A DNA stretch of 51,580 nucleotides from Nitrososphaerota archaeon (GTDB lineage Archaea; Thermoproteota; Nitrososphaeria; PSMU01), in NCBI GenBank assembly GCA_040290255.1, contig PSMU01000008.1, forward strand, positions 1 to 51,580, in the 5' to 3' direction. This document shows, piece after piece, positions 1 through 51,580 of this stretch (position 1 is the stretch's first letter; each line of letters starts with the position of its first letter). Under the pieces are notes generated by a model. That model was not told the DNA's origin. It saw only the letters and a list, made by a program, of their open reading frames with translations, and did not search any database. Position numbers and translations under genes: made by a program.

Positions 1-1
1 A

Positions 2-64
2 GTCATCATCCTACAGCTGGTGACGTTGGGCGTCGTCTTCGTAAGAAGGAGACCGCAAGCCTAG
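2..64 (+). CDS. 3' end of upstream gene, probably the C-terminal membrane anchor of a peptide ABC substrate-binding protein (partial)
   Basis: Frame from nt 2 reads VIILQLVTLGVVFVRRRPQA*, a hydrophobic helix plus basic tail, directly upstream of the dppBCDF-like genes. Confidence 0.6.
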   Translation, partial: VIILQLVTLGVVFVRRRPQA

Positions 65-65
65 C

Positions 66-75
66 TTTTTCTTTT
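66..75 (+). terminator. U-rich archaeal terminator or attenuator
   Basis: TTTTTCTTTT immediately after the stop codon at 62-64. Confidence 0.45.
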
Positions 76-126
76 AGTCTTTTGTGGGCAAAAGGGTCAT
101 TAAGGTAGCCGGCTACCCGTTGGGCG

Positions 127-1179
127 ATGGGCGTCGGCAGAGTGGTGGCCCTGAGGGCGGCGAGCCTAGCCCTTACGCTGATAGGGGTGGTCTTGATAAC
201 GGCCATAATCGTGGGGCCGACGTCGGACCGGGTGCTGGGCGCTATAATCAACGAGCAGGTCAGGGCCTTCTCCCAGGCCCTAAGGTCCAGGGCGGCAGGG
301 ACGCAAAACCTGACGGAGATTCAGCTCGCGGTCGACCAGTACAGGGAGAGCCTGATAAGGGCGTATGGACTGGATAGGCCTTGGTATATGCGCATCTTCC
401 CTCTTGCCCTTACGATCCTAACGCTGAACCTGGGCACCTCCACGGAGGTCCAATCGTTTTCAGGGTCCATTCAGGTTAGGGATATCATCTTGGAGAGGAT
501 CCCACCCACGCTGGCCGTGGTCACTACGGCCACCGTAATACAGATACTGGTGGGCCTTTACATTGGTACCCTCCTTGCCTACAGAAGGGGCAGCTTTTTG
601 GACAGGTTCTTCAGCGTCTACGCGGCCGTCTCGTACGCTACGCCCGCCTGGTGGCTAGGGCTCTTCCTCATCTTCCTCTTTGTTTATAGAATTCCGATCT
701 TTCCTGTCCCCAGCGGGCTCTACTCGCCGCATCCTCCGGCGGCCCCGCTGCTACGTTTTCTGGACCTGATGGCCCACGCCGCCCTTCCCATCACAGCGCT
801 GGTCTTCGCCACGCTGGGCGCCTTCATTTACATCACTCGGACGCTCGTGCTGCGCATAGTGGAGGAGGACTACGTCTACCTAGCGAAGGCCAAGGGCCTG
901 CCACAGAACTCGATCCTTAGAAGTTATGTGATGAGGGCGGCGGCCCCTCCCTTGGTCACCATCGCGGCCCTCAACCTGGCCGGCTCCTTGGGAGGAGCGG
1001 TGATCACGGAAACCATCTTCAACTGGCCGGGCCTGGGCCTTTTGACCCTTCAGGCGATCGAGGCGAACAGCGAGGCCCTCATCTTGGGCCTCACCTACAT
1101 CCTCGCATCGGTCTACGTAATGACCAGGCTAGCCCTAGAGGTGGCCTACGTCTTTTTGGATCCTAGGGTGAGATACTAG
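127..1179 (+). CDS. dppB: Oligopeptide/dipeptide ABC transporter permease (DppB/OppB-like)
   Basis: Multiple TM segments; EAA-loop region EDYVYLAKAKGL; C-terminal ETIFNWPGLG and LDPRVRY. Confidence 0.92.
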   Translation: MGVGRVVALRAASLALTLIGVVLITAIIVGPTSDRVLGAIINEQVRAFSQALRSRAAGTQNLTEIQLAVDQYRESLIRAYGLDRPWYMRIFPLALTILTLNLGTSTEVQSFSGSIQVRDIILERIPPTLAVVTTATVIQILVGLYIGTLLAYRRGSFLDRFFSVYAAVSYATPAWWLGLFLIFLFVYRIPIFPVPSGLYSPHPPAAPLLRFLDLMAHAALPITALVFATLGAFIYITRTLVLRIVEEDYVYLAKAKGLPQNSILRSYVMRAAAPPLVTIAALNLAGSLGGAVITETIFNWPGLGLLTLQAIEANSEALILGLTYILASVYVMTRLALEVAYVFLDPRVRY

Positions 1180-2652
1180 GTGAGCGTCCCCGGTAAGATA
1201 GGCGTCAGGGAGTTCTTCAGGATCCTGCTCTCTTATAGGACGGGGAAGGCGGGCCTGGCGATGCTGGGCGTAATGCTGGCGCTTTCCCTCTACGCCTTGG
1301 CCGTCCTGCCGCCCAACTATGGCACCAACTATTGGAGCAACGCCGAGGTCTGGAAGGATTACCCGAGGCTTGCGCCGCCCGACTGGTACAGGTACTTTGA
1401 CAGCTCCCTTTTGCCGAACACGATTCTCGTCGCTCAGCGCCCTACGCTAACGGGTACGGCCACCTTGGCAGGCACGAGCGTGGCGGTCTTCACCTATACC
1501 TTCGAGTATGATTATAATTATCCGACTTTCCCCCAGGATGTAAGGCTTGCCGTTTATGGACTGACGGCCTACAACGCGACGAAACCCGTCGTGTTGAGCG
1601 TAAGCGTGACGAGGCCCGACGGAGAGGTGCCCCAGCTCTATAGCGAGCTCATCCCCGTCCCGCCGGACCAGCAAGGCGAAAAGACCTTCTATCCTTACGC
1701 GAAGGGCATAAATGCCTTTGGCAATGGCATAATGGCGAACGCGCTGGCCTCCTTCTATGCGATGAAATACGGGATAGCCGTCGCGCCGTCCACGCTGCTT
1801 GGGTTGGGGGTTGGCGTGGAGAGGGCCCTCTTCGCCAGGCCCATGGGCGCTGAAGGGAATTTAACCCTAGTTCCGCTCAACGGACACTATACCTTCACCG
1901 TCACGCTCACCCTTACGAGCACGAAGGATACCGTAGATAAGGTGACGCTGGCCATCATAGGCCGCGCCTATGGCCTTATGGGCACCGACAACCTAGGAAG
2001 GGATCTCGCACAGGTCCTCCTCTTTGGTTTCCCCGTTGCCCTGCTCATCGGCGTCGTCACCTCGCTGGCGGCGAGCAGCATCGGGACCTCCTTGGGCCTC
2101 ATCTCAGGCTACTTCGGCGGCAGGATAGATGAAGTGATACAGAGGTCCTCGGACACGCTGAATAACTTCCCCCTTCTTCCCCTGCTGATCCTGCTCACCT
2201 TCTTGGTCCCTACACAGGAAAGGCTGGTGACGATACTGCTCGTGCTCGTCATCTTCGGCTGGGCGGGCCTTGCCATCATCATCAGGTCGATGGTGCTCTC
2301 CATCAAGGCCGAGGGCTACGTGGAGGCGGCCAGGGCCGTGGGGGCCACCGACGGAAGGATCATGTTCAGGCATGTTTTGCCTCAGGTCCTGCCCTATGCC
2401 GTAGCCCAGCTCATCTTCCTGACCCCCGGGGCTATCCTCACGGAGGCCGCTCTGAGCGTGCTGGGTCTGGGAGATCCCAGCATACCCACATGGGGCCAGG
2501 TCCTCGAGGGGGTGCTGAGGGCCGGCGCCGTCTCGATAGCCTGGTGGTGGGCCCTCCCGCCGGGGCTGCTCATCATCTTCTCCGCGGTTACATTCGTGCT
2601 GTTGGCTCTCACGCTGGAGCCCGTCGTTGACCCAAGGCTGAGGAAGAGGTGA
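1180..2652 (+). CDS. dppC: Oligopeptide/dipeptide ABC transporter permease (DppC/OppC-like) with a large extracellular insertion
   Basis: LMGTDNLGRD, YVEAARAVGA, EAALSVLGLG; long soluble insert after TM1. Confidence 0.92.
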   Translation: MSVPGKIGVREFFRILLSYRTGKAGLAMLGVMLALSLYALAVLPPNYGTNYWSNAEVWKDYPRLAPPDWYRYFDSSLLPNTILVAQRPTLTGTATLAGTSVAVFTYTFEYDYNYPTFPQDVRLAVYGLTAYNATKPVVLSVSVTRPDGEVPQLYSELIPVPPDQQGEKTFYPYAKGINAFGNGIMANALASFYAMKYGIAVAPSTLLGLGVGVERALFARPMGAEGNLTLVPLNGHYTFTVTLTLTSTKDTVDKVTLAIIGRAYGLMGTDNLGRDLAQVLLFGFPVALLIGVVTSLAASSIGTSLGLISGYFGGRIDEVIQRSSDTLNNFPLLPLLILLTFLVPTQERLVTILLVLVIFGWAGLAIIIRSMVLSIKAEGYVEAARAVGATDGRIMFRHVLPQVLPYAVAQLIFLTPGAILTEAALSVLGLGDPSIPTWGQVLEGVLRAGAVSIAWWWALPPGLLIIFSAVTFVLLALTLEPVVDPRLRKR

Positions 2653-2659
2653 GCGGGGC

Positions 2660-3634
2660 GTGGCCGAGCTCTTAGCGGTGGAGGGCCTGCGCACCTATTA
2701 CTTTACCCAGAAAGGGCCGGTGAGGGCCGTGGACGGCGTTAGCTTTAGGCTCGAAAGGGGCCAATCCCTGGCGATAGTGGGCGAGAGCGGCTGCGGGAAG
2801 AGCACGCTGGGCGCCAGCCTGATGAGGTTGGTCGCAAGTCCGGGGAAGATCGTGGGCGGGAGCGTGCAGCTCGAGGGCCTAGAGCTGCTGGACATGCCCG
2901 AGGAGCGGTTCAGGAAGGAGGTTAGGTGGAGGAGGATAAGCTTGGTCCCTCAGAACGCCATGAACGCCCTAAACCCCGTGAAGAGGGTGGGCGACCAGAT
3001 AGCGGACGCGATTGTAGCGCATGAGGGCGTGAGCAAGCAGGCCGCCCTCGAAAGGGCCCGTGAGCTCTTCAGGCTAGTGGGCCTAGACCCCTCGCGCATC
3101 ACCAACTATCCGCATGAGTTCAGCGGGGGGATGAAGCAGAGGGTCGTTATAGCCATGGCGCTGGCTCTGGGGCCCGAGATCCTGATCGCGGACGAGCCAA
3201 CGACGGCCCTAGATGTGGTGGTGCAGGCGCAGATCCTGAACCTGCTGAAGCAGCTGAAGAAGGAAATGGGCCTTCACGTCCTGCTCATAACTCATGACCT
3301 TTCGCTCGTGGCGGAGCTGGCGGACAGGGTGCTGATAATGTATGCGGGAAAGGTGGCGGAGGAGGGCTCGACGGATGTGCTCTACGAGGCGCCCTCGCAC
3401 CCCTATGCCCAGGGCCTCATAAGGAGCATACCCAGGATAGGGGGCAAGAAGGAGCTCGTGTGGATACCGGGTTACCCACCCGACCTGCTGGTACCTCCCT
3501 CCGGCTGTAGGTTTCATCCCCGCTGCCCCTATGCATGGGACCTGTGCCAAAGGGAGGAGCCGCCGCTGTTCCGCTCCTCTCAGGGGACCCTGGCCAGCTG
3601 CTGGCTCTTGAAGGACGGTGGGGCAGCACGGTAG
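2660..3634 (+). CDS. dppD: Peptide ABC transporter ATP-binding protein (DppD/OppD)
   Basis: Walker A GESGCGKS, FSGGMKQR, LIADEPTTALD; C-terminal GCRFHPRCP...C motif. Confidence 0.95.
   Translation: MAELLAVEGLRTYYFTQKGPVRAVDGVSFRLERGQSLAIVGESGCGKSTLGASLMRLVASPGKIVGGSVQLEGLELLDMPEERFRKEVRWRRISLVPQNAMNALNPVKRVGDQIADAIVAHEGVSKQAALERARELFRLVGLDPSRITNYPHEFSGGMKQRVVIAMALALGPEILIADEPTTALDVVVQAQILNLLKQLKKEMGLHVLLITHDLSLVAELADRVLIMYAGKVAEEGSTDVLYEAPSHPYAQGLIRSIPRIGGKKELVWIPGYPPDLLVPPSGCRFHPRCPYAWDLCQREEPPLFRSSQGTLASCWLLKDGGAAR
3497..3558 (+). repeat. 62-bp identical repeat, copy 1 (dppD 3' end)
   Basis: CCCTCCGGCTGTAGGTTTCATCCCCGCTGCCCCTATGCATGGGACCTGTGCCAAAGGGAGGA, identical to 4585-4646. Confidence 0.9.
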
Positions 3635-3636
3635 GC

Positions 3637-4740
3637 ATGTCGCGCGGCGCTCCGATCCTGATGGCCCGGGGCCTTAAGACCTACTTTCATCTGAGCCGCT
3701 CCTTCCTGGAAACGCTGCTTAGGAGGCCCGTAAGGGTGGTCAGGGCGGTGGACGGGGTGAACTTGGAGGTAGAGGAGGGAAAGATAGTTGGGATCGTGGG
3801 CGAATCCGGCTCCGGCAAGACGACCCTGGGCAAGACGATCGCCGGCCTATACCGGCCCACGGCAGGCAACCTCCTCTATAGGCCCTCCGAGCAGTTGGCG
3901 GAGAGGCTAAGGGCCCACATGCTGCCCGCCCTGCGCACCAACGGGGGGGAGCTTTATGACCTGACCGGCCTGCCCGAACGGGAGGCCCGCGCCCTGCGCA
4001 GGGAGGTCCAGATCGTCTTTCAAGATCCTTATGGTTCGCTGAACCCCCGGATGTCGATAAAGGAAATCCTGGAGGAGCCCTTGATCATACATGAAGTGGG
4101 CGATCAGCAGGCGAGGGCGCGCAGGGTCAAGGAGGTCTTAGAGGCCGTTAGGCTGATGCCGCCCGAGGAATTTCTATACAGGTTCCCACATCAGCTGAGC
4201 GGCGGGCAGAGGCAGCGCGTGGCCATCGCCAGGGCACTCGTGCTGGGCCCCAGGCTCATCGTCGCGGATGAGCCCGTGAGCATGCTCGATGTGTCGATAA
4301 GGGCCGAAATACTCAAGCTGCTGCTCGACCTTAAGCGCGAGCTCAAGCTCACGTACATCTTCATAACCCACGACCTGGCCGTGGCGGGGCTCATCTGTGA
4401 CGCGATTAACATCATGTACTTGGGCAGAATAGTTGAATCCGGGCCCGTGGACGAGGTGCTGCTGGACCCGAAGCACCCCTACACGCGCGCCCTCCTCGCC
4501 GCGGTGCCGCAGCCGGAGCCGAGCGGCAGGTTCAAGCTCAAGGAGGTGCCCATCACGGGCGAGATACCCTCGGCCGTATACATACCCTCCGGCTGTAGGT
4601 TTCATCCCCGCTGCCCCTATGCATGGGACCTGTGCCAAAGGGAGGACCCGCCGGAGCTGCCGGTGGGAGCGGGCCGCTGGGCGGCCTGCTGGCTCTATGC
4701 CCAGGAGGGCCAGCCTGCGGAGAAGCGCCCGAGCTCGTAA
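3637..4740 (+). CDS. dppF: Peptide ABC transporter ATP-binding protein (DppF/OppF)
   Basis: GESGSGKT, LSGGQRQR, ADEPVSMLD; ATG at 3637 chosen because it follows the dppD stop. Confidence 0.93.
   Translation: MSRGAPILMARGLKTYFHLSRSFLETLLRRPVRVVRAVDGVNLEVEEGKIVGIVGESGSGKTTLGKTIAGLYRPTAGNLLYRPSEQLAERLRAHMLPALRTNGGELYDLTGLPEREARALRREVQIVFQDPYGSLNPRMSIKEILEEPLIIHEVGDQQARARRVKEVLEAVRLMPPEEFLYRFPHQLSGGQRQRVAIARALVLGPRLIVADEPVSMLDVSIRAEILKLLLDLKRELKLTYIFITHDLAVAGLICDAINIMYLGRIVESGPVDEVLLDPKHPYTRALLAAVPQPEPSGRFKLKEVPITGEIPSAVYIPSGCRFHPRCPYAWDLCQREDPPELPVGAGRWAACWLYAQEGQPAEKRPSS
4585..4646 (+). repeat. 62-bp identical repeat, copy 2 (dppF 3' end)
   Basis: Identical to 3497-3558. Confidence 0.9.
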
Positions 4741-4772
4741 AGCAGATATCGGTCCCCGCATATAGCAGGCCC

Positions 4773-5854
4773 ATGAGGGAACTAAAGCCGCTGTGGCTCG
4801 AGCGCGAAGCGCTCTGCATCCTCGACCAGAGGGCCCTGCCCCTGAGGAGGCGCATCCTGCGCTGCTCCACGCCGGAGCAGGTGGCCGAGGCGATAAGGAG
4901 CATGGCCGTCAGGGGCGCGCCGGCCCTTGGGATAGCATCGGCATACGCGATGGCGCTCGCGCTGCGGGGCTTCGAGGGAGGTCACGAGGAGGCCGTGAAG
5001 AGGGCCTCGGAGGCAGCCCAGCTGCTCTTGGCCACAAGGCCCACGGCCTATAACATTAGGTGGGCCGTATATAGGGTCCTGAGGAGGATAGAGGAGGCGA
5101 GCGACGACGCCTACGAGGCCGCGCTGGAGGAGGCCAAGGCGATTGAGAGGGAGGACTACGAGGCCTGCAAACGCATGGGGGAGCTGGGCGCACAGCTGCT
5201 CGAGGACGGCGACAGGGTGCTCACCCACTGCAAACGCGCGTAGCGCGGCAGAGCACGGGTGGGCTGGCCACCTCGGGCTACGGCACGGCGCTAGGGGTCA
5301 TCAGGGCCGCTTGGGAGCGGGGCAAGCGCTTGCACGTCTTCGTGACGGAGACGAGGCCCATGCTGCAGGGGGCCAGGCTGACGGCCTATGAGCTACGGCA
5401 GCTCGGAATTCCATATACGCTCCTTTCCGACATGGCCGCGGGCCTGCTGCTGAAGAGGGCAGGCGTAGACAAGGCCATCGTGGGCGGCGACAGGGTGCTT
5501 CCCGATGGCCACCTCTTCAACAAGGTGGGCACCTATGTGCTCGCGCTTCTCTTTAAGGAGCACCGAAGGCCCTTCTTCTGCGCCGTGCCCACCTCGAGCA
5601 TAGATCCCAGGGCCACGATAAGGGATGTAAAGATAGAGGAGAGGAGCCCGCAGGAGGTGCTTAGCATCGGGGGGAGATACATCGCGCCCAGGGATGCCAA
5701 GGTGTACAACCCGGCCTTCGACGTGACACCTCCCCAGCTGATCAGCGCCTACATCACCGAGCGGGGGATCCTTTACCCGCCCTTCGAGGCCTCCCTCGGG
5801 GCGCTAATTGGCACCCCGGAGGGGCCGCCTAGGCCCGCGGGGAGCGGTACGTGA
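4773..5854 (+). CDS. mtnA: S-methyl-5-thioribose-1-phosphate isomerase, join(4773..5233,5254..5854), interrupted by a 20-nt BHB/BHL intron; 353 aa after splicing
   Basis: LDQRALP, MAVRGAPALG, TRPTAYN; spliced junction [49 protein letters not shown], ITERG. Confidence 0.88.
5234..5253 (+). other. Putative archaeal pre-mRNA intron with BHB/BHL motif, ACGCGCGTAGCGCGGCAGAG
   Basis: 4-bp central helix CTGC/GCAG; AAA bulge; 5-bp inner stem CGCGC/GCGCG; AGC(AC) 3' bulge or loop; exon-exon stem GCTCACCC/GGGTGGGC; canonical cuts restore the frame and the HCN motif. Confidence 0.85.
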
Positions 5855-6293
5855 AGATCTTCCGGGGCTCGACCACGAAGACGGCGTCATCCCTCCAGCC
5901 GTAGCGCCTCTCCTCCTCGTCTAGGATTGCCTTGGCATCCCGCTCGTCCAGGGGCCTTACGTCGCCCTCTATGAGGGCCTGCCTCTTCCAGCCCTCCATC
6001 ACCACGATGGCCACTCGGGGATTCTCGAGCAGGTTCCTATGCCGCCTGCTGTCCCTTTTTCCCAGCAGGTAAAGTAGGCCATCGAGCCAGAGCACGCTGC
6101 CCACCGATGCATGGGGCCTTGCGCGCAGGTCGGCCGTGGCGATCACGGCCCTATCCCCCCTGCTCAGGAGCAGCTGCTCCACCTCCTCGAGGCTGAGCCG
6201 ATGCTCCCCGAAGATGCGCCTGGTGTGCTGCCCCGCCCCCGCCAGGCTCTGCTCCATCAGCCGGGCCAACCTTTCTCGGCCCTTCTCGCTCAT
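5829..6293 (-). CDS. Pyridoxamine 5'-phosphate oxidase-like (FMN/F420-binding split barrel) protein
   Basis: IATADLRARPHAS...SRRHRNLLENPRVAIVV pattern. Confidence 0.75.
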   Translation of the reverse strand: MSEKGRERLARLMEQSLAGAGQHTRRIFGEHRLSLEEVEQLLLSRGDRAVIATADLRARPHASVGSVLWLDGLLYLLGKRDSRRHRNLLENPRVAIVVMEGWKRQALIEGDVRPLDERDAKAILDEEERRYGWRDDAVFVVEPRKIFTYRSPRA

Positions 6294-7231
6294 GGGCCCT
6301 GTCTTACCACCGTGCCCGCCTCGCCTCGCGCGGCCGGCAACAGGTCCTCCAGGTGGGCGATGACCGCCATCCTGCCTCCCGCCTCCACGAACCTTATCGC
6401 GGCGCGCACCTTAGGACCCATGCTCCCCTCGGGGAAGTGGCCCTGCTCATAATATTTCTTCAGTTGGCCCGGGCTCACGCTGCGCAGCGCCCTCTGCCCC
6501 CTCCTGCCGAAGTTCAGGTAGCAGGCCCTGACGTCGGTCAGCATGATGAGCGCCTTAGCATGTAAAGCGCTCGCGAGCCTTTCGGAGGCCAGGTCCTTGT
6601 CCACGACGCCCTCCACGGGCACCAGCTGGCCATCCCTGCGCAGAACGGGTATTCCGCCTCCTCCGCAGCAGACGACGACCATGTCCTGCTTCAGCAGCTC
6701 AGCCACGAGCGGCGCCTCCAGCACCTCGACGGGCTCGGGGGAGGGCACTACCCTCCTGTACATCCCCCTCTCTTCGATGAAGGCCCAGCCGTGCTCAGCC
6801 CTCAGCTTTTCGGCCTCCTTATCGGAATAGTAGGGGCCCACAGGCTTCGTGGGCCTGCTTAGGGCCTGATCCTCCTTCACGCTCACTAGGCTGAGCAGCG
6901 GGACCACCTCCCTTTCGATGCCCCTCTTCCGCAGCTCCTGCTCGAGGGCCAATCGCAGCGCGAACCCTATCTGCGCCTGCGTTTCTGCCACGGCGACATA
7001 GAGGGGGTAGGGCTCGGCGATGTGCTTGGCATGCTCGTAGCGGAGCAGCTGCAGGCCCACCTGGGGGCCGTTTCCGTGTGTAAGCACGAGCCTCGCGCCC
7101 TCGCGCTGTATTAGGTCGGCCAGCAGGCCGGCCGTGCGCCTTATGCGCTCCAGCTGCGCCTCATAGCTCATCGAGGAGGAGGCGGGGAGAAGGGCATTGC
7201 CTCCGAGAGCAACTACGAGCAGATCAGCCAA
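6290..7231 (-). CDS. arcC: Carbamate kinase
   Basis: VALGGNAL, THGNGPQVG, PTKPVGPYY, RRVVPSP, GGGGIPV, GVVDKD, GSMGPK. Confidence 0.95.
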   Translation of the reverse strand: MADLLVVALGGNALLPASSSMSYEAQLERIRRTAGLLADLIQREGARLVLTHGNGPQVGLQLLRYEHAKHIAEPYPLYVAVAETQAQIGFALRLALEQELRKRGIEREVVPLLSLVSVKEDQALSRPTKPVGPYYSDKEAEKLRAEHGWAFIEERGMYRRVVPSPEPVEVLEAPLVAELLKQDMVVVCCGGGGIPVLRRDGQLVPVEGVVDKDLASERLASALHAKALIMLTDVRACYLNFGRRGQRALRSVSPGQLKKYYEQGHFPEGSMGPKVRAAIRFVEAGGRMAVIAHLEDLLPAARGEAGTVVRQGP

Positions 7232-7291
7232 AGCGAACCCTTCAGGCGAAGCAGCTATTTCTGCTTTACCGCCCGAGCTGGCCTCTATGAG

Positions 7292-7305
7292 GAAAGCGTT
7301 TAAAG
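7292..7305 (+). promoter_or_regulatory. BRE/TATA promoter of the CBS gene
   Basis: GAAAGCGTTTAAAG about 20 nt upstream of ATG 7326 (leaderless architecture). Confidence 0.55.
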
Positions 7306-7325
7306 CCCCCCCTTAAGCTGAGCGC

Positions 7326-7751
7326 ATGCGCGTGAGGGATCTCCTGAGGCGCCCACCGGTCGTCATCTGCGCCGAGGAGCCCCTGATCAAGGCCGCGCGG
7401 CTCATGGCAAAGGAGAGGGTGGGGCTCCTGCCCGTGGTGAGCCCCGAGGACGAGCGCAGGGTTCTGGGCGTGCTCTCCGAGAGGGACATCCTCAGGGCCG
7501 TGGCCGAGGGCAGGGATCTGGCAGGCCCGGTCTCAGCCTACGCCAAGATGGGGGACCTCATTACCATCTCCGAGGGGGCGCCGCTGAGCAGGGCGGCCCA
7601 GCTGATGCACGAGCACCAAGTGAGGCACCTGGTGGTACTCGATGAGGAGGGAAAGCTGGCCGGCGTGCTCTCCATCAGGGACCTGGTCGCGGAGGCCCTG
7701 GTGCTGGAGGCCCTCAGGAGGCTGGAGGAGGAAGAGTTCGCGGGCGACTAA
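7326..7751 (+). CDS. CBS-domain pair protein
   Basis: Two CBS repeats (GLLPVV...GVLSERD; RHLVVLD...GVLSIRD). Confidence 0.9.
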   Translation: MRVRDLLRRPPVVICAEEPLIKAARLMAKERVGLLPVVSPEDERRVLGVLSERDILRAVAEGRDLAGPVSAYAKMGDLITISEGAPLSRAAQLMHEHQVRHLVVLDEEGKLAGVLSIRDLVAEALVLEALRRLEEEEFAGD

Positions 7752-7793
7752 GCGCGCCCTAAAGGAAAAATAGCCGAGGTTCGATTTAGGGGC

Positions 7794-7866
7794 GGCCGGG
7801 TGGCGGAGAGGTAGACGCGGCCGCCTGCAGAGCGGCTTTACGAGGGTTCGAATCCCTCCCCGGCCT
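7794..7866 (+). tRNA. tRNA-Cys(GCA), intronless, CCA not encoded
   Basis: Acceptor GGCCGGG/CCCGGCC, anticodon arm GCCGC-CTGCAGA-GCGGC, T-arm GAGGG-TTCGAAT-CCCTC, U discriminator. Confidence 0.95.
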
Positions 7867-7881
7867 CTGGCGCCGCGGCAG

Positions 7882-9237
7882 ATGCCAAGGCCTTATCTAC
7901 GCAGATGGGCCGTCCTGCGGGGCTTGCCGCTGGACGCCGAGGCATACTACTCCAGGGAAGAAGTCAGGCTTGAGATAGCCGAGTTCTGCAGGGGCAGGTG
8001 GGCGGCCCTGGAGGGCGCGGGCGAGGGGCAGGGAAGGCGCTTCCTCCGTTACTGGGATGCCAGGCGGCAAAGGCCGCTCACCATAGGCGCGCCCGAGGAC
8101 ATCCTCAGGGCGCTTCGTAGGTTCTTCTGGGCCAAGCCCCGCTCCTTCTACGGCTCCGCGAACCTCTATTCATCGCTCGAGAGCGCCGACCGCCTAGAGG
8201 ACCCTTCCTCCTTCACCGCCTGCACGGCGGTCTGGGACGTCGATGGCCCCGCCGAGGATCCCCGCCCAACCCTGGAGGCGGCGCGCATCCTTGTGGAGAA
8301 GCTTAGGGAGCTGGGGGTAGTGAAGTCCGTTTACCTGCTCTGGTCGGGCGCGGGCCTGCACGTCAGGGTCCATGAGGGCGCCTTCAGCGGGGAGATCAAG
8401 GCCAGGAGAAACCCCCTGGACCTCTCCTATGCCCTGGTCGAGCACGTGCTTCGCCTCTGCAGGCCCCAGCTCGCCTCCCTGCTCGCGGCGCATCCCTCGC
8501 TCAGGGTGGAGAACCTGATGGATGTCAAGAGGGTCTTCACGGCCCCCCTCTCGCTTCATAGGCAGCTGGACCGCGCGGCCGTATGCCTTCGCCCCGAGCG
8601 CCTCGATGACTTCGAGCTCTCCTGGACGAACCCTGCCTCGCCCAGGCATGACCCCTCTTGGCGCGAGGCGCTGGCGGGCGAAGCGGATAGGGCGGCGGAT
8701 GAGGCGCTAAGGCACGTCACGGGTTACCATGCCTCGGGCCCTAGGACCGTGCTGGCCGCGGAGCCCGGCGCCGCTCCTGAAAGCCCCATGCCCAGGGTGG
8801 GCCGTTTTCAGGTGATGGCCCTGCTGCAGGCGGCGAGGTATTATATTCTCTACGGCGACCTCCAGAGGGCCCAGTCCTTTGGGCTCAATAGGGCGATCTT
8901 CTATGCTTGGGCCAAGAGGGCAGGGGCTCGCGCGGCGATGGGCCGCGCCCAGAGGCCCCTCGCCAAGGCGCCGGCCAAGCAGGAAAAGGCGGTGCGGATA
9001 GGCGATGAGGTCGCCTTCCTCTCGGACAACGGCTGGTTCGAGATAGGGCGGCAGGAGCAGAGGCCCGAGGACTATGAGAGGGAGGTCGTGCGGCGCATAG
9101 AGGCGGCCATGCCCTATGAAGAGGCATGGAGAAGGGCCCTCGAGTATCTGAAGGGCTTCGAAAGGAGCGTGCTGGAGGGCCAGCGCTCCTTTTATGAGAA
9201 GGTTTATGCGCCCGTGAGGGATAAGTTCCTCGCCTAG
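7882..9237 (+). CDS. AEP-superfamily primase/polymerase-like protein fused to an uncharacterised C-terminal domain
   Basis: AEP-like motif I AVWDVDG and motif II WSGAGLHVRV; Pro/Ala linker; C-terminal GRFQVMALLQAA...GLNRAIFYAWAK domain; the true start may be slightly downstream. Confidence 0.6.
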   Translation: MPRPYLRRWAVLRGLPLDAEAYYSREEVRLEIAEFCRGRWAALEGAGEGQGRRFLRYWDARRQRPLTIGAPEDILRALRRFFWAKPRSFYGSANLYSSLESADRLEDPSSFTACTAVWDVDGPAEDPRPTLEAARILVEKLRELGVVKSVYLLWSGAGLHVRVHEGAFSGEIKARRNPLDLSYALVEHVLRLCRPQLASLLAAHPSLRVENLMDVKRVFTAPLSLHRQLDRAAVCLRPERLDDFELSWTNPASPRHDPSWREALAGEADRAADEALRHVTGYHASGPRTVLAAEPGAAPESPMPRVGRFQVMALLQAARYYILYGDLQRAQSFGLNRAIFYAWAKRAGARAAMGRAQRPLAKAPAKQEKAVRIGDEVAFLSDNGWFEIGRQEQRPEDYEREVVRRIEAAMPYEEAWRRALEYLKGFERSVLEGQRSFYEKVYAPVRDKFLA

Positions 9238-9292
9238 CGCCCCTAAAAGGCGTAACGCTCAGTTTTTCTGTGCGCCTGACCAGTGCCCGTGC

Positions 9293-10657
9293 GTGAGCCA
9301 GGGTGAATTGGTGCAGAGGCTGCGCGAGATCCTTGGGGAGGAGGCCGTGCTCGAAGGGCGCGAGGCAAGGGAAAGGTTCTCGAGGGACTACGCCGGCTTC
9401 ACAAGGCTTCCGAGGGTGGTGGTGAGGCCTGGGCGCGTGGAGGAGGTGAGCGGCGTGGTCAGGCTGGCCAACGAGCTGCGCGTGCCCGTATGCGCCTGGG
9501 GGGCCGGCACCAGCCTCACGGGCGCGGCGGTTACCGAAGGCATACTGGTCGACATGTCCCGGTTCAACCGCGTGCTCAGGATAGATGATGTGAACTGGTA
9601 TGCGCACGTGGAGGCGGGCGTGGTGCTGGATGACCTCAATAAGGCGCTCGCGGAGCGCGGCTTCTTCTTTCCGCCCGACCCGGCCAGCAGCTTCCTCTGC
9701 ACGGTGGGAGGAGCCATAGCCGAGGGCTCTGGGGGGATGAGGTGCGTGAAGTACGGCACGATGAAGGACTGGGTGCTGGCGCTGAAGGTGGTGCTGCCGA
9801 ACGGCGAGGTCGCCATCCTGGGCGAGCCGCTGCCCAAGAACAGGGCGGGCTACGACCTCGTGCACCTCTTCGTGGGCAGCGAGGGGACGCTGGGGATCAT
9901 AGTGGAGGCATGGCTTAGGATCCTGCCTCAGCCGCGGGCGAAGGTGGTGAGGCTCTACGCGCTCTTCAACGACTGGCCCAGCGCAGGCCACGCGATCCTC
10001 GAGATAAGAAGGCGGGGGCTCCTGCCCAGGATGCTGGAGTTCATGGACAGGCCGAGCCTGGAGGCGCTGAACGCCTACGGCTTTAACCTCGAGGTCGCGG
10101 AGGCGATGCTGTTGCTGGACGTGGAGGAGTACGCGGGCGGCGAGGCCTCGCTCTTCCTCGACCTTCTGCGAAGGGAGGGAGCGTGGAAGGCGGAGGCCGT
10201 GGAGGGCGAGAGGGCCGAGCAGCTCCTGCTGGCTAGGGCCAGCGCCTACCTGGCCACCGCGAAGGCCTCGCCTTCACACATCACGGAGGACGTGGTGGTG
10301 CCGATAGACAGGATCGTGGAGTACCTGGAGAAGGCCCAGGAGCTGCAGCGCAAGTATGGCATCACGATCGTGCTGCACGGCCACGCGGGCGACGGGAACA
10401 TACATCCCACGTTGCTGTATGATGAGCGCACGAAGCAGGCCGCGGAGGCCGCACTCGAGGAGCTGCTGGAGTATGCCGTGCGCGTGGGGGGCAGCATCAC
10501 CGGCGAGCATGGAATAGGCCTTCAGAAGGTGCCCCACCTGAGGAGGCAGCTGGAGGCCCACGGGGGGCTCGAGGGGCTCAGGCTCATGAAGGCCATCAAG
10601 GCGCTCTTTGACCCCAACGGCATCATGAATCCCGGCAAGTACGTGGAGGCCGCCTGA
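9293..10657 (+). CDS. FAD-linked oxidase, GlcD / D-2-hydroxyacid (lactate) dehydrogenase family
   Basis: GAGTSLTG, FFPPDPAS, GSEGTLG, GHAGDGNIH, GEHGIG, DPNGIMNPGK. Confidence 0.9.
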   Translation: MSQGELVQRLREILGEEAVLEGREARERFSRDYAGFTRLPRVVVRPGRVEEVSGVVRLANELRVPVCAWGAGTSLTGAAVTEGILVDMSRFNRVLRIDDVNWYAHVEAGVVLDDLNKALAERGFFFPPDPASSFLCTVGGAIAEGSGGMRCVKYGTMKDWVLALKVVLPNGEVAILGEPLPKNRAGYDLVHLFVGSEGTLGIIVEAWLRILPQPRAKVVRLYALFNDWPSAGHAILEIRRRGLLPRMLEFMDRPSLEALNAYGFNLEVAEAMLLLDVEEYAGGEASLFLDLLRREGAWKAEAVEGERAEQLLLARASAYLATAKASPSHITEDVVVPIDRIVEYLEKAQELQRKYGITIVLHGHAGDGNIHPTLLYDERTKQAAEAALEELLEYAVRVGGSITGEHGIGLQKVPHLRRQLEAHGGLEGLRLMKAIKALFDPNGIMNPGKYVEAA

Positions 10658-10662
10658 TGACG

Positions 10663-11523
10663 CTACGCCCCCTGGGCCCGTGCGAGTGCCCCCTCCAGCC
10701 CCTCGAGGTCCTGAGGCTGAAGCCTCCAGCCCGCCCCCCCTGCGTTCTCCTCGACGCGCGCCGGCCTGGAGGCCCTCGGGATGGGGAAGATGCGCTCATC
10801 CTTGGAGAGCAGCCAGTTCAGGGCCACCTGGGCGGCCGTCTTCTTATACTTAGCCGCAACCGCTCGAAGCGCCTTGCCCAGGGCCCCCGTGGGCTGCGAG
10901 AGCAGGCCATGGGCCAGCGGCCTATAGGCCATGAGGGCCAGGTTCTCCTTCCTGCAAAGCGGCAGCAGCTCCTGCTCCGCGCGCCTCTCCAGCAGGCTGT
11001 ATTCGACCTGCACCGCCGTGAGCTCATGCTTCGAGAGCGCCTCCTGCGCGCTCCTCACCTGCTCGGCGCTGAAGTTGCTGACACCTATCGCCCTCACCTT
11101 TCCCTCATCCACCAACCTCTCTAGAGCCCTCATCGTTTCGCTCAGCGGCACCCTGGGGTTGGGCCAGTGCACCAGGTAGAGGTCCAGATAGCTTGTGCGC
11201 AGGCGCCTGAGGCTGGCCTCGCAGGCCTTCAGCACCGCCTCATACCTCAGGTGGCTCGGCCAGACCTTGCCGCAGATCAGCACCTCATCCCTCCTGAAGC
11301 CCTCGATGGCCTCGGCCACCAGGTCCTCCGTCCTATACAGCTCGGCCGTATCGATCAGGTTGATGCCCAGCTCCAGCGCCCTTCTTATCGCGGCCACCTT
11401 CTCACGCCTTCCCCTCCTGAAGCGCAGCAGCGCGGCGCTGAGAATGAAGAGGGGGTCGTAATAGGTGCCCACGCCTATGCGCGAGGCCTTCATGCCGGCC
11501 CTGCCGAAGGTTGCGTACTCCAT
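10663..11523 (-). CDS. Aldo/keto reductase
   Basis: IDTAELY, YLDLYLVHWP, IGVSNF, QVEYSLL. Confidence 0.93.
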   Translation of the reverse strand: MEYATFGRAGMKASRIGVGTYYDPLFILSAALLRFRRGRREKVAAIRRALELGINLIDTAELYRTEDLVAEAIEGFRRDEVLICGKVWPSHLRYEAVLKACEASLRRLRTSYLDLYLVHWPNPRVPLSETMRALERLVDEGKVRAIGVSNFSAEQVRSAQEALSKHELTAVQVEYSLLERRAEQELLPLCRKENLALMAYRPLAHGLLSQPTGALGKALRAVAAKYKKTAAQVALNWLLSKDERIFPIPRASRPARVEENAGGAGWRLQPQDLEGLEGALARAQGA

Positions 11524-11559
11524 GCGCGGGGTAACGCGGGCGGGCTTTTATGTGCAGCC

Positions 11560-11655
11560 TTAGGCCCCGCCTTCCCAGGCGCAGCGCCTTCTATGCTCCA
11601 TGTACTCGAGCAGCGATTCGAAGAGCTCCCCACAGGCGCACCTGAAGGTCCTCAT
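11560..11655 (-). CDS. Unannotated 31-aa C2HC-type zinc-finger microprotein
   Basis: MRTFRCACGELFESLLEYMEHRRRCAWEGGA*; its ATG overlaps the polB2 stop (ATGA). Confidence 0.6.
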   Translation of the reverse strand: MRTFRCACGELFESLLEYMEHRRRCAWEGGA

Positions 11656-13757
11656 GCGCGCCTCACCAGCTCCCTCAGCCTCTCCTTCGTCAGGAAGGGG
11701 CTGAGGATGGTGTGGGCCGCGCTCAGGAGCAGCTCCTCATACCTCTCCCTATCGTAAGCCCTCCCGGCCATCAGCTCATAGGGCGCGGCCCTGAGCAGGC
11801 GCACCTCCTGCCTGGAGCCCGCTAGGATGAAGCTCACCTCCTGCCCTTCCCTCACCTCCAGCCCCCTGAGCCTCAGCTGCAGGGCCGCGACCACGTGGGG
11901 GGCGAGGCTGCTGTAGGCCTCCAGCGGCTTCCTGAGGCTCCTCGCCATGAGCAGCTGCCCCATCCCCAGCTCGCCGCTGAGCACCTGCCTCCTGGCCTCC
12001 CTTACGAGCGCTAGGCAGCTGGCCACCCCCTCCCGCCTTATCTCCTCCTCATCCCTGTGGTCGAGCAGGACGCGGATCATCCGCAGCTGCAGCTCCCTTA
12101 TCAGCCTGGGCATGTCCTTCCTCCTGAGCTCGAGGCCCCTGGCCACGATTCCCCCCTCCCAGAGGAGGCCATAGTAGCGCTTCAGCGCCCCCCTTCTTTC
12201 CTCCCCCTTGAGCGGGGGAAAGACGAGGAACTTATAGTGGTGGTCCAGGGCCAGCGGCAGGCCCACCCTTCCCGAGATCTCCTCGGCCAGCCGCTTGTAA
12301 TCCCCCCGCGTGGCCCCCTCCCTTCTCACGAAGAGGCTGTCCGTGTCGCCGTAGACCACCTCGTAGCCCCCCTCCCGCGCGCAGTCCTTGGCCCTGGCCA
12401 TCACCTCCCTGGAGGCCCTGTTGATCTCCTCGAAGGCCAGCACGTTGCCAAAGCGGTTCCAGCAGCAGCCGGAGGTGCCGTAGCAGCAGCAGAGGATGAG
12501 CTTCAGGGCGAGCTGCCTCTGCTCACACCACTCCCGCTGCCTGGAGCCCTTGGGCAGATGCCCCCTCAACTCCTTCAGGCGCAGCCTCCTCTCCAGCGCG
12601 GCCCCTACAACGTGGGGAAGTATGGCCCCCTCCGCGCGCAGCAGCCCCTCCGGCCTCACGCTCTCGAAGCTGATGCCCCTGGCCACGATGAGGCTTGGGT
12701 AGAGGCTGCTGAAGTCCAGCTCGGCCACGTTATGGAGGATCTGGCCTGGCGGAGGCGAGAAGATGATTCCTCCCCTGTCCCTGGCATAAAGGTGGGTCAG
12801 AGGCCTGGCGAACTCAAAGGCCCCTTTATTGGGCGGTATCACATAGCCCCTCTTTATCAGCTCGAAGCAGATCCTGGAGTCGTTCACCCTGTTGGCCGTC
12901 CAGCGGGCCGCTAAGCTGGGAGGGAGGCAGGCAAAGCGGCACCGCTCCACGAGCCCGGCGAGGCCCCAGCCCGCTTCATCGAAGGCCCTGCCGTAGCCCT
13001 CATAGCTCAAAAGTGCCCTCCCGGCGCAAGGGGAGCCCCCCTCCCTCCCCAGCTCCAGCCTCAGGCCCTGCAGCGCCGCCCTGGACCTTAGGTAAGGAAG
13101 CGTGAGGGACCAGGCCTCGGGCGCGAGGAGGAGGTCGGGGTCCAGCTCCCTCACGAGGCCCATGAACTCGGCCAGCAGCGCCCCCTCCTCTCCCCTTAGC
13201 CTCCAGCCCTTCCCCTCGAAGAAGACCTCGATGCCCCTTAGGGCTCCCCGCTGTCCCTCGAGGAGGGGGTTAAAGTAAAGGCAGGTGAAGGGGGGCGGCT
13301 CCAGCCCCTCCCCTTCCTCCAGCCTCTCCATGCGCACCAGGCGCCCTTCAGCCTCCTCCGCCTCCACACGGCTGGTCGGCTCTATTCCGAGGCGCGTGAA
13401 GAGGTAGCGCTGCACGTGAAGCAGGTCGCCGTTGTAGAGCCGCTTTACCAAGGGGCTCGCCTCCAGCGCCCTCTTGGCCCTGTCCAGCTGCTCCGAGGAG
13501 CTAAAGGAGGCCCTGAGGAGCCTCTTGGGCGCGGCCTCGGTGAGCGAGACCCTCCTCTCCTCCCAGCTGCCCTCTACCCCCTCTTCACGCAACTCCCTGA
13601 GCAGCTTCCACCCCTCCTCCTCTCCCCTTGGCTCCACATAGAGGTCGGGATGGTAATCATCGAGGAGCCTCCTCGCCCTTCCATCCTCCCCCTTAAGCCA
13701 GAGGAGGGCCTTATCCCCCTTTACGCCCACCTCAAGGAGCCAGCCCCTAACCCTCAC
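11652..13757 (-). CDS. polB2: Family B DNA polymerase, PolB2 group
   Basis: Motif A ELDFSSLYPS, motif B KLILCCCYG, motif C YGDTDS, KRYYG, RGLELRRKD; exonuclease motifs not recognisable; gene context typical of PolB2. Confidence 0.85.
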   Translation of the reverse strand: MRVRGWLLEVGVKGDKALLWLKGEDGRARRLLDDYHPDLYVEPRGEEEGWKLLRELREEGVEGSWEERRVSLTEAAPKRLLRASFSSSEQLDRAKRALEASPLVKRLYNGDLLHVQRYLFTRLGIEPTSRVEAEEAEGRLVRMERLEEGEGLEPPPFTCLYFNPLLEGQRGALRGIEVFFEGKGWRLRGEEGALLAEFMGLVRELDPDLLLAPEAWSLTLPYLRSRAALQGLRLELGREGGSPCAGRALLSYEGYGRAFDEAGWGLAGLVERCRFACLPPSLAARWTANRVNDSRICFELIKRGYVIPPNKGAFEFARPLTHLYARDRGGIIFSPPPGQILHNVAELDFSSLYPSLIVARGISFESVRPEGLLRAEGAILPHVVGAALERRLRLKELRGHLPKGSRQREWCEQRQLALKLILCCCYGTSGCCWNRFGNVLAFEEINRASREVMARAKDCAREGGYEVVYGDTDSLFVRREGATRGDYKRLAEEISGRVGLPLALDHHYKFLVFPPLKGEERRGALKRYYGLLWEGGIVARGLELRRKDMPRLIRELQLRMIRVLLDHRDEEEIRREGVASCLALVREARRQVLSGELGMGQLLMARSLRKPLEAYSSLAPHVVAALQLRLRGLEVREGQEVSFILAGSRQEVRLLRAAPYELMAGRAYDRERYEELLLSAAHTILSPFLTKERLRELVRRA

Positions 13758-14031
13758 CGCCCAGCCTCTCCTCCAGGGCCCTGAGCCTCCTCTCCAGCCT
13801 CAGCAAGAGCGCGCGGTTATGGAGGTTGGCCGTGAGGTTCAGGACATCGAGGAGCGTGGGAAGGCCCGCGCTGGCCATCGCCGCATACTCCTTCTCCCAG
13901 GCCCCCTCCAGGAGCAGCCTGAAGGCCTCCCTGTGCTCCGCCTCCCTCAGCGCGCCCACGTAGCCATCCTCCTCCAGCCTCCTCAGCAGCTCCTCGTAGA
14001 GCTGCCTAAAGGAGGGCGTCATCCTGCCCAA
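13747..14031 (-). CDS. Small PolB2-associated protein (arCOG07300-like)
   Basis: N-terminal GRMTPSFRQ motif and C-terminal coiled coil; TTG start preceded by a GGAGG-rich tract; overlaps the polB2 start. Confidence 0.7.
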   Translation of the reverse strand: MGRMTPSFRQLYEELLRRLEEDGYVGALREAEHREAFRLLLEGAWEKEYAAMASAGLPTLLDVLNLTANLHNRALLLRLERRLRALEERLGGEG

Positions 14032-14050
14032 GGCGCTTATCCCCTCCCTC

Positions 14051-14749
14051 CTACTCACCAAGGGCACGGAGCGGGGCGCGGGGCGCGAGGGATGCTTGAG
14101 CAGCAGCGCCCTCTCCTTCGTGAGGCAGACCAGGACGCCAAAGGCGTGCTCGAAAAAAAGCCCCTCCTAGGGGCTCCAGCAGGCCCCCCTTCGCCCTTTT
14201 GCCCCCCGCCGTGGCCACAAGGCTTACGCGGGAGGCGCAGGCCTCCTTGAGCAGGCCCAGGGCCCTTGCCAGGGCCTCCTTGGCCCCCCTTTCCCTTCCC
14301 AAGAAGCAGCTCGCGTTGTGCACGAGCACCAGCCTTATCCTCGGCTCCCCCTTCAGCAGCCCCCTGGCCTCCTGCGCCGCGAGCTCCTGCCTTCCTGCAT
14401 TGTAGGCGGCCACCACGTAGATCCTCTCCAGGAGCTCCAGGGGCTCCAGCCCCCTGCGCTTCGCCAGTTCTCCCAGCAGGGGGGGCGAGAGCAGCGTCTT
14501 TGCCGTATAATAATCGGTGTTGTTGAAGTAGACCGCCCTATTCCCCTTAGGGGTCACCGCGCTCACCAGGAGGCTATGGACCAGCTCGTTCACCCTCTTC
14601 CCTTCGCCATAGAAGAGGTAGCTCATGCCCCCCTCTATCCCCCCTATCAGCGCATCCACCTCCTCGTAGCCCGTGGAGATGTTCCCCTCTCCCAGCCTCC
14701 TGTAGAGCTCCAGCGCGCTCTTAGCGAGGGTGGCGCTGTCCTCCATCAA
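14051..14749 (-). CDS. Inactivated RadA/RecA-like ATPase; C-terminus frameshifted at T7 (14153-14159)
   Basis: ISTGYEEVDALIGGIEGG with degenerate Walker A (YGEGKRVN); ERIYVVAAYN; RecA-fold C-terminus continues in the +1 frame (GGAFFEHAFGVLVCL...LLKHPS). Confidence 0.7.
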   Translation of the reverse strand: MMEDSATLAKSALELYRRLGEGNISTGYEEVDALIGGIEGGMSYLFYGEGKRVNELVHSLLVSAVTPKGNRAVYFNNTDYYTAKTLLSPPLLGELAKRRGLEPLELLERIYVVAAYNAGRQELAAQEARGLLKGEPRIRLVLVHNASCFLGRERGAKEALARALGLLKEACASRVSLVATAGGKRAKGGLLEPLGGAFFRARLWRPGLPHEGEGAAAQASLAPRAPLRALGE

Positions 14750-15723
14750 CCCTCTGGGTCGCTAACCCCCCTTTCGTTGATGACAAAGCGCGCCTCGCCT
14801 TCAGGATGATAGGGGGAGTCGATGAGCTTGGCCACCCTCTCCCTTCCCGCCTTCCTAAGGTAAATGCGGTAGGTCGCGGCATGGGCAAGGACGTGCCCCC
14901 CGGTGGGCCTGAGGGGGTCCGCCGTTATGGCATCGGGCTGGGCCTGCACCTGGTTCGTTATGATGATGGCCAGGCCGTGCACCTCAGCCAGCCTGAGGAG
15001 GGCATGAAGTATGCCGTTGAGCCTCTGCTGCCTCTCGGCCAGCGTGCTTCTGCCCGTAAACTCCGCCCTATGTAGGGAGATGACGCTGTCCACCACGACG
15101 AGCTTTATCCCATGCTCCCTCACGATGGAGCTGAGCTGCCTCACGAGCAGCTCCAGCTGCCCCGCGTTATAGGCCCTGCTCACCAGCACGCCTTCTAGCG
15201 CTTCTTCCGGCTTAAGGCCCCGATGCTGCGCTATCTGGTACAGCCTCTCGGGCCTAAAGGTATTCTCCGTATCTATGTAAAGGGCCTTAGCCCCAAGCCC
15301 CCCCTGCCTGGCATCAAGCTGGCAGGTGACGCAGAGCGTATGGCCTATCTGCGTCTTCCCGCTCCCATACTCGCCAAAGAATTCGGTGATGGCCTGCGTC
15401 TCCACTCCTCCTCCAAGCAGCCCATCCAGGTTTCCGCTTCCCGTGGTGCACCGCATCAGCGCTTCCCTCCTCCTAAGGAGCTCGCCCGCGCTGACGATGC
15501 CCTGCTGAAGAAAGCCCTCCCTCTCCAGGATGCGAACGGCCTCGGCCACGAGCGAGTAGGCAAGCGCTGGCTCCAGCCCTGCATGCTCCACCAGCTCGCC
15601 GGGCGCCTTGGTGGCCAGGTCCGCTATGGTGTAGACGCCCATCCCCTCCAGCTTTCTCGCAGTGACGGGGCCAACGCCAGCGAGCTCCTGCACGCTTCCC
15701 TCCCAGAGGGCTTCTTGGCCCAT
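14746..15723 (-). CDS. radA: DNA repair and recombination protein RadA (or a RadA paralog)
   Basis: N-terminal HhH (GVGPVTA), GEYGSGKTQ, YIDTENTFRPER, VVVDS, LAERQQ, TNQV, GGHVLAH. Confidence 0.92.
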   Translation of the reverse strand: MGQEALWEGSVQELAGVGPVTARKLEGMGVYTIADLATKAPGELVEHAGLEPALAYSLVAEAVRILEREGFLQQGIVSAGELLRRREALMRCTTGSGNLDGLLGGGVETQAITEFFGEYGSGKTQIGHTLCVTCQLDARQGGLGAKALYIDTENTFRPERLYQIAQHRGLKPEEALEGVLVSRAYNAGQLELLVRQLSSIVREHGIKLVVVDSVISLHRAEFTGRSTLAERQQRLNGILHALLRLAEVHGLAIIITNQVQAQPDAITADPLRPTGGHVLAHAATYRIYLRKAGRERVAKLIDSPYHPEGEARFVINERGVSDPEG

Positions 15724-15740
15724 GGGAAGAGGGGAGGGGC

Positions 15741-15755
15741 AGGCCTATAAGGCCT
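15741..15755 (-). promoter_or_regulatory. TATA element embedded in a palindrome upstream of the radA-polB2 operon
   Basis: AGGCCT-TAT-AGGCCT, about 18-32 nt upstream of the radA ATG. Confidence 0.45.
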
Positions 15756-15844
15756 CCTTCATGGACCTGCGTCCTTCCTAAAGGCCTTCTGCCCAGCTAT
15801 AGCCCACCGGAGGAGAGGGGGGAGGGGGGGCGCAGAAGACCTCG

Positions 15845-17566
15845 CTACTCCTCGAAGAGCTCCTGGGGCGTTAGGCTGTCCGCTATCCTCAGCGCCCTCT
15901 CATAGGCCTCGCCGATGAAAACCCTCAGGCCCGATGCGCAGCTCACAAGAAAGCCCCTCTCGCGGCTCAGCAGGAAGGCCAGCAGTCCTAACCCCAGGCT
16001 CAGCAGCGGCAGCGAAACCCTCATGGCTTCAACCGTGAGCAGCGGATTCGCGAGCCCCATCCCTTCCAGCAGCAGGCTGAGCCTCGTGTAAAGGCCCAGG
16101 CGCAGCAGGCCAGCAGCCCCCAGGGCGGCGGTAATAAGGAGCCCCAGGCCCAGCACCCACCAGCGCGGCCTCTTATGGCGCCTGATGCGCACGATCTCGC
16201 TGTAAGGGATGCTGATGATGCTTGCGTCCTTCTGAAGGATGAGCCTCTTAGTGGTCGAGAGGATCCTCTCGCGTCCCCTAACCCATGCCTCCAGCACCTT
16301 CTCCGGGGGCGCTAGCCGCGCCTCGCCTTCAGCCTGCTTGCCCCTCAGCAGGTCCAGCAGCCTCTTGGACAGGGCAAGGGTCAGCTCCATGATCGTGAAG
16401 TGCCTGACCCTCTGCTGGGCCCTTCTTCCCATCTTGGCCCTCAGTTTGGGATTCCTCGCGAGCAGCAGAACCGCTCGGGCGGCCCCCTCAAGATCGTCGG
16501 GCCCCCTCACCACGAGCCCCTCCTCGCCGTCCCTGATGAGCCAGGCCTGGCCCCCTACGCCGGATGTGATGATGGGCACGCCCATGTACATATGCTCCAG
16601 CTGGGCCAGGCCCAACGCCTCGGAGCGGCTGAGCAATATGTTCGCGTAAGAGGCCTTGATGAGGGCTGCCTTTTCCGCATCCGTTATTGCCCCCAAGAGA
16701 GTGACGTTCCTGAGGCCCTGCGCCTCCTGCTTCACCCTCTCCCCATACTCGCCCTCCAACTTGCCGGCTATGACGAAGTGCAGGTCGCGCTCATGCAGCA
16801 GCTCCTTGGCAACCTTCAGAACGGCCAAGGTGTTCTTCCTCTCCTCAACGGTGCCCAAGTAGCTGATGAGCTTCTTCCCGCTCGGCACGTTGGGCAGCTG
16901 CGTGTCGGGCAAATGCTGCAGCGACTCGGCATCGATCCCGCCGGGGAAGAGGAAGCACCTTTCCGGTCTCGCCCCGGCCTTGACCATGGCCTCCTGCTCC
17001 AAGGGCGTGACGCAGAGCAGCAGGTCTGCCTCCGCCAGGATCCGCGGCAGCGCGGATTCATTCCAGGTCTGCCTGTACGTCCTTTCCTCGACGAAGTACC
17101 TAGGATCATATGGGTCCTGGTAGTGGCTCATATGGCAGAAGAGCAGGGGCCTCTGCGGTACGCCGGACCTGGCGAGCGCCCTCTTCCAGGCCACGTAGTT
17201 GGCCACCTCCTCGGGCCCGTTCCACAGCGTGGAGTGCGTGACTAAGACGTTCAGCCTCAGGTCCTCCACGATCTTATCGAGCGCCGCCGTCAGGTCCTTG
17301 ATAAAGATGCGGCGAGGGGGCCAGGTGATCTTCCAGCCGGCCAGCCTGATGACGGGAATGCCCAGCCCTTCATCGTACGTATGAATAAAGCCGCCTCGCG
17401 CGGCTATCTCGGACTCCTCCACCACCGGCTCCCCGTCATGAAACTGGCTCGTGATCAGGTAGGCCTCGTGCCCCAGCCGCCTGAGCTCCCTGACCATCCG
17501 CTGGGCCACGAGCTCCTGGCCCTTAGAGGCGCTCGTCTGGTACATGAGGACCCCCACCCTCAGCAT
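15845..17566 (-). CDS. GT-B glycosyltransferase family 4 with a C-terminal membrane-anchored domain
   Basis: YLGTVEERKN, E-x7-E motif EALGLAQLE, GVPIITS; two C-terminal hydrophobic segments. Confidence 0.85.
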   Translation of the reverse strand: MLRVGVLMYQTSASKGQELVAQRMVRELRRLGHEAYLITSQFHDGEPVVEESEIAARGGFIHTYDEGLGIPVIRLAGWKITWPPRRIFIKDLTAALDKIVEDLRLNVLVTHSTLWNGPEEVANYVAWKRALARSGVPQRPLLFCHMSHYQDPYDPRYFVEERTYRQTWNESALPRILAEADLLLCVTPLEQEAMVKAGARPERCFLFPGGIDAESLQHLPDTQLPNVPSGKKLISYLGTVEERKNTLAVLKVAKELLHERDLHFVIAGKLEGEYGERVKQEAQGLRNVTLLGAITDAEKAALIKASYANILLSRSEALGLAQLEHMYMGVPIITSGVGGQAWLIRDGEEGLVVRGPDDLEGAARAVLLLARNPKLRAKMGRRAQQRVRHFTIMELTLALSKRLLDLLRGKQAEGEARLAPPEKVLEAWVRGRERILSTTKRLILQKDASIISIPYSEIVRIRRHKRPRWWVLGLGLLITAALGAAGLLRLGLYTRLSLLLEGMGLANPLLTVEAMRVSLPLLSLGLGLLAFLLSRERGFLVSCASGLRVFIGEAYERALRIADSLTPQELFEE

Positions 17567-17567
17567 G

Positions 17568-18317
17568 TCAACGCCTCACCAGCCCGGGCATGTCCCTTTT
17601 GAAGATAAGGCCGTTGTGCAGCAGGGCGCGCAGAAAGAGGTGAAGCTGCCCATACCTCACAAAGTAATCGCACCTCAAGCGCTCGGCGGGTTGCCCGTGC
17701 AGGACTCCTATGCCTATATCCGCCCTCTCAAAGGCCGCGTTGTCCTGCTCGGAATCCCCAAGATAGAGCACCCCTTGGCCCACGCCCAGCAAGGCCTTAA
17801 GCCTCTCCACTGCCCTCCCCTTGTCGGGCTCGCCCGCATAGGCATCCAGGTATTTCCTGTGGGCATGTAGGAGCACCTTGAGCCCGTGGCGCCTGAGCAC
17901 TGAAATGGCGGCCCACAGTTGGCTAGGTTTAGGCATCTCCCTGTGGCTCCAATCAAGGCAAAGGCCCGCCGCGCGTTCCCCTATCTTCTTAAGTTCCACC
18001 TCGAAGAGCGAGCACAGCTGCCCAAGCTCCAGCAGGGCCCGCTCCACGTCTCCTCTGAGCTCGCCCACCTCGCTTCCTCCGTCGTGGAGCCTTATCTCTA
18101 GCCCTGAAACACAGGCCCATGCGCGGGCAAAGGGGGTCCTGGGGCGCAAAAACTCGTAGTCCTTTGAGGATACTATGGCCACGGGGATGAGCGAGCCTAT
18201 GCGCTGCAGCGGGCGCAATACTCTCAGCGGGACCCGTGAGGAAACCCTTTGAGAGCCCTCATGGGCTATGGTGCCATCATAGTCCGTGAGCAGCGCCCTA
18301 ACGCGGAGCCCCCTCAT
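17568..18317 (-). CDS. HAD-superfamily IIB phosphatase
   Basis: LLTDYDGT, AIVSSK, DKGRA, YLGDSEQD. Confidence 0.85.
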   Translation of the reverse strand: MRGLRVRALLTDYDGTIAHEGSQRVSSRVPLRVLRPLQRIGSLIPVAIVSSKDYEFLRPRTPFARAWACVSGLEIRLHDGGSEVGELRGDVERALLELGQLCSLFEVELKKIGERAAGLCLDWSHREMPKPSQLWAAISVLRRHGLKVLLHAHRKYLDAYAGEPDKGRAVERLKALLGVGQGVLYLGDSEQDNAAFERADIGIGVLHGQPAERLRCDYFVRYGQLHLFLRALLHNGLIFKRDMPGLVRR

Positions 18318-18469
18318 GAGCGCGTCATTTAACCAGAGGCCTTTATCTTTAAGACCGCCCGGGACCAAAGTTCGCGGTCCGGGACCCAGCGCCTCCTTAG
18401 CTTACCTAGCGCATACCGCTGGGCCTTACCAGCCTGCTGCAGGGGAAGTGAGAGCTTCGGGCTGGGCGC

Positions 18470-19057
18470 TCACGGACCCTGGCCCTTCTCGAGCTCGAGC
18501 TCTAGCATGCCCTCTGATACCTTGCTCGACTTTATAGCCCAGGAGTAGGCGGACAGCACGCCCGCAATGATATGCTGGGCGCAGGTGGTAGCTTCGGCCG
18601 AAAGGCCGGCCCCCACGACCCTCAGCACATACTGAGGCCTCCCGCCCCTGTCCGTCTTCTTTACGTCCAGCCTCTTTATGGGCATCAGCCCCTCGAACTC
18701 CCTCGCTGCGGATAGTAGCTGCTCGAGGTCCTGGTAGAACATCTGCAGGTAGGTACCGATCCTCTGGCCCTGCTCGAACCAGGCCTGCTGGAGCCCCTCC
18801 CGGTCCAGCTCAAAGAGCCTGCGGATCATCTTCTCCAGCAGCGAGCCGGGGATGGGCACGGCATCCACCTCCTTTAGCATCTTCGAGAGCCTCCAGGCCG
18901 GGAAGGCCTCCTGAGGCGTTCCGCCCTGCCTGCAGATCGCGATCATGGCCTCCAGACACTCGTTCGCCAGCGCATAGAGCGTCTTATTCATCAGCTTCGC
19001 CTGGTCGGCGAGCTCCTTAGCAATCCTGTCCTCGACTGAGATGTTCGTCCTGGGCAC
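18470..19057 (-). CDS. Hypothetical protein with possible N-terminal ribbon-helix-helix (putative regulator)
   Basis: RTNISVEDRIAKELADQAKLMNKTLYALANECL fits a beta-alpha-alpha RHH pattern; GTG start at 19057 is inferred. Confidence 0.5.
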   Translation of the reverse strand: MPRTNISVEDRIAKELADQAKLMNKTLYALANECLEAMIAICRQGGTPQEAFPAWRLSKMLKEVDAVPIPGSLLEKMIRRLFELDREGLQQAWFEQGQRIGTYLQMFYQDLEQLLSAAREFEGLMPIKRLDVKKTDRGGRPQYVLRVVGAGLSAEATTCAQHIIAGVLSAYSWAIKSSKVSEGMLELELEKGQGP

Positions 19058-19180
19058 CTTAGCGACCTCGGCGCAAATGTAGATAAGCTTTCTCAACGGC
19101 ACAACGTTGCGCGCAGAAGCCCGCAAGTTCACGGACGCCGTTATATGCTGGTACGCCTTCGCCTGCTCGAGGTGCAGGGA

Positions 19181-19612
19181 ATGAGGTCCAAGGCGGTCGC
19201 GGCCGGTGCGGCCCTGGGCCTGGTGGCGATCGTCCTCACCTTTATGCTCCTGTTAGGCACGGCGCCCAAGGCCCCCTCCTCGCAGCAGACTACATCCTCC
19301 CCTCCGGCCTCGGCGCCCAGCTCGGTGACCGTTTTCATAAAGCAAGGCGCGGCAGTCAATACGAAGGACCCAGGCTACAGCCCCGCGAAGATCACCGTGG
19401 TCATAGGCGTCAACAACACCGTCGTCTGGAAGAACCTAGACAATGCCATTCATGACGAGTACATCTCTGGCCTGAACGTGAAGTCCCCCGACCTGAATTA
19501 TGGCGATACATGGAGCTACACGTTCACCGCGCCGGGCACCTATGAGTACGTCTGCGTCTACCATCCCTGGATGAAGGGCATCATCACCGTCCTGCCGGCC
19601 CAGGGCTCCTAG
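19181..19612 (+). CDS. Membrane-anchored cupredoxin (plastocyanin/azurin family blue copper protein)
   Basis: N-terminal TM, S/P-rich linker, N..AIH and CVYHPWM type-1 copper ligands. Confidence 0.88.
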   Translation: MRSKAVAAGAALGLVAIVLTFMLLLGTAPKAPSSQQTTSSPPASAPSSVTVFIKQGAAVNTKDPGYSPAKITVVIGVNNTVVWKNLDNAIHDEYISGLNVKSPDLNYGDTWSYTFTAPGTYEYVCVYHPWMKGIITVLPAQGS

Positions 19613-19772
19613 ACATGCTCTTTTTGCTTGAGGGCCGATGGCGGAGGCCCTTCATGCCGTATAAGGCCCGGTAGCGCCGTTATGCCCTCACTTCTACCGG
19701 CCAAAGCGACCCGGCCCCTTATGCCGCCGCTAAGGGGGTGCTCTAGGGGCGGGCGGCAGCGGGCTCCTAAGC

Positions 19773-19781
19773 CTTAAATAA
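19773..19781 (+). promoter_or_regulatory. TATA box of acsA
   Basis: CTTAAATAA about 23 nt upstream of ATG 19804. Confidence 0.55.
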
Positions 19782-19803
19782 CATCTCGGCATACAAAGGG
19801 CCT

Positions 19804-21840
19804 ATGCCCGATGAGGGGGAAGCCTTCCCCCTTCAGGAATCCCTTCCCTTTAGGGAGAGCGTGGTCCTAGACAGCTGGGCACATAGGAATATCAGCGCCG
19901 CAGCTTATTTGGAGTTTCAAAGGGGCACCGTGCGCGACTTTGAGCGCTTCTGGGGCGAAGTGGCGAGGGAGCTGGAGTGGTTCAGGCCCTATGAGAGGCC
20001 GCTGGAAAGGGCCGAATATCCTAACGTTTACAGGTGGTTCCCCGGCGGGCTCATCAACGCATCCCACCTTTGCCTGGACCGCCACATAAGGGGGTGGAGG
20101 AGGAACAAGGTGGCCCTGATCTGGGAGGGGGAACCGGCCGGCGAGGACCTCTGCCCAGCGGAGCGCAGGGTGCTTACATATCAGGAGCTCTGGCGCGAGG
20201 TCAACCGCGCTTCATACCTCATGAAGGAGAGGCTGGGCCTTAGGAAGGGGGATAGGATCGCCCTGTATATGCCCATGGTGCCCGAGCTGCCCATCATCAT
20301 GCTCGCCGCCGCGCGGCTGGGCGTCATCTTCACCCAGGTCTTCAGTGGCTTCAGCTACCAGGCCCTCGCGGACAGGATCAACGACCTTAGGGCCAAGGCG
20401 CTCTTCACCGCGGACGGCTTCTATAGGCGCGGAAAGGCCATCAGGCTTAAGGAGATAGCGGACCAGGCCCTCGAGCAGTGCCCCCAGGTGGAAAAGGTGG
20501 TCTTGACCAGGAGGCTGGGGCTAGGGGATATTGCCCTGAGTCAGGGCAGGGATTTCTACTTGGATGAGCTGCTGCGCGAGGTGCCGGCGAACGCCTACGT
20601 AGAACCGGAGCGGTTGGAGAGCACGGACACGCTTTACGTATTATATACATCCGGCACGACGGGCAAGCCCAAGGGCCAGATCCATGATAACGGCGGGTAT
20701 CTCGTGCTGCTGCATGCCACTATGAAGTGGGTCTTCGACATCAGGGATGAGGACATCTACTGGTGCACGGCCGACATAGGCTGGGTAACGGGACACTCCT
20801 ATGTGGTCTTCGGGCCCCTGCTGGAGGGCGCCACGGTCATCATGTATGAGGGCGCCCCGGACTATCCATCCCCCGAGCGCTGGTGGAGCATCATAGAGAG
20901 GAACAGGGTCACGATCTTCTACACGACGCCCACCGCCATCAGGGGGCTCATGAGATATGGCGAGGGGCCCGTCAAGAAGCACGACCTCTCAAGCCTCAGG
21001 CTCATTCATAGCGTGGGCGAGCCGCTGAACCCCTCGGCCTGGCGCTGGCTCTTCGAGGTGGTGGGAGGGCGCCGCTGTCCTGTGGGCTCCACTTGGTGGA
21101 TGACCGAGACGGGGGGCATCCTCATCTCCCATGCCCCTGGCCTCATGCTGGTCCCGCTCAAGCCCGGCACAAACGGGCCCCCCTTGCCCGGCATAGATGC
21201 CGATGTGCTCGATGAGGAGGGCAGGCCCGCCAGGCCCCTGGAGAGGGGCTACTTGGTGATTAGGAACCCCTTCCCGGGCATGCCGGGACCGCCCACGGGC
21301 ATGTGGGGCGACCCGGAAAGGTACCAGCAGGTCTACTATTCCCGCTTCGGCGTCTTCTATACCGGCGACTACGCCATAAAGGACGAGGATGGCTACATAT
21401 GGGTGGCGGGCAGGGCCGATGAGGTGCTCAAGGTGGCCGGCCACCGGCTGGGCACCTACGAGCTGGAGTCCGCGCTGGTCGCACATCCCATGGTGGCCGA
21501 AGCGGCCGTGGTGGGCGTGCCCGACGAGGTGAAGGGCGAGGTGCCCATCGCCTTCGTGGTCCTGAAGCAGGGAAGCGACCCCGGCAGCTCCATGGCCGAG
21601 GAGCTGAGGAAGTGGGTAAGGACCAGCCTGGGCCCCATCGCCGAGCCCAAGCACGTGTTCATCGTGAGCAAACTGCCCAAGACCCGGAGCGGCAAGATCA
21701 TGAGGCGCGTGGTCAGGGCGGTGGCGCTGGGGAAGGGCGTGGGTGATATCACCACGCTGGAGGACGAAGCCGCGGTGGAGGAGGTCAGGGCCGCGCACGA
21801 GGCGCTGCTGAAGGAGCTCGGCGCCGCGGGCCGAGGATGA
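19804..21840 (+). CDS. acsA: Acetate--CoA ligase (AMP-forming acetyl-CoA synthetase)
   Basis: YTSGTTGKPKG, WCTADIGWVTGHSY, SVGEPLN, TWWMTETG, LPKTRSGKIMRR. Confidence 0.93.
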   Translation: MPDEGEAFPLQESLPFRESVVLDSWAHRNISAAAYLEFQRGTVRDFERFWGEVARELEWFRPYERPLERAEYPNVYRWFPGGLINASHLCLDRHIRGWRRNKVALIWEGEPAGEDLCPAERRVLTYQELWREVNRASYLMKERLGLRKGDRIALYMPMVPELPIIMLAAARLGVIFTQVFSGFSYQALADRINDLRAKALFTADGFYRRGKAIRLKEIADQALEQCPQVEKVVLTRRLGLGDIALSQGRDFYLDELLREVPANAYVEPERLESTDTLYVLYTSGTTGKPKGQIHDNGGYLVLLHATMKWVFDIRDEDIYWCTADIGWVTGHSYVVFGPLLEGATVIMYEGAPDYPSPERWWSIIERNRVTIFYTTPTAIRGLMRYGEGPVKKHDLSSLRLIHSVGEPLNPSAWRWLFEVVGGRRCPVGSTWWMTETGGILISHAPGLMLVPLKPGTNGPPLPGIDADVLDEEGRPARPLERGYLVIRNPFPGMPGPPTGMWGDPERYQQVYYSRFGVFYTGDYAIKDEDGYIWVAGRADEVLKVAGHRLGTYELESALVAHPMVAEAAVVGVPDEVKGEVPIAFVVLKQGSDPGSSMAEELRKWVRTSLGPIAEPKHVFIVSKLPKTRSGKIMRRVVRAVALGKGVGDITTLEDEAAVEEVRAAHEALLKELGAAGRG

Positions 21841-21849
21841 GCCCCTAGT

Positions 21850-22992
21850 TTACCTCTCCCTGACAAGGGCCAGGAGCGGCAGGGGGATGAGCGCGAAGGC
21901 GGCGAGCGCGGCCCAGGCCAGGTCGAAGGAGGCTACTTCGGCCAGTAGCGGAAACACGAACGCGATCAGCGAGCCCAGCGCGATCTGGATCGCGTTTATG
22001 AGGCCCAGCGCCAGCGGCAGGACCTCGCCCGGCACATGCTCATAGCCGGTGGGGATGGCGTACATGATGGAGAAGATGGCCCCCGCTGTGAGGCCCAGCA
22101 GCAGCGCATAGGCGGGTATTAACGCTCCTCGATAAGAGGGCGTGAGCGCGAGGGAGAGGGCCAGGGCGGTGGTAAAGGCCAGGAGCAGGGCCCTCCTTCT
22201 GCCCACTCTATCGGAGATGTGGCCGAGGAGAGGGCCGCCCACACAGCCCCCAAAAAGGACCAGCGAGGTGATCAGGGCCGAGGAGGACTCGTCCAGCCGC
22301 CCCTTGAGCACGAAGTAGGAGTGAAGGTACTGCGAGGCCGCAAAATACGAGCCCCAGAAGCCCGCCAAGGCGAGCCCCAAGAGGGCCACATCCCTGCTCA
22401 AGGCCAGCCTCAGCTTGGCCGTCGTTACGACCGGATCCCTGGGCAATACGATATCATTCTCCACCGTGAAGGCCAACGCCGCCAGCCCCGACAGGATTAG
22501 GCTGCCCCTCCAACCCAAGAGCTGGGCGACGAGGGCCCAGCCCGCAACGCCGATGCCGGCGCCCAAGTTAAAGGCCGCGTTATAAAGGCCCAGCGCCAGC
22601 CCCTCCCTCCTGGCCTCGAAGATATCCTTGAGCAGCCTTATCGCGGTCGAGAAGTATAAGGCAGCCCCCACGCCCACCAGGAATCGAAGCGCCAGCAGCG
22701 CCCCAAGGCTGCGGGCAAGGCCTGACAGGAGCGTGGAGATGCCGAGCATGTACATGCCGAGCATGGCTATCCTCTTGGCGCCATACCTTGCCGCCAGAAG
22801 CCCCGCCGGCAGCTGGAAGAGCGCGGCGCCGAGGAGAAAGGAGCTGGGCACGAGGCCCAGGTAGCCCAGCCGCACTGAGAGCTCCGAACTGATGGCGAGA
22901 TACAGTGGGGCCATGTTGTACCAATTTAGCCCGTAGATGCCCCTGGTGGCTATTATGGAGGCTATGAGGAAGGCGCGGTTATTGCTGGGCAC
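21850..22992 (-). CDS. MFS transporter
   Basis: About 12 TM segments; motif A-like GLLAARYGAKR and GHISDRVGRR; GTG start at 22992 is inferred. Confidence 0.88.
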   Translation of the reverse strand: MPSNNRAFLIASIIATRGIYGLNWYNMAPLYLAISSELSVRLGYLGLVPSSFLLGAALFQLPAGLLAARYGAKRIAMLGMYMLGISTLLSGLARSLGALLALRFLVGVGAALYFSTAIRLLKDIFEARREGLALGLYNAAFNLGAGIGVAGWALVAQLLGWRGSLILSGLAALAFTVENDIVLPRDPVVTTAKLRLALSRDVALLGLALAGFWGSYFAASQYLHSYFVLKGRLDESSSALITSLVLFGGCVGGPLLGHISDRVGRRRALLLAFTTALALSLALTPSYRGALIPAYALLLGLTAGAIFSIMYAIPTGYEHVPGEVLPLALGLINAIQIALGSLIAFVFPLLAEVASFDLAWAALAAFALIPLPLLALVRER

Positions 22993-23300
22993 CTCGCCGG
23001 CTCGGGTCCGGGCCCATATATCGCTTCGGTGCCGCCGGCTCCTTACATCTTCCGTGGGCCATGACCGCTCCCGGCCCTCGCGCTGCCCTAAGCCTGCGCC
23101 AAGGCGGGCAGGGCCAACGGGGTACGCGCTCGTGGCTGGCCGACCTTTTAGGACGAGGCCCAGCAGCACCTGGCGCGCTGCAGCACAAAAAGGATCCTTG
23201 AGGCCTGACAGGCGCTTGCCTTGGGGCGCGCAGCGTCAGATGTGTGGGCTTCGATGGCGCAGGGCGATGCCTTATATCGTTGATAGCAGATAAGGAGTCC

Positions 23301-23684
23301 GTGCCGGCCCTGCTCTACGACCAGCACTGCTACGCCTGCAGCGTGGCCGCGCTTGCCCTCGCGAGGCTCACGAGGGGCTACGTCGAGCTGAGGCCTCTGA
23401 GTGAGCGCCAGCCCGGGAAGGCCCGGCTCGGCGCTCGGCTCAGCGTGGGAGGATGGAACTTTTCAGGGCTCTTCGTCTTGGCGGCCCTGCTGCCATACGT
23501 GCTGGTCGGACTCGTCAGGCCCGGCTCGCTTCCAAAGGGCCTTTCGCAGGTCTACTCAAGCGGCAGATGCCTGTTCCCCTGCCAGGGGTTCAGGGCCATA
23601 GTCCTTAGGCTCCTAAGCTTTGTCGCCTCCACGGCCATCACGCCCGGCAAGGAAGGAGCTCAGCCTGCTCACGGCCTCACGTAA
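23301..23684 (+). CDS. DCC1-like (DUF393) thiol-disulfide oxidoreductase-like protein, divergent
   Basis: LLYDQHCYAC (DxxCxxC); AAGGAG upstream of GTG 23301. Confidence 0.5.
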   Translation: MPALLYDQHCYACSVAALALARLTRGYVELRPLSERQPGKARLGARLSVGGWNFSGLFVLAALLPYVLVGLVRPGSLPKGLSQVYSSGRCLFPCQGFRAIVLRLLSFVASTAITPGKEGAQPAHGLT

Positions 23685-24806
23685 CGTAGCTAGCTGCTTG
23701 CAGAAGGCGAACCTGATCTTGCTAGCGCCATATTTTCCGTTAAGGTAAAAGCTGGAGCCTGGCACGACGGCCACGCGCGCCCCGCTGACCAGGCGAAGGC
23801 TGAAGGCGACATCATCCTCCCCGCTCAGGGCAGAGAAGTCCGCCAACACATAATACGCCCCTTGGGGCATCGGGGCCACGAAGCCAAGCTCCCTAAGCGC
23901 TGGCACGAAGTAATTCCTTCTCCGTTCATACTCGCTGGCCAATTCGCTGTAGTAGCTCTCGGGAAGCGAAAGAGCATGGAGCGCGGCCCACTGCAGCGGC
24001 GTCGGGGCGCAGACGGTCATGTAATCGTGTACCTTCCTGATGGCGGCGGTGAGTTCCGCGGGCGCCACGACATATCCCACCCGCCAACCGGTGGCGCTGT
24101 GGCTCTTAGAAATGCCCGAGATGGTTATCGTCCTATCGCACATGTCGCCCAAGGCGGCTAAACTCATATGCTTCAGCCCATCGTAGATTATATGCTCGTA
24201 GATCTCATCCGTGAGGGCATAGGAGCCCCGCTCGGCGCATAGATCGGCTATGAGCCTGAGGGCCTTCTTATCGAAGACCTTGCCCGTGGGATTGTGGGGG
24301 GTGTTCACGATGATCGCCTTGGTCCTGGGCCCGAAGGCCTCCTTCAGAGCCTCCTCATCCAGGCCAAAGTCCTCGCCGCTCAGCGTCACGCATCTGGGCC
24401 TCGCGCCCGCAAGCAGGATGGCAGGGATGTAGTTCTCATAGGAGGGCTCGAGGACGATGAACTCATCGCCCGGATTGGCCAGGGCCAGGATGGAGGCGAA
24501 CATCGCCTCGGTGGAGCCGCAGGTGATGGTCACGTTAAGGTCGGGGTCAGCATCTATGCCGTTGAACCTCTTGACCTTGCGGGCCACCGCCGCCCTCAGC
24601 TCGGGCAGCCCCCAGGTGAAGGAGTACTGGTTTTCACCCCCCCTGATGGCCTTTATCGCCCCCTCCTTGACCTGCTCAGGCGGATCGAAGTCGGGAAAGC
24701 CCTGGGCCAGGTTTATCGCATCGTGGCGCTCCGCCAGCCTGGTCATCTCCCTGATGACCGACTCCCTTATGCCCTGCAGCCTCTTCGAGATGGGCTTCGG
24801 GCCCAC
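23613..24806 (-). CDS. PLP-dependent class I/II aminotransferase (YbdL / methionine aminotransferase-like)
   Basis: INLAQGFPDF, NTPHNPTGK, DEIYEH, SKSHSATGWRVG, RFAFCK. Confidence 0.92.
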   Translation of the reverse strand: MGPKPISKRLQGIRESVIREMTRLAERHDAINLAQGFPDFDPPEQVKEGAIKAIRGGENQYSFTWGLPELRAAVARKVKRFNGIDADPDLNVTITCGSTEAMFASILALANPGDEFIVLEPSYENYIPAILLAGARPRCVTLSGEDFGLDEEALKEAFGPRTKAIIVNTPHNPTGKVFDKKALRLIADLCAERGSYALTDEIYEHIIYDGLKHMSLAALGDMCDRTITISGISKSHSATGWRVGYVVAPAELTAAIRKVHDYMTVCAPTPLQWAALHALSLPESYYSELASEYERRRNYFVPALRELGFVAPMPQGAYYVLADFSALSGEDDVAFSLRLVSGARVAVVPGSSFYLNGKYGASKIRFAFCKQLATLREAVSRLSSFLAGRDGRGGDKA

Positions 24807-24907
24807 GCCTTAGCCTAAAGGCCATGGCTTTAAGCGCTCTTCGCGTTGCGCTTGCCTAGAAGGTCGCTTTACAGGAAGCTTTTATAGCGATGTTATGAGC
24901 CCACGCC

Positions 24908-26404
24908 GTGCAGGTCTCCCGCGAGACCTTCGCAACTAAATATGGCTTCTTGGCCGCTTCAACTTCCATACTTGCCGGCATAGGCACCATGACCATCCTC
25001 GGCTTCAGGGCCATCGCCTGGGGCAGCGGAGCCTTCATGCTCTGGTTCGTACTGGGCTACCTCTTCATCAACATACCGATCTACCTTATCGACAGCGCCC
25101 TCGGCTACTGGAGCAGGAGGGCCGCGCCGCAAACTTGGGCGCAGGTGAGCAAAGGCAACCGATTCTTCGTCTGGCTGATCTGGTTCATCGCCACCAACGG
25201 GCAGCTGCTCTTCGTGACCTGGTATGTCGTGCTGTTGGGCGTATACTTGGATTACGCCATTAACGCTCCGTCGCAGTTCTGGGGCACAAGCCCCGGCAGC
25301 TTCTTTTGGGATACCTACGGGGTTACGCTCAGGCCTCTAGCCTTTGGCCTTTTGCTCTGGCTCCTCGCCTGGTTCCTGATGTACAAGTCCGTGAACAGAT
25401 GGGTGAGGTTCGCGCTCTGGGCAAAGCCCGTGACGAGCATCATAATCGTGGTCCTGCTCATGTGGACGCTGGTCAACTTCCCCAACTGGCCCAACGCCTG
25501 GGGCCAGACCTTCTCCTTTAAGCCGGGGCAGTTTCTCAGCTTCATAGCCTTCAGCCAGGCGCTGTTATGGGTGCTCTGGAGGGCCGCGCCGGGCCAGGGC
25601 AACATCGTGGCCTTCGCCTCATACCTGCCCAAGGGCAGCGATATCTCCACCACCCTCTTCCTCTCGGGGTTCTGGGACATCCTTGTAATTGTACTGGCCG
25701 CTCTGGCCCTCCCTGCGCTGGCGCTGGGCGTAGGCATTCCTCCCCTCTTCGCCGGCAGCATAGGGCTCGCGTTTTCTGGCCTGCCACATGCCTGGAGTGC
25801 CGCTCCAGCAGGCCTGGTCATGGCAGTGCTCTTCTACATCATGGCGCTGCCCGCCGCGTATCCGCTGATGGTGGGCTACACGGAGGCCTATGCCGCGGCC
25901 GTCATGGATGAGCTCGGGTGGCCCAGGAGCAGGACAATAACCTTCCTCTTCTTCGCCGTCGGCCTACCCCTGCTCGTATTATACAGCCTGCCGATCTACG
26001 ACCCCGTGAACGGGAACAGCTGGGGCTTCACGCTGCTCTTCGCCGCTATCTACTGGGAGGCCCTGCTGCCTGCGATCGGCGTCGTCGCCGAGGTCATACT
26101 TGTGGCCAGGTACTTTGGCTTCGATAAAATAGTCGAGATCCTGAACGAGAATTCCACGCTGAAGCTGTCCAAGGGCTTCTTCAAGGCGCTCGTCGCCGTG
26201 GGCTTTCTGCTGAGCTTGGTGCTGCTGGTCTACATCTTCTCGGGCACCCTGGGGCTCTTTGGCGTAAAGCCCTACGATGTGGGCACCCTCCTATATGATG
26301 GAACATCCAACCACTATGCCGACCTGGCCGGCATCGGCATCGTCTTCATGCAGGTGGGCGTACCTGCCCTCGTGGGCCTGGCCGCGGCGCTGAGGAGGAG
26401 ATGA
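24908..26404 (+). CDS. Divergent neurotransmitter:sodium symporter (NSS/LeuT-like) family transporter
   Basis: RETFATKYGFL, WGSGAFML, VAFASYLPK, GLAFSGLP; about 12 TM segments. Confidence 0.75.
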   Translation: MQVSRETFATKYGFLAASTSILAGIGTMTILGFRAIAWGSGAFMLWFVLGYLFINIPIYLIDSALGYWSRRAAPQTWAQVSKGNRFFVWLIWFIATNGQLLFVTWYVVLLGVYLDYAINAPSQFWGTSPGSFFWDTYGVTLRPLAFGLLLWLLAWFLMYKSVNRWVRFALWAKPVTSIIIVVLLMWTLVNFPNWPNAWGQTFSFKPGQFLSFIAFSQALLWVLWRAAPGQGNIVAFASYLPKGSDISTTLFLSGFWDILVIVLAALALPALALGVGIPPLFAGSIGLAFSGLPHAWSAAPAGLVMAVLFYIMALPAAYPLMVGYTEAYAAAVMDELGWPRSRTITFLFFAVGLPLLVLYSLPIYDPVNGNSWGFTLLFAAIYWEALLPAIGVVAEVILVARYFGFDKIVEILNENSTLKLSKGFFKALVAVGFLLSLVLLVYIFSGTLGLFGVKPYDVGTLLYDGTSNHYADLAGIGIVFMQVGVPALVGLAAALRRR

Positions 26405-26895
26405 GCCTAAGGCACCTCCTGGCCTTCGTGCTCATGTTCCTGTCCGTAATCTCCCTTCCCCTCGCCCTCGCTCAGGACGAGGTGAGCATCACGGTGAAGG
26501 GCGGCACCGTTATCGAAGCCCCCCCACAGCTGTACACCGATACCAGCTACGTGCTGACGGTGACGGTGCTGGATGACTCGGGCGCGCCAAGGCCCAACGC
26601 TATGATAGCGCTGACCATCGTGGGCCCGGGCAACATCATAGGCGACGCCTCCGCACGAACCGGGCCCGATGGGAGGGCGCAGCTGCGCGTGATGTTCGAT
26701 GACGTTGGCACGCTACAGCTCTACGTCGATGGCAGCAGGGCGGGGCGCATCCTGATCTACTACAACAAGGTGCCCGTGCAGGTCATCGCTTATCCGCTCA
26801 CGCTCATGGTACTGCTCCTGGCGGCCGCCCTCTACGCGGCCTACTTGGGCCCGCTTTCCCTTGCCTTCAGGAGGCAAGGGGGCCAGACTTATTAG
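26401..26895 (+). CDS. Signal peptide + Ig-like (Big_1-type) domain + C-terminal TM protein
   Basis: LTVTVLDDSGAPRPNAMI...ARTGPDGRAQL; ATGA overlap with the transporter stop. Confidence 0.65.
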   Translation: MSLRHLLAFVLMFLSVISLPLALAQDEVSITVKGGTVIEAPPQLYTDTSYVLTVTVLDDSGAPRPNAMIALTIVGPGNIIGDASARTGPDGRAQLRVMFDDVGTLQLYVDGSRAGRILIYYNKVPVQVIAYPLTLMVLLLAAALYAAYLGPLSLAFRRQGGQTY

Positions 26896-26916
26896 GCGAA
26901 AGCCGCGCGAAGGGAC

Positions 26917-27846
26917 GTGCTGAGGCTGCTGGCGGCCGGTGACCCGCATCAGGACGCTCGGAAGCTGGAAAAGTTCTTCCAGGACTGCAGGTCGCTGCAG
27001 GCCGATGCGGTGCTGCTGCAGGGCGATTACCTAGCCCAGCATGAGAAGGATAAGCAGAGGGCGGCCGAGGCGATCGCTTCGCTCTTTCAGCCCGCCCGGC
27101 AGAGCGACAGGCCCTTCCTAGCGCTTTCCGGCAACTACGAGCCGCCTGGGAGCAGCTACTTGGCCAGCCAGAAGGCCGGCGGGGAACTTCCTCTCTTTCC
27201 CCTGGGCAGCTCCGACCCCTCAGGGCTCAGGGGAAATAGGCTGGAGCTCAAGGGCTACCTGCTCGCGGGGATCGACGGGAGCAACCCCATCAACGGCCAA
27301 CATCCCGGCGAGAGGAGCGAGCAGGAGCTGCTCTCTGCCCTGGAGGCCACGCTGCCCAGCTCCCCTGAGCCCCGCCGGCTGATCTTGGTAACACATGTTC
27401 CGCCTTATGAGAGCGGCAAAAGGGATGAGCTGGGCATGTTCGGCCTGCCCCAGACGTACTGGGGCAGGCATGTGGGCAGCACGGCCCTGCGCGAGGCGCT
27501 ATCAAGGTATAGGCCTCTGCTGCACATCTGCGGCCATGTGCACGAGGGCGTGGGCGTCTCCGTCTTCGACTGGAGGACCGGCAAGCTGCTGCTGGATCTG
27601 CCCACCAGAGCCTATGAAAGGTTCCTGTTCAGGATATATGAGGGCAGGGAGGCCACCATCTGCCTAAACCACGGCACGCTGGAGCACTGGGTCTACTTCG
27701 TGCTGCTCGTGCAGGAGCATGAGGGGTTCGTCGAGGTGGATATAGAAAAGAGGAGGCTGGGCGGCAAGGACCCGCTCTCCAAGCTGATCGACCCGCTCAT
27801 CAGGGGGGGCAGGCAATATGACAGGGTGGTGGAGCTGAGGGCTTGA
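26917..27846 (+). CDS. Calcineurin-like metallophosphoesterase (Icc-related)
   Basis: GDPH, GDY, GNYE, THVPP, CGHVHE. Confidence 0.85.
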   Translation: MLRLLAAGDPHQDARKLEKFFQDCRSLQADAVLLQGDYLAQHEKDKQRAAEAIASLFQPARQSDRPFLALSGNYEPPGSSYLASQKAGGELPLFPLGSSDPSGLRGNRLELKGYLLAGIDGSNPINGQHPGERSEQELLSALEATLPSSPEPRRLILVTHVPPYESGKRDELGMFGLPQTYWGRHVGSTALREALSRYRPLLHICGHVHEGVGVSVFDWRTGKLLLDLPTRAYERFLFRIYEGREATICLNHGTLEHWVYFVLLVQEHEGFVEVDIEKRRLGGKDPLSKLIDPLIRGGRQYDRVVELRA

Positions 27847-28349
27847 GGGTAAAGATCTCGGTGAACGACGCCTACAGGCGCTATGAGCTGCACGCCAAGA
27901 GGCTGGGCCTCCTGCTGGAGGCCATAGGAGCCAAGCCCCTGGGGCCCTGGAGGAGGGGCATGGATGCCGGCACGGCGCTGACCAGCGCATATTACGCGGA
28001 GACCCTCGAGAGGGAGTACGAGTGGGACGGCACGCCTGAAGACCTAAAGGAGCTGATGATGGGGGCCGAATACGTGAGGCTGCCCTCGAACCCGGGCCAC
28101 TCGCCCTTCGTCCTGAAGCTCGGGGACGATGCATACGTCAAGGTCTGTGACGTGGACGTCTACTATTACAGAAAGGGCTTTCTGGGGGGCTGGTTCAAGG
28201 TCCACTCCAGGGCGCTTGCAAGGCAGCGCAGGCTGGCCAGGGAGGAGCTCCTGAAGGGATGTATAAGGCGCCTAGAGGACCTTACGCAGGGCCTGCGCGA
28301 GGACTTAAGGGCCGAGCTGCTCGCCACTTCACGGGCCCTCGCCTCCTAG
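27843..28349 (+). CDS. Hypothetical protein
   Basis: TTGA overlap with the preceding gene; typical codon usage; no recognised motif. Confidence 0.65.
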   Translation: MRVKISVNDAYRRYELHAKRLGLLLEAIGAKPLGPWRRGMDAGTALTSAYYAETLEREYEWDGTPEDLKELMMGAEYVRLPSNPGHSPFVLKLGDDAYVKVCDVDVYYYRKGFLGGWFKVHSRALARQRRLAREELLKGCIRRLEDLTQGLREDLRAELLATSRALAS

Positions 28350-28356
28350 CGCAGGC

Positions 28357-28364
28357 TTTTATAA
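28357..28364 (+). promoter_or_regulatory. TATA box
   Basis: TTTTATAA about 21 nt upstream of ATG 28385. Confidence 0.6.
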
Positions 28365-28384
28365 CGAGCCGGGCCTGAGCCCTC

Positions 28385-29770
28385 ATGGTGCAGCTGAACG
28401 TAGAACAGGAGCTCGAGCAGCTCAGCTTCAGCGAGGCGCCCCGCATAGCGGTTAAGCCGCCGGGGCCTCGCTCCCGAGCCCTCCTGCAGGTGCAGGAGCG
28501 GCTGGAGACCCGTTCGCTCATCTACCCCAAGCTCTTTCCCTTCGCAATAGACGCGGCCAGGGGCGCAACGCTCAGGGATGTAGATGGCAACTACTACATT
28601 GACTGGGCCGCGGGCATCGCCGTGCTCAACGCGGGCCATAATAACCCCTACGTGGCCAAGGCCGTCAGGGAGCAGCTCGAAAGGTACTGGCACTGGCTCT
28701 CGGAGGTGCCCAGCGAGGTCCGCATCGAGTTCCTGAGGAAGGTGAACTCCATCCTGCCAGCCGGGCTAAGGGACAGGGCCAAGTTCATGACCTGCATCAC
28801 GGGCGCCGATGCCTGCGAAGCCGCCGTGGCCCTTGCCCGGTGGGCCAAGCGCAGGCCCGTGATCCTTGCCTTTGAGGGGGCATATCACGGCGTCCACCAG
28901 GGCATCGTGGTCGCCACGGCCAAGAGGGAGCTTCAAAGGCTCGCGGGCGTGCCGCTGGTCAACGTCGTGCGTCTCCCGTACCCCTACCCCTACCGCTGCC
29001 CCTTCGGCGGTGGAAGCGGAGAGGAGTGCGGCGCCCGCATACTATCCTATGTGGAGCACCTGCTGAGCGATCCTTATACGGGCATAGGGGAGCCCGCCGC
29101 GGTCATCGTGGAGCCCATTCAGGGCGAGGGAGGGTATATCATTCCCCCCAGGGACTTCCTCAGGGGGCTGAGGGAGCTCTGCGATAGGCACGGGCTCCTG
29201 CTCATCGCCGATGAGGTTCAGAGCGGCGTAGGAAGGACGGGCCGATGGTGGGCCGTCGAGCACTTCGGCGTCGTGCCTGATATCATCTGCATCTCCAAGG
29301 CCATAGGGGGCGGCATACCGCTCGCGCTGGTGGCCTACAGGGAGGAGCTGGATGAGGGGCTCGAGGAGATGTTTCATCTGGGCACGTACCGCGCCAATCC
29401 CCTGGCCATGGCCGCCGGCAGGGCCGTGGTCGAGTATATAGAAGGCAGGGACCTGCTGAGGCGCACCTGGGAGCTGGGCGAATACCTGAAGGGCAGGCTC
29501 GCGGAGCTCGCCAAGAGCTACCCCCTCATAGGCGATGTAAGGGGGCTGGGCTTTATGGTGGGCATAGAGCTGGTCAAGCCTGGGACAAAGGAGCCATGGC
29601 CCGAGGCCGCGGCCAGGCTTCGCAGGGAGATGCTCGAGAGGGGCCTGCTGATGCACACCTGCGGCCACTACGCCAACGTGCTTAGGTTCATGGCCCCGCT
29701 GGTCCTCTCCCGGCGCCACCTTGAAGCGGGCCTCGGTATCCTTGAGCAGGCGCTCAGGGCGCTGAGCTAG
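28385..29770 (+). CDS. Class III PLP aminotransferase (4-aminobutyrate aminotransferase-like)
   Basis: DVDGNYYID, FEGAYHG, EPIQGEGG, IADEVQSGVGRTG, SKAIGGG, DVRGLG. Confidence 0.92.
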   Translation: MVQLNVEQELEQLSFSEAPRIAVKPPGPRSRALLQVQERLETRSLIYPKLFPFAIDAARGATLRDVDGNYYIDWAAGIAVLNAGHNNPYVAKAVREQLERYWHWLSEVPSEVRIEFLRKVNSILPAGLRDRAKFMTCITGADACEAAVALARWAKRRPVILAFEGAYHGVHQGIVVATAKRELQRLAGVPLVNVVRLPYPYPYRCPFGGGSGEECGARILSYVEHLLSDPYTGIGEPAAVIVEPIQGEGGYIIPPRDFLRGLRELCDRHGLLLIADEVQSGVGRTGRWWAVEHFGVVPDIICISKAIGGGIPLALVAYREELDEGLEEMFHLGTYRANPLAMAAGRAVVEYIEGRDLLRRTWELGEYLKGRLAELAKSYPLIGDVRGLGFMVGIELVKPGTKEPWPEAAARLRREMLERGLLMHTCGHYANVLRFMAPLVLSRRHLEAGLGILEQALRALS

Positions 29771-29777
29771 CGCCGCC

Positions 29778-30821
29778 TTGAAGGTCGTCCGCTTCACCAC
29801 CAGCATGGTGGCTGGCCTGGGCTCGCTCGGGGATGCGCCTCCCTTCCTGGAGGAGGAGCGCTTTCCCAAGCAGGCCCTGCTCCTCACGGGCAAGGTGCAC
29901 TCGAAGGCCATCGGGGAGCAGCTGGCGGAGGGCCTGAAGGAGAGGGGCTTCAGCCTGCGACGGCTGGAGGTGGAGGGCGGCGCGACCGAGGAGAACGCCG
30001 AGCTCGTATTGCAGCGCGCCAGGATGGAGGGCGTGGGCGGCATAGTGGCGGTGGGCGGGGGGTCCGTGATGGACCTAGCGAAGTACTGCGCGAGGGCCCT
30101 GGGCCTGCGCCTCGCCGTGGTGCCCACGAACTTGGCCAGCGACGCCCTGGCCTCGCCCTTCAGCGTGCTTTGGAGCAGGGGCACTTCAAAGGCACATAGA
30201 ACGATGGTGCCCCACTACATCATAGGCGATTACGATGTGTTGATGAAGGAGCCACATGCCTTTGTCGCGGCCGGCTTCGCGGACATGCTGGCAAAGCATA
30301 CCGCGCTCTATGACTGGAGGCTGGCCTTCTGGCTGGCGGATGAGCCCTACCTCGACTTCGCCGCCCGCCTGGCGGAATCGGTGCTTAGGCTGCTCGTGGG
30401 GAGGGTGGATGATATAGCGGCGCAGAACTACATCGGCGTAGAGACGCTCTTTTACGCGGAGGTGCACGACGGCTACCTTATGGAGCTCGCCGGGACCACC
30501 CGCGTGGCCGCGGGCTCCGAACACCTCATAGCCTTCGCGCTCGAGCAGCTGAAGGGCCCGGGCCGGCTGCATGGTTTCGAGGTGGGGCTGGGCACGATCA
30601 TGGCCGCCTATCTACAGGGGAGGGGCTGGAGGAGGGTTCGGGAGCTGCTGCAGAGGGTGGGCGCTCCCACGAGCGGGGGGCAGCTGGGCCTCTCGAGGGA
30701 AGAGCTGGCCGAAGCCCTATCGAAGGCCCATTTGACCAGGCCTTGGTATACCATATTGGGCAGGACGGGCATATCGAAGGCCAAGGCGGAGAGGCTCCTG
30801 CGCTACTCGCAAGTGGCCTAG
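29778..30821 (+). CDS. Glycerol-1-phosphate dehydrogenase (EgsA)-like dehydrogenase
   Basis: GGGSVMDLAK, VPTNLASDALASP, AGSEHL, LHGFEVGLGT, RPWYTIL. Confidence 0.75.
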   Translation: MKVVRFTTSMVAGLGSLGDAPPFLEEERFPKQALLLTGKVHSKAIGEQLAEGLKERGFSLRRLEVEGGATEENAELVLQRARMEGVGGIVAVGGGSVMDLAKYCARALGLRLAVVPTNLASDALASPFSVLWSRGTSKAHRTMVPHYIIGDYDVLMKEPHAFVAAGFADMLAKHTALYDWRLAFWLADEPYLDFAARLAESVLRLLVGRVDDIAAQNYIGVETLFYAEVHDGYLMELAGTTRVAAGSEHLIAFALEQLKGPGRLHGFEVGLGTIMAAYLQGRGWRRVRELLQRVGAPTSGGQLGLSREELAEALSKAHLTRPWYTILGRTGISKAKAERLLRYSQVA

Positions 30822-30889
30822 CCCAATTCCCATTGCCGGCTTTCACAAGGGGCGAAAGGCTGTTATGCGCTGCCCTCCATCTATACGGC

Positions 30890-31213
30890 GTGAAGGTAAG
30901 GCTGATCAGGAACGAGCAGATAAGGAGGGCGCTGGTGGGCAGGCCGAGCGGGGAAAGGAGGCTCAGGGTCATAATAGAGCTGGAGGGCGAGGTCTTGATC
31001 TTTGAGGAGGCGGCCTTCGCCAACCTGGCCAGGGCCTATCATTGGGTCTATGACCATCCCCAGCGCTTTGCGCTCGAGCTGCGCTATGCGAGGCTGGCGG
31101 AGGAGCAGCGCAAGAAGGGTTATGCGGAGCACCAGCTGCTGGAGACGGAGAAGCCCGATGCGGAGGTGCAGAGGGAAATAGATGCCCTTATCGCGCGGGC
31201 CGCAGAGGGCTAG
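30890..31213 (+). CDS. Conserved hypothetical protein
   Basis: MKVRLIRNEQI...LIFEEAAFANLARAY...HP...RKKGYAEHQLLE resembles a small archaeal family of unknown function; GTG start is inferred. Confidence 0.6.
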   Translation: MKVRLIRNEQIRRALVGRPSGERRLRVIIELEGEVLIFEEAAFANLARAYHWVYDHPQRFALELRYARLAEEQRKKGYAEHQLLETEKPDAEVQREIDALIARAAEG

Positions 31214-31223
31214 CTGGCCTAGC

Positions 31224-32915
31224 CTAGGCCCCGCTTTCCTGCGCCAACAGGGCCCTGGCGAATTCCCTCAACCTCCTCCTGTAGAGCGACCTGGGAGGAT
31301 AGCCAAGGGAGCAGCCATAGGTCGCCAGCCTGACCAGCTTCCGCCGGCTCCTCCTGAGCCTCCTTTCTATGGCCGCTATCTCCTGCCCTATCACCGCGTA
31401 GCTGGTCGCATAGCCGGGGCCGTTGAGCTGGTGTGCGGGAAAGAGCTGATAGTAGACCGTCTTCCTATCGATCCCCGTCTCCCTCTCTGCCCACTCCAGA
31501 AATTCGGGCAGCGTCATCATGTCCGAGTTAATGTTCGCATCGCCCACGACGCGCAGAAAGCGAATGAGCCTCCATTTCCTCGTCACGAACTCGAGCTCGA
31601 GAAGCCTCCTCCTTAGGCCGCCATTTCTCTCTAGGTATGCCAGGAGGTTTTCCTCGACCCTTGAGCGCCTCGCCTTCCTCAGCGTATCCTTCAGCGCCCA
31701 GAGGAACTCCATCTCCCTCTGGAAGGAGAGGCCCTCGGAGATAGGGCCCGCGAAGGTGGTCGAGATCCTCTCCAGCAGCCTCGGCCTCCTGCCATACCCT
31801 ACCGCGCTCCTGGCGAAGTGCAGGTCGTGGCCCATCTCCTCGTGCACGTAGACGTTGATCAGGTCCGCCAGGCTGGCCATGGGCGAGAACCTTTCATCCG
31901 TGGTGACTAGGTACAGCTGGCGAGGCCTCTGCGTGAGCGAATCCACACCGAAGGCCGCGGCGGTGGGAAGCATGCTGGCTAAGTAGGGCGGCGTTTCCAT
32001 CACCTCCGCGTTGTAGCTGCGCGGCACCCTTACCACGTACCTGTCGATGTAGGGCTGAAGCAGCGTCCTCAGCTCCTTGGTCTTCTCTATCAGCGCCGAA
32101 CCCCTTAGGCCATCGGCCCTGGCCATCGCTCGGCTGACCTCTTCCAAGCTCGGCTCACAGCCATAAATCCGCGCCAGCCGCCGCATCACCCTCCTGAGCG
32201 CTGGCAGCTCGCTCCTTATCCATCCCTTTGCCTTCTCGGCCAGCCTCCTCGGGTCCTCGGCATAGTCCAGGGCTTTACGCAACCAAGGCTCGTAGATGTG
32301 CGCCCTGCCCATGCCCGCATCTCCTTGAGCGAGGAGCCCCATCACCTCCTCGTAGGTGCCCTCCTTTAGCTCCGGGGCCTTCAGCGCCCTTAGATACTCC
32401 TCGGCCTCCTGCCTAACCCTGGAGCAGAGCTCCTTCAGCCGCTCGCGCTTCGCCTCCCGCTTCACCACCTCCAGCGCCCCCACGAGGCCCCTGCAGGCGA
32501 GGGTGGTGAGGATGCGAAGCGTCAGCGGCCAGCTCTTCGAGGCCATCCTCGCCCTCGCGTTGGCAAAGGACCTGATGCCCGATTCGAGCAGGGGCTCAAG
32601 GTGGTCCTCCTTGACCCCTTCCTTCACCAAGTAGCCGAAGAGCGCCCCCAGCAGGGCGCTGGGCGCGTTCATAGGTTCCTCGTACTGCAGGGCTATCTCG
32701 AAGGAGTCCAGCATCTTCTTCACAAGCCTTCCCCTGGCCCTCATCTTCAGCACGCCTATCCTCTCCAAGAGCGTTTGGATCTGCGAAGTTGAGCCCTCGA
32801 AGATCCTTCCCACGCACTCCTCCACGCCCTCCAGGTAAGCTCCCGCGGGGTTGAGCTCCTTCCAAAGCTCGAAGACCTCGGCCTCCAGCCTGCTTCTGGG
32901 CCTTACCGCCAGCAC
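31224..32915 (-). CDS. DUF885-like putative zinc metallopeptidase
   Basis: VHEEMGH...ISEG and PGYATSYAVIG, in a helical protein of about 560 aa. Confidence 0.6.
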   Translation of the reverse strand: MLAVRPRSRLEAEVFELWKELNPAGAYLEGVEECVGRIFEGSTSQIQTLLERIGVLKMRARGRLVKKMLDSFEIALQYEEPMNAPSALLGALFGYLVKEGVKEDHLEPLLESGIRSFANARARMASKSWPLTLRILTTLACRGLVGALEVVKREAKRERLKELCSRVRQEAEEYLRALKAPELKEGTYEEVMGLLAQGDAGMGRAHIYEPWLRKALDYAEDPRRLAEKAKGWIRSELPALRRVMRRLARIYGCEPSLEEVSRAMARADGLRGSALIEKTKELRTLLQPYIDRYVVRVPRSYNAEVMETPPYLASMLPTAAAFGVDSLTQRPRQLYLVTTDERFSPMASLADLINVYVHEEMGHDLHFARSAVGYGRRPRLLERISTTFAGPISEGLSFQREMEFLWALKDTLRKARRSRVEENLLAYLERNGGLRRRLLELEFVTRKWRLIRFLRVVGDANINSDMMTLPEFLEWAERETGIDRKTVYYQLFPAHQLNGPGYATSYAVIGQEIAAIERRLRRSRRKLVRLATYGCSLGYPPRSLYRRRLREFARALLAQESGA

Positions 32916-33076
32916 GCGAAGCCCTCGGCCCCCATGCTTAAAGGGATGAGCCCAGCCAACCAGGCGTGGCCTACCCGGCCCAGCGGCGCGGATAAACGAG
33001 CTCCAGTCCCAACGACGCGCCCGGCGTCGCTCTGCCCGACGTCAACGCGAGGCAGGCGCGATGAGCATAAGGGCCC

Positions 33077-34327
33077 TCAAAGGCCATAGCGGGAGGGCGA
33101 GAGCGCTCGAAGCAGCTCATCCTCCTCTCCTGCCAACGCCTTCGCCAACAGCTCACCCGTGACGGCCGCCGTCGTAAGGCCGAGCCTGCAGTGCCCTGTT
33201 GCCATGAGCAGGTTCTCTATCTTCGTGGAGCGCCCTACCAAAGGAAATCCATCGGGCGTGCAGGGCCTGTATCCCACCCACCTCTCCTCTATCCTTGCCC
33301 GCGTAAAGGGTGGCAGATAGAGCCCTGCCTCTTTGGCGATCTGCTCGTGCCGCCCCGGCCGACCTGGCGAGCCCTCGCTGTCCAGCTCGAAGGAGGCCGT
33401 GGCCTTTAGCCTTCCATCTCCGAGCTGTGAGGTCGCTATCCTGAGGTCGCCACACATCACGGGCCTCGCGAGCCTCTCCTCGCTGGGCGTGCAGATGATG
33501 CCGTAGCCCCTGGCGGCGGCGACCAGGGGCCTCAGGTTTAGGGCCCTGAGCAGCGCGGAGGAGCGCGCGCCCGCGGCCAAGACCACGCTCTCCGCGCGGA
33601 GCCTCCTCCGTTCCGTCCTTACCCGCTCTATCCTCCGGGCATTCACGTCCAGCAGCACGGCCTCCTCCTCCAGCAGCTCGCCCCCCGAGCGCGTGACCAG
33701 CCCCCTGAGTTCTAAGAGCGTTCGCTGGGGGTTGGCCCAAGCGTCCTCCTCGTAAAGCAGGCCGCCCGTAATCTCCCTGCTCAGGCAGGGCTCCATGTTC
33801 AGGCACTCCTCCGCGCTCAGCTCCCTTATCCTAGCGCCCAGCCGCCTCAGTTCCTGGGCCCCAAGCTTTGCCGCCGTGAGCTTCTTCTCATCCCTGAAGA
33901 CCTCCAGGAGGCCCTCTTCCCTCAGCTCCAACTCGAGCTGCTCGCGGCGCACGATGGCCTTGAAGAGCTCCACGCCCCTTACGCACAGCTGCCTCAGAAG
34001 GCCCAGCGGCCGTCCCTCTCCTTGCCTGCCACCCCTCAGGAACTCCCACAGCCATCCCCCCGGCATGATCTCTCCTATCATAAAGCGCAGGGAAGCCCTT
34101 ACATGCGAGGAGGGGCTGAGGGCCCATCGGGCCAAGGTGAGCAGGCTCTTCGGAGGGGGGTGGGAGGGGCCGAAGCCCGCCGCCAGATAGCCCGCGTTGC
34201 CCCACGAAGCTGCCCTCCTAGGATCCCGGCCCGCCAGCACCGTCACCTCGAACTGCCTCCTTAAAAGAAAGTATGCGCAAAATAGGCCAACAACCCCTCC
34301 CCCGATGACTATAATGTGATGCCTCAA
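33077..34327 (-). CDS. D-amino acid dehydrogenase (DadA-like) FAD-dependent oxidoreductase
   Basis: IGGGVVG, ASWGNAG, WVGYRPCTPDGFP, ATGHCRLGLT. Confidence 0.85.
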   Translation of the reverse strand: MRHHIIVIGGGVVGLFCAYFLLRRQFEVTVLAGRDPRRAASWGNAGYLAAGFGPSHPPPKSLLTLARWALSPSSHVRASLRFMIGEIMPGGWLWEFLRGGRQGEGRPLGLLRQLCVRGVELFKAIVRREQLELELREEGLLEVFRDEKKLTAAKLGAQELRRLGARIRELSAEECLNMEPCLSREITGGLLYEEDAWANPQRTLLELRGLVTRSGGELLEEEAVLLDVNARRIERVRTERRRLRAESVVLAAGARSSALLRALNLRPLVAAARGYGIICTPSEERLARPVMCGDLRIATSQLGDGRLKATASFELDSEGSPGRPGRHEQIAKEAGLYLPPFTRARIEERWVGYRPCTPDGFPLVGRSTKIENLLMATGHCRLGLTTAAVTGELLAKALAGEEDELLRALSPSRYGL

Positions 34328-34343
34328 GGACGCGCAGCCCTGT

Positions 34344-37300
34344 TTACAAAGGGATATTTCCGCTGCGCCCCGGGGCCTGCCCTAACGGCACTAGCACCTC
34401 CTGCAGCTCCCGGTACAGGGGGCCCAGCACCTCGAGGTAGCGGGCCTCCCCGCGCTCTATCGCATCCATGAGGCCTTCCAACCGCCTCGTTCTCTCCTCC
34501 GAGATCAGAGGACCGAAGTTACCGCGCAGGTAAGAGTAGACGCTTCTCCCTAGCCTTGTCGCGAGCAGCGCCCTGCCCTTCTTGACGACGTAGCCCCGGC
34601 TGAGCAGCACCTCGAGGATCTTGGAGTAGGTGCTGGGCCTGCCTATTCCCCTCTCCTTCATGAGGGCCACCACGTCGGCCTGAGTATATGGCTTTACGGG
34701 ACTGGCGAGCCAGGCCCGGGCGTCCTTAACCCTGAACGTGCCTTCGTGATACGGCCCCTCGAAGCGAAGCGCGGGGGAAAACAGGGCCAGGAAGCCCTGC
34801 CCCAGCGGCCTAACCCATACCTCCTTTCTGGCCTCGAGCCCTTCAAGGCGGACGAGCAGCTCCTGGCACTCGACCACCGCCGGTTCCATCTGACTGGCCA
34901 TGAACCTCCTGAAGATCAGGTCGTAGAGCCTAAGGTGATCCGCGCCCAGCGGTATAGGGGGCCTTAAGAGGCCCAGTCTCAGGTAGAGCCTTAGCTGTTG
35001 TGCATCCAGCGGCTTAGTGGGCCTTATGCACTCATGCGCGCCCTCTAACTCATAGCGCCTCGGCGCGAAGGCCAGGCCCCTTTCGAGCAGGTACTGCTTG
35101 GCCACCTCAAGGCCCACCTCCGAAACCCTGGTCGCATCGGTCCTGTGGTAGGTGATCAGGCCGGCCTCGAAGAGATCCTGGGCGAGGTTCATGGCGTAGC
35201 CCACGTCGAAGCCCATCCTGTTGGCCTCCCTCAACAGGGAGTCCGTTGTGAAGGGCGGCAAGGGCTCCAGCCTCTTCTCGCCGCTGCTCAGGATGCTGAC
35301 GCTGGCAAGGAGGCCCCCTTTTGCCCGTGACGCGAGCTCGCGGGCCCCCTCCACGCCCGCGAAGTTCACCTGCAGGCCGTTCTCCAGGCTCACCCACAGG
35401 TACGGCACCTTTTCTCTCAGCTCCTCTGTCCTCAGCACGATCCAGCCCAGCACGGGCCCCTGCACCCGGCCCGCCGATAGGTTCGTGCGGCCGAAGGCCC
35501 TCCAGAGCTCTTGGCTTAGGCCAAAGCCTATCCATCTATCCTCTATCCTCCTGACGAGCTGTGCCTCCACCCTTGGCAGGGCTATCTGCCTTGGCTGGGC
35601 CAGCGCGCTTATGAAGGCCCGCTTGGTGACCTCGTGAAACTCCAGCCTGGCCAGCAATGAGGCATAGGGCCTCAGCTGACAGGCGAGGTCGTAGGCTATC
35701 TTCTCGCCCTCGGTGTCGGGGTCCGTCGCTATCAGCACCTCCTCCGCCTCCCACGCGAGCTGCCTGAGCGCCTGCACCAGCTCCTTCTTGCTGGCGATAT
35801 CAGGGCTGCCGCAGCGCGGGCAGCGCTCCGCATCGGTGAACTGGTGGCCGCAGCGCCGGCAGCTTTTTATGGGGCTGTAGAGGGGCATGAACTGTCCGTC
35901 GAGCATAAGCACGCCGTGCAACCCTACCCCCGTCGTGAGGTCATAGACGTGGCCCTGGCATGCAGCCACACTGAGCACCCGGCTCCCCGAGGCCGTCTCA
36001 TAGACCTGAAGCGGCCCCACCCTCTTCCTGGCGGGCCTGCCGAAGAAGGAGGCGATGGCCTTGGCCTTTGTGGGGGACTCGACGATGACGAGCGAGGGGC
36101 GCACCATCAGGCCAACTTCATCGAGGGACACCCCTCCCCGGCGCAGGTCGCGCAGAAGGCTTCTGTCACGGTCCACGGCGCTGAACTCCCGGGCTACCTT
36201 CGGCTCCTCATAGGGCTCAAGCACCTCCTCCGCCACTACCTTCAGCCTCTTGGCCAGGCCCGCGAAGGCCTCCTCATCGTCCACCAGGAGGATCGAGATG
36301 CCCCTCGTGAGGCCCCCCCAGAAGAGCCTGGAGGTCCTTCCGGAGCCCTGCAGGTAGCCCGCCACGTCGGGCAGCGTGAGCTTTATTTCGTCTTCGCTCA
36401 AGCGGAGCGTGATGCCCGCTTCCCTCAGCCTTCGCGCCGCCTCGGGACTCACCAGCTTCGCCTTCACCTTCTCGAGAAGGCCCTCCACTTGAGGCGTGCG
36501 AAGGTCCTTCGCCGTTAGCTGCCGGTCCAGCAGCGGTAGCGTGAGCTTTAAGAAGGCCAAGAGAGCCCGGGGGCTCGCCTCCTTTGGCTCGCGCGGTATC
36601 CTAAACTCCCTTCGGGGCACGCCCGCGAAGATGGCATAGCGCACGGATGCGGGCAAATCGAGGCCTTTGGCCAGGGGCCCGCGCGTGCTCGCTATTCCCA
36701 CGAGCGCCTCCAGCCCCCCGGAGGTGAACTCGGCCAAGAGCATCTTATCCGGCCGTTCATAGGCCCTCGCCCTTATCCCCCTCCGGCGCAGCTCCTCCGC
36801 CAGGGCGAGCGCGAACTCCCTTCCCAGCGCGAAGGGCGTGAAGACCAGGCAGCCCGGCCCATGCCTGGCTATCAGCTGGGCCGTGGCTTCCGCGGGCTGA
36901 CCTGATGGCATGTAAAAGTTGGCCACGTTCCTAGCCAGGTCGGGCACCGAAGCGGGCTCAAACCCCAACAGGTGCCTGAAGAGCTTGAGCCTCAGCCCCC
37001 TCTGCCTCAGCGTGGAGCCCGAGAGCACGAGCAGTGGCTCCCTTTGCACTGCATGTCGCGGCTCCGCGTTCACGCCCCTCTTTATCGCCTCAAGCGCCTC
37101 TGAGAGCTCTTGCTGGGTAAAGCCCAGCAGGATCAGGACCCTGTCGATGTTTAGCGGGGACCTTAGGAAGGACTCCACGTCATCCACGAAGATAAAGCTC
37201 AGCCGATGGCCGCTGAGCACCTCGGCCCTCCGGTAGAGAAAGCGGTCCGTGGAGAGGAGCACGTCATAGGCCCCCGCGTCGACGAGGCGGAGCACCTCTT

Positions 37301-37862
37301 GCCTCTGCCGGCTTGATAGGCCTGAGTGATACGCCAGGATGCGCACATCCCTAGGGAGAGAGGAGCTCATGGCCCTGGCCCTATCGGCCAAATTCTGGAC
37401 CAGCAGGGCGGTCGGCGCTATGATGTAACTTCTCCTTCCGCCAAGGGCCAGATAGAGCGCGAAGGCGAGGCCGAAGGTGCTCTTCCCGTAGCCCGTGGGC
37501 GCCAGCATAGAGAAGCTCCTGCCGCTGATGAGTCTCTTCGCCCAGGTCCTCTGTAGGGCCCACGGCGGGTGGCCCACAACCCTTGAGAAGAAGTCGAGGA
37601 AGTCCCGCAGCCGCAGCTCCAGCTCCAGCAGCCGCGCATAGGGCCCCAGCCTTCCCTTCCTGCTCAGGACTTCCAGTACCAAGCGGGGCCGCTGCTCCCC
37701 ATGCGCGGCGCCTAAGGCGCTCAGCTCCTCCTCGGAGAGGCATTTGGCACAGAGACCCCTCTCCTGCAGCTCTACATCCTCGATCTCCCCTTCACAGTTG
37801 AGGCAGGCCTCCCTATACACGAGCCTCGCGCGAGGCACTCCAGCACTTTCCCTTTCGGGCAA
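34344..37862 (-). CDS. rgy: Reverse gyrase
   Basis: N-terminal Zn finger CLNC..CAKC, APTGYGKS, DDVE, QGSGRTSR, TOPRIM VESPTKA and ATDPDTEGE, second Zn finger, catalytic ITYHRTD, GIGRPSTY; start TTG 37862 or GTG 37838. Confidence 0.95.
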   Translation of the reverse strand: MPERESAGVPRARLVYREACLNCEGEIEDVELQERGLCAKCLSEEELSALGAAHGEQRPRLVLEVLSRKGRLGPYARLLELELRLRDFLDFFSRVVGHPPWALQRTWAKRLISGRSFSMLAPTGYGKSTFGLAFALYLALGGRRSYIIAPTALLVQNLADRARAMSSSLPRDVRILAYHSGLSSRQRQEVLRLVDAGAYDVLLSTDRFLYRRAEVLSGHRLSFIFVDDVESFLRSPLNIDRVLILLGFTQQELSEALEAIKRGVNAEPRHAVQREPLLVLSGSTLRQRGLRLKLFRHLLGFEPASVPDLARNVANFYMPSGQPAEATAQLIARHGPGCLVFTPFALGREFALALAEELRRRGIRARAYERPDKMLLAEFTSGGLEALVGIASTRGPLAKGLDLPASVRYAIFAGVPRREFRIPREPKEASPRALLAFLKLTLPLLDRQLTAKDLRTPQVEGLLEKVKAKLVSPEAARRLREAGITLRLSEDEIKLTLPDVAGYLQGSGRTSRLFWGGLTRGISILLVDDEEAFAGLAKRLKVVAEEVLEPYEEPKVAREFSAVDRDRSLLRDLRRGGVSLDEVGLMVRPSLVIVESPTKAKAIASFFGRPARKRVGPLQVYETASGSRVLSVAACQGHVYDLTTGVGLHGVLMLDGQFMPLYSPIKSCRRCGHQFTDAERCPRCGSPDIASKKELVQALRQLAWEAEEVLIATDPDTEGEKIAYDLACQLRPYASLLARLEFHEVTKRAFISALAQPRQIALPRVEAQLVRRIEDRWIGFGLSQELWRAFGRTNLSAGRVQGPVLGWIVLRTEELREKVPYLWVSLENGLQVNFAGVEGARELASRAKGGLLASVSILSSGEKRLEPLPPFTTDSLLREANRMGFDVGYAMNLAQDLFEAGLITYHRTDATRVSEVGLEVAKQYLLERGLAFAPRRYELEGAHECIRPTKPLDAQQLRLYLRLGLLRPPIPLGADHLRLYDLIFRRFMASQMEPAVVECQELLVRLEGLEARKEVWVRPLGQGFLALFSPALRFEGPYHEGTFRVKDARAWLASPVKPYTQADVVALMKERGIGRPSTYSKILEVLLSRGYVVKKGRALLATRLGRSVYSYLRGNFGPLISEERTRRLEGLMDAIERGEARYLEVLGPLYRELQEVLVPLGQAPGRSGNIPL

Positions 37863-37924
37863 TAAGAACCTCTCGCCGCTCAGCGGGCCAAAGGGGTTAA
37901 ATGGCCCGCGCGCCACAGTTCCCT

Positions 37925-38070
37925 ATGAGCGCCTACGGATATCCTCTCATCATTAAGAAGCTGCTGGTCCGCACGCTGTACGCCAGGCTAAGGCGTAGAT
38001 CGTGTACAGGGACAAGGTGAGGTATTCGTGGGCGAAGTTCTACGAAAGGATACAGAGGCTGGCGGCCTAG
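37925..38070 (+). pseudogene. N-terminal relic of a long-chain fatty-acid--CoA ligase gene
   Basis: MSAYGYPLIIKKLL in one frame, then after a frameshift and TAG, IVYRDKVRYSWAKFYERIQRLAA*. Confidence 0.6.
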
Positions 38071-38840
38071 GCCTGCGCTTGCCCGCTGAGCGCGGGCTTC
38101 AGCAGCTCCCTGCCGGCATCGATGACGAGCACCTGCCCCGTGAGCGAAGGGAGCTTGGCCAGCAGCACGACCGCCTCCGCCACCTCGCGGGGCTCGACCA
38201 GACGCCCCAGCAACGTCATCCTGCGCGCGAAGGAGGCTTCATCCGTCCCTAGGACCCTCAACAGGCTCTCCCCCATCTTGGTCCTCACCAGCCCAGGGGC
38301 CACCGCGTTGACCCGGATTCTCGGCGCCAGCTCCACGGCCAAGGCCTTGGTCAGGGCGATGAGGCCCGCCTTCGCGGCCGCGTATACGGAAAGGCCCGGG
38401 TCGGGCGCAAGCGCATCGATGGAGGCCATGTTCACGATGCACCCCTCCTTCATGACCTTCAGGACCTCCTGCGAGCAGTAGATGGCCGCCTTCAGGTTGA
38501 CCTGGAGCATCTTATCGATGGCCCAGTCCTCCATCTGTGAAAAGGGCCTCAGGAAGCCGACGCCCGCGTTGTTGACCAGGAGGTCCACGCGGCCGAAGCC
38601 GTTCATCGCGCGCTCGATGAGTCCGCGGGCGCCCTCCCGCGTGGCGACGTCCGCCATGACCAGCACCGCGTCGCCCCCCCTCTCCCTGATGAGGCGGACC
38701 GTCTCCTGGGCCTCCTCGAGGCCCTTCTTCGCGTTTACGACGAGTTTCATGCCCTCCTCGGCCAGCCTCAGCGCAACTTCCCTTCCTATCCCTCGGCCCG
38801 AGCCCGTAACGATGGCCACCCTTCCGCGCAGGTCCAACAA
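38067..38840 (-). CDS. Short-chain dehydrogenase/reductase (FabG-like)
   Basis: TGSGRGIG, VNNAG, YAAAK, VNAVAPG; TTG start is inferred. Confidence 0.92.
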   Translation of the reverse strand: MLDLRGRVAIVTGSGRGIGREVALRLAEEGMKLVVNAKKGLEEAQETVRLIRERGGDAVLVMADVATREGARGLIERAMNGFGRVDLLVNNAGVGFLRPFSQMEDWAIDKMLQVNLKAAIYCSQEVLKVMKEGCIVNMASIDALAPDPGLSVYAAAKAGLIALTKALAVELAPRIRVNAVAPGLVRTKMGESLLRVLGTDEASFARRMTLLGRLVEPREVAEAVVLLAKLPSLTGQVLVIDAGRELLKPALSGQAQA

Positions 38841-38845
38841 GCCGC

Positions 38846-39238
38846 CTAGGCCTCGCAGATGTCCAGCTTTTGCCTCTTTACGCCCGAGAGCACGGCGCTG
38901 GCCCTTTGCTCCGCTGGAAGGAGCCAGGCCCTCCCCCATTCGCGCAGGGCCTCGAAGACGGGCCTCAGCGCCTCGCCCTTGGGCGTGAGCCTATACCTGA
39001 CCGAGAAGGGCCTCGTGCTCACGACCAGCCTTTCGACTATGCCCTGCGCTTCAAGCTGCTTGAGCGTCCTGGAGAGCGTCTTCGCGTGCAGGCCCGGGCT
39101 GCTTCTCAGAAGCTCGTTGAAGCCCTTCTCCCCCTCCATGAGGTAGCGTACCACGATAAGGCGCCACATGCTCCCTATGGCCTTTATCGACTCCACGATC
39201 GGGCAAAGCTGCTCCCCATCAGGTGACGTCTTGATCAC
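38846..39238 (-). CDS. HxlR-family winged-helix transcriptional regulator
   Basis: CPIVESIKAIGSMWRL, FNEL, TLSRTLKQLE, VRYRLTPKG. Confidence 0.9.
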   Translation of the reverse strand: MIKTSPDGEQLCPIVESIKAIGSMWRLIVVRYLMEGEKGFNELLRSSPGLHAKTLSRTLKQLEAQGIVERLVVSTRPFSVRYRLTPKGEALRPVFEALREWGRAWLLPAEQRASAVLSGVKRQKLDICEA

Positions 39239-39290
39239 CAGATGGCAGAGGTGCGAGCAAGGGTTTTAATAAGTTTCACCTGGCCATCCG

Positions 39291-39305
39291 GTCACCGGAG
39301 GTGAG
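39291..39305. promoter_or_regulatory. Candidate HxlR operator overlapping the doxX Shine-Dalgarno sequence
   Basis: gTCACcggagGTGAg inverted repeat between divergent hxlR and doxX. Confidence 0.35.
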
Positions 39306-39309
39306 CTAG

Positions 39310-39756
39310 GTGCTGGATGCGCTCAGTTCCCTGCAGGACTTCGCCCTATTGGCTCTTAGGGTGGCGGCTGGAGGGCTTATGGTCGTGCATGGCCTGCCCA
39401 AGCTGGGGGGCCAGCGGGCGGCCATGAAGGAGGGCATGAAGAGAATCGGAGTTCCCGGTCTGGTGTTTGACCTCGTGGCCCTAAATGAGGTCTTGGGCGG
39501 CATCGCGCTGCTCGCTGGGTTCTTAACTCGCATCGCGGCCCTTCTGCTCGCACTTGAGATGGTGGGCACGATCATCCTCTATAACACAAGGCTCTGGAAG
39601 GCCCCCCTGCCCCGAGGCTTCCTAGAGCCTGCCTTTAAGCAGACGCATGGCTATATAGGGGGCTGGGAGCTGGATACCCTGGTGCTGGCGGCCTGCCTCG
39701 TGCTGCTCAGCTTAGGGCCGGGCCTGGCCTCGCTGGACCATCTGCTAGGGCTCTAG
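39310..39756 (+). CDS. DoxX family membrane protein
   Basis: LALRVAAG..HGLPKL, EVLGG...GFLTR, GGWELD, GPGLASLD. Confidence 0.88.
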   Translation: MLDALSSLQDFALLALRVAAGGLMVVHGLPKLGGQRAAMKEGMKRIGVPGLVFDLVALNEVLGGIALLAGFLTRIAALLLALEMVGTIILYNTRLWKAPLPRGFLEPAFKQTHGYIGGWELDTLVLAACLVLLSLGPGLASLDHLLGL

Positions 39757-39795
39757 CGCCAAGCGAGTGCTTGTAGGACGGCGCCCGTGCCCTTC

Positions 39796-40592
39796 CTACT
39801 TTGAAATCACGGTTGCCGAGGCCTGGCCAGTGAAGATTATGGTGCCCTCATCGAGCTCCGTTCCGGCGAGGGGGTTCACCACGGCCCTGATGTTCAAGGC
39901 GCCCTGCATGGGGGTTTCTCCCAGCATGCCCATGACGCTGCCGCTGAGCCTTACGCCTTGCCACTTGATGATGGCGCTCTGATAAGCCACCACGAGCACT
40001 AGCCTGCCATTCGGATTTCCCTGCGAGTCGGCTGAGAGGAGGACGATGGGCCCCCGAAGGGATTAAGGAAGGCGCTCTCGAGCAGCAAGGGCACCTGAAG
40101 CACCTTACCTTTATCGTCCTCCCCCATCCTCAGCTCCGCAAGCCCTGTACAGAACCCCGCCACCGCGCTCTGGCAGTTTGTGGTGCAGCCGAGCGGGAAG
40201 CTCTCCGCGGCCACCATGCCAGATATCCTCACCTTCGCGTGAAGCGAAAGTTCCCTGCCGAAGGCCTGGCCCCGCGAATCGCCCCCATTGTCAGATGTGT
40301 GAAGCTCGATGCTGGCGCTTCCCTGCACGTTGAGGCCGTTAACTTGGGCCTTGAGCTCGTAGGAGAGCTGTGCGGGCTGCGTTACCACCTGCCCCAGCGC
40401 GCTCCCGAAGATCAACACGTTGGCCTCGTGGGAGTATTCGTAGCTTCCTACGTCCTGTATAACCCCCACCAAGGATACCTGTAGCTGCTTAGCGACCTTG
40501 GCTTGCGCGGCGCCGACCGGCAGCGACAGCGGTAGGGCCAGCGCTACGAGGGCCCAGCCCCTTTTCATCATGGGGCATATTTCTGAGGCCAT
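39796..40592 (-). pseudogene. Secreted beta-rich hypothetical protein split by a 1-nt frameshift near 40048-40055
   Basis: Signal peptide; adding 1 nt in the G5C3 run gives NPFGGPIVLLSADSQG...LVVAYQ and joins ORFs 39999..40592 and 39796..39999. Confidence 0.55.
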
Positions 40593-40705
40593 GCCTTAAG
40601 GCCCTTTTTGCCGTTTTTCGGGAAGGTTGCCGTTCACTCATCAGCTAGCCAGCAATTTTCTGGTCTTCGGCGAACATGTAAGCCCTAAAAAAGCCGGCGC
40701 GCAGC

Positions 40706-41137
40706 GTGGCCATGGCACTGAAGATAGCGCTGGCGGCGCTCGAGCACATGAAACAGCATGCGGAGAGCTCCTATCCTGAGGAGTGCTGCGGCCTGTTGCT
40801 CGGCTCGGCCTCCGAGAGGAAGGCCGTTAAGGCATGGAGGATGAGAAACGCCTACCCGGGCCCCAAGAACAACCGATACAGCCTGGACCCCCTAGAGTAT
40901 GCCGCCGCCGAGGAGAGCGCCCTCAGGGAGGGCATCGAGGTGGTGGGCATATACCACTCGCATCCCGACCATCCCGCCCTGCCCTCGGCCTTCGATGCCC
41001 AGCATGCCTGGCCGTGGTATGCATATGTGATACTCTCGGTCTACGGCGGAACCTTGCACGAGATGCGCTGCTTCTACTTCGATGAGGCGAAGCGAAGCTT
41101 TATAGAGGAGCCGCTGACGCCGATAACGGTGTTATAG
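40706..41137 (+). CDS. JAB/JAMM (MPN+) metalloprotease
   Basis: YPEECCGLL and YHSHPDHPALPSAFD (E...HSH-x7-S-x2-D). Confidence 0.92.
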   Translation: MAMALKIALAALEHMKQHAESSYPEECCGLLLGSASERKAVKAWRMRNAYPGPKNNRYSLDPLEYAAAEESALREGIEVVGIYHSHPDHPALPSAFDAQHAWPWYAYVILSVYGGTLHEMRCFYFDEAKRSFIEEPLTPITVL

Positions 41138-41138
41138 C

Positions 41139-42584
41139 ATGCCCGTGCGCATCCTGCTCCCGACAGCGCTCAGGCCCTACGCCGGCCAGAAGGCGGAGCT
41201 GCAGCTAGAGGCCAGGAGCGTGGGGGAGGCGCTCGCCAAGCTCTCTTCGGACTTTCCGCTGCTCAGGCGCTACCTCTTCGAGGAGGACGGCAGGCTCAGG
41301 AACTTCGTCAACGTCTTCGTCAACGGCGAGAGCCTAAGGCAGCTGCAGGGCGAGGACACGCCGCTCAAGGATGGGGACACGCTGATGCTGCTGCCCTCGA
41401 TAGCGGGAGGCTCGGAGGGCCCTTCAGCGCTCGCAGCCCTAGCCCCTCATGGCTTCACGCAGGAGGAGCTGGTCCGTTATAGCCGCCACCTGCTCATGCC
41501 GGAGGTGGGCCTTGAGGGGCAGAGGAGGCTCAAGCAGGCCAGGGTGCTGGTGGTGGGCATGGGAGGGCTCGGCAATCCCGCCTCCATCTTCCTCGCAGCC
41601 GCCGGCGTCGGCACCATAGGCATCGCCGACTTCGATAAGGTGGAGAGGAGCAACCTGCAGAGGCAGGTGCTCTACAGCGAAAGGGACCTGGGCCGGAGCA
41701 AGCTCGATGTGGCGGAGGAGAGGCTCAGGGCGATCAACCCGCACGTGGAGGTGAGAAGGCACGCCGTCAAGCTCGATTCCTCAAACGCGCTGGACGTGCT
41801 CAGGGATTACGATGTAGTAATCGACGGGACCGACAACTTCCCCACGCGCTATTTGCTCAACGATGCCTGCGCGCTGCTGGGCAAGCCCGATGTCTATGCG
41901 AGCATCTTCAGGTTCGAGGGCCAGGCTTCGGTCTTCGATGCAAAGAGGGGCCCCTGCTACAGATGCCTTTACCCACTTCCGCCTCCGCCCGGCCTCGTGC
42001 CGTCCTGCGCCGAAGGGGGCGTGCTGGGCGTGCTGCCGGGCATCATGGGCAGCCTTCAGGCGCTGGAGGCGATCAAGCTCATCCTGGGCAAGGGCGAACC
42101 CCTCATAGGCAGGCTGCTGTACTTCGATGGGCTGAAGCTGAGGTTCCATGAGTTCGCGGTGCCCAAGGACCCCAACTGCCCGGTCTGCGGGCACAATCCC
42201 ACGATAAGGCAGCTCATAGATTACGAGGACTTCTGCAGGACGAGCGAGCAGGCGCTGCTCGAGCAGGGCATGGAGGTCGAGCCGCAGGAGCTCAGGCGGT
42301 GGCTGCAGGAGGGCCGGGACCTAGTCCTGCTGGACGTGAGGGAGCCCTTCGAATATGAGCTGGGCGCGCTGCCGAACGCCGTGCTGATCCCGCTCAGGGA
42401 GCTGGCGGCCAGGGCAAACGAGCTGGACACGGCCAGGACCATCGTGGTCTACTGCCATATGGGCGAGAGGAGCGCCATGGCGCTGCAGCTGCTGCGCTCG
42501 CTGGGCTTCAGGCGTGTGAAGCACCTCAGGGGCGGCATCGATGCATGGGCGCAGGAGGTAGACCCCACGCTGCTAAGGTATTAG
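41139..42584 (+). CDS. Ubl (MoaD/ThiS/SAMP) - E1-like (MoeB/ThiF) - rhodanese fusion
   Basis: Ubl ending LLPSIAGG at about aa 91; RYSRH, GMGGLG, SNLQRQ, CYRC, PSCAEGG, CPVC; rhodanese DVRE..E, CHMGERS, GGIDAW. Confidence 0.9.
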   Translation: MPVRILLPTALRPYAGQKAELQLEARSVGEALAKLSSDFPLLRRYLFEEDGRLRNFVNVFVNGESLRQLQGEDTPLKDGDTLMLLPSIAGGSEGPSALAALAPHGFTQEELVRYSRHLLMPEVGLEGQRRLKQARVLVVGMGGLGNPASIFLAAAGVGTIGIADFDKVERSNLQRQVLYSERDLGRSKLDVAEERLRAINPHVEVRRHAVKLDSSNALDVLRDYDVVIDGTDNFPTRYLLNDACALLGKPDVYASIFRFEGQASVFDAKRGPCYRCLYPLPPPPGLVPSCAEGGVLGVLPGIMGSLQALEAIKLILGKGEPLIGRLLYFDGLKLRFHEFAVPKDPNCPVCGHNPTIRQLIDYEDFCRTSEQALLEQGMEVEPQELRRWLQEGRDLVLLDVREPFEYELGALPNAVLIPLRELAARANELDTARTIVVYCHMGERSAMALQLLRSLGFRRVKHLRGGIDAWAQEVDPTLLRY

Positions 42585-42621
42585 CGGCCAGGTTAAAAAT
42601 GGCGGCTTAACGGGGACCGCG

Positions 42622-43455
42622 ATGGGCTCGCCGCATTTCGTGGAGCTTCCGGAGGAGGCCTTCGTGAAGGAGGCCCTTTCAATCGTGGAGAGGGCCCGGG
42701 AGGCCTCCCTCACGCTGAGGTTGCTCGGGAGCCTCGCCGTCTACGTGCACAGCCTGGATATCCCCGCCTGCCTCTCAGCCCTCAGGCGCCTTGGAAGGTT
42801 CTCCGAAGGCGCGCCGCTCTTCACGGACCTGGACCTTGCGGCCTACAGCCGGCAGCGAAGGGAGATCGGCAGGCTGCTGGAGGGGTTGGGCTTTAGGCCC
42901 GCGGCCATGGTGAACGCGCTCTTCGGGAACAGGCGGCTCATCTATTACCATCCGAAGGGCGCCTATCAGGTGGACGTCTTCATGGATAAGCTCGAGTTCA
43001 GCCACGACGTCACCTTGGGCGAGCAGCCTGGCAACGGGAGGCTCGAGCTGGACTACCCCACCATCTCGCTGGCGGACATCGTGCTCGAGAAGCTTCAGAT
43101 CCACCAAACCAACAGAAAGGACCTAGTGGACCTGGCCATCCTCTTCTTAGGCCACGACGTCAGGAAGGGCCTTGAGAGGGATGCCATCGATGGAGCGTAT
43201 GTAGCTAGGGTGCTGGCCGATGACTGGGGGTTTTGGTACGATGCGGTGAACAACTTGGCCAAGGTGAGGGCCCTAGTGCGCGAATGCCAGGGCCTGGGCA
43301 AGCTGGACGAAGCCGCTGCGAAGAGCATAGAAGATCGCCTCGAGCGCTTGAAGGCCCTGATAGATGAGGAGCCGAAGACCAAAAGATGGATGAAGAGGGC
43401 TCAGGCCGGCACCAGCAAGCCCTGGTACAGGCCGGTGGAGGAGCTCGTAAGATAA
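42622..43455 (+). CDS. Nucleotidyltransferase-fold hypothetical protein
   Basis: LLGSLAV...DLDL...VDVF...LEKLQI...KDLVDL pattern of pol-beta-like NTases. Confidence 0.55.
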   Translation: MGSPHFVELPEEAFVKEALSIVERAREASLTLRLLGSLAVYVHSLDIPACLSALRRLGRFSEGAPLFTDLDLAAYSRQRREIGRLLEGLGFRPAAMVNALFGNRRLIYYHPKGAYQVDVFMDKLEFSHDVTLGEQPGNGRLELDYPTISLADIVLEKLQIHQTNRKDLVDLAILFLGHDVRKGLERDAIDGAYVARVLADDWGFWYDAVNNLAKVRALVRECQGLGKLDEAAAKSIEDRLERLKALIDEEPKTKRWMKRAQAGTSKPWYRPVEELVR

Positions 43456-43553
43456 AGCCCCTTGGCTCCGAGGCTGGTATCTCCCCCGGCGCATCGCGCC
43501 CTAACGATTAAGGGTTCACAAAACGGGCATTCTCCGCTTGGGACAAAGTAGGC

Positions 43554-44525
43554 ATGGATATTTATGCGCCCTGGCACGGGGTGCGGGGCTTGCCGCGGCA
43601 CAGGATCGGCAGGGATCAGTTTCACTATAAGTGGAGCCGTCAACATAAGCCGGCCGCCTACGTAAGGCCTGGCGATAGGGTTCTGTTCGAGGTGAACGAG
43701 GTCACCAGCTGGCAGGTGACGCGCACCAGCACAGCTGAGGCGCTGACCTCGCTCAGCGCGGAGAAGTTCTACCCTCTTGCGGGCCCCGTCTACGTCGAAG
43801 GCGCCCGGCCCGGCGATGTCCTTGTGGTCGAGGTGCTGCGTGTAAGCTGCGCCGAATGGGGCTGGTCGGGCATAATACCCGGGTTTGGGCTGCTGGAGGA
43901 GTTCAAGGCGCCCTACCTCTATATCTGGGACTTGGGAGAGGGACGCTACGCGCGGTTCGTCAAGGGCATCAGGGTGCCGCTGGCGCCCTTCTGCGGCGTC
44001 ATGGGCGTGGCGCCCAAGGAAGAGGGGTACTTTGAGGTGATGCCCCCGGGCCTCCATGGCGGCAACATGGACATCAGGCATCTCACGCGGGGCAGCACGC
44101 TTTACCTGCCCGTACTCGTCGAGGGCGCCCTCTTCTCGCTGGGTGATGTTCATGCCGCGCAGGGTGATGGCGAGGTCTGCGTCACCGCCATCGAGTGCCC
44201 CGGCGAGGCCGAGGTGCGGCTCGACGTGCTTAAGGGCGCGGGCATCAGGGCGCCCAGCTTCAGGGCGCGCTTCAGGCAAGCCAGGGGCGCTCTGTATACG
44301 ACCGCCGGCATAGGCCCCGACCTCATGGAGGCCGCCAAGCAGGCGGTAAGGGCCATGATACAGGAGCTGATCGAGCGGCTGGGCCTATCCGCTGAGGAGG
44401 CCTATGTGCTCTGCAGCGTCGCCGGCGACCTGAGAATACACGAGGTGGTGGACAGGCCCAACTGGGTGGTGGGCTTTTCCCTCCCCGAGCGCCTGCTGAT
44501 AAGGCGCCCCCTCGAACGCTCTTAA
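43554..44525 (+). CDS. Acetamidase/formamidase family protein
   Basis: GPVYVEGARPGD, HGGNMD, GDVHAAQGDGEV, AYVLCSVAGDL. Confidence 0.92.
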   Translation: MDIYAPWHGVRGLPRHRIGRDQFHYKWSRQHKPAAYVRPGDRVLFEVNEVTSWQVTRTSTAEALTSLSAEKFYPLAGPVYVEGARPGDVLVVEVLRVSCAEWGWSGIIPGFGLLEEFKAPYLYIWDLGEGRYARFVKGIRVPLAPFCGVMGVAPKEEGYFEVMPPGLHGGNMDIRHLTRGSTLYLPVLVEGALFSLGDVHAAQGDGEVCVTAIECPGEAEVRLDVLKGAGIRAPSFRARFRQARGALYTTAGIGPDLMEAAKQAVRAMIQELIERLGLSAEEAYVLCSVAGDLRIHEVVDRPNWVVGFSLPERLLIRRPLERS

Positions 44526-44547
44526 GGCTCCTCGGGCCCTGGCTCCC

Positions 44548-45537
44548 GTGGCCAGGCTTGTTCTGACCTCCAGGCTGGCGGCCAGCCCTCAGGAAGCATT
44601 CGAGCTGCTGGCGAAGCCCCGCAACCTTCCCCTCCTGCTCCCGCGCGAGCTTCGCGCCAGGCTGCTCGACGCGCCGCCAAGGCTTGAGGAGGGGGCGGAG
44701 CTGGGGCTCCGCCTCAGGTTACTGGGCCAGGACTTCCTTTGGCGCTTAAGGGTCATCGCCCTGAGGCCGCCTGAGGAGATGGTCCTCGAGGCCATCGAGG
44801 CCCCCTTCGTGCGCTGGAGGCACAGCATTCAACTACAGCCCTCCCCCCAGGGCCTGGTTTTGAGGGATGTCGTGGAGTTCAGCAGCATACTGGGCCCCTT
44901 GGCGGATGGCGCGGCGCGCCGCGCCATCGGCGCCCTCCTGCGCTTCAGAAATGAGCAGCTGGCCAGCCTCGCGCTGACGGGCAGGCCAAGGGCCGGCCTA
45001 GAATACAGGGATCCCCTGCGCCTGTCGCTGGCGGAGGGCCTTGGCCTTTGCCTTGGCGCCGGAGCTGGAGCCCTTTTGCTGCTCTGGCCGGCGCCGGGCC
45101 TGTCCCTTCTCCCCCAGCTGCTAGCTGGGCTGTTCGCCTGGGCCCTGCTCTGGTTCTTCACCCATGACTTGGCCCATGTGCTGGCCGGCTGGGCGGTCGG
45201 CGTCCGGTTCTCGTACTTCTACCTTGGCCTCTCCAACCTGGTGAGGGCGCTAAGGCTAAGGCCTGCTTACAGGCTCCTCTTCCCCGCCCTGGGCGTGAAG
45301 GTGGATAAGAGCAGGAGCCGTGCCTCCGGGCGAGGCCTCTTCGCCATGTATCTGGCGGGCCCCTTGGCCACCATCGCACTGCCCTTTCTGGCCCCCGCCA
45401 GGCTATTGGCGGCCCAGCCCTCGAGCTTGCCCGGCCAGCTCCTGCTTATGCTCTCGCTGGCCAATGTGGCCCAGGAGCTGCTGCTCAGCCCCAAGCATGG
45501 CTGCATAGCTAAGGCCCTGCGCGCGTTGAGGGCCTAG
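44548..45537 (+). CDS. SRPBCC/START-like domain fused to a membrane M50 (site-2 protease)-like domain
   Basis: N-terminal APFVRWRHSI...DVVEF; C-terminal TMs with THDLAH and LAGPLAT. Confidence 0.6.
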   Translation: MARLVLTSRLAASPQEAFELLAKPRNLPLLLPRELRARLLDAPPRLEEGAELGLRLRLLGQDFLWRLRVIALRPPEEMVLEAIEAPFVRWRHSIQLQPSPQGLVLRDVVEFSSILGPLADGAARRAIGALLRFRNEQLASLALTGRPRAGLEYRDPLRLSLAEGLGLCLGAGAGALLLLWPAPGLSLLPQLLAGLFAWALLWFFTHDLAHVLAGWAVGVRFSYFYLGLSNLVRALRLRPAYRLLFPALGVKVDKSRSRASGRGLFAMYLAGPLATIALPFLAPARLLAAQPSSLPGQLLLMLSLANVAQELLLSPKHGCIAKALRALRA

Positions 45538-46957
45538 CGCTGCGCCTCCGAGATGCGGCCAGCGCGGCGAAGAGCGCCAGCCCAACGAGGAACCAGAGCG
45601 CTCCTATGAGGCGCCCCAGCTCATGCGTGCCGACCAGCGCTATCCAAGTCAGCAGGCTTGAAGCGAAGCCGAAGAGGGGTATGACCGATATCTTGGCCCC
45701 TCGCCAGGAGATGTTCAGGGGCATCCTCCAGCCCGCGTTGGAAGGATCCTTCCTTCTGAGCGAAAGTGCCGCCAGGTTCACGTACATATACGCCACGAGC
45801 GCCCCGAAGTTATACAGCGAGGCCACGAGCGAAATCAGCTCCACGCCGCCTAGATATGAATAGGCCAGCAGCAGCAGCGAGCTCACCGCCGAGAAGAGCG
45901 CGATGGTTAGGTAGGGCGTTCGAAAACGGATGCTCACGGCCGATAGCCTAGAGGGCAGAAGGTGGGCCCTGGCCATGGCGAAGCTCACCCTGGAGACGCC
46001 CACGACGCCCGCATTGGCCGAGATGGAGGAGATCATGCAGCCCATGAAGGCCACCCAGACGGAAAAATAGGGGCCCACTCCGGGCAGCGCCTGCGCGACC
46101 GAGGCCAGGGGATCTTGGGAGCGGCGGGCGACCTCCTGCCACGGCAGCAGGCTCACCGCCAAGAAGGAGAAGAGCGTCGCGCCCACGATCACCGCCACGA
46201 TGCACCACTTGCTCGCGGCGGGTATCACCCTCGAGGGCTCCTTTGTTTCCTCGGCCGCCTGCGATATGGATTCGATGCCTATGTAAGAGGCCATGGCCAG
46301 CGTGACGCCGTAGATGAAGGAGCCCCAGCCATTCTGGCCGAAGCTTCCGCTGAGCAGGCTGTTGCTCACCTCGGAGAGCCAGCGCGAGGCCGCCCCGCTC
46401 AGCAGGGCATAGGGCAGGCCCACGAGCGCGAAGATGCCCAGCGTGGCCAGGTCGAGCATGACGACGATTTCGTTATACCTGGACGAGTATCTGATGCCGA
46501 AGACGTTGAGCAGGGCCAGCATGAGCGTGTGTGCCACCGCGGCGAGCCCGTAGTAGGGCGACCTGAAGAGCAGGTCGCTGCCCAAGAACCTCTGCACCAG
46601 GAAGCCCAGGTACCCCACCGTGGCCAGGGAAAAGAGCGCTATATCGATGGTGTAGTCCAGCATGAGTCCCCAGCCGACGAGGAACCCATGAAGGGGGCCA
46701 AAGGCCCTCTGCGCATAGTACTGCCCTCCCCCTGCGATGGGATACCTGCTGGCCAGCTCGGCGTAGCAGAGCCCCGTGCTAACGTAGGTCACCGCGGCGA
46801 TGAGCAGCGCCAGGGGCGCCGCCTGGGCCGCATAGAGGGCCAGCACGCCCAGGGCGATGTAAATATCCGCGCCCACGTCCGCATAGCCCATGGAGAAGGA
46901 ACCCCATGCCCCTATTTCCCTCCTTAGGCCCACCTCGCCCCCCTGGCCCTGTTTCAA
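45509..46957 (-). CDS. APC-family amino acid permease
   Basis: LRREIG, YAELASRYPIAGG, YIGIESISQAAEETKEP, SRVSFAMAR..LLP; TTG start is inferred. Confidence 0.9.
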   Translation of the reverse strand: MKQGQGGEVGLRREIGAWGSFSMGYADVGADIYIALGVLALYAAQAAPLALLIAAVTYVSTGLCYAELASRYPIAGGGQYYAQRAFGPLHGFLVGWGLMLDYTIDIALFSLATVGYLGFLVQRFLGSDLLFRSPYYGLAAVAHTLMLALLNVFGIRYSSRYNEIVVMLDLATLGIFALVGLPYALLSGAASRWLSEVSNSLLSGSFGQNGWGSFIYGVTLAMASYIGIESISQAAEETKEPSRVIPAASKWCIVAVIVGATLFSFLAVSLLPWQEVARRSQDPLASVAQALPGVGPYFSVWVAFMGCMISSISANAGVVGVSRVSFAMARAHLLPSRLSAVSIRFRTPYLTIALFSAVSSLLLLAYSYLGGVELISLVASLYNFGALVAYMYVNLAALSLRRKDPSNAGWRMPLNISWRGAKISVIPLFGFASSLLTWIALVGTHELGRLIGALWFLVGLALFAALAASRRRSARPSTRAGP

Positions 46958-46990
46958 CCCCCATCCTCGTCGCCGGCCTAGGGGGGGCCG

Positions 46991-47031
46991 CTTTAAGGCT
47001 TCTCCCGCGGGCCGGGCAAGGGTTTTTAAAT
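46991..47031. promoter_or_regulatory. Divergent TATA pair for the APC permease and dppA
   Basis: CTTTAAGG (46991-46998) and TTTTTAAAT (47023-47031). Confidence 0.5.
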
Positions 47032-47052
47032 GCAGGCGTCGCCCAAGCCGTG

Positions 47053-48636
47053 ATGAGGTCTGCCCTAGCAAGGTCGGCCGCCATCGGCATCATCATCGTG
47101 GTGCTCATCGCAGTCATAGGCCTCGCCGTCGCGCTTACCACCATGGCTCCCCCGGCTCCGCCAAAGCCTTCGAGGCTTGTCATAGGCGTGACGGACAAGG
47201 TGACGGACATAGACCCGGCCAGTGCCTACGACTTCTTCACGTGGGAGGTGCTCAACAACATCATGGCCGGGCTCGTGCAATACAAGCCGGGTACGGCAGA
47301 TATCATACCGGGGCTGGCCAGCAACTGGACCGTGAGCCCCGACGGACTCACCTACACCTTCAAGCTGAGGCCGAACCTGAAGTTCTCCGATGGCACGCCG
47401 CTCAAGGCCGCGGACGTGATGCGCTCCATCAACAGGGTGATCACCATCAATGCCCCTGGGGGCCCCGGCTGGCTCATCTCTTCCTTCGTCAAGGATGTAA
47501 CAGCGCCCGACGATAGCACCGTGGTCTTCCACCTGATCAACCCCGTCTCCTACTTCCTTGCCCTCTTGGCCACACCGCCCTACTTCCCCATCCATCCGAG
47601 CTACAAGCCCAGCGCCGTGGACTCCGACCAAACCGCCGGGGGAGCGGGCCCCTATAGGATAGTTAAGTGGGTGAGGGACCAGGAGCTGGACCTGACGGCT
47701 AACCCCTACTATTGGGGAGGGGCTCCCTCCATTCAAAACGTGACGATCAGGTTCTACAAGGACGCCGCTTCGCTCAGGGCTGCCCTGGAGGCGGGCGAAG
47801 TGCATATCGCGTGGAGGACGCTCAACCCCACCGACATCGCGAGCCTGTCCACGAACCCCAACTTTAACGTGATAGGCGTGCCCGGCGCCTTCATACGTTA
47901 CATCATCTTCAACACCAGGACGCCGCCCCTGAACGATGTTAGGGTTAGGGAGGCCCTGGCGGCGGCCGTGAACAGGACCGACATCGCCCGGCGCGTCTTC
48001 CAGGGCACCGTCACGCCGCTCTTCACGCTCGTGCCGATAGGCATGTGGAGCCATGTGGACGTCTTTAAGAGCGCCTACGGCGACGGCAACGTGACGCTGG
48101 CGAAGCAGCTGCTGAGCCAGGCCGGCTACAGCGCGACCAATAAGCTCTCCATAGAGCTCTGGTACACGCCCAGCCACTACGGGAGCACGGAGGCCAACCT
48201 GGCCCAGGTGCTCAAGGAGCAGTGGGAGAGTACGGGCCTGGTGAGCGTAACGATAAAGAGCGCCGAGTGGAGCGCGTATGTCAACAAAGCCGAACAGGGC
48301 GTGATGATGGTCAGCCTCTTCGGCTGGTACCCCGATTATCTTGACCCCGACGACTACCTTAGCCCCTTCCTCGAGGCCGGCTCCAACAGGTGGACGGGCT
48401 CAGGCTATAACAACACGCAGGTCAACGCGCTCCTGGCCCAGGCCAGGGCAAAGGTGACGATAGAGGAGAGGACGCCGCTGTATCAGCAGGTCCAGCAGAT
48501 ACTGGCCCAGGAGGCGCCCTTCGTGCCCCTGGTGCAGGGCAAGCTGAGCCTGGTCACGAGCAAGGCCATCGACCCGACAAGCATAGTGCTAGGGCCCGAT
48601 ATGCTCTTCAGGTATTGGCTGGTGCGCTGGGCCTAA
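47053..48636 (+). CDS. dppA: Peptide ABC transporter substrate-binding protein (family 5)
   Basis: N-terminal TM; DGLTYTFKLRPNLKFSDGTP, GAGPY, WYPDYLDPD. Confidence 0.92.
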   Translation: MRSALARSAAIGIIIVVLIAVIGLAVALTTMAPPAPPKPSRLVIGVTDKVTDIDPASAYDFFTWEVLNNIMAGLVQYKPGTADIIPGLASNWTVSPDGLTYTFKLRPNLKFSDGTPLKAADVMRSINRVITINAPGGPGWLISSFVKDVTAPDDSTVVFHLINPVSYFLALLATPPYFPIHPSYKPSAVDSDQTAGGAGPYRIVKWVRDQELDLTANPYYWGGAPSIQNVTIRFYKDAASLRAALEAGEVHIAWRTLNPTDIASLSTNPNFNVIGVPGAFIRYIIFNTRTPPLNDVRVREALAAAVNRTDIARRVFQGTVTPLFTLVPIGMWSHVDVFKSAYGDGNVTLAKQLLSQAGYSATNKLSIELWYTPSHYGSTEANLAQVLKEQWESTGLVSVTIKSAEWSAYVNKAEQGVMMVSLFGWYPDYLDPDDYLSPFLEAGSNRWTGSGYNNTQVNALLAQARAKVTIEERTPLYQQVQQILAQEAPFVPLVQGKLSLVTSKAIDPTSIVLGPDMLFRYWLVRWA

Positions 48637-48640
48637 GCGC

Positions 48641-48648
48641 TTTTTATT
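48641..48648 (+). terminator. U-rich tract after dppA
   Basis: TTTTTATT shortly after the stop codon. Confidence 0.35.
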
Positions 48649-48673
48649 ACCTCTTAAGCCGCAAGGCCTAGGC

Positions 48674-49675
48674 ATGGGTGTCTACCGCTTCTTGGCGGCG
48701 AGGCTCCTGCTGGTAGTGCCTACGCTCCTCATTCTGCTGACGGCCGTGTTCATCCTGCTCAGGGCGATCGGCGACCCCATCACGGCCATGGTGGGCATGC
48801 GCGTGCCCCCGCAGGTGCTTCAGCAGATGCGGGAGCAGGCGGGCCTAACCGCCCCCCTCTGGCTTCAATACATAAGATATCTGGCCGGCATATTCCGCGG
48901 GGACTTCGGCGTGACGATGGCGGTGGACCATCGCCCTGTCCTGGCGGTGATACAGGAAAGGTTCCCGGCCACGCTCGAGCTCACGCTTGGAGCCTTTCTC
49001 ATGAGCCTGCTGCTCGGGATCGCGCTGGGCTCGCTGGCCGCGTGGAGGGGCAAAAATATGGATTCAGGGGTCAGGCTCTTCGGCATCGTAAGCTATGCTC
49101 TCTTCATACCCTGGCTGGGCCTCACGCTGCAGCTCCTCTTCGGAGTATACCTCCGCATCCTTCCTACAGGACTGAGGGCTGATCCTGGCCTCTCGCCCCC
49201 CACGCTCACGGGCCTCTACACGCTGGATAGCCTCCTGGCTGGAAGGCCCGATATGCTGCTGAGCGCGCTCAGGCACCTCCTGCTGCCCTCGCTAACGCTG
49301 GGCCTGGTCCTCTCGGGCGCCTTTACGAGGCTGGTCAGGAACAACCTGAAGGAGATGCTGGCGCAGGACTTCGCGCTGGCATACAGGGCGAGGGGGGTCG
49401 ATGGCCTTCGGCTCTGGACACACGCGCTGAAGAATGCCCTGATACCGATAATTACGCTCGCGGGGCTTCAGTTCGCCATCCTGCTCACGGGGGCCATCCT
49501 GACGGAGACCACCTTTTCCTGGCCGGGCCTGGGCACCATGATCGTGGAGCGGATACAGTATACGGATTACACGGCGGTGCAGGGGGCCATCGTCTTCTTC
49601 GCCATCTTCGTGGTCTTCGTGAACGCCCTCGTGGATGTAATCTACGCGCTGGCCGACCCGAGGGTGAGCTACTGA
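48674..49675 (+). CDS. dppB: Peptide ABC transporter permease
   Basis: FPATLEL, ETTFSWPGLG, ADPRV. Confidence 0.93.
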   Translation: MGVYRFLAARLLLVVPTLLILLTAVFILLRAIGDPITAMVGMRVPPQVLQQMREQAGLTAPLWLQYIRYLAGIFRGDFGVTMAVDHRPVLAVIQERFPATLELTLGAFLMSLLLGIALGSLAAWRGKNMDSGVRLFGIVSYALFIPWLGLTLQLLFGVYLRILPTGLRADPGLSPPTLTGLYTLDSLLAGRPDMLLSALRHLLLPSLTLGLVLSGAFTRLVRNNLKEMLAQDFALAYRARGVDGLRLWTHALKNALIPIITLAGLQFAILLTGAILTETTFSWPGLGTMIVERIQYTDYTAVQGAIVFFAIFVVFVNALVDVIYALADPRVSY

Positions 49676-50535
49676 TGCTTCGCCTGCGAGCCTCCAGGCT
49701 GCTGCTGAAGCCGTTGGAGCTCCTGCTGCCCAGGGCCACGAGCTATATGTACGTGGGCCTGACCATCATAGCGGCCTTCATCGTGCTCAGCCTGGGGGCG
49801 CCGCTCTTCACCCCCTATTCGCCCACCGTCGGCTCCGCCGATACGCTGCTGCCGCCGCTGAGCCCCGGCCACCCGCTCGGCACGGACAACCTGGGTAGGG
49901 ACCTGCTCGCCAGGCTGCTTTATGGAGGCAGGACGGTGCTGTACATCGTGCTGCTCTCCGTGCTCTTGGCCGTAGCTGCGGGCCTGCCCTTGGGCCTCTT
50001 CTCAGGCTACATAGGGGGAGTCCTGGACAGGGCCCTCAACGTAATCATGGACAGCCTCTACGCCTTCCCGAGCCTACTGCTGGCCATCGCCGTGGCTCTC
50101 GTCCTCGGCCCCAGCCCCTTCAATACCGCCTTGGCGATAGCCTTCGTCTACGTGCCCACCTACTTCAGGATGGTCAGGGGCCAGGTGCTCTCGCTGAAGG
50201 CCCAGCCCTTCATTGAGGCGGCCAGGGCCCTGGGGCTAAGGGTCAGGAGGATCCTGTTCTCGCACCTGGTTCCTAACTTACTGCCCACGCTGGTGGTCAT
50301 CTTCTCGCTCAGCGCGGCCGATGCCATCCTGACCGAGGCGGGCCTGAGCTTCCTGGGCTATTCCGTGCCCCCTCCCACGCCCGACTGGGGCTATGACCTC
50401 TACAGCGGGCGCGAGTTCCTGCAGGCGGGCTACTACTGGATGAGCTTTTTTCCCGGCCTGATGGTCGTGCTGCTCTCCGTGGGCTTCGCGCTCGTGGGCG
50501 AGGCCCTGAACGAGAGGTACAGGGTTAGAATATGA
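49675..50535 (+). CDS. dppC: Peptide ABC transporter permease
   Basis: HPLGTDNLGRD, FIEAARALG, EAGLSFLG, PDWG. Confidence 0.93.
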   Translation: MLRLRASRLLLKPLELLLPRATSYMYVGLTIIAAFIVLSLGAPLFTPYSPTVGSADTLLPPLSPGHPLGTDNLGRDLLARLLYGGRTVLYIVLLSVLLAVAAGLPLGLFSGYIGGVLDRALNVIMDSLYAFPSLLLAIAVALVLGPSPFNTALAIAFVYVPTYFRMVRGQVLSLKAQPFIEAARALGLRVRRILFSHLVPNLLPTLVVIFSLSAADAILTEAGLSFLGYSVPPPTPDWGYDLYSGREFLQAGYYWMSFFPGLMVVLLSVGFALVGEALNERYRVRI

Positions 50536-51488
50536 GCCCCCTGCTCAGGGTCGAGGACCTTCGAGTTTACTACCTTATGCGCCGCGGGGCCGTGAGGGCC
50601 GTGGACGGCGTTAACCTGGAGTTAGGGCGCGGGGAGGCGATGGGCATCGTGGGCGAGAGCGGTTCGGGCAAGACCACTCTAGCGCTCGCCCTCGCGCGGC
50701 TCATCAGGGAACCCGCCAGGGTGATGGGCGGCAGGATCCTCTTCGAGGGCCGTGACCTTCTGGCGCTGGAGGAGGAGGAGATGAGGAGGATAAGGGGCCG
50801 CAGGCTCGGCTACGTCTTTCAGGATCCCTTCACCTCCCTCGATCCCCTAGAACGGGTGGGCGAGCAGTTGATGGAGGCCATCATGGTCCACGAGAGCGTG
50901 GAAGCGCGCGAGGCGAGGGAGAGGGCCCTAAGGCTCTTGGCCGAGGTGGGCCTCACGCCCGACCGCTTATCCTACTATCCCCATCAGCTGAGCGGGGGGC
51001 AGAGGCAAAGGGTGGCGATAGCGCTGGCCATAGCGCATTCACCGCCACTCGTGGTGGCCGACGAGCCCACCACGGCCCTCGATGTGTTGGTCCAGGAGAA
51101 GGTCATGGACCTGCTGCTGGGCCTCAAGGCCAAGGGGACCTCCCTGCTCCTCATCACCCATGATCTGGCGCTCGCCGCCCAAAGGTGCGATGCGCTCTGC
51201 GTGATGTATGCTGGAGAGGTCGCCGAGATGGGCCCTACGAGGCAGGTCATCTCGTCGCCCGGGCATCCCTACACCATGGCCCTGCTGCGCTCCGTGCCCG
51301 ACCCGTGGGCCGACACCACCCCCCTTGAGCTGCCAGGCCATCCCCCCGACCTCATGAACCCCCCTCTAGGCTGCCGCTTTCATCCGCGCTGCCCCTTCGC
51401 CATGGAGGTCTGCAGGCGAAAGCCCCCTCCTGAACTGCGAAAGGATGGCACCGTGGTGCGCTGCTGGCTTCATGCCGGGGAAGCTTAG
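50532..51488 (+). CDS. dppD: Peptide ABC transporter ATP-binding protein
   Basis: GESGSGKT, LSGGQRQR, ADEPTTALD, GCRFHPRCP. Confidence 0.95.
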   Translation: MSPLLRVEDLRVYYLMRRGAVRAVDGVNLELGRGEAMGIVGESGSGKTTLALALARLIREPARVMGGRILFEGRDLLALEEEEMRRIRGRRLGYVFQDPFTSLDPLERVGEQLMEAIMVHESVEAREARERALRLLAEVGLTPDRLSYYPHQLSGGQRQRVAIALAIAHSPPLVVADEPTTALDVLVQEKVMDLLLGLKAKGTSLLLITHDLALAAQRCDALCVMYAGEVAEMGPTRQVISSPGHPYTMALLRSVPDPWADTTPLELPGHPPDLMNPPLGCRFHPRCPFAMEVCRRKPPPELRKDGTVVRCWLHAGEA

Positions 51489-51489
51489 C

Positions 51490-51580
51490 ATGGGCGAGCT
51501 CATAAGGGCTGAGGGCCTGGTGAAGTTCTTTCAGGAGAGCTCGGCGGCCGGCAGGCGCTACGTGAGGGCCGTGGACGGCG
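51490..51580 (+). CDS. dppF: Peptide ABC transporter ATP-binding protein (5' partial)
   Basis: MGELIRAEGLVKFF...YVRAVDG runs off the end of the window. Confidence 0.8.
   Translation, partial: MGELIRAEGLVKFFQESSAAGRRYVRAVDG

What the first reader, a model, noticed from the sequence alone, without database searches (positions are those of the whole stretch)
5219..5264. Candidate 20-nt BHB/BHL mRNA intron in mtnA, next to the catalytic cysteine codon
Seen: mtnA is broken into two frames, and the unspliced message stops at a TAG (5241-5243) inside a hairpin. The junction folds as follows: outer stem GCUCACCC (5219-5226) with GGGUGGGC (5257-5264); 4-bp central helix CUGC (5228-5231) with GCAG (5248-5251); 3-nt bulge AAA (5232-5234); 5-bp inner stem CGCGC/GCGCG closing GUA; and a 3' bulge AGC (5252-5254) within a small internal loop. 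Established: the archaeal tRNA-splicing endonuclease EndA cuts after the second nucleotide of each bulge, and relaxed BHL motifs are accepted by some EndA architectures. Applying that rule removes exactly 5234-5253 and joins TGC AA|C ACG GGT, giving [18 protein letters not shown], the canonical MtnA active-site motif, in one 353-aa ORF. The well-established archaeal mRNA intron is in cbf5, also near a catalytic motif; I know of none in a methionine-salvage enzyme. Inference: this lineage splices metabolic mRNAs with the tRNA machinery, possibly as a regulatory step, and may carry more micro-introns mis-annotated as pseudogenes.
Basis: partly seen in the sequence, partly recalled or inferred. 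Interest (0 to 1): 0.93.

Follow-up and report, generated by a model that had tools for sequence, protein, structure and literature searches.

The report
tRNA-type mini-intron inside archaeal mtnA
The apparent break in this hot-spring archaeon's methionine-salvage gene mtnA is a 20-base intron of the kind normally cut out of tRNAs, and the same intron sits at the same codon in dozens of related archaea, so this enzyme's mRNA almost certainly has to be spliced before it can be translated.

Summary
Window 5219-5264 reads as described, mtnA is split into two frames, and removing 5234-5253 gives one 353-codon frame with the THCN(T)G motif.

The insert is real DNA. Contigs from independent studies carry it without indels, including a strain about 3% diverged.

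The decisive evidence is comparative:
- 47 genomes in 11 families and at least 2 classes of the phylum carry a 20-44 nt insert at exactly this site.
- 26 of 45 distinct inserts are not multiples of three. All 19 in-frame inserts contain stop codons.
- Removing the insert restores THCN[AT]G in 47 of 47.
- The exon/intron 4-bp helix (CUGY/GCAG) pairs in 180 of 180 cells.
- The inner helix pairs in 217 of 225 cells, with many compensatory changes. Slid controls give 16-111 of 225, and 0 of 2000 shuffles reach 217.

The 8-bp outer stem is specific to this genome, so the conserved motif is the relaxed bulge-helix-loop form. The genome has two EndA-type ORFs and RtcB.

No RNA data could be obtained, so splicing is inferred, not shown. 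I found no paper on an mtnA intron; cbf5 is the only coding case in print. This scan earlier noted an MtnA-like intron in a Nezhaarchaeota genome and a glyA intron in this genome.

Verdict: a new member of a known kind, with high confidence.

The parts
4773..5233 (+). mtnA exon 1: codons 1-153 (ending ...THC) plus the first two bases (AA) of the Asn-154 codon
   Evidence: Translation. Pfam IF-2B profile 2-115 and NCBIfam MtnA models. The start at 4773 matches the N-termini of relatives P0133-P0136.
5234..5253 (+). 20-nt BHB-type (relaxed, bulge-helix-loop) intron with an in-frame TAG at 5241-5243
   Evidence: Same-site inserts of 20-44 nt occur in 46 other genomes, and removal restores THCN[AT]G in 47/47. 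Present in DNA contigs of independent runs.
5254..5854 (+). mtnA exon 2: third base (C) of the Asn codon, 199 further codons and the stop at 5852-5854
   Evidence: Translation. Pfam IF-2B profile 117-280. NCBIfam MtnA models from profile position about 160 onward.
5228..5231 (+). 5' strand (CUGC, exon: last base of the His codon plus the Cys codon) of the 4-bp central helix; pairs with 5248-5251
   Evidence: 180/180 cells are standard pairs in 45 distinct sequences. The fourth pair is C-G in 17 and U.G in 28, tracking the synonymous Cys codon.
5248..5251 (+). 3' strand (GCAG, intron) of the central helix
   Evidence: Invariant GCAG in 45/45.
5232..5234 (+). 5' three-base bulge AAA; inferred cut between 5233 and 5234
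   Evidence: AA|A in 36, AA|U in 8 and AA|G in 1 of 45. The cut position is the only one that rebuilds an Asn codon.
5235..5247 (+). Inner hairpin: CGCGC (5235-5239), loop GUA (5240-5242), GCGCG (5243-5247)
   Evidence: The first five inner-helix pairs are standard in 217/225 cells, with 2-6 pair types per position. Slid controls give 16-111/225. Column shuffles average 161.5 (sd 4.0), and 0/2000 reach 217.
5252..5254 (+). 3' bulge/loop AGC; inferred cut between 5253 and 5254
   Evidence: AA|U 17, AU|U 14, AG|U 10, AG|C 3, AU|C 1 of 45. The first exon-2 base is always a pyrimidine, which completes AAY = Asn.
5219..5226 (+). 5' strand of an 8-bp outer (exon-exon) stem with 5257-5264. Present in this genome but not conserved.
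   Evidence: Sequence; centroid fold. Across 45 sequences only 171/360 cells pair (slid controls 121-186), and G000 is the only sequence with all 8 pairs.
5257..5264 (+). 3' strand of the outer stem (GGGUGGGC)
   Evidence: As above.

Best explanation
Window 5234-5253 is a genuine archaeal bulge-helix-bulge-type intron in the coding sequence of mtnA (S-methyl-5-thioribose-1-phosphate isomerase).

In the pre-mRNA, the exon bases CUGC (end of the His codon plus the Cys codon) pair with the intron's GCAG to form the 4-bp central helix. A 3-base bulge (AAA) and a 5-bp inner hairpin define the 5' splice site. The 3' site lies in the loop that follows GCAG.

The inferred mechanism has three steps:
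1. The splicing endonuclease (here apparently a two-subunit, alpha-beta type EndA) cuts after the second base of each bulge.
2. RtcB joins the exons. This rebuilds the Asn codon (AA + C) of the THCN motif and puts the second half of the gene in frame.
3. The unspliced mRNA can give only a truncated product that ends three codons after the Cys.

What is shown: the sequence, its presence in DNA, conservation of the site, covariation of the helices, and the presence of the enzymes. What is inferred: the cleavage and ligation themselves, and which enzymes perform them.
For: 1. Real DNA. Contigs of runs X1 and X2 and of a strain about 3% diverged (X6/X7; 33 listed substitutions in the gene, none between 5092 and 5301) cover the site with no indel.
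2. Same site, many genomes. G000 plus 30 of the 121 genomes in an order-level sample (families f16, f18, f21, f22, f27, f28), and 16 of 400 other genomes in a phylum-level sample (f37, f38, f48, f63; reversed control pattern 0 hits), carry an insert after the second base of the same Asn codon.
3. Only removal at RNA level makes sense. Lengths are 20-44 nt, 26 of 45 distinct inserts are not multiples of 3, all 19 in-frame ones contain stops, and excision restores THCN[AT]G in 47/47.
4. Covariation. Central helix 180/180 paired; inner helix 217/225, against 16-111/225 when slid and 0/2000 shuffles as high.
5. The downstream half stays an open, conserved MtnA frame in all of them (E 1e-57 to 1e-68 for split copies). 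The spliced form is collinear with solved MtnA structures across the junction.
6. Machinery. Two PF01974 EndA-domain ORFs (98 and 69 bits) and RtcB (566 bits) are in the genome. 24 of 43 aragorn tRNA predictions carry intron calls.
7. Protein database. All close relatives of the N-half (58-71% identity, P0133-P0136) are 156-158-aa fragments ending THCKR plus one residue (A, E or P), and no full-length protein above 54% identity exists. One 353-aa JGI protein (P0131, on a 1167-nt contig) equals the conceptual spliced product of a lineage whose other five cluster members are 176-aa C-terminal ORFs.
8. The cut rule (between the 2nd and 3rd bulge residue) is the one stated for cbf5 (Yokobori 2009, PMC2738675, passages read).
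Against: - No RNA evidence. No RNA run holding the locus was listed, so neither a spliced junction nor a circular intron was seen.
- The 3' splice site is not in a canonical 3-base bulge between two helices. There is a 1 x 5 internal loop in G000, and the outer helix is not conserved in relatives. Cleavage there relies on the known tolerance of some EndA types for relaxed motifs, which was not tested for this enzyme.
- Folding energy of the region is no better than shuffles (z = -0.24).
- Within-species substitutions give only weak support for selection in the spliced frame: C-half 11/25 synonymous against 7.5 expected (P = 0.08); N-half 4/8 against 1.9 (P = 0.09).
- P0131 could be an intron-less allele rather than a transcript, and its source could not be inspected.
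Confidence: 0.88

Rival explanations
1. Translational bypass or recoding. The ribosome takes off at the Cys/Lys codon next to the stop in the hairpin and lands 20 nt downstream, as in phage T4 gene 60, with no RNA cutting.
For: In 28 of 45 inserts a stop (TGA or TAG) follows the AAN codon immediately, and a hairpin follows it. This superficially resembles the gene 60 arrangement (recalled, not checked).
Against: - There are no matching take-off and landing codons.
- The gap varies from 20 to 44 nt.
- The conserved pairing is between exon CUGY and the intron's 3' GCAG (180/180), which bypassing does not need.
- AA before the insert and a pyrimidine after it are invariant (45/45). That rebuilds Asn only if the RNA is joined; bypass would give Lys in a motif that is N in every uninterrupted homologue inspected.
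Confidence: 0.03
2. The RNA is processed, but by something other than EndA plus RtcB (another endonuclease or ligase, or a self-cleaving element).
For: The 3' site departs from the canonical bulge and the outer helix is not conserved. No enzyme assay was possible.
Against: - The conserved geometry (4-bp helix, 3-base bulge, flanking helix, cut after the second bulge base) is the defining EndA substrate.
- 20 nt is too short for any known self-splicing intron.
- Rfam found nothing but a tRNA in the window.
- EndA and RtcB are present.
Confidence: 0.05
3. A broken gene: a pseudogene created by a small palindromic insertion, or two separately translated half-proteins.
For: As annotated, the gene is two ORFs. 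The public protein collection holds only the halves for this lineage.
Against: - The interruption is kept at the same nucleotide in 47 genomes of 11 families, with both halves conserved and open.
- The helices covary.
- The first start codon in the C-half frame is the TTG at 5330. Starting there would lose the conserved GYGTALG block.
- The N-half would end in K instead of the invariant N.
- G000 has no other close MtnA copy. The second match is 35% identical over 87 residues.
Confidence: 0.02
4. An assembly or sequencing artefact.
For: None beyond the prior that MAG frameshifts are often errors.
Against: Contigs from X1 and X2, and from X6 and X7 (which may be one data set filed twice), together up to four studies, carry the 20 nt with no indel. 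So do 46 other genomes in homologous form.
Confidence: 0.01

Closest known systems
BHB intron in the cbf5 (pseudouridine synthase) pre-mRNA of Crenarchaeota (Watanabe 2002; Yoshinari 2006; Yokobori 2009, PMC2738675, passages read)
   Same: - A short intron in a protein-coding sequence, inside the codon next to a catalytic residue.
- An 'unconventional' BHB, with cuts between the 2nd and 3rd bulge residues.
- Hosts with a hetero-oligomeric EndA.
- A patchy distribution with gains or losses.
- Routinely mistaken for a frameshift.
   Different: - A different gene: a metabolic enzyme, not an RNA-modification enzyme.
- Different host groups: the class to which an earlier scan note assigns Nitrososphaerota, plus other classes. 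The cbf5 of this genome is uninterrupted.
- Splicing of cbf5 was shown by cDNA. Here it is inferred.
[quoted passage not shown]
   Same: The same motif geometry, the same size range (tens of nt) and the same presumed enzymes. This genome is rich in such tRNA introns (earlier notes e1-360668 to e1-360670).
   Different: The substrate is an mRNA. The exon strand of the central helix is fixed by His-Cys codons rather than by tRNA structure.
BHB intron in the 5' UTR of Haloferax volcanii HVO_1309 mRNA (Schwarz 2020, PMC7714728, passages read)
   Same: An mRNA substrate of EndA, verified there in vivo and in vitro.
   Different: It lies in an untranslated leader, so the reading frame does not depend on it. 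It is in a euryarchaeon with a different EndA type.
HAC1/XBP1 unconventional cytoplasmic mRNA splicing in eukaryotes (IRE1 plus tRNA ligase/RtcB; recalled, and named in listings)
   Same: It works alike: a small frame-changing intron in an mRNA is removed by an endonuclease that cuts in stem-loops, and the exons are joined by the tRNA ligase, without a spliceosome.
   Different: The endonuclease (IRE1) and the motif differ. That system is a proven stress switch, and no regulation is shown here.

Membership tests
Archaeal BHB-type introns (EndA substrates) | 4-bp central helix flanked by 3-base bulges on opposite strands | tested here: inconclusive
   The central helix (180/180 cells paired) and the 5' three-base bulge between two helices are present in 45/45. 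The 3' site is a 3-base position in a larger loop: 1 x 5 in G000, with the outer helix not conserved (171/360 paired, no better than slid controls). This is the relaxed HBh'/BHL form, not the strict hBHBh'.
Archaeal BHB-type introns (EndA substrates) | Cutting after the 2nd base of each bulge yields the functional mature sequence | tested here: met
   In silico excision restores one frame and THCN[AT]G in 47/47 genomes. AA before the insert and a pyrimidine after it are found in 45/45. The product is collinear with PDB MtnA chains.
Archaeal BHB-type introns (EndA substrates) | Helices maintained by compensatory change among relatives | tested here: met
   Inner helix 217/225 standard pairs, with 2-6 pair types per position. 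Slid controls 16-111/225. 0/2000 column shuffles reach the observed value. Kin are not independent, so the shuffle count overstates the support.
Archaeal BHB-type introns (EndA substrates) | Host encodes a splicing endonuclease able to cut relaxed motifs, and an RNA ligase | tested here: met
   Two separate PF01974 ORFs (open frames of 184 and 189 aa; 98.4 and 69.5 bits) are consistent with an alpha-beta enzyme. RtcB scores 566 bits. Subunit roles and specificity were not assayed.
Archaeal BHB-type introns (EndA substrates) | Intron actually excised from the RNA (spliced junction, circular or linear intron) | not testable with these tools
   No RNA run holding the locus was listed.
MtnA / M1Pi (S-methyl-5-thioribose-1-phosphate isomerase, eIF-2B-like fold) | Full-length match to curated MtnA models | tested here: met
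   The halves match contiguous parts of NF004326 (12-165 and 167-352 of 358; 143.5 + 228.2 bits against a cut-off of 271) and of TIGR00512 (125.9 + 224.3 against 279). This is a rough sum of two separate scans. A sister-lineage full-length form (P0131) matches the PDB MtnA chains 1t9k, 6a34 and 2yrf at E 1e-80 to 1e-89.
MtnA / M1Pi (S-methyl-5-thioribose-1-phosphate isomerase, eIF-2B-like fold) | Catalytic Cys in the HCN motif (Cys160 of the B. subtilis enzyme; recalled, no paper found) | tested here: met
   The Cys codon is at 5229-5231, directly before the intron. The motif is complete only after excision. Enzyme activity was not tested.

The most novel reading that the evidence does not exclude
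The mtnA intron is ancient and predates the split of the classes of Thermoproteota. Together with the glyA intron of the same genome, it belongs to a retained set of tRNA-type introns placed at catalytic motifs of methionine/SAM/one-carbon enzymes.

On this reading, production of these enzymes is gated by the capacity of the tRNA-splicing machinery (EndA/RtcB). Unspliced message yields only a truncated product, because in 28 of 45 inserts a stop follows the AAN codon directly. That would make it an archaeal counterpart of HAC1/XBP1-type regulated splicing, not a neutral relic or a recently mobile element.
Probability: 0.12. Interest if true: 0.88.

Novelty: new member of a known kind. Interest (0 to 1): 0.74.

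Why it matters
In the literature I could search, the only archaeal coding sequence known to need tRNA-type splicing is cbf5. Schwarz 2020 says so explicitly, and Yokobori 2009 says other cases were only predicted. A second, metabolic gene with the same requirement, conserved at one codon across at least 11 families and two classes, has three consequences:

1. mRNA splicing by EndA/RtcB would be a regular part of gene expression in Thermoproteota, not a curiosity of one gene.
2. Standard annotation miscalls these genes. For this lineage the public protein collection holds only the two halves. Pathway reconstructions for these archaea therefore wrongly lose methionine salvage, and by the same logic SHMT.
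3. The 45 distinct natural variants form a ready-made substrate series for defining what relaxed motifs the alpha-beta EndA accepts. They also give a clean case for asking whether such introns are inherited, lost (G443) or mobile.

Tried and rejected
- Thermodynamics. Strand folding on 5205-5280 gave z = -0.24, so there is no signal from energy alone.
- RNA evidence. No RNA holder was listed for the gene, so read laying could use DNA contigs only.
The contigs of P0131, P0033 and P0133-P0137 could therefore not be read, and I could not tell whether P0131 comes from a transcript assembly.
- MAFFT alignment of four junctions put the G000 inner-stem arm out of register. I did not use the count of structure pairs or an RNA model, and counted pairs in scripts anchored on the splice sites instead. 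These counts are fitted to the proposed structure.
- Genome-wide BHB scan of G000. It gave 9608 raw candidates, dominated by junctions of adjacent genes. Ranking by coding potential was useless. Ranking by helix quality put mtnA and glyA first and second of 57. The next 10 were tested by Pfam on both halves, and 10 of 10 were ordinary neighbouring genes. The scan needs a perfect 4-bp helix, an inner stem of at least 4 bp, open frames of at least 60 codons on both sides and, for the ranked list, an intron of at most 45 nt. Other introns could be missed.
- Synonymous/non-synonymous test on the X6 strain. It points in the expected direction but is weak (P about 0.08-0.09 per half).
- Tree of C-terminal halves. 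9 of 39 intron-less loci were dropped because my pattern did not find the site. G000 sits on a long branch, so its placement, and hence single versus multiple gain, is not settled.
- In the class-level search only the best 150 of 375 matches were listed. I inspected only G318, G332, G382, G312 and G244. G312 and G244 are cut by contig ends. G162 and G233 (partial matches) were not examined.
- Literature. Searches found no paper on an mtnA intron or on further coding-sequence BHB introns. One search found no paper for the catalytic Cys160/Asp240, so that point is recalled. Supplements were closed and not consulted.
- Considered and rejected: group I/II intron (too short), intein (too short, contains stops), phase-variable DNA (no indel variants).

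Full report
**What is there.** The frame opening at ATG 4773 encodes the N-terminal part of an MtnA-type isomerase. It runs through ...THC and then reads three more codons (K, R, A) before the TAG at 5241-5243. The frame from 5255 is open to 5852-5854 and starts with the conserved block that follows the catalytic Cys-Asn in this family. Pfam IF-2B covers profile positions 2-115 in the first piece and 117-280 in the second. The NCBIfam MtnA models are split the same way. Removing 5234-5253 joins AA to C, rebuilding an Asn codon, and gives 353 codons. By folding energy alone the region is unremarkable (z = -0.24).

**It is real DNA.** I laid the contigs of four coded public runs on the gene. Run X1, run X2 and a diverged strain (X6/X7, probably one data set filed twice) all cover the site without any inserted or missing letters. 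The diverged strain has 33 listed substitutions in the gene and none between 5092 and 5301. An assembly artefact is excluded.

**The same insert is at the same nucleotide in many genomes.**
- Class-wide search. A search with a full-length relative (P0131) showed mostly single open frames but a few split or stop-containing matches. Reading three of them showed inserts of 21, 23 and 28 nt after the second base of the same Asn codon.
- Order-level sample. A sample of 121 genomes around one of those three held many more. After fetching and parsing, 30 of the 121 carry the insert, in families f16, f18, f21, f22, f27 and f28. One further genome (G452) is unpublished and was not fetched. G000 (f1) also carries the insert.
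- Phylum-level pattern search. Among 401 genomes it hit G000 and 16 genomes of four families in other classes (f37, f38, f48, f63). The reversed control pattern had no hit.
- Totals. There are 47 genomes in 11 families, with 45 distinct sequences and lengths of 20-44 nt. Of the 45, 26 are not multiples of three, and all 19 in-frame inserts contain stop codons. In silico excision restores THCN[AT]G in 47 of 47. AA precedes the insert and a pyrimidine follows it in 45 of 45.
- Limits. The pattern misses His = CAT and inserts outside 20-46 nt, and all searches were samples. These are lower bounds.

**Structure.**
- Central helix. It is made of exon bases (the last base of the His codon plus the Cys codon, CUGY) and the intron's GCAG. 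It pairs in 180 of 180 cells. The synonymous UGC/UGU change switches the fourth pair between C-G (17) and U.G (28).
- Inner helix. The first five pairs are standard in 217 of 225 cells, with two to six pair types per position. G000 has CGCGC/GCGCG, others have UAGCC/GGCUA, UGAUC/GAUCA, CAGCU/AGCUG and so on.
- Controls. Sliding the 3' partner by one to three bases gives 16-111 of 225. None of 2000 column shuffles reaches 217 (mean 161.5, sd 4.0). The sequences are related and the counts are anchored on the proposed structure, so the figures overstate independence. Even so, full double-sided changes between families are plain.
- Outer stem. Across the set, 171 of 360 cells pair, no better than slid controls.
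- Conclusion. The conserved motif is helix-bulge-helix at the 5' site, with the 3' site in a loop. This is the relaxed form (HBh' or bulge-helix-loop), not a strict hBHBh'.

**Machinery.**
- EndA. The genome has two separate ORFs with the EndA catalytic domain (98 and 69 bits), as expected for a two-subunit enzyme.
- RtcB. It is present at 566 bits.
- tRNA introns. 24 of 43 aragorn tRNA predictions have intron calls, four of them implausibly long.
- EndA types in print. [quoted passage not shown]
- cbf5. This genome's cbf5 is a single open frame.

**What the protein databases show.**
- Close relatives. In a collection of 5.8 billion proteins, the relatives of the N-half at 58-71% identity are all 156-158-aa fragments ending THCKR plus one residue (P0133-P0136). 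A more distant one ends THCKRLG (P0137).
- Full-length proteins. No full-length protein is more than 54% identical to the N-half.
- A sister lineage. The cluster around P0033 has five 176-aa C-terminal ORFs, on contigs of up to 247 kb. It also has one 353-aa protein (P0131, JGI, on a 1167-nt contig) that is exactly N-fragment + Asn + conserved block + C-fragment.
- What P0131 is. It is either a spliced transcript or an intron-less allele.
- Collinearity. P0131 aligns without a gap across the junction to solved MtnA structures (1t5o, 1t9k, 6a34, 2yrf).

**Evolution.** On a tree of C-terminal halves (31 with the intron, 30 without; 9 intron-less loci dropped), the intron label is strongly clustered. 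It needs 5 changes against 20.6 for shuffled labels. It is not one clade, since well-supported branches force at least three changes. G443 is an intron-less copy nested inside the intron-bearing family f22, which looks like a precise loss. G000 sits on a long branch beside intron-less f3, so I cannot say whether its intron is inherited or was gained separately.

**More introns in this genome?** My own BHB scan was noisy. When ranked by helix quality, it put mtnA first and an 18-nt insert in glyA second (contig C3, 389864-389881, minus strand). The glyA insert restores the conserved SHMT motif, and the SHMT profile match there spans one TAG. The next ten candidates were all ordinary gene junctions.

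**Known or new.**
- In print. Schwarz et al. 2020 (passages read) state that the cbf5 mRNA intron is the only additional BHB intron reported, besides their 5' UTR case. Yokobori et al. 2009 (passages read) say splicing was confirmed for no gene other than cbf5 and that introns in other protein genes were only predicted.
- Searches. Five literature searches found nothing on mtnA. Supplements were closed.
- Earlier notes of this scan. Within this scan the kind has been noted repeatedly. An MtnA-like gene with a roughly 30-nt insert was noted in a Nezhaarchaeota genome (e1-2861705), which fits my phylum-level hits.
- Filing. I therefore file this as a new member of a known kind.

**Limits.** Splicing, the enzymes responsible and any regulatory use are inferred. 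The catalytic role of the Cys is recalled, not checked.

Noticed in passing
G000 contig C3, 389864-389881 (minus strand); not in the window: An 18-nt BHB-like insert with an in-frame TAG in glyA (SHMT). It ranks second after mtnA in my structure-ranked scan. The SHMT profile match C3:388841-390016 spans 1 TAG. Both interrupted genes of this genome lie in methionine/SAM/one-carbon metabolism.
   Followed up: partly
L259 (G443:C75:1102-2142), family f22: An intron-less mtnA (CAC TGC AAT GCA...) is nested among eight intron-bearing f22 copies on the tree. This looks like a precise intron loss.
   Followed up: partly
Intron starts in 45 distinct sequences (e.g. L205, L237-L258): In 28 of 45 inserts the codon after AAN is a stop (TGA 24, TAG 4), so unspliced mRNA would end one codon after the Cys. 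In G000 the stop comes three codons later. Whether this is selected or a by-product of the U-A/G-C stem start is open.
   Followed up: no
P0131 (353 aa, JGI, 1167-nt contig) against P0136 + P0129: A full-length protein identical to the conceptual spliced product of a lineage whose genomic copies are split. It is possibly an assembled spliced transcript. The source could not be checked.
   Followed up: partly
window 14031-14175 (minus strand): An earlier first-reader note on this window describes a hairpin plus T7 run that may toggle a RadA-like fusion (e1-6361436). I did not examine it.
   Followed up: no
window 7794-7867 (+): tRNA-Cys(GCA), uninterrupted, is the only Rfam or aragorn RNA gene in the window.
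   Followed up: no
G000 contig C3, 28819-30067 (L263): The right-hand ORF matches Cytidylate_kin2 only from profile position 11 at its second residue. The kinase start probably lies inside the stretch my scan proposed as an 'intron', so this is an overlapping neighbour gene, not an intron.
   Followed up: partly
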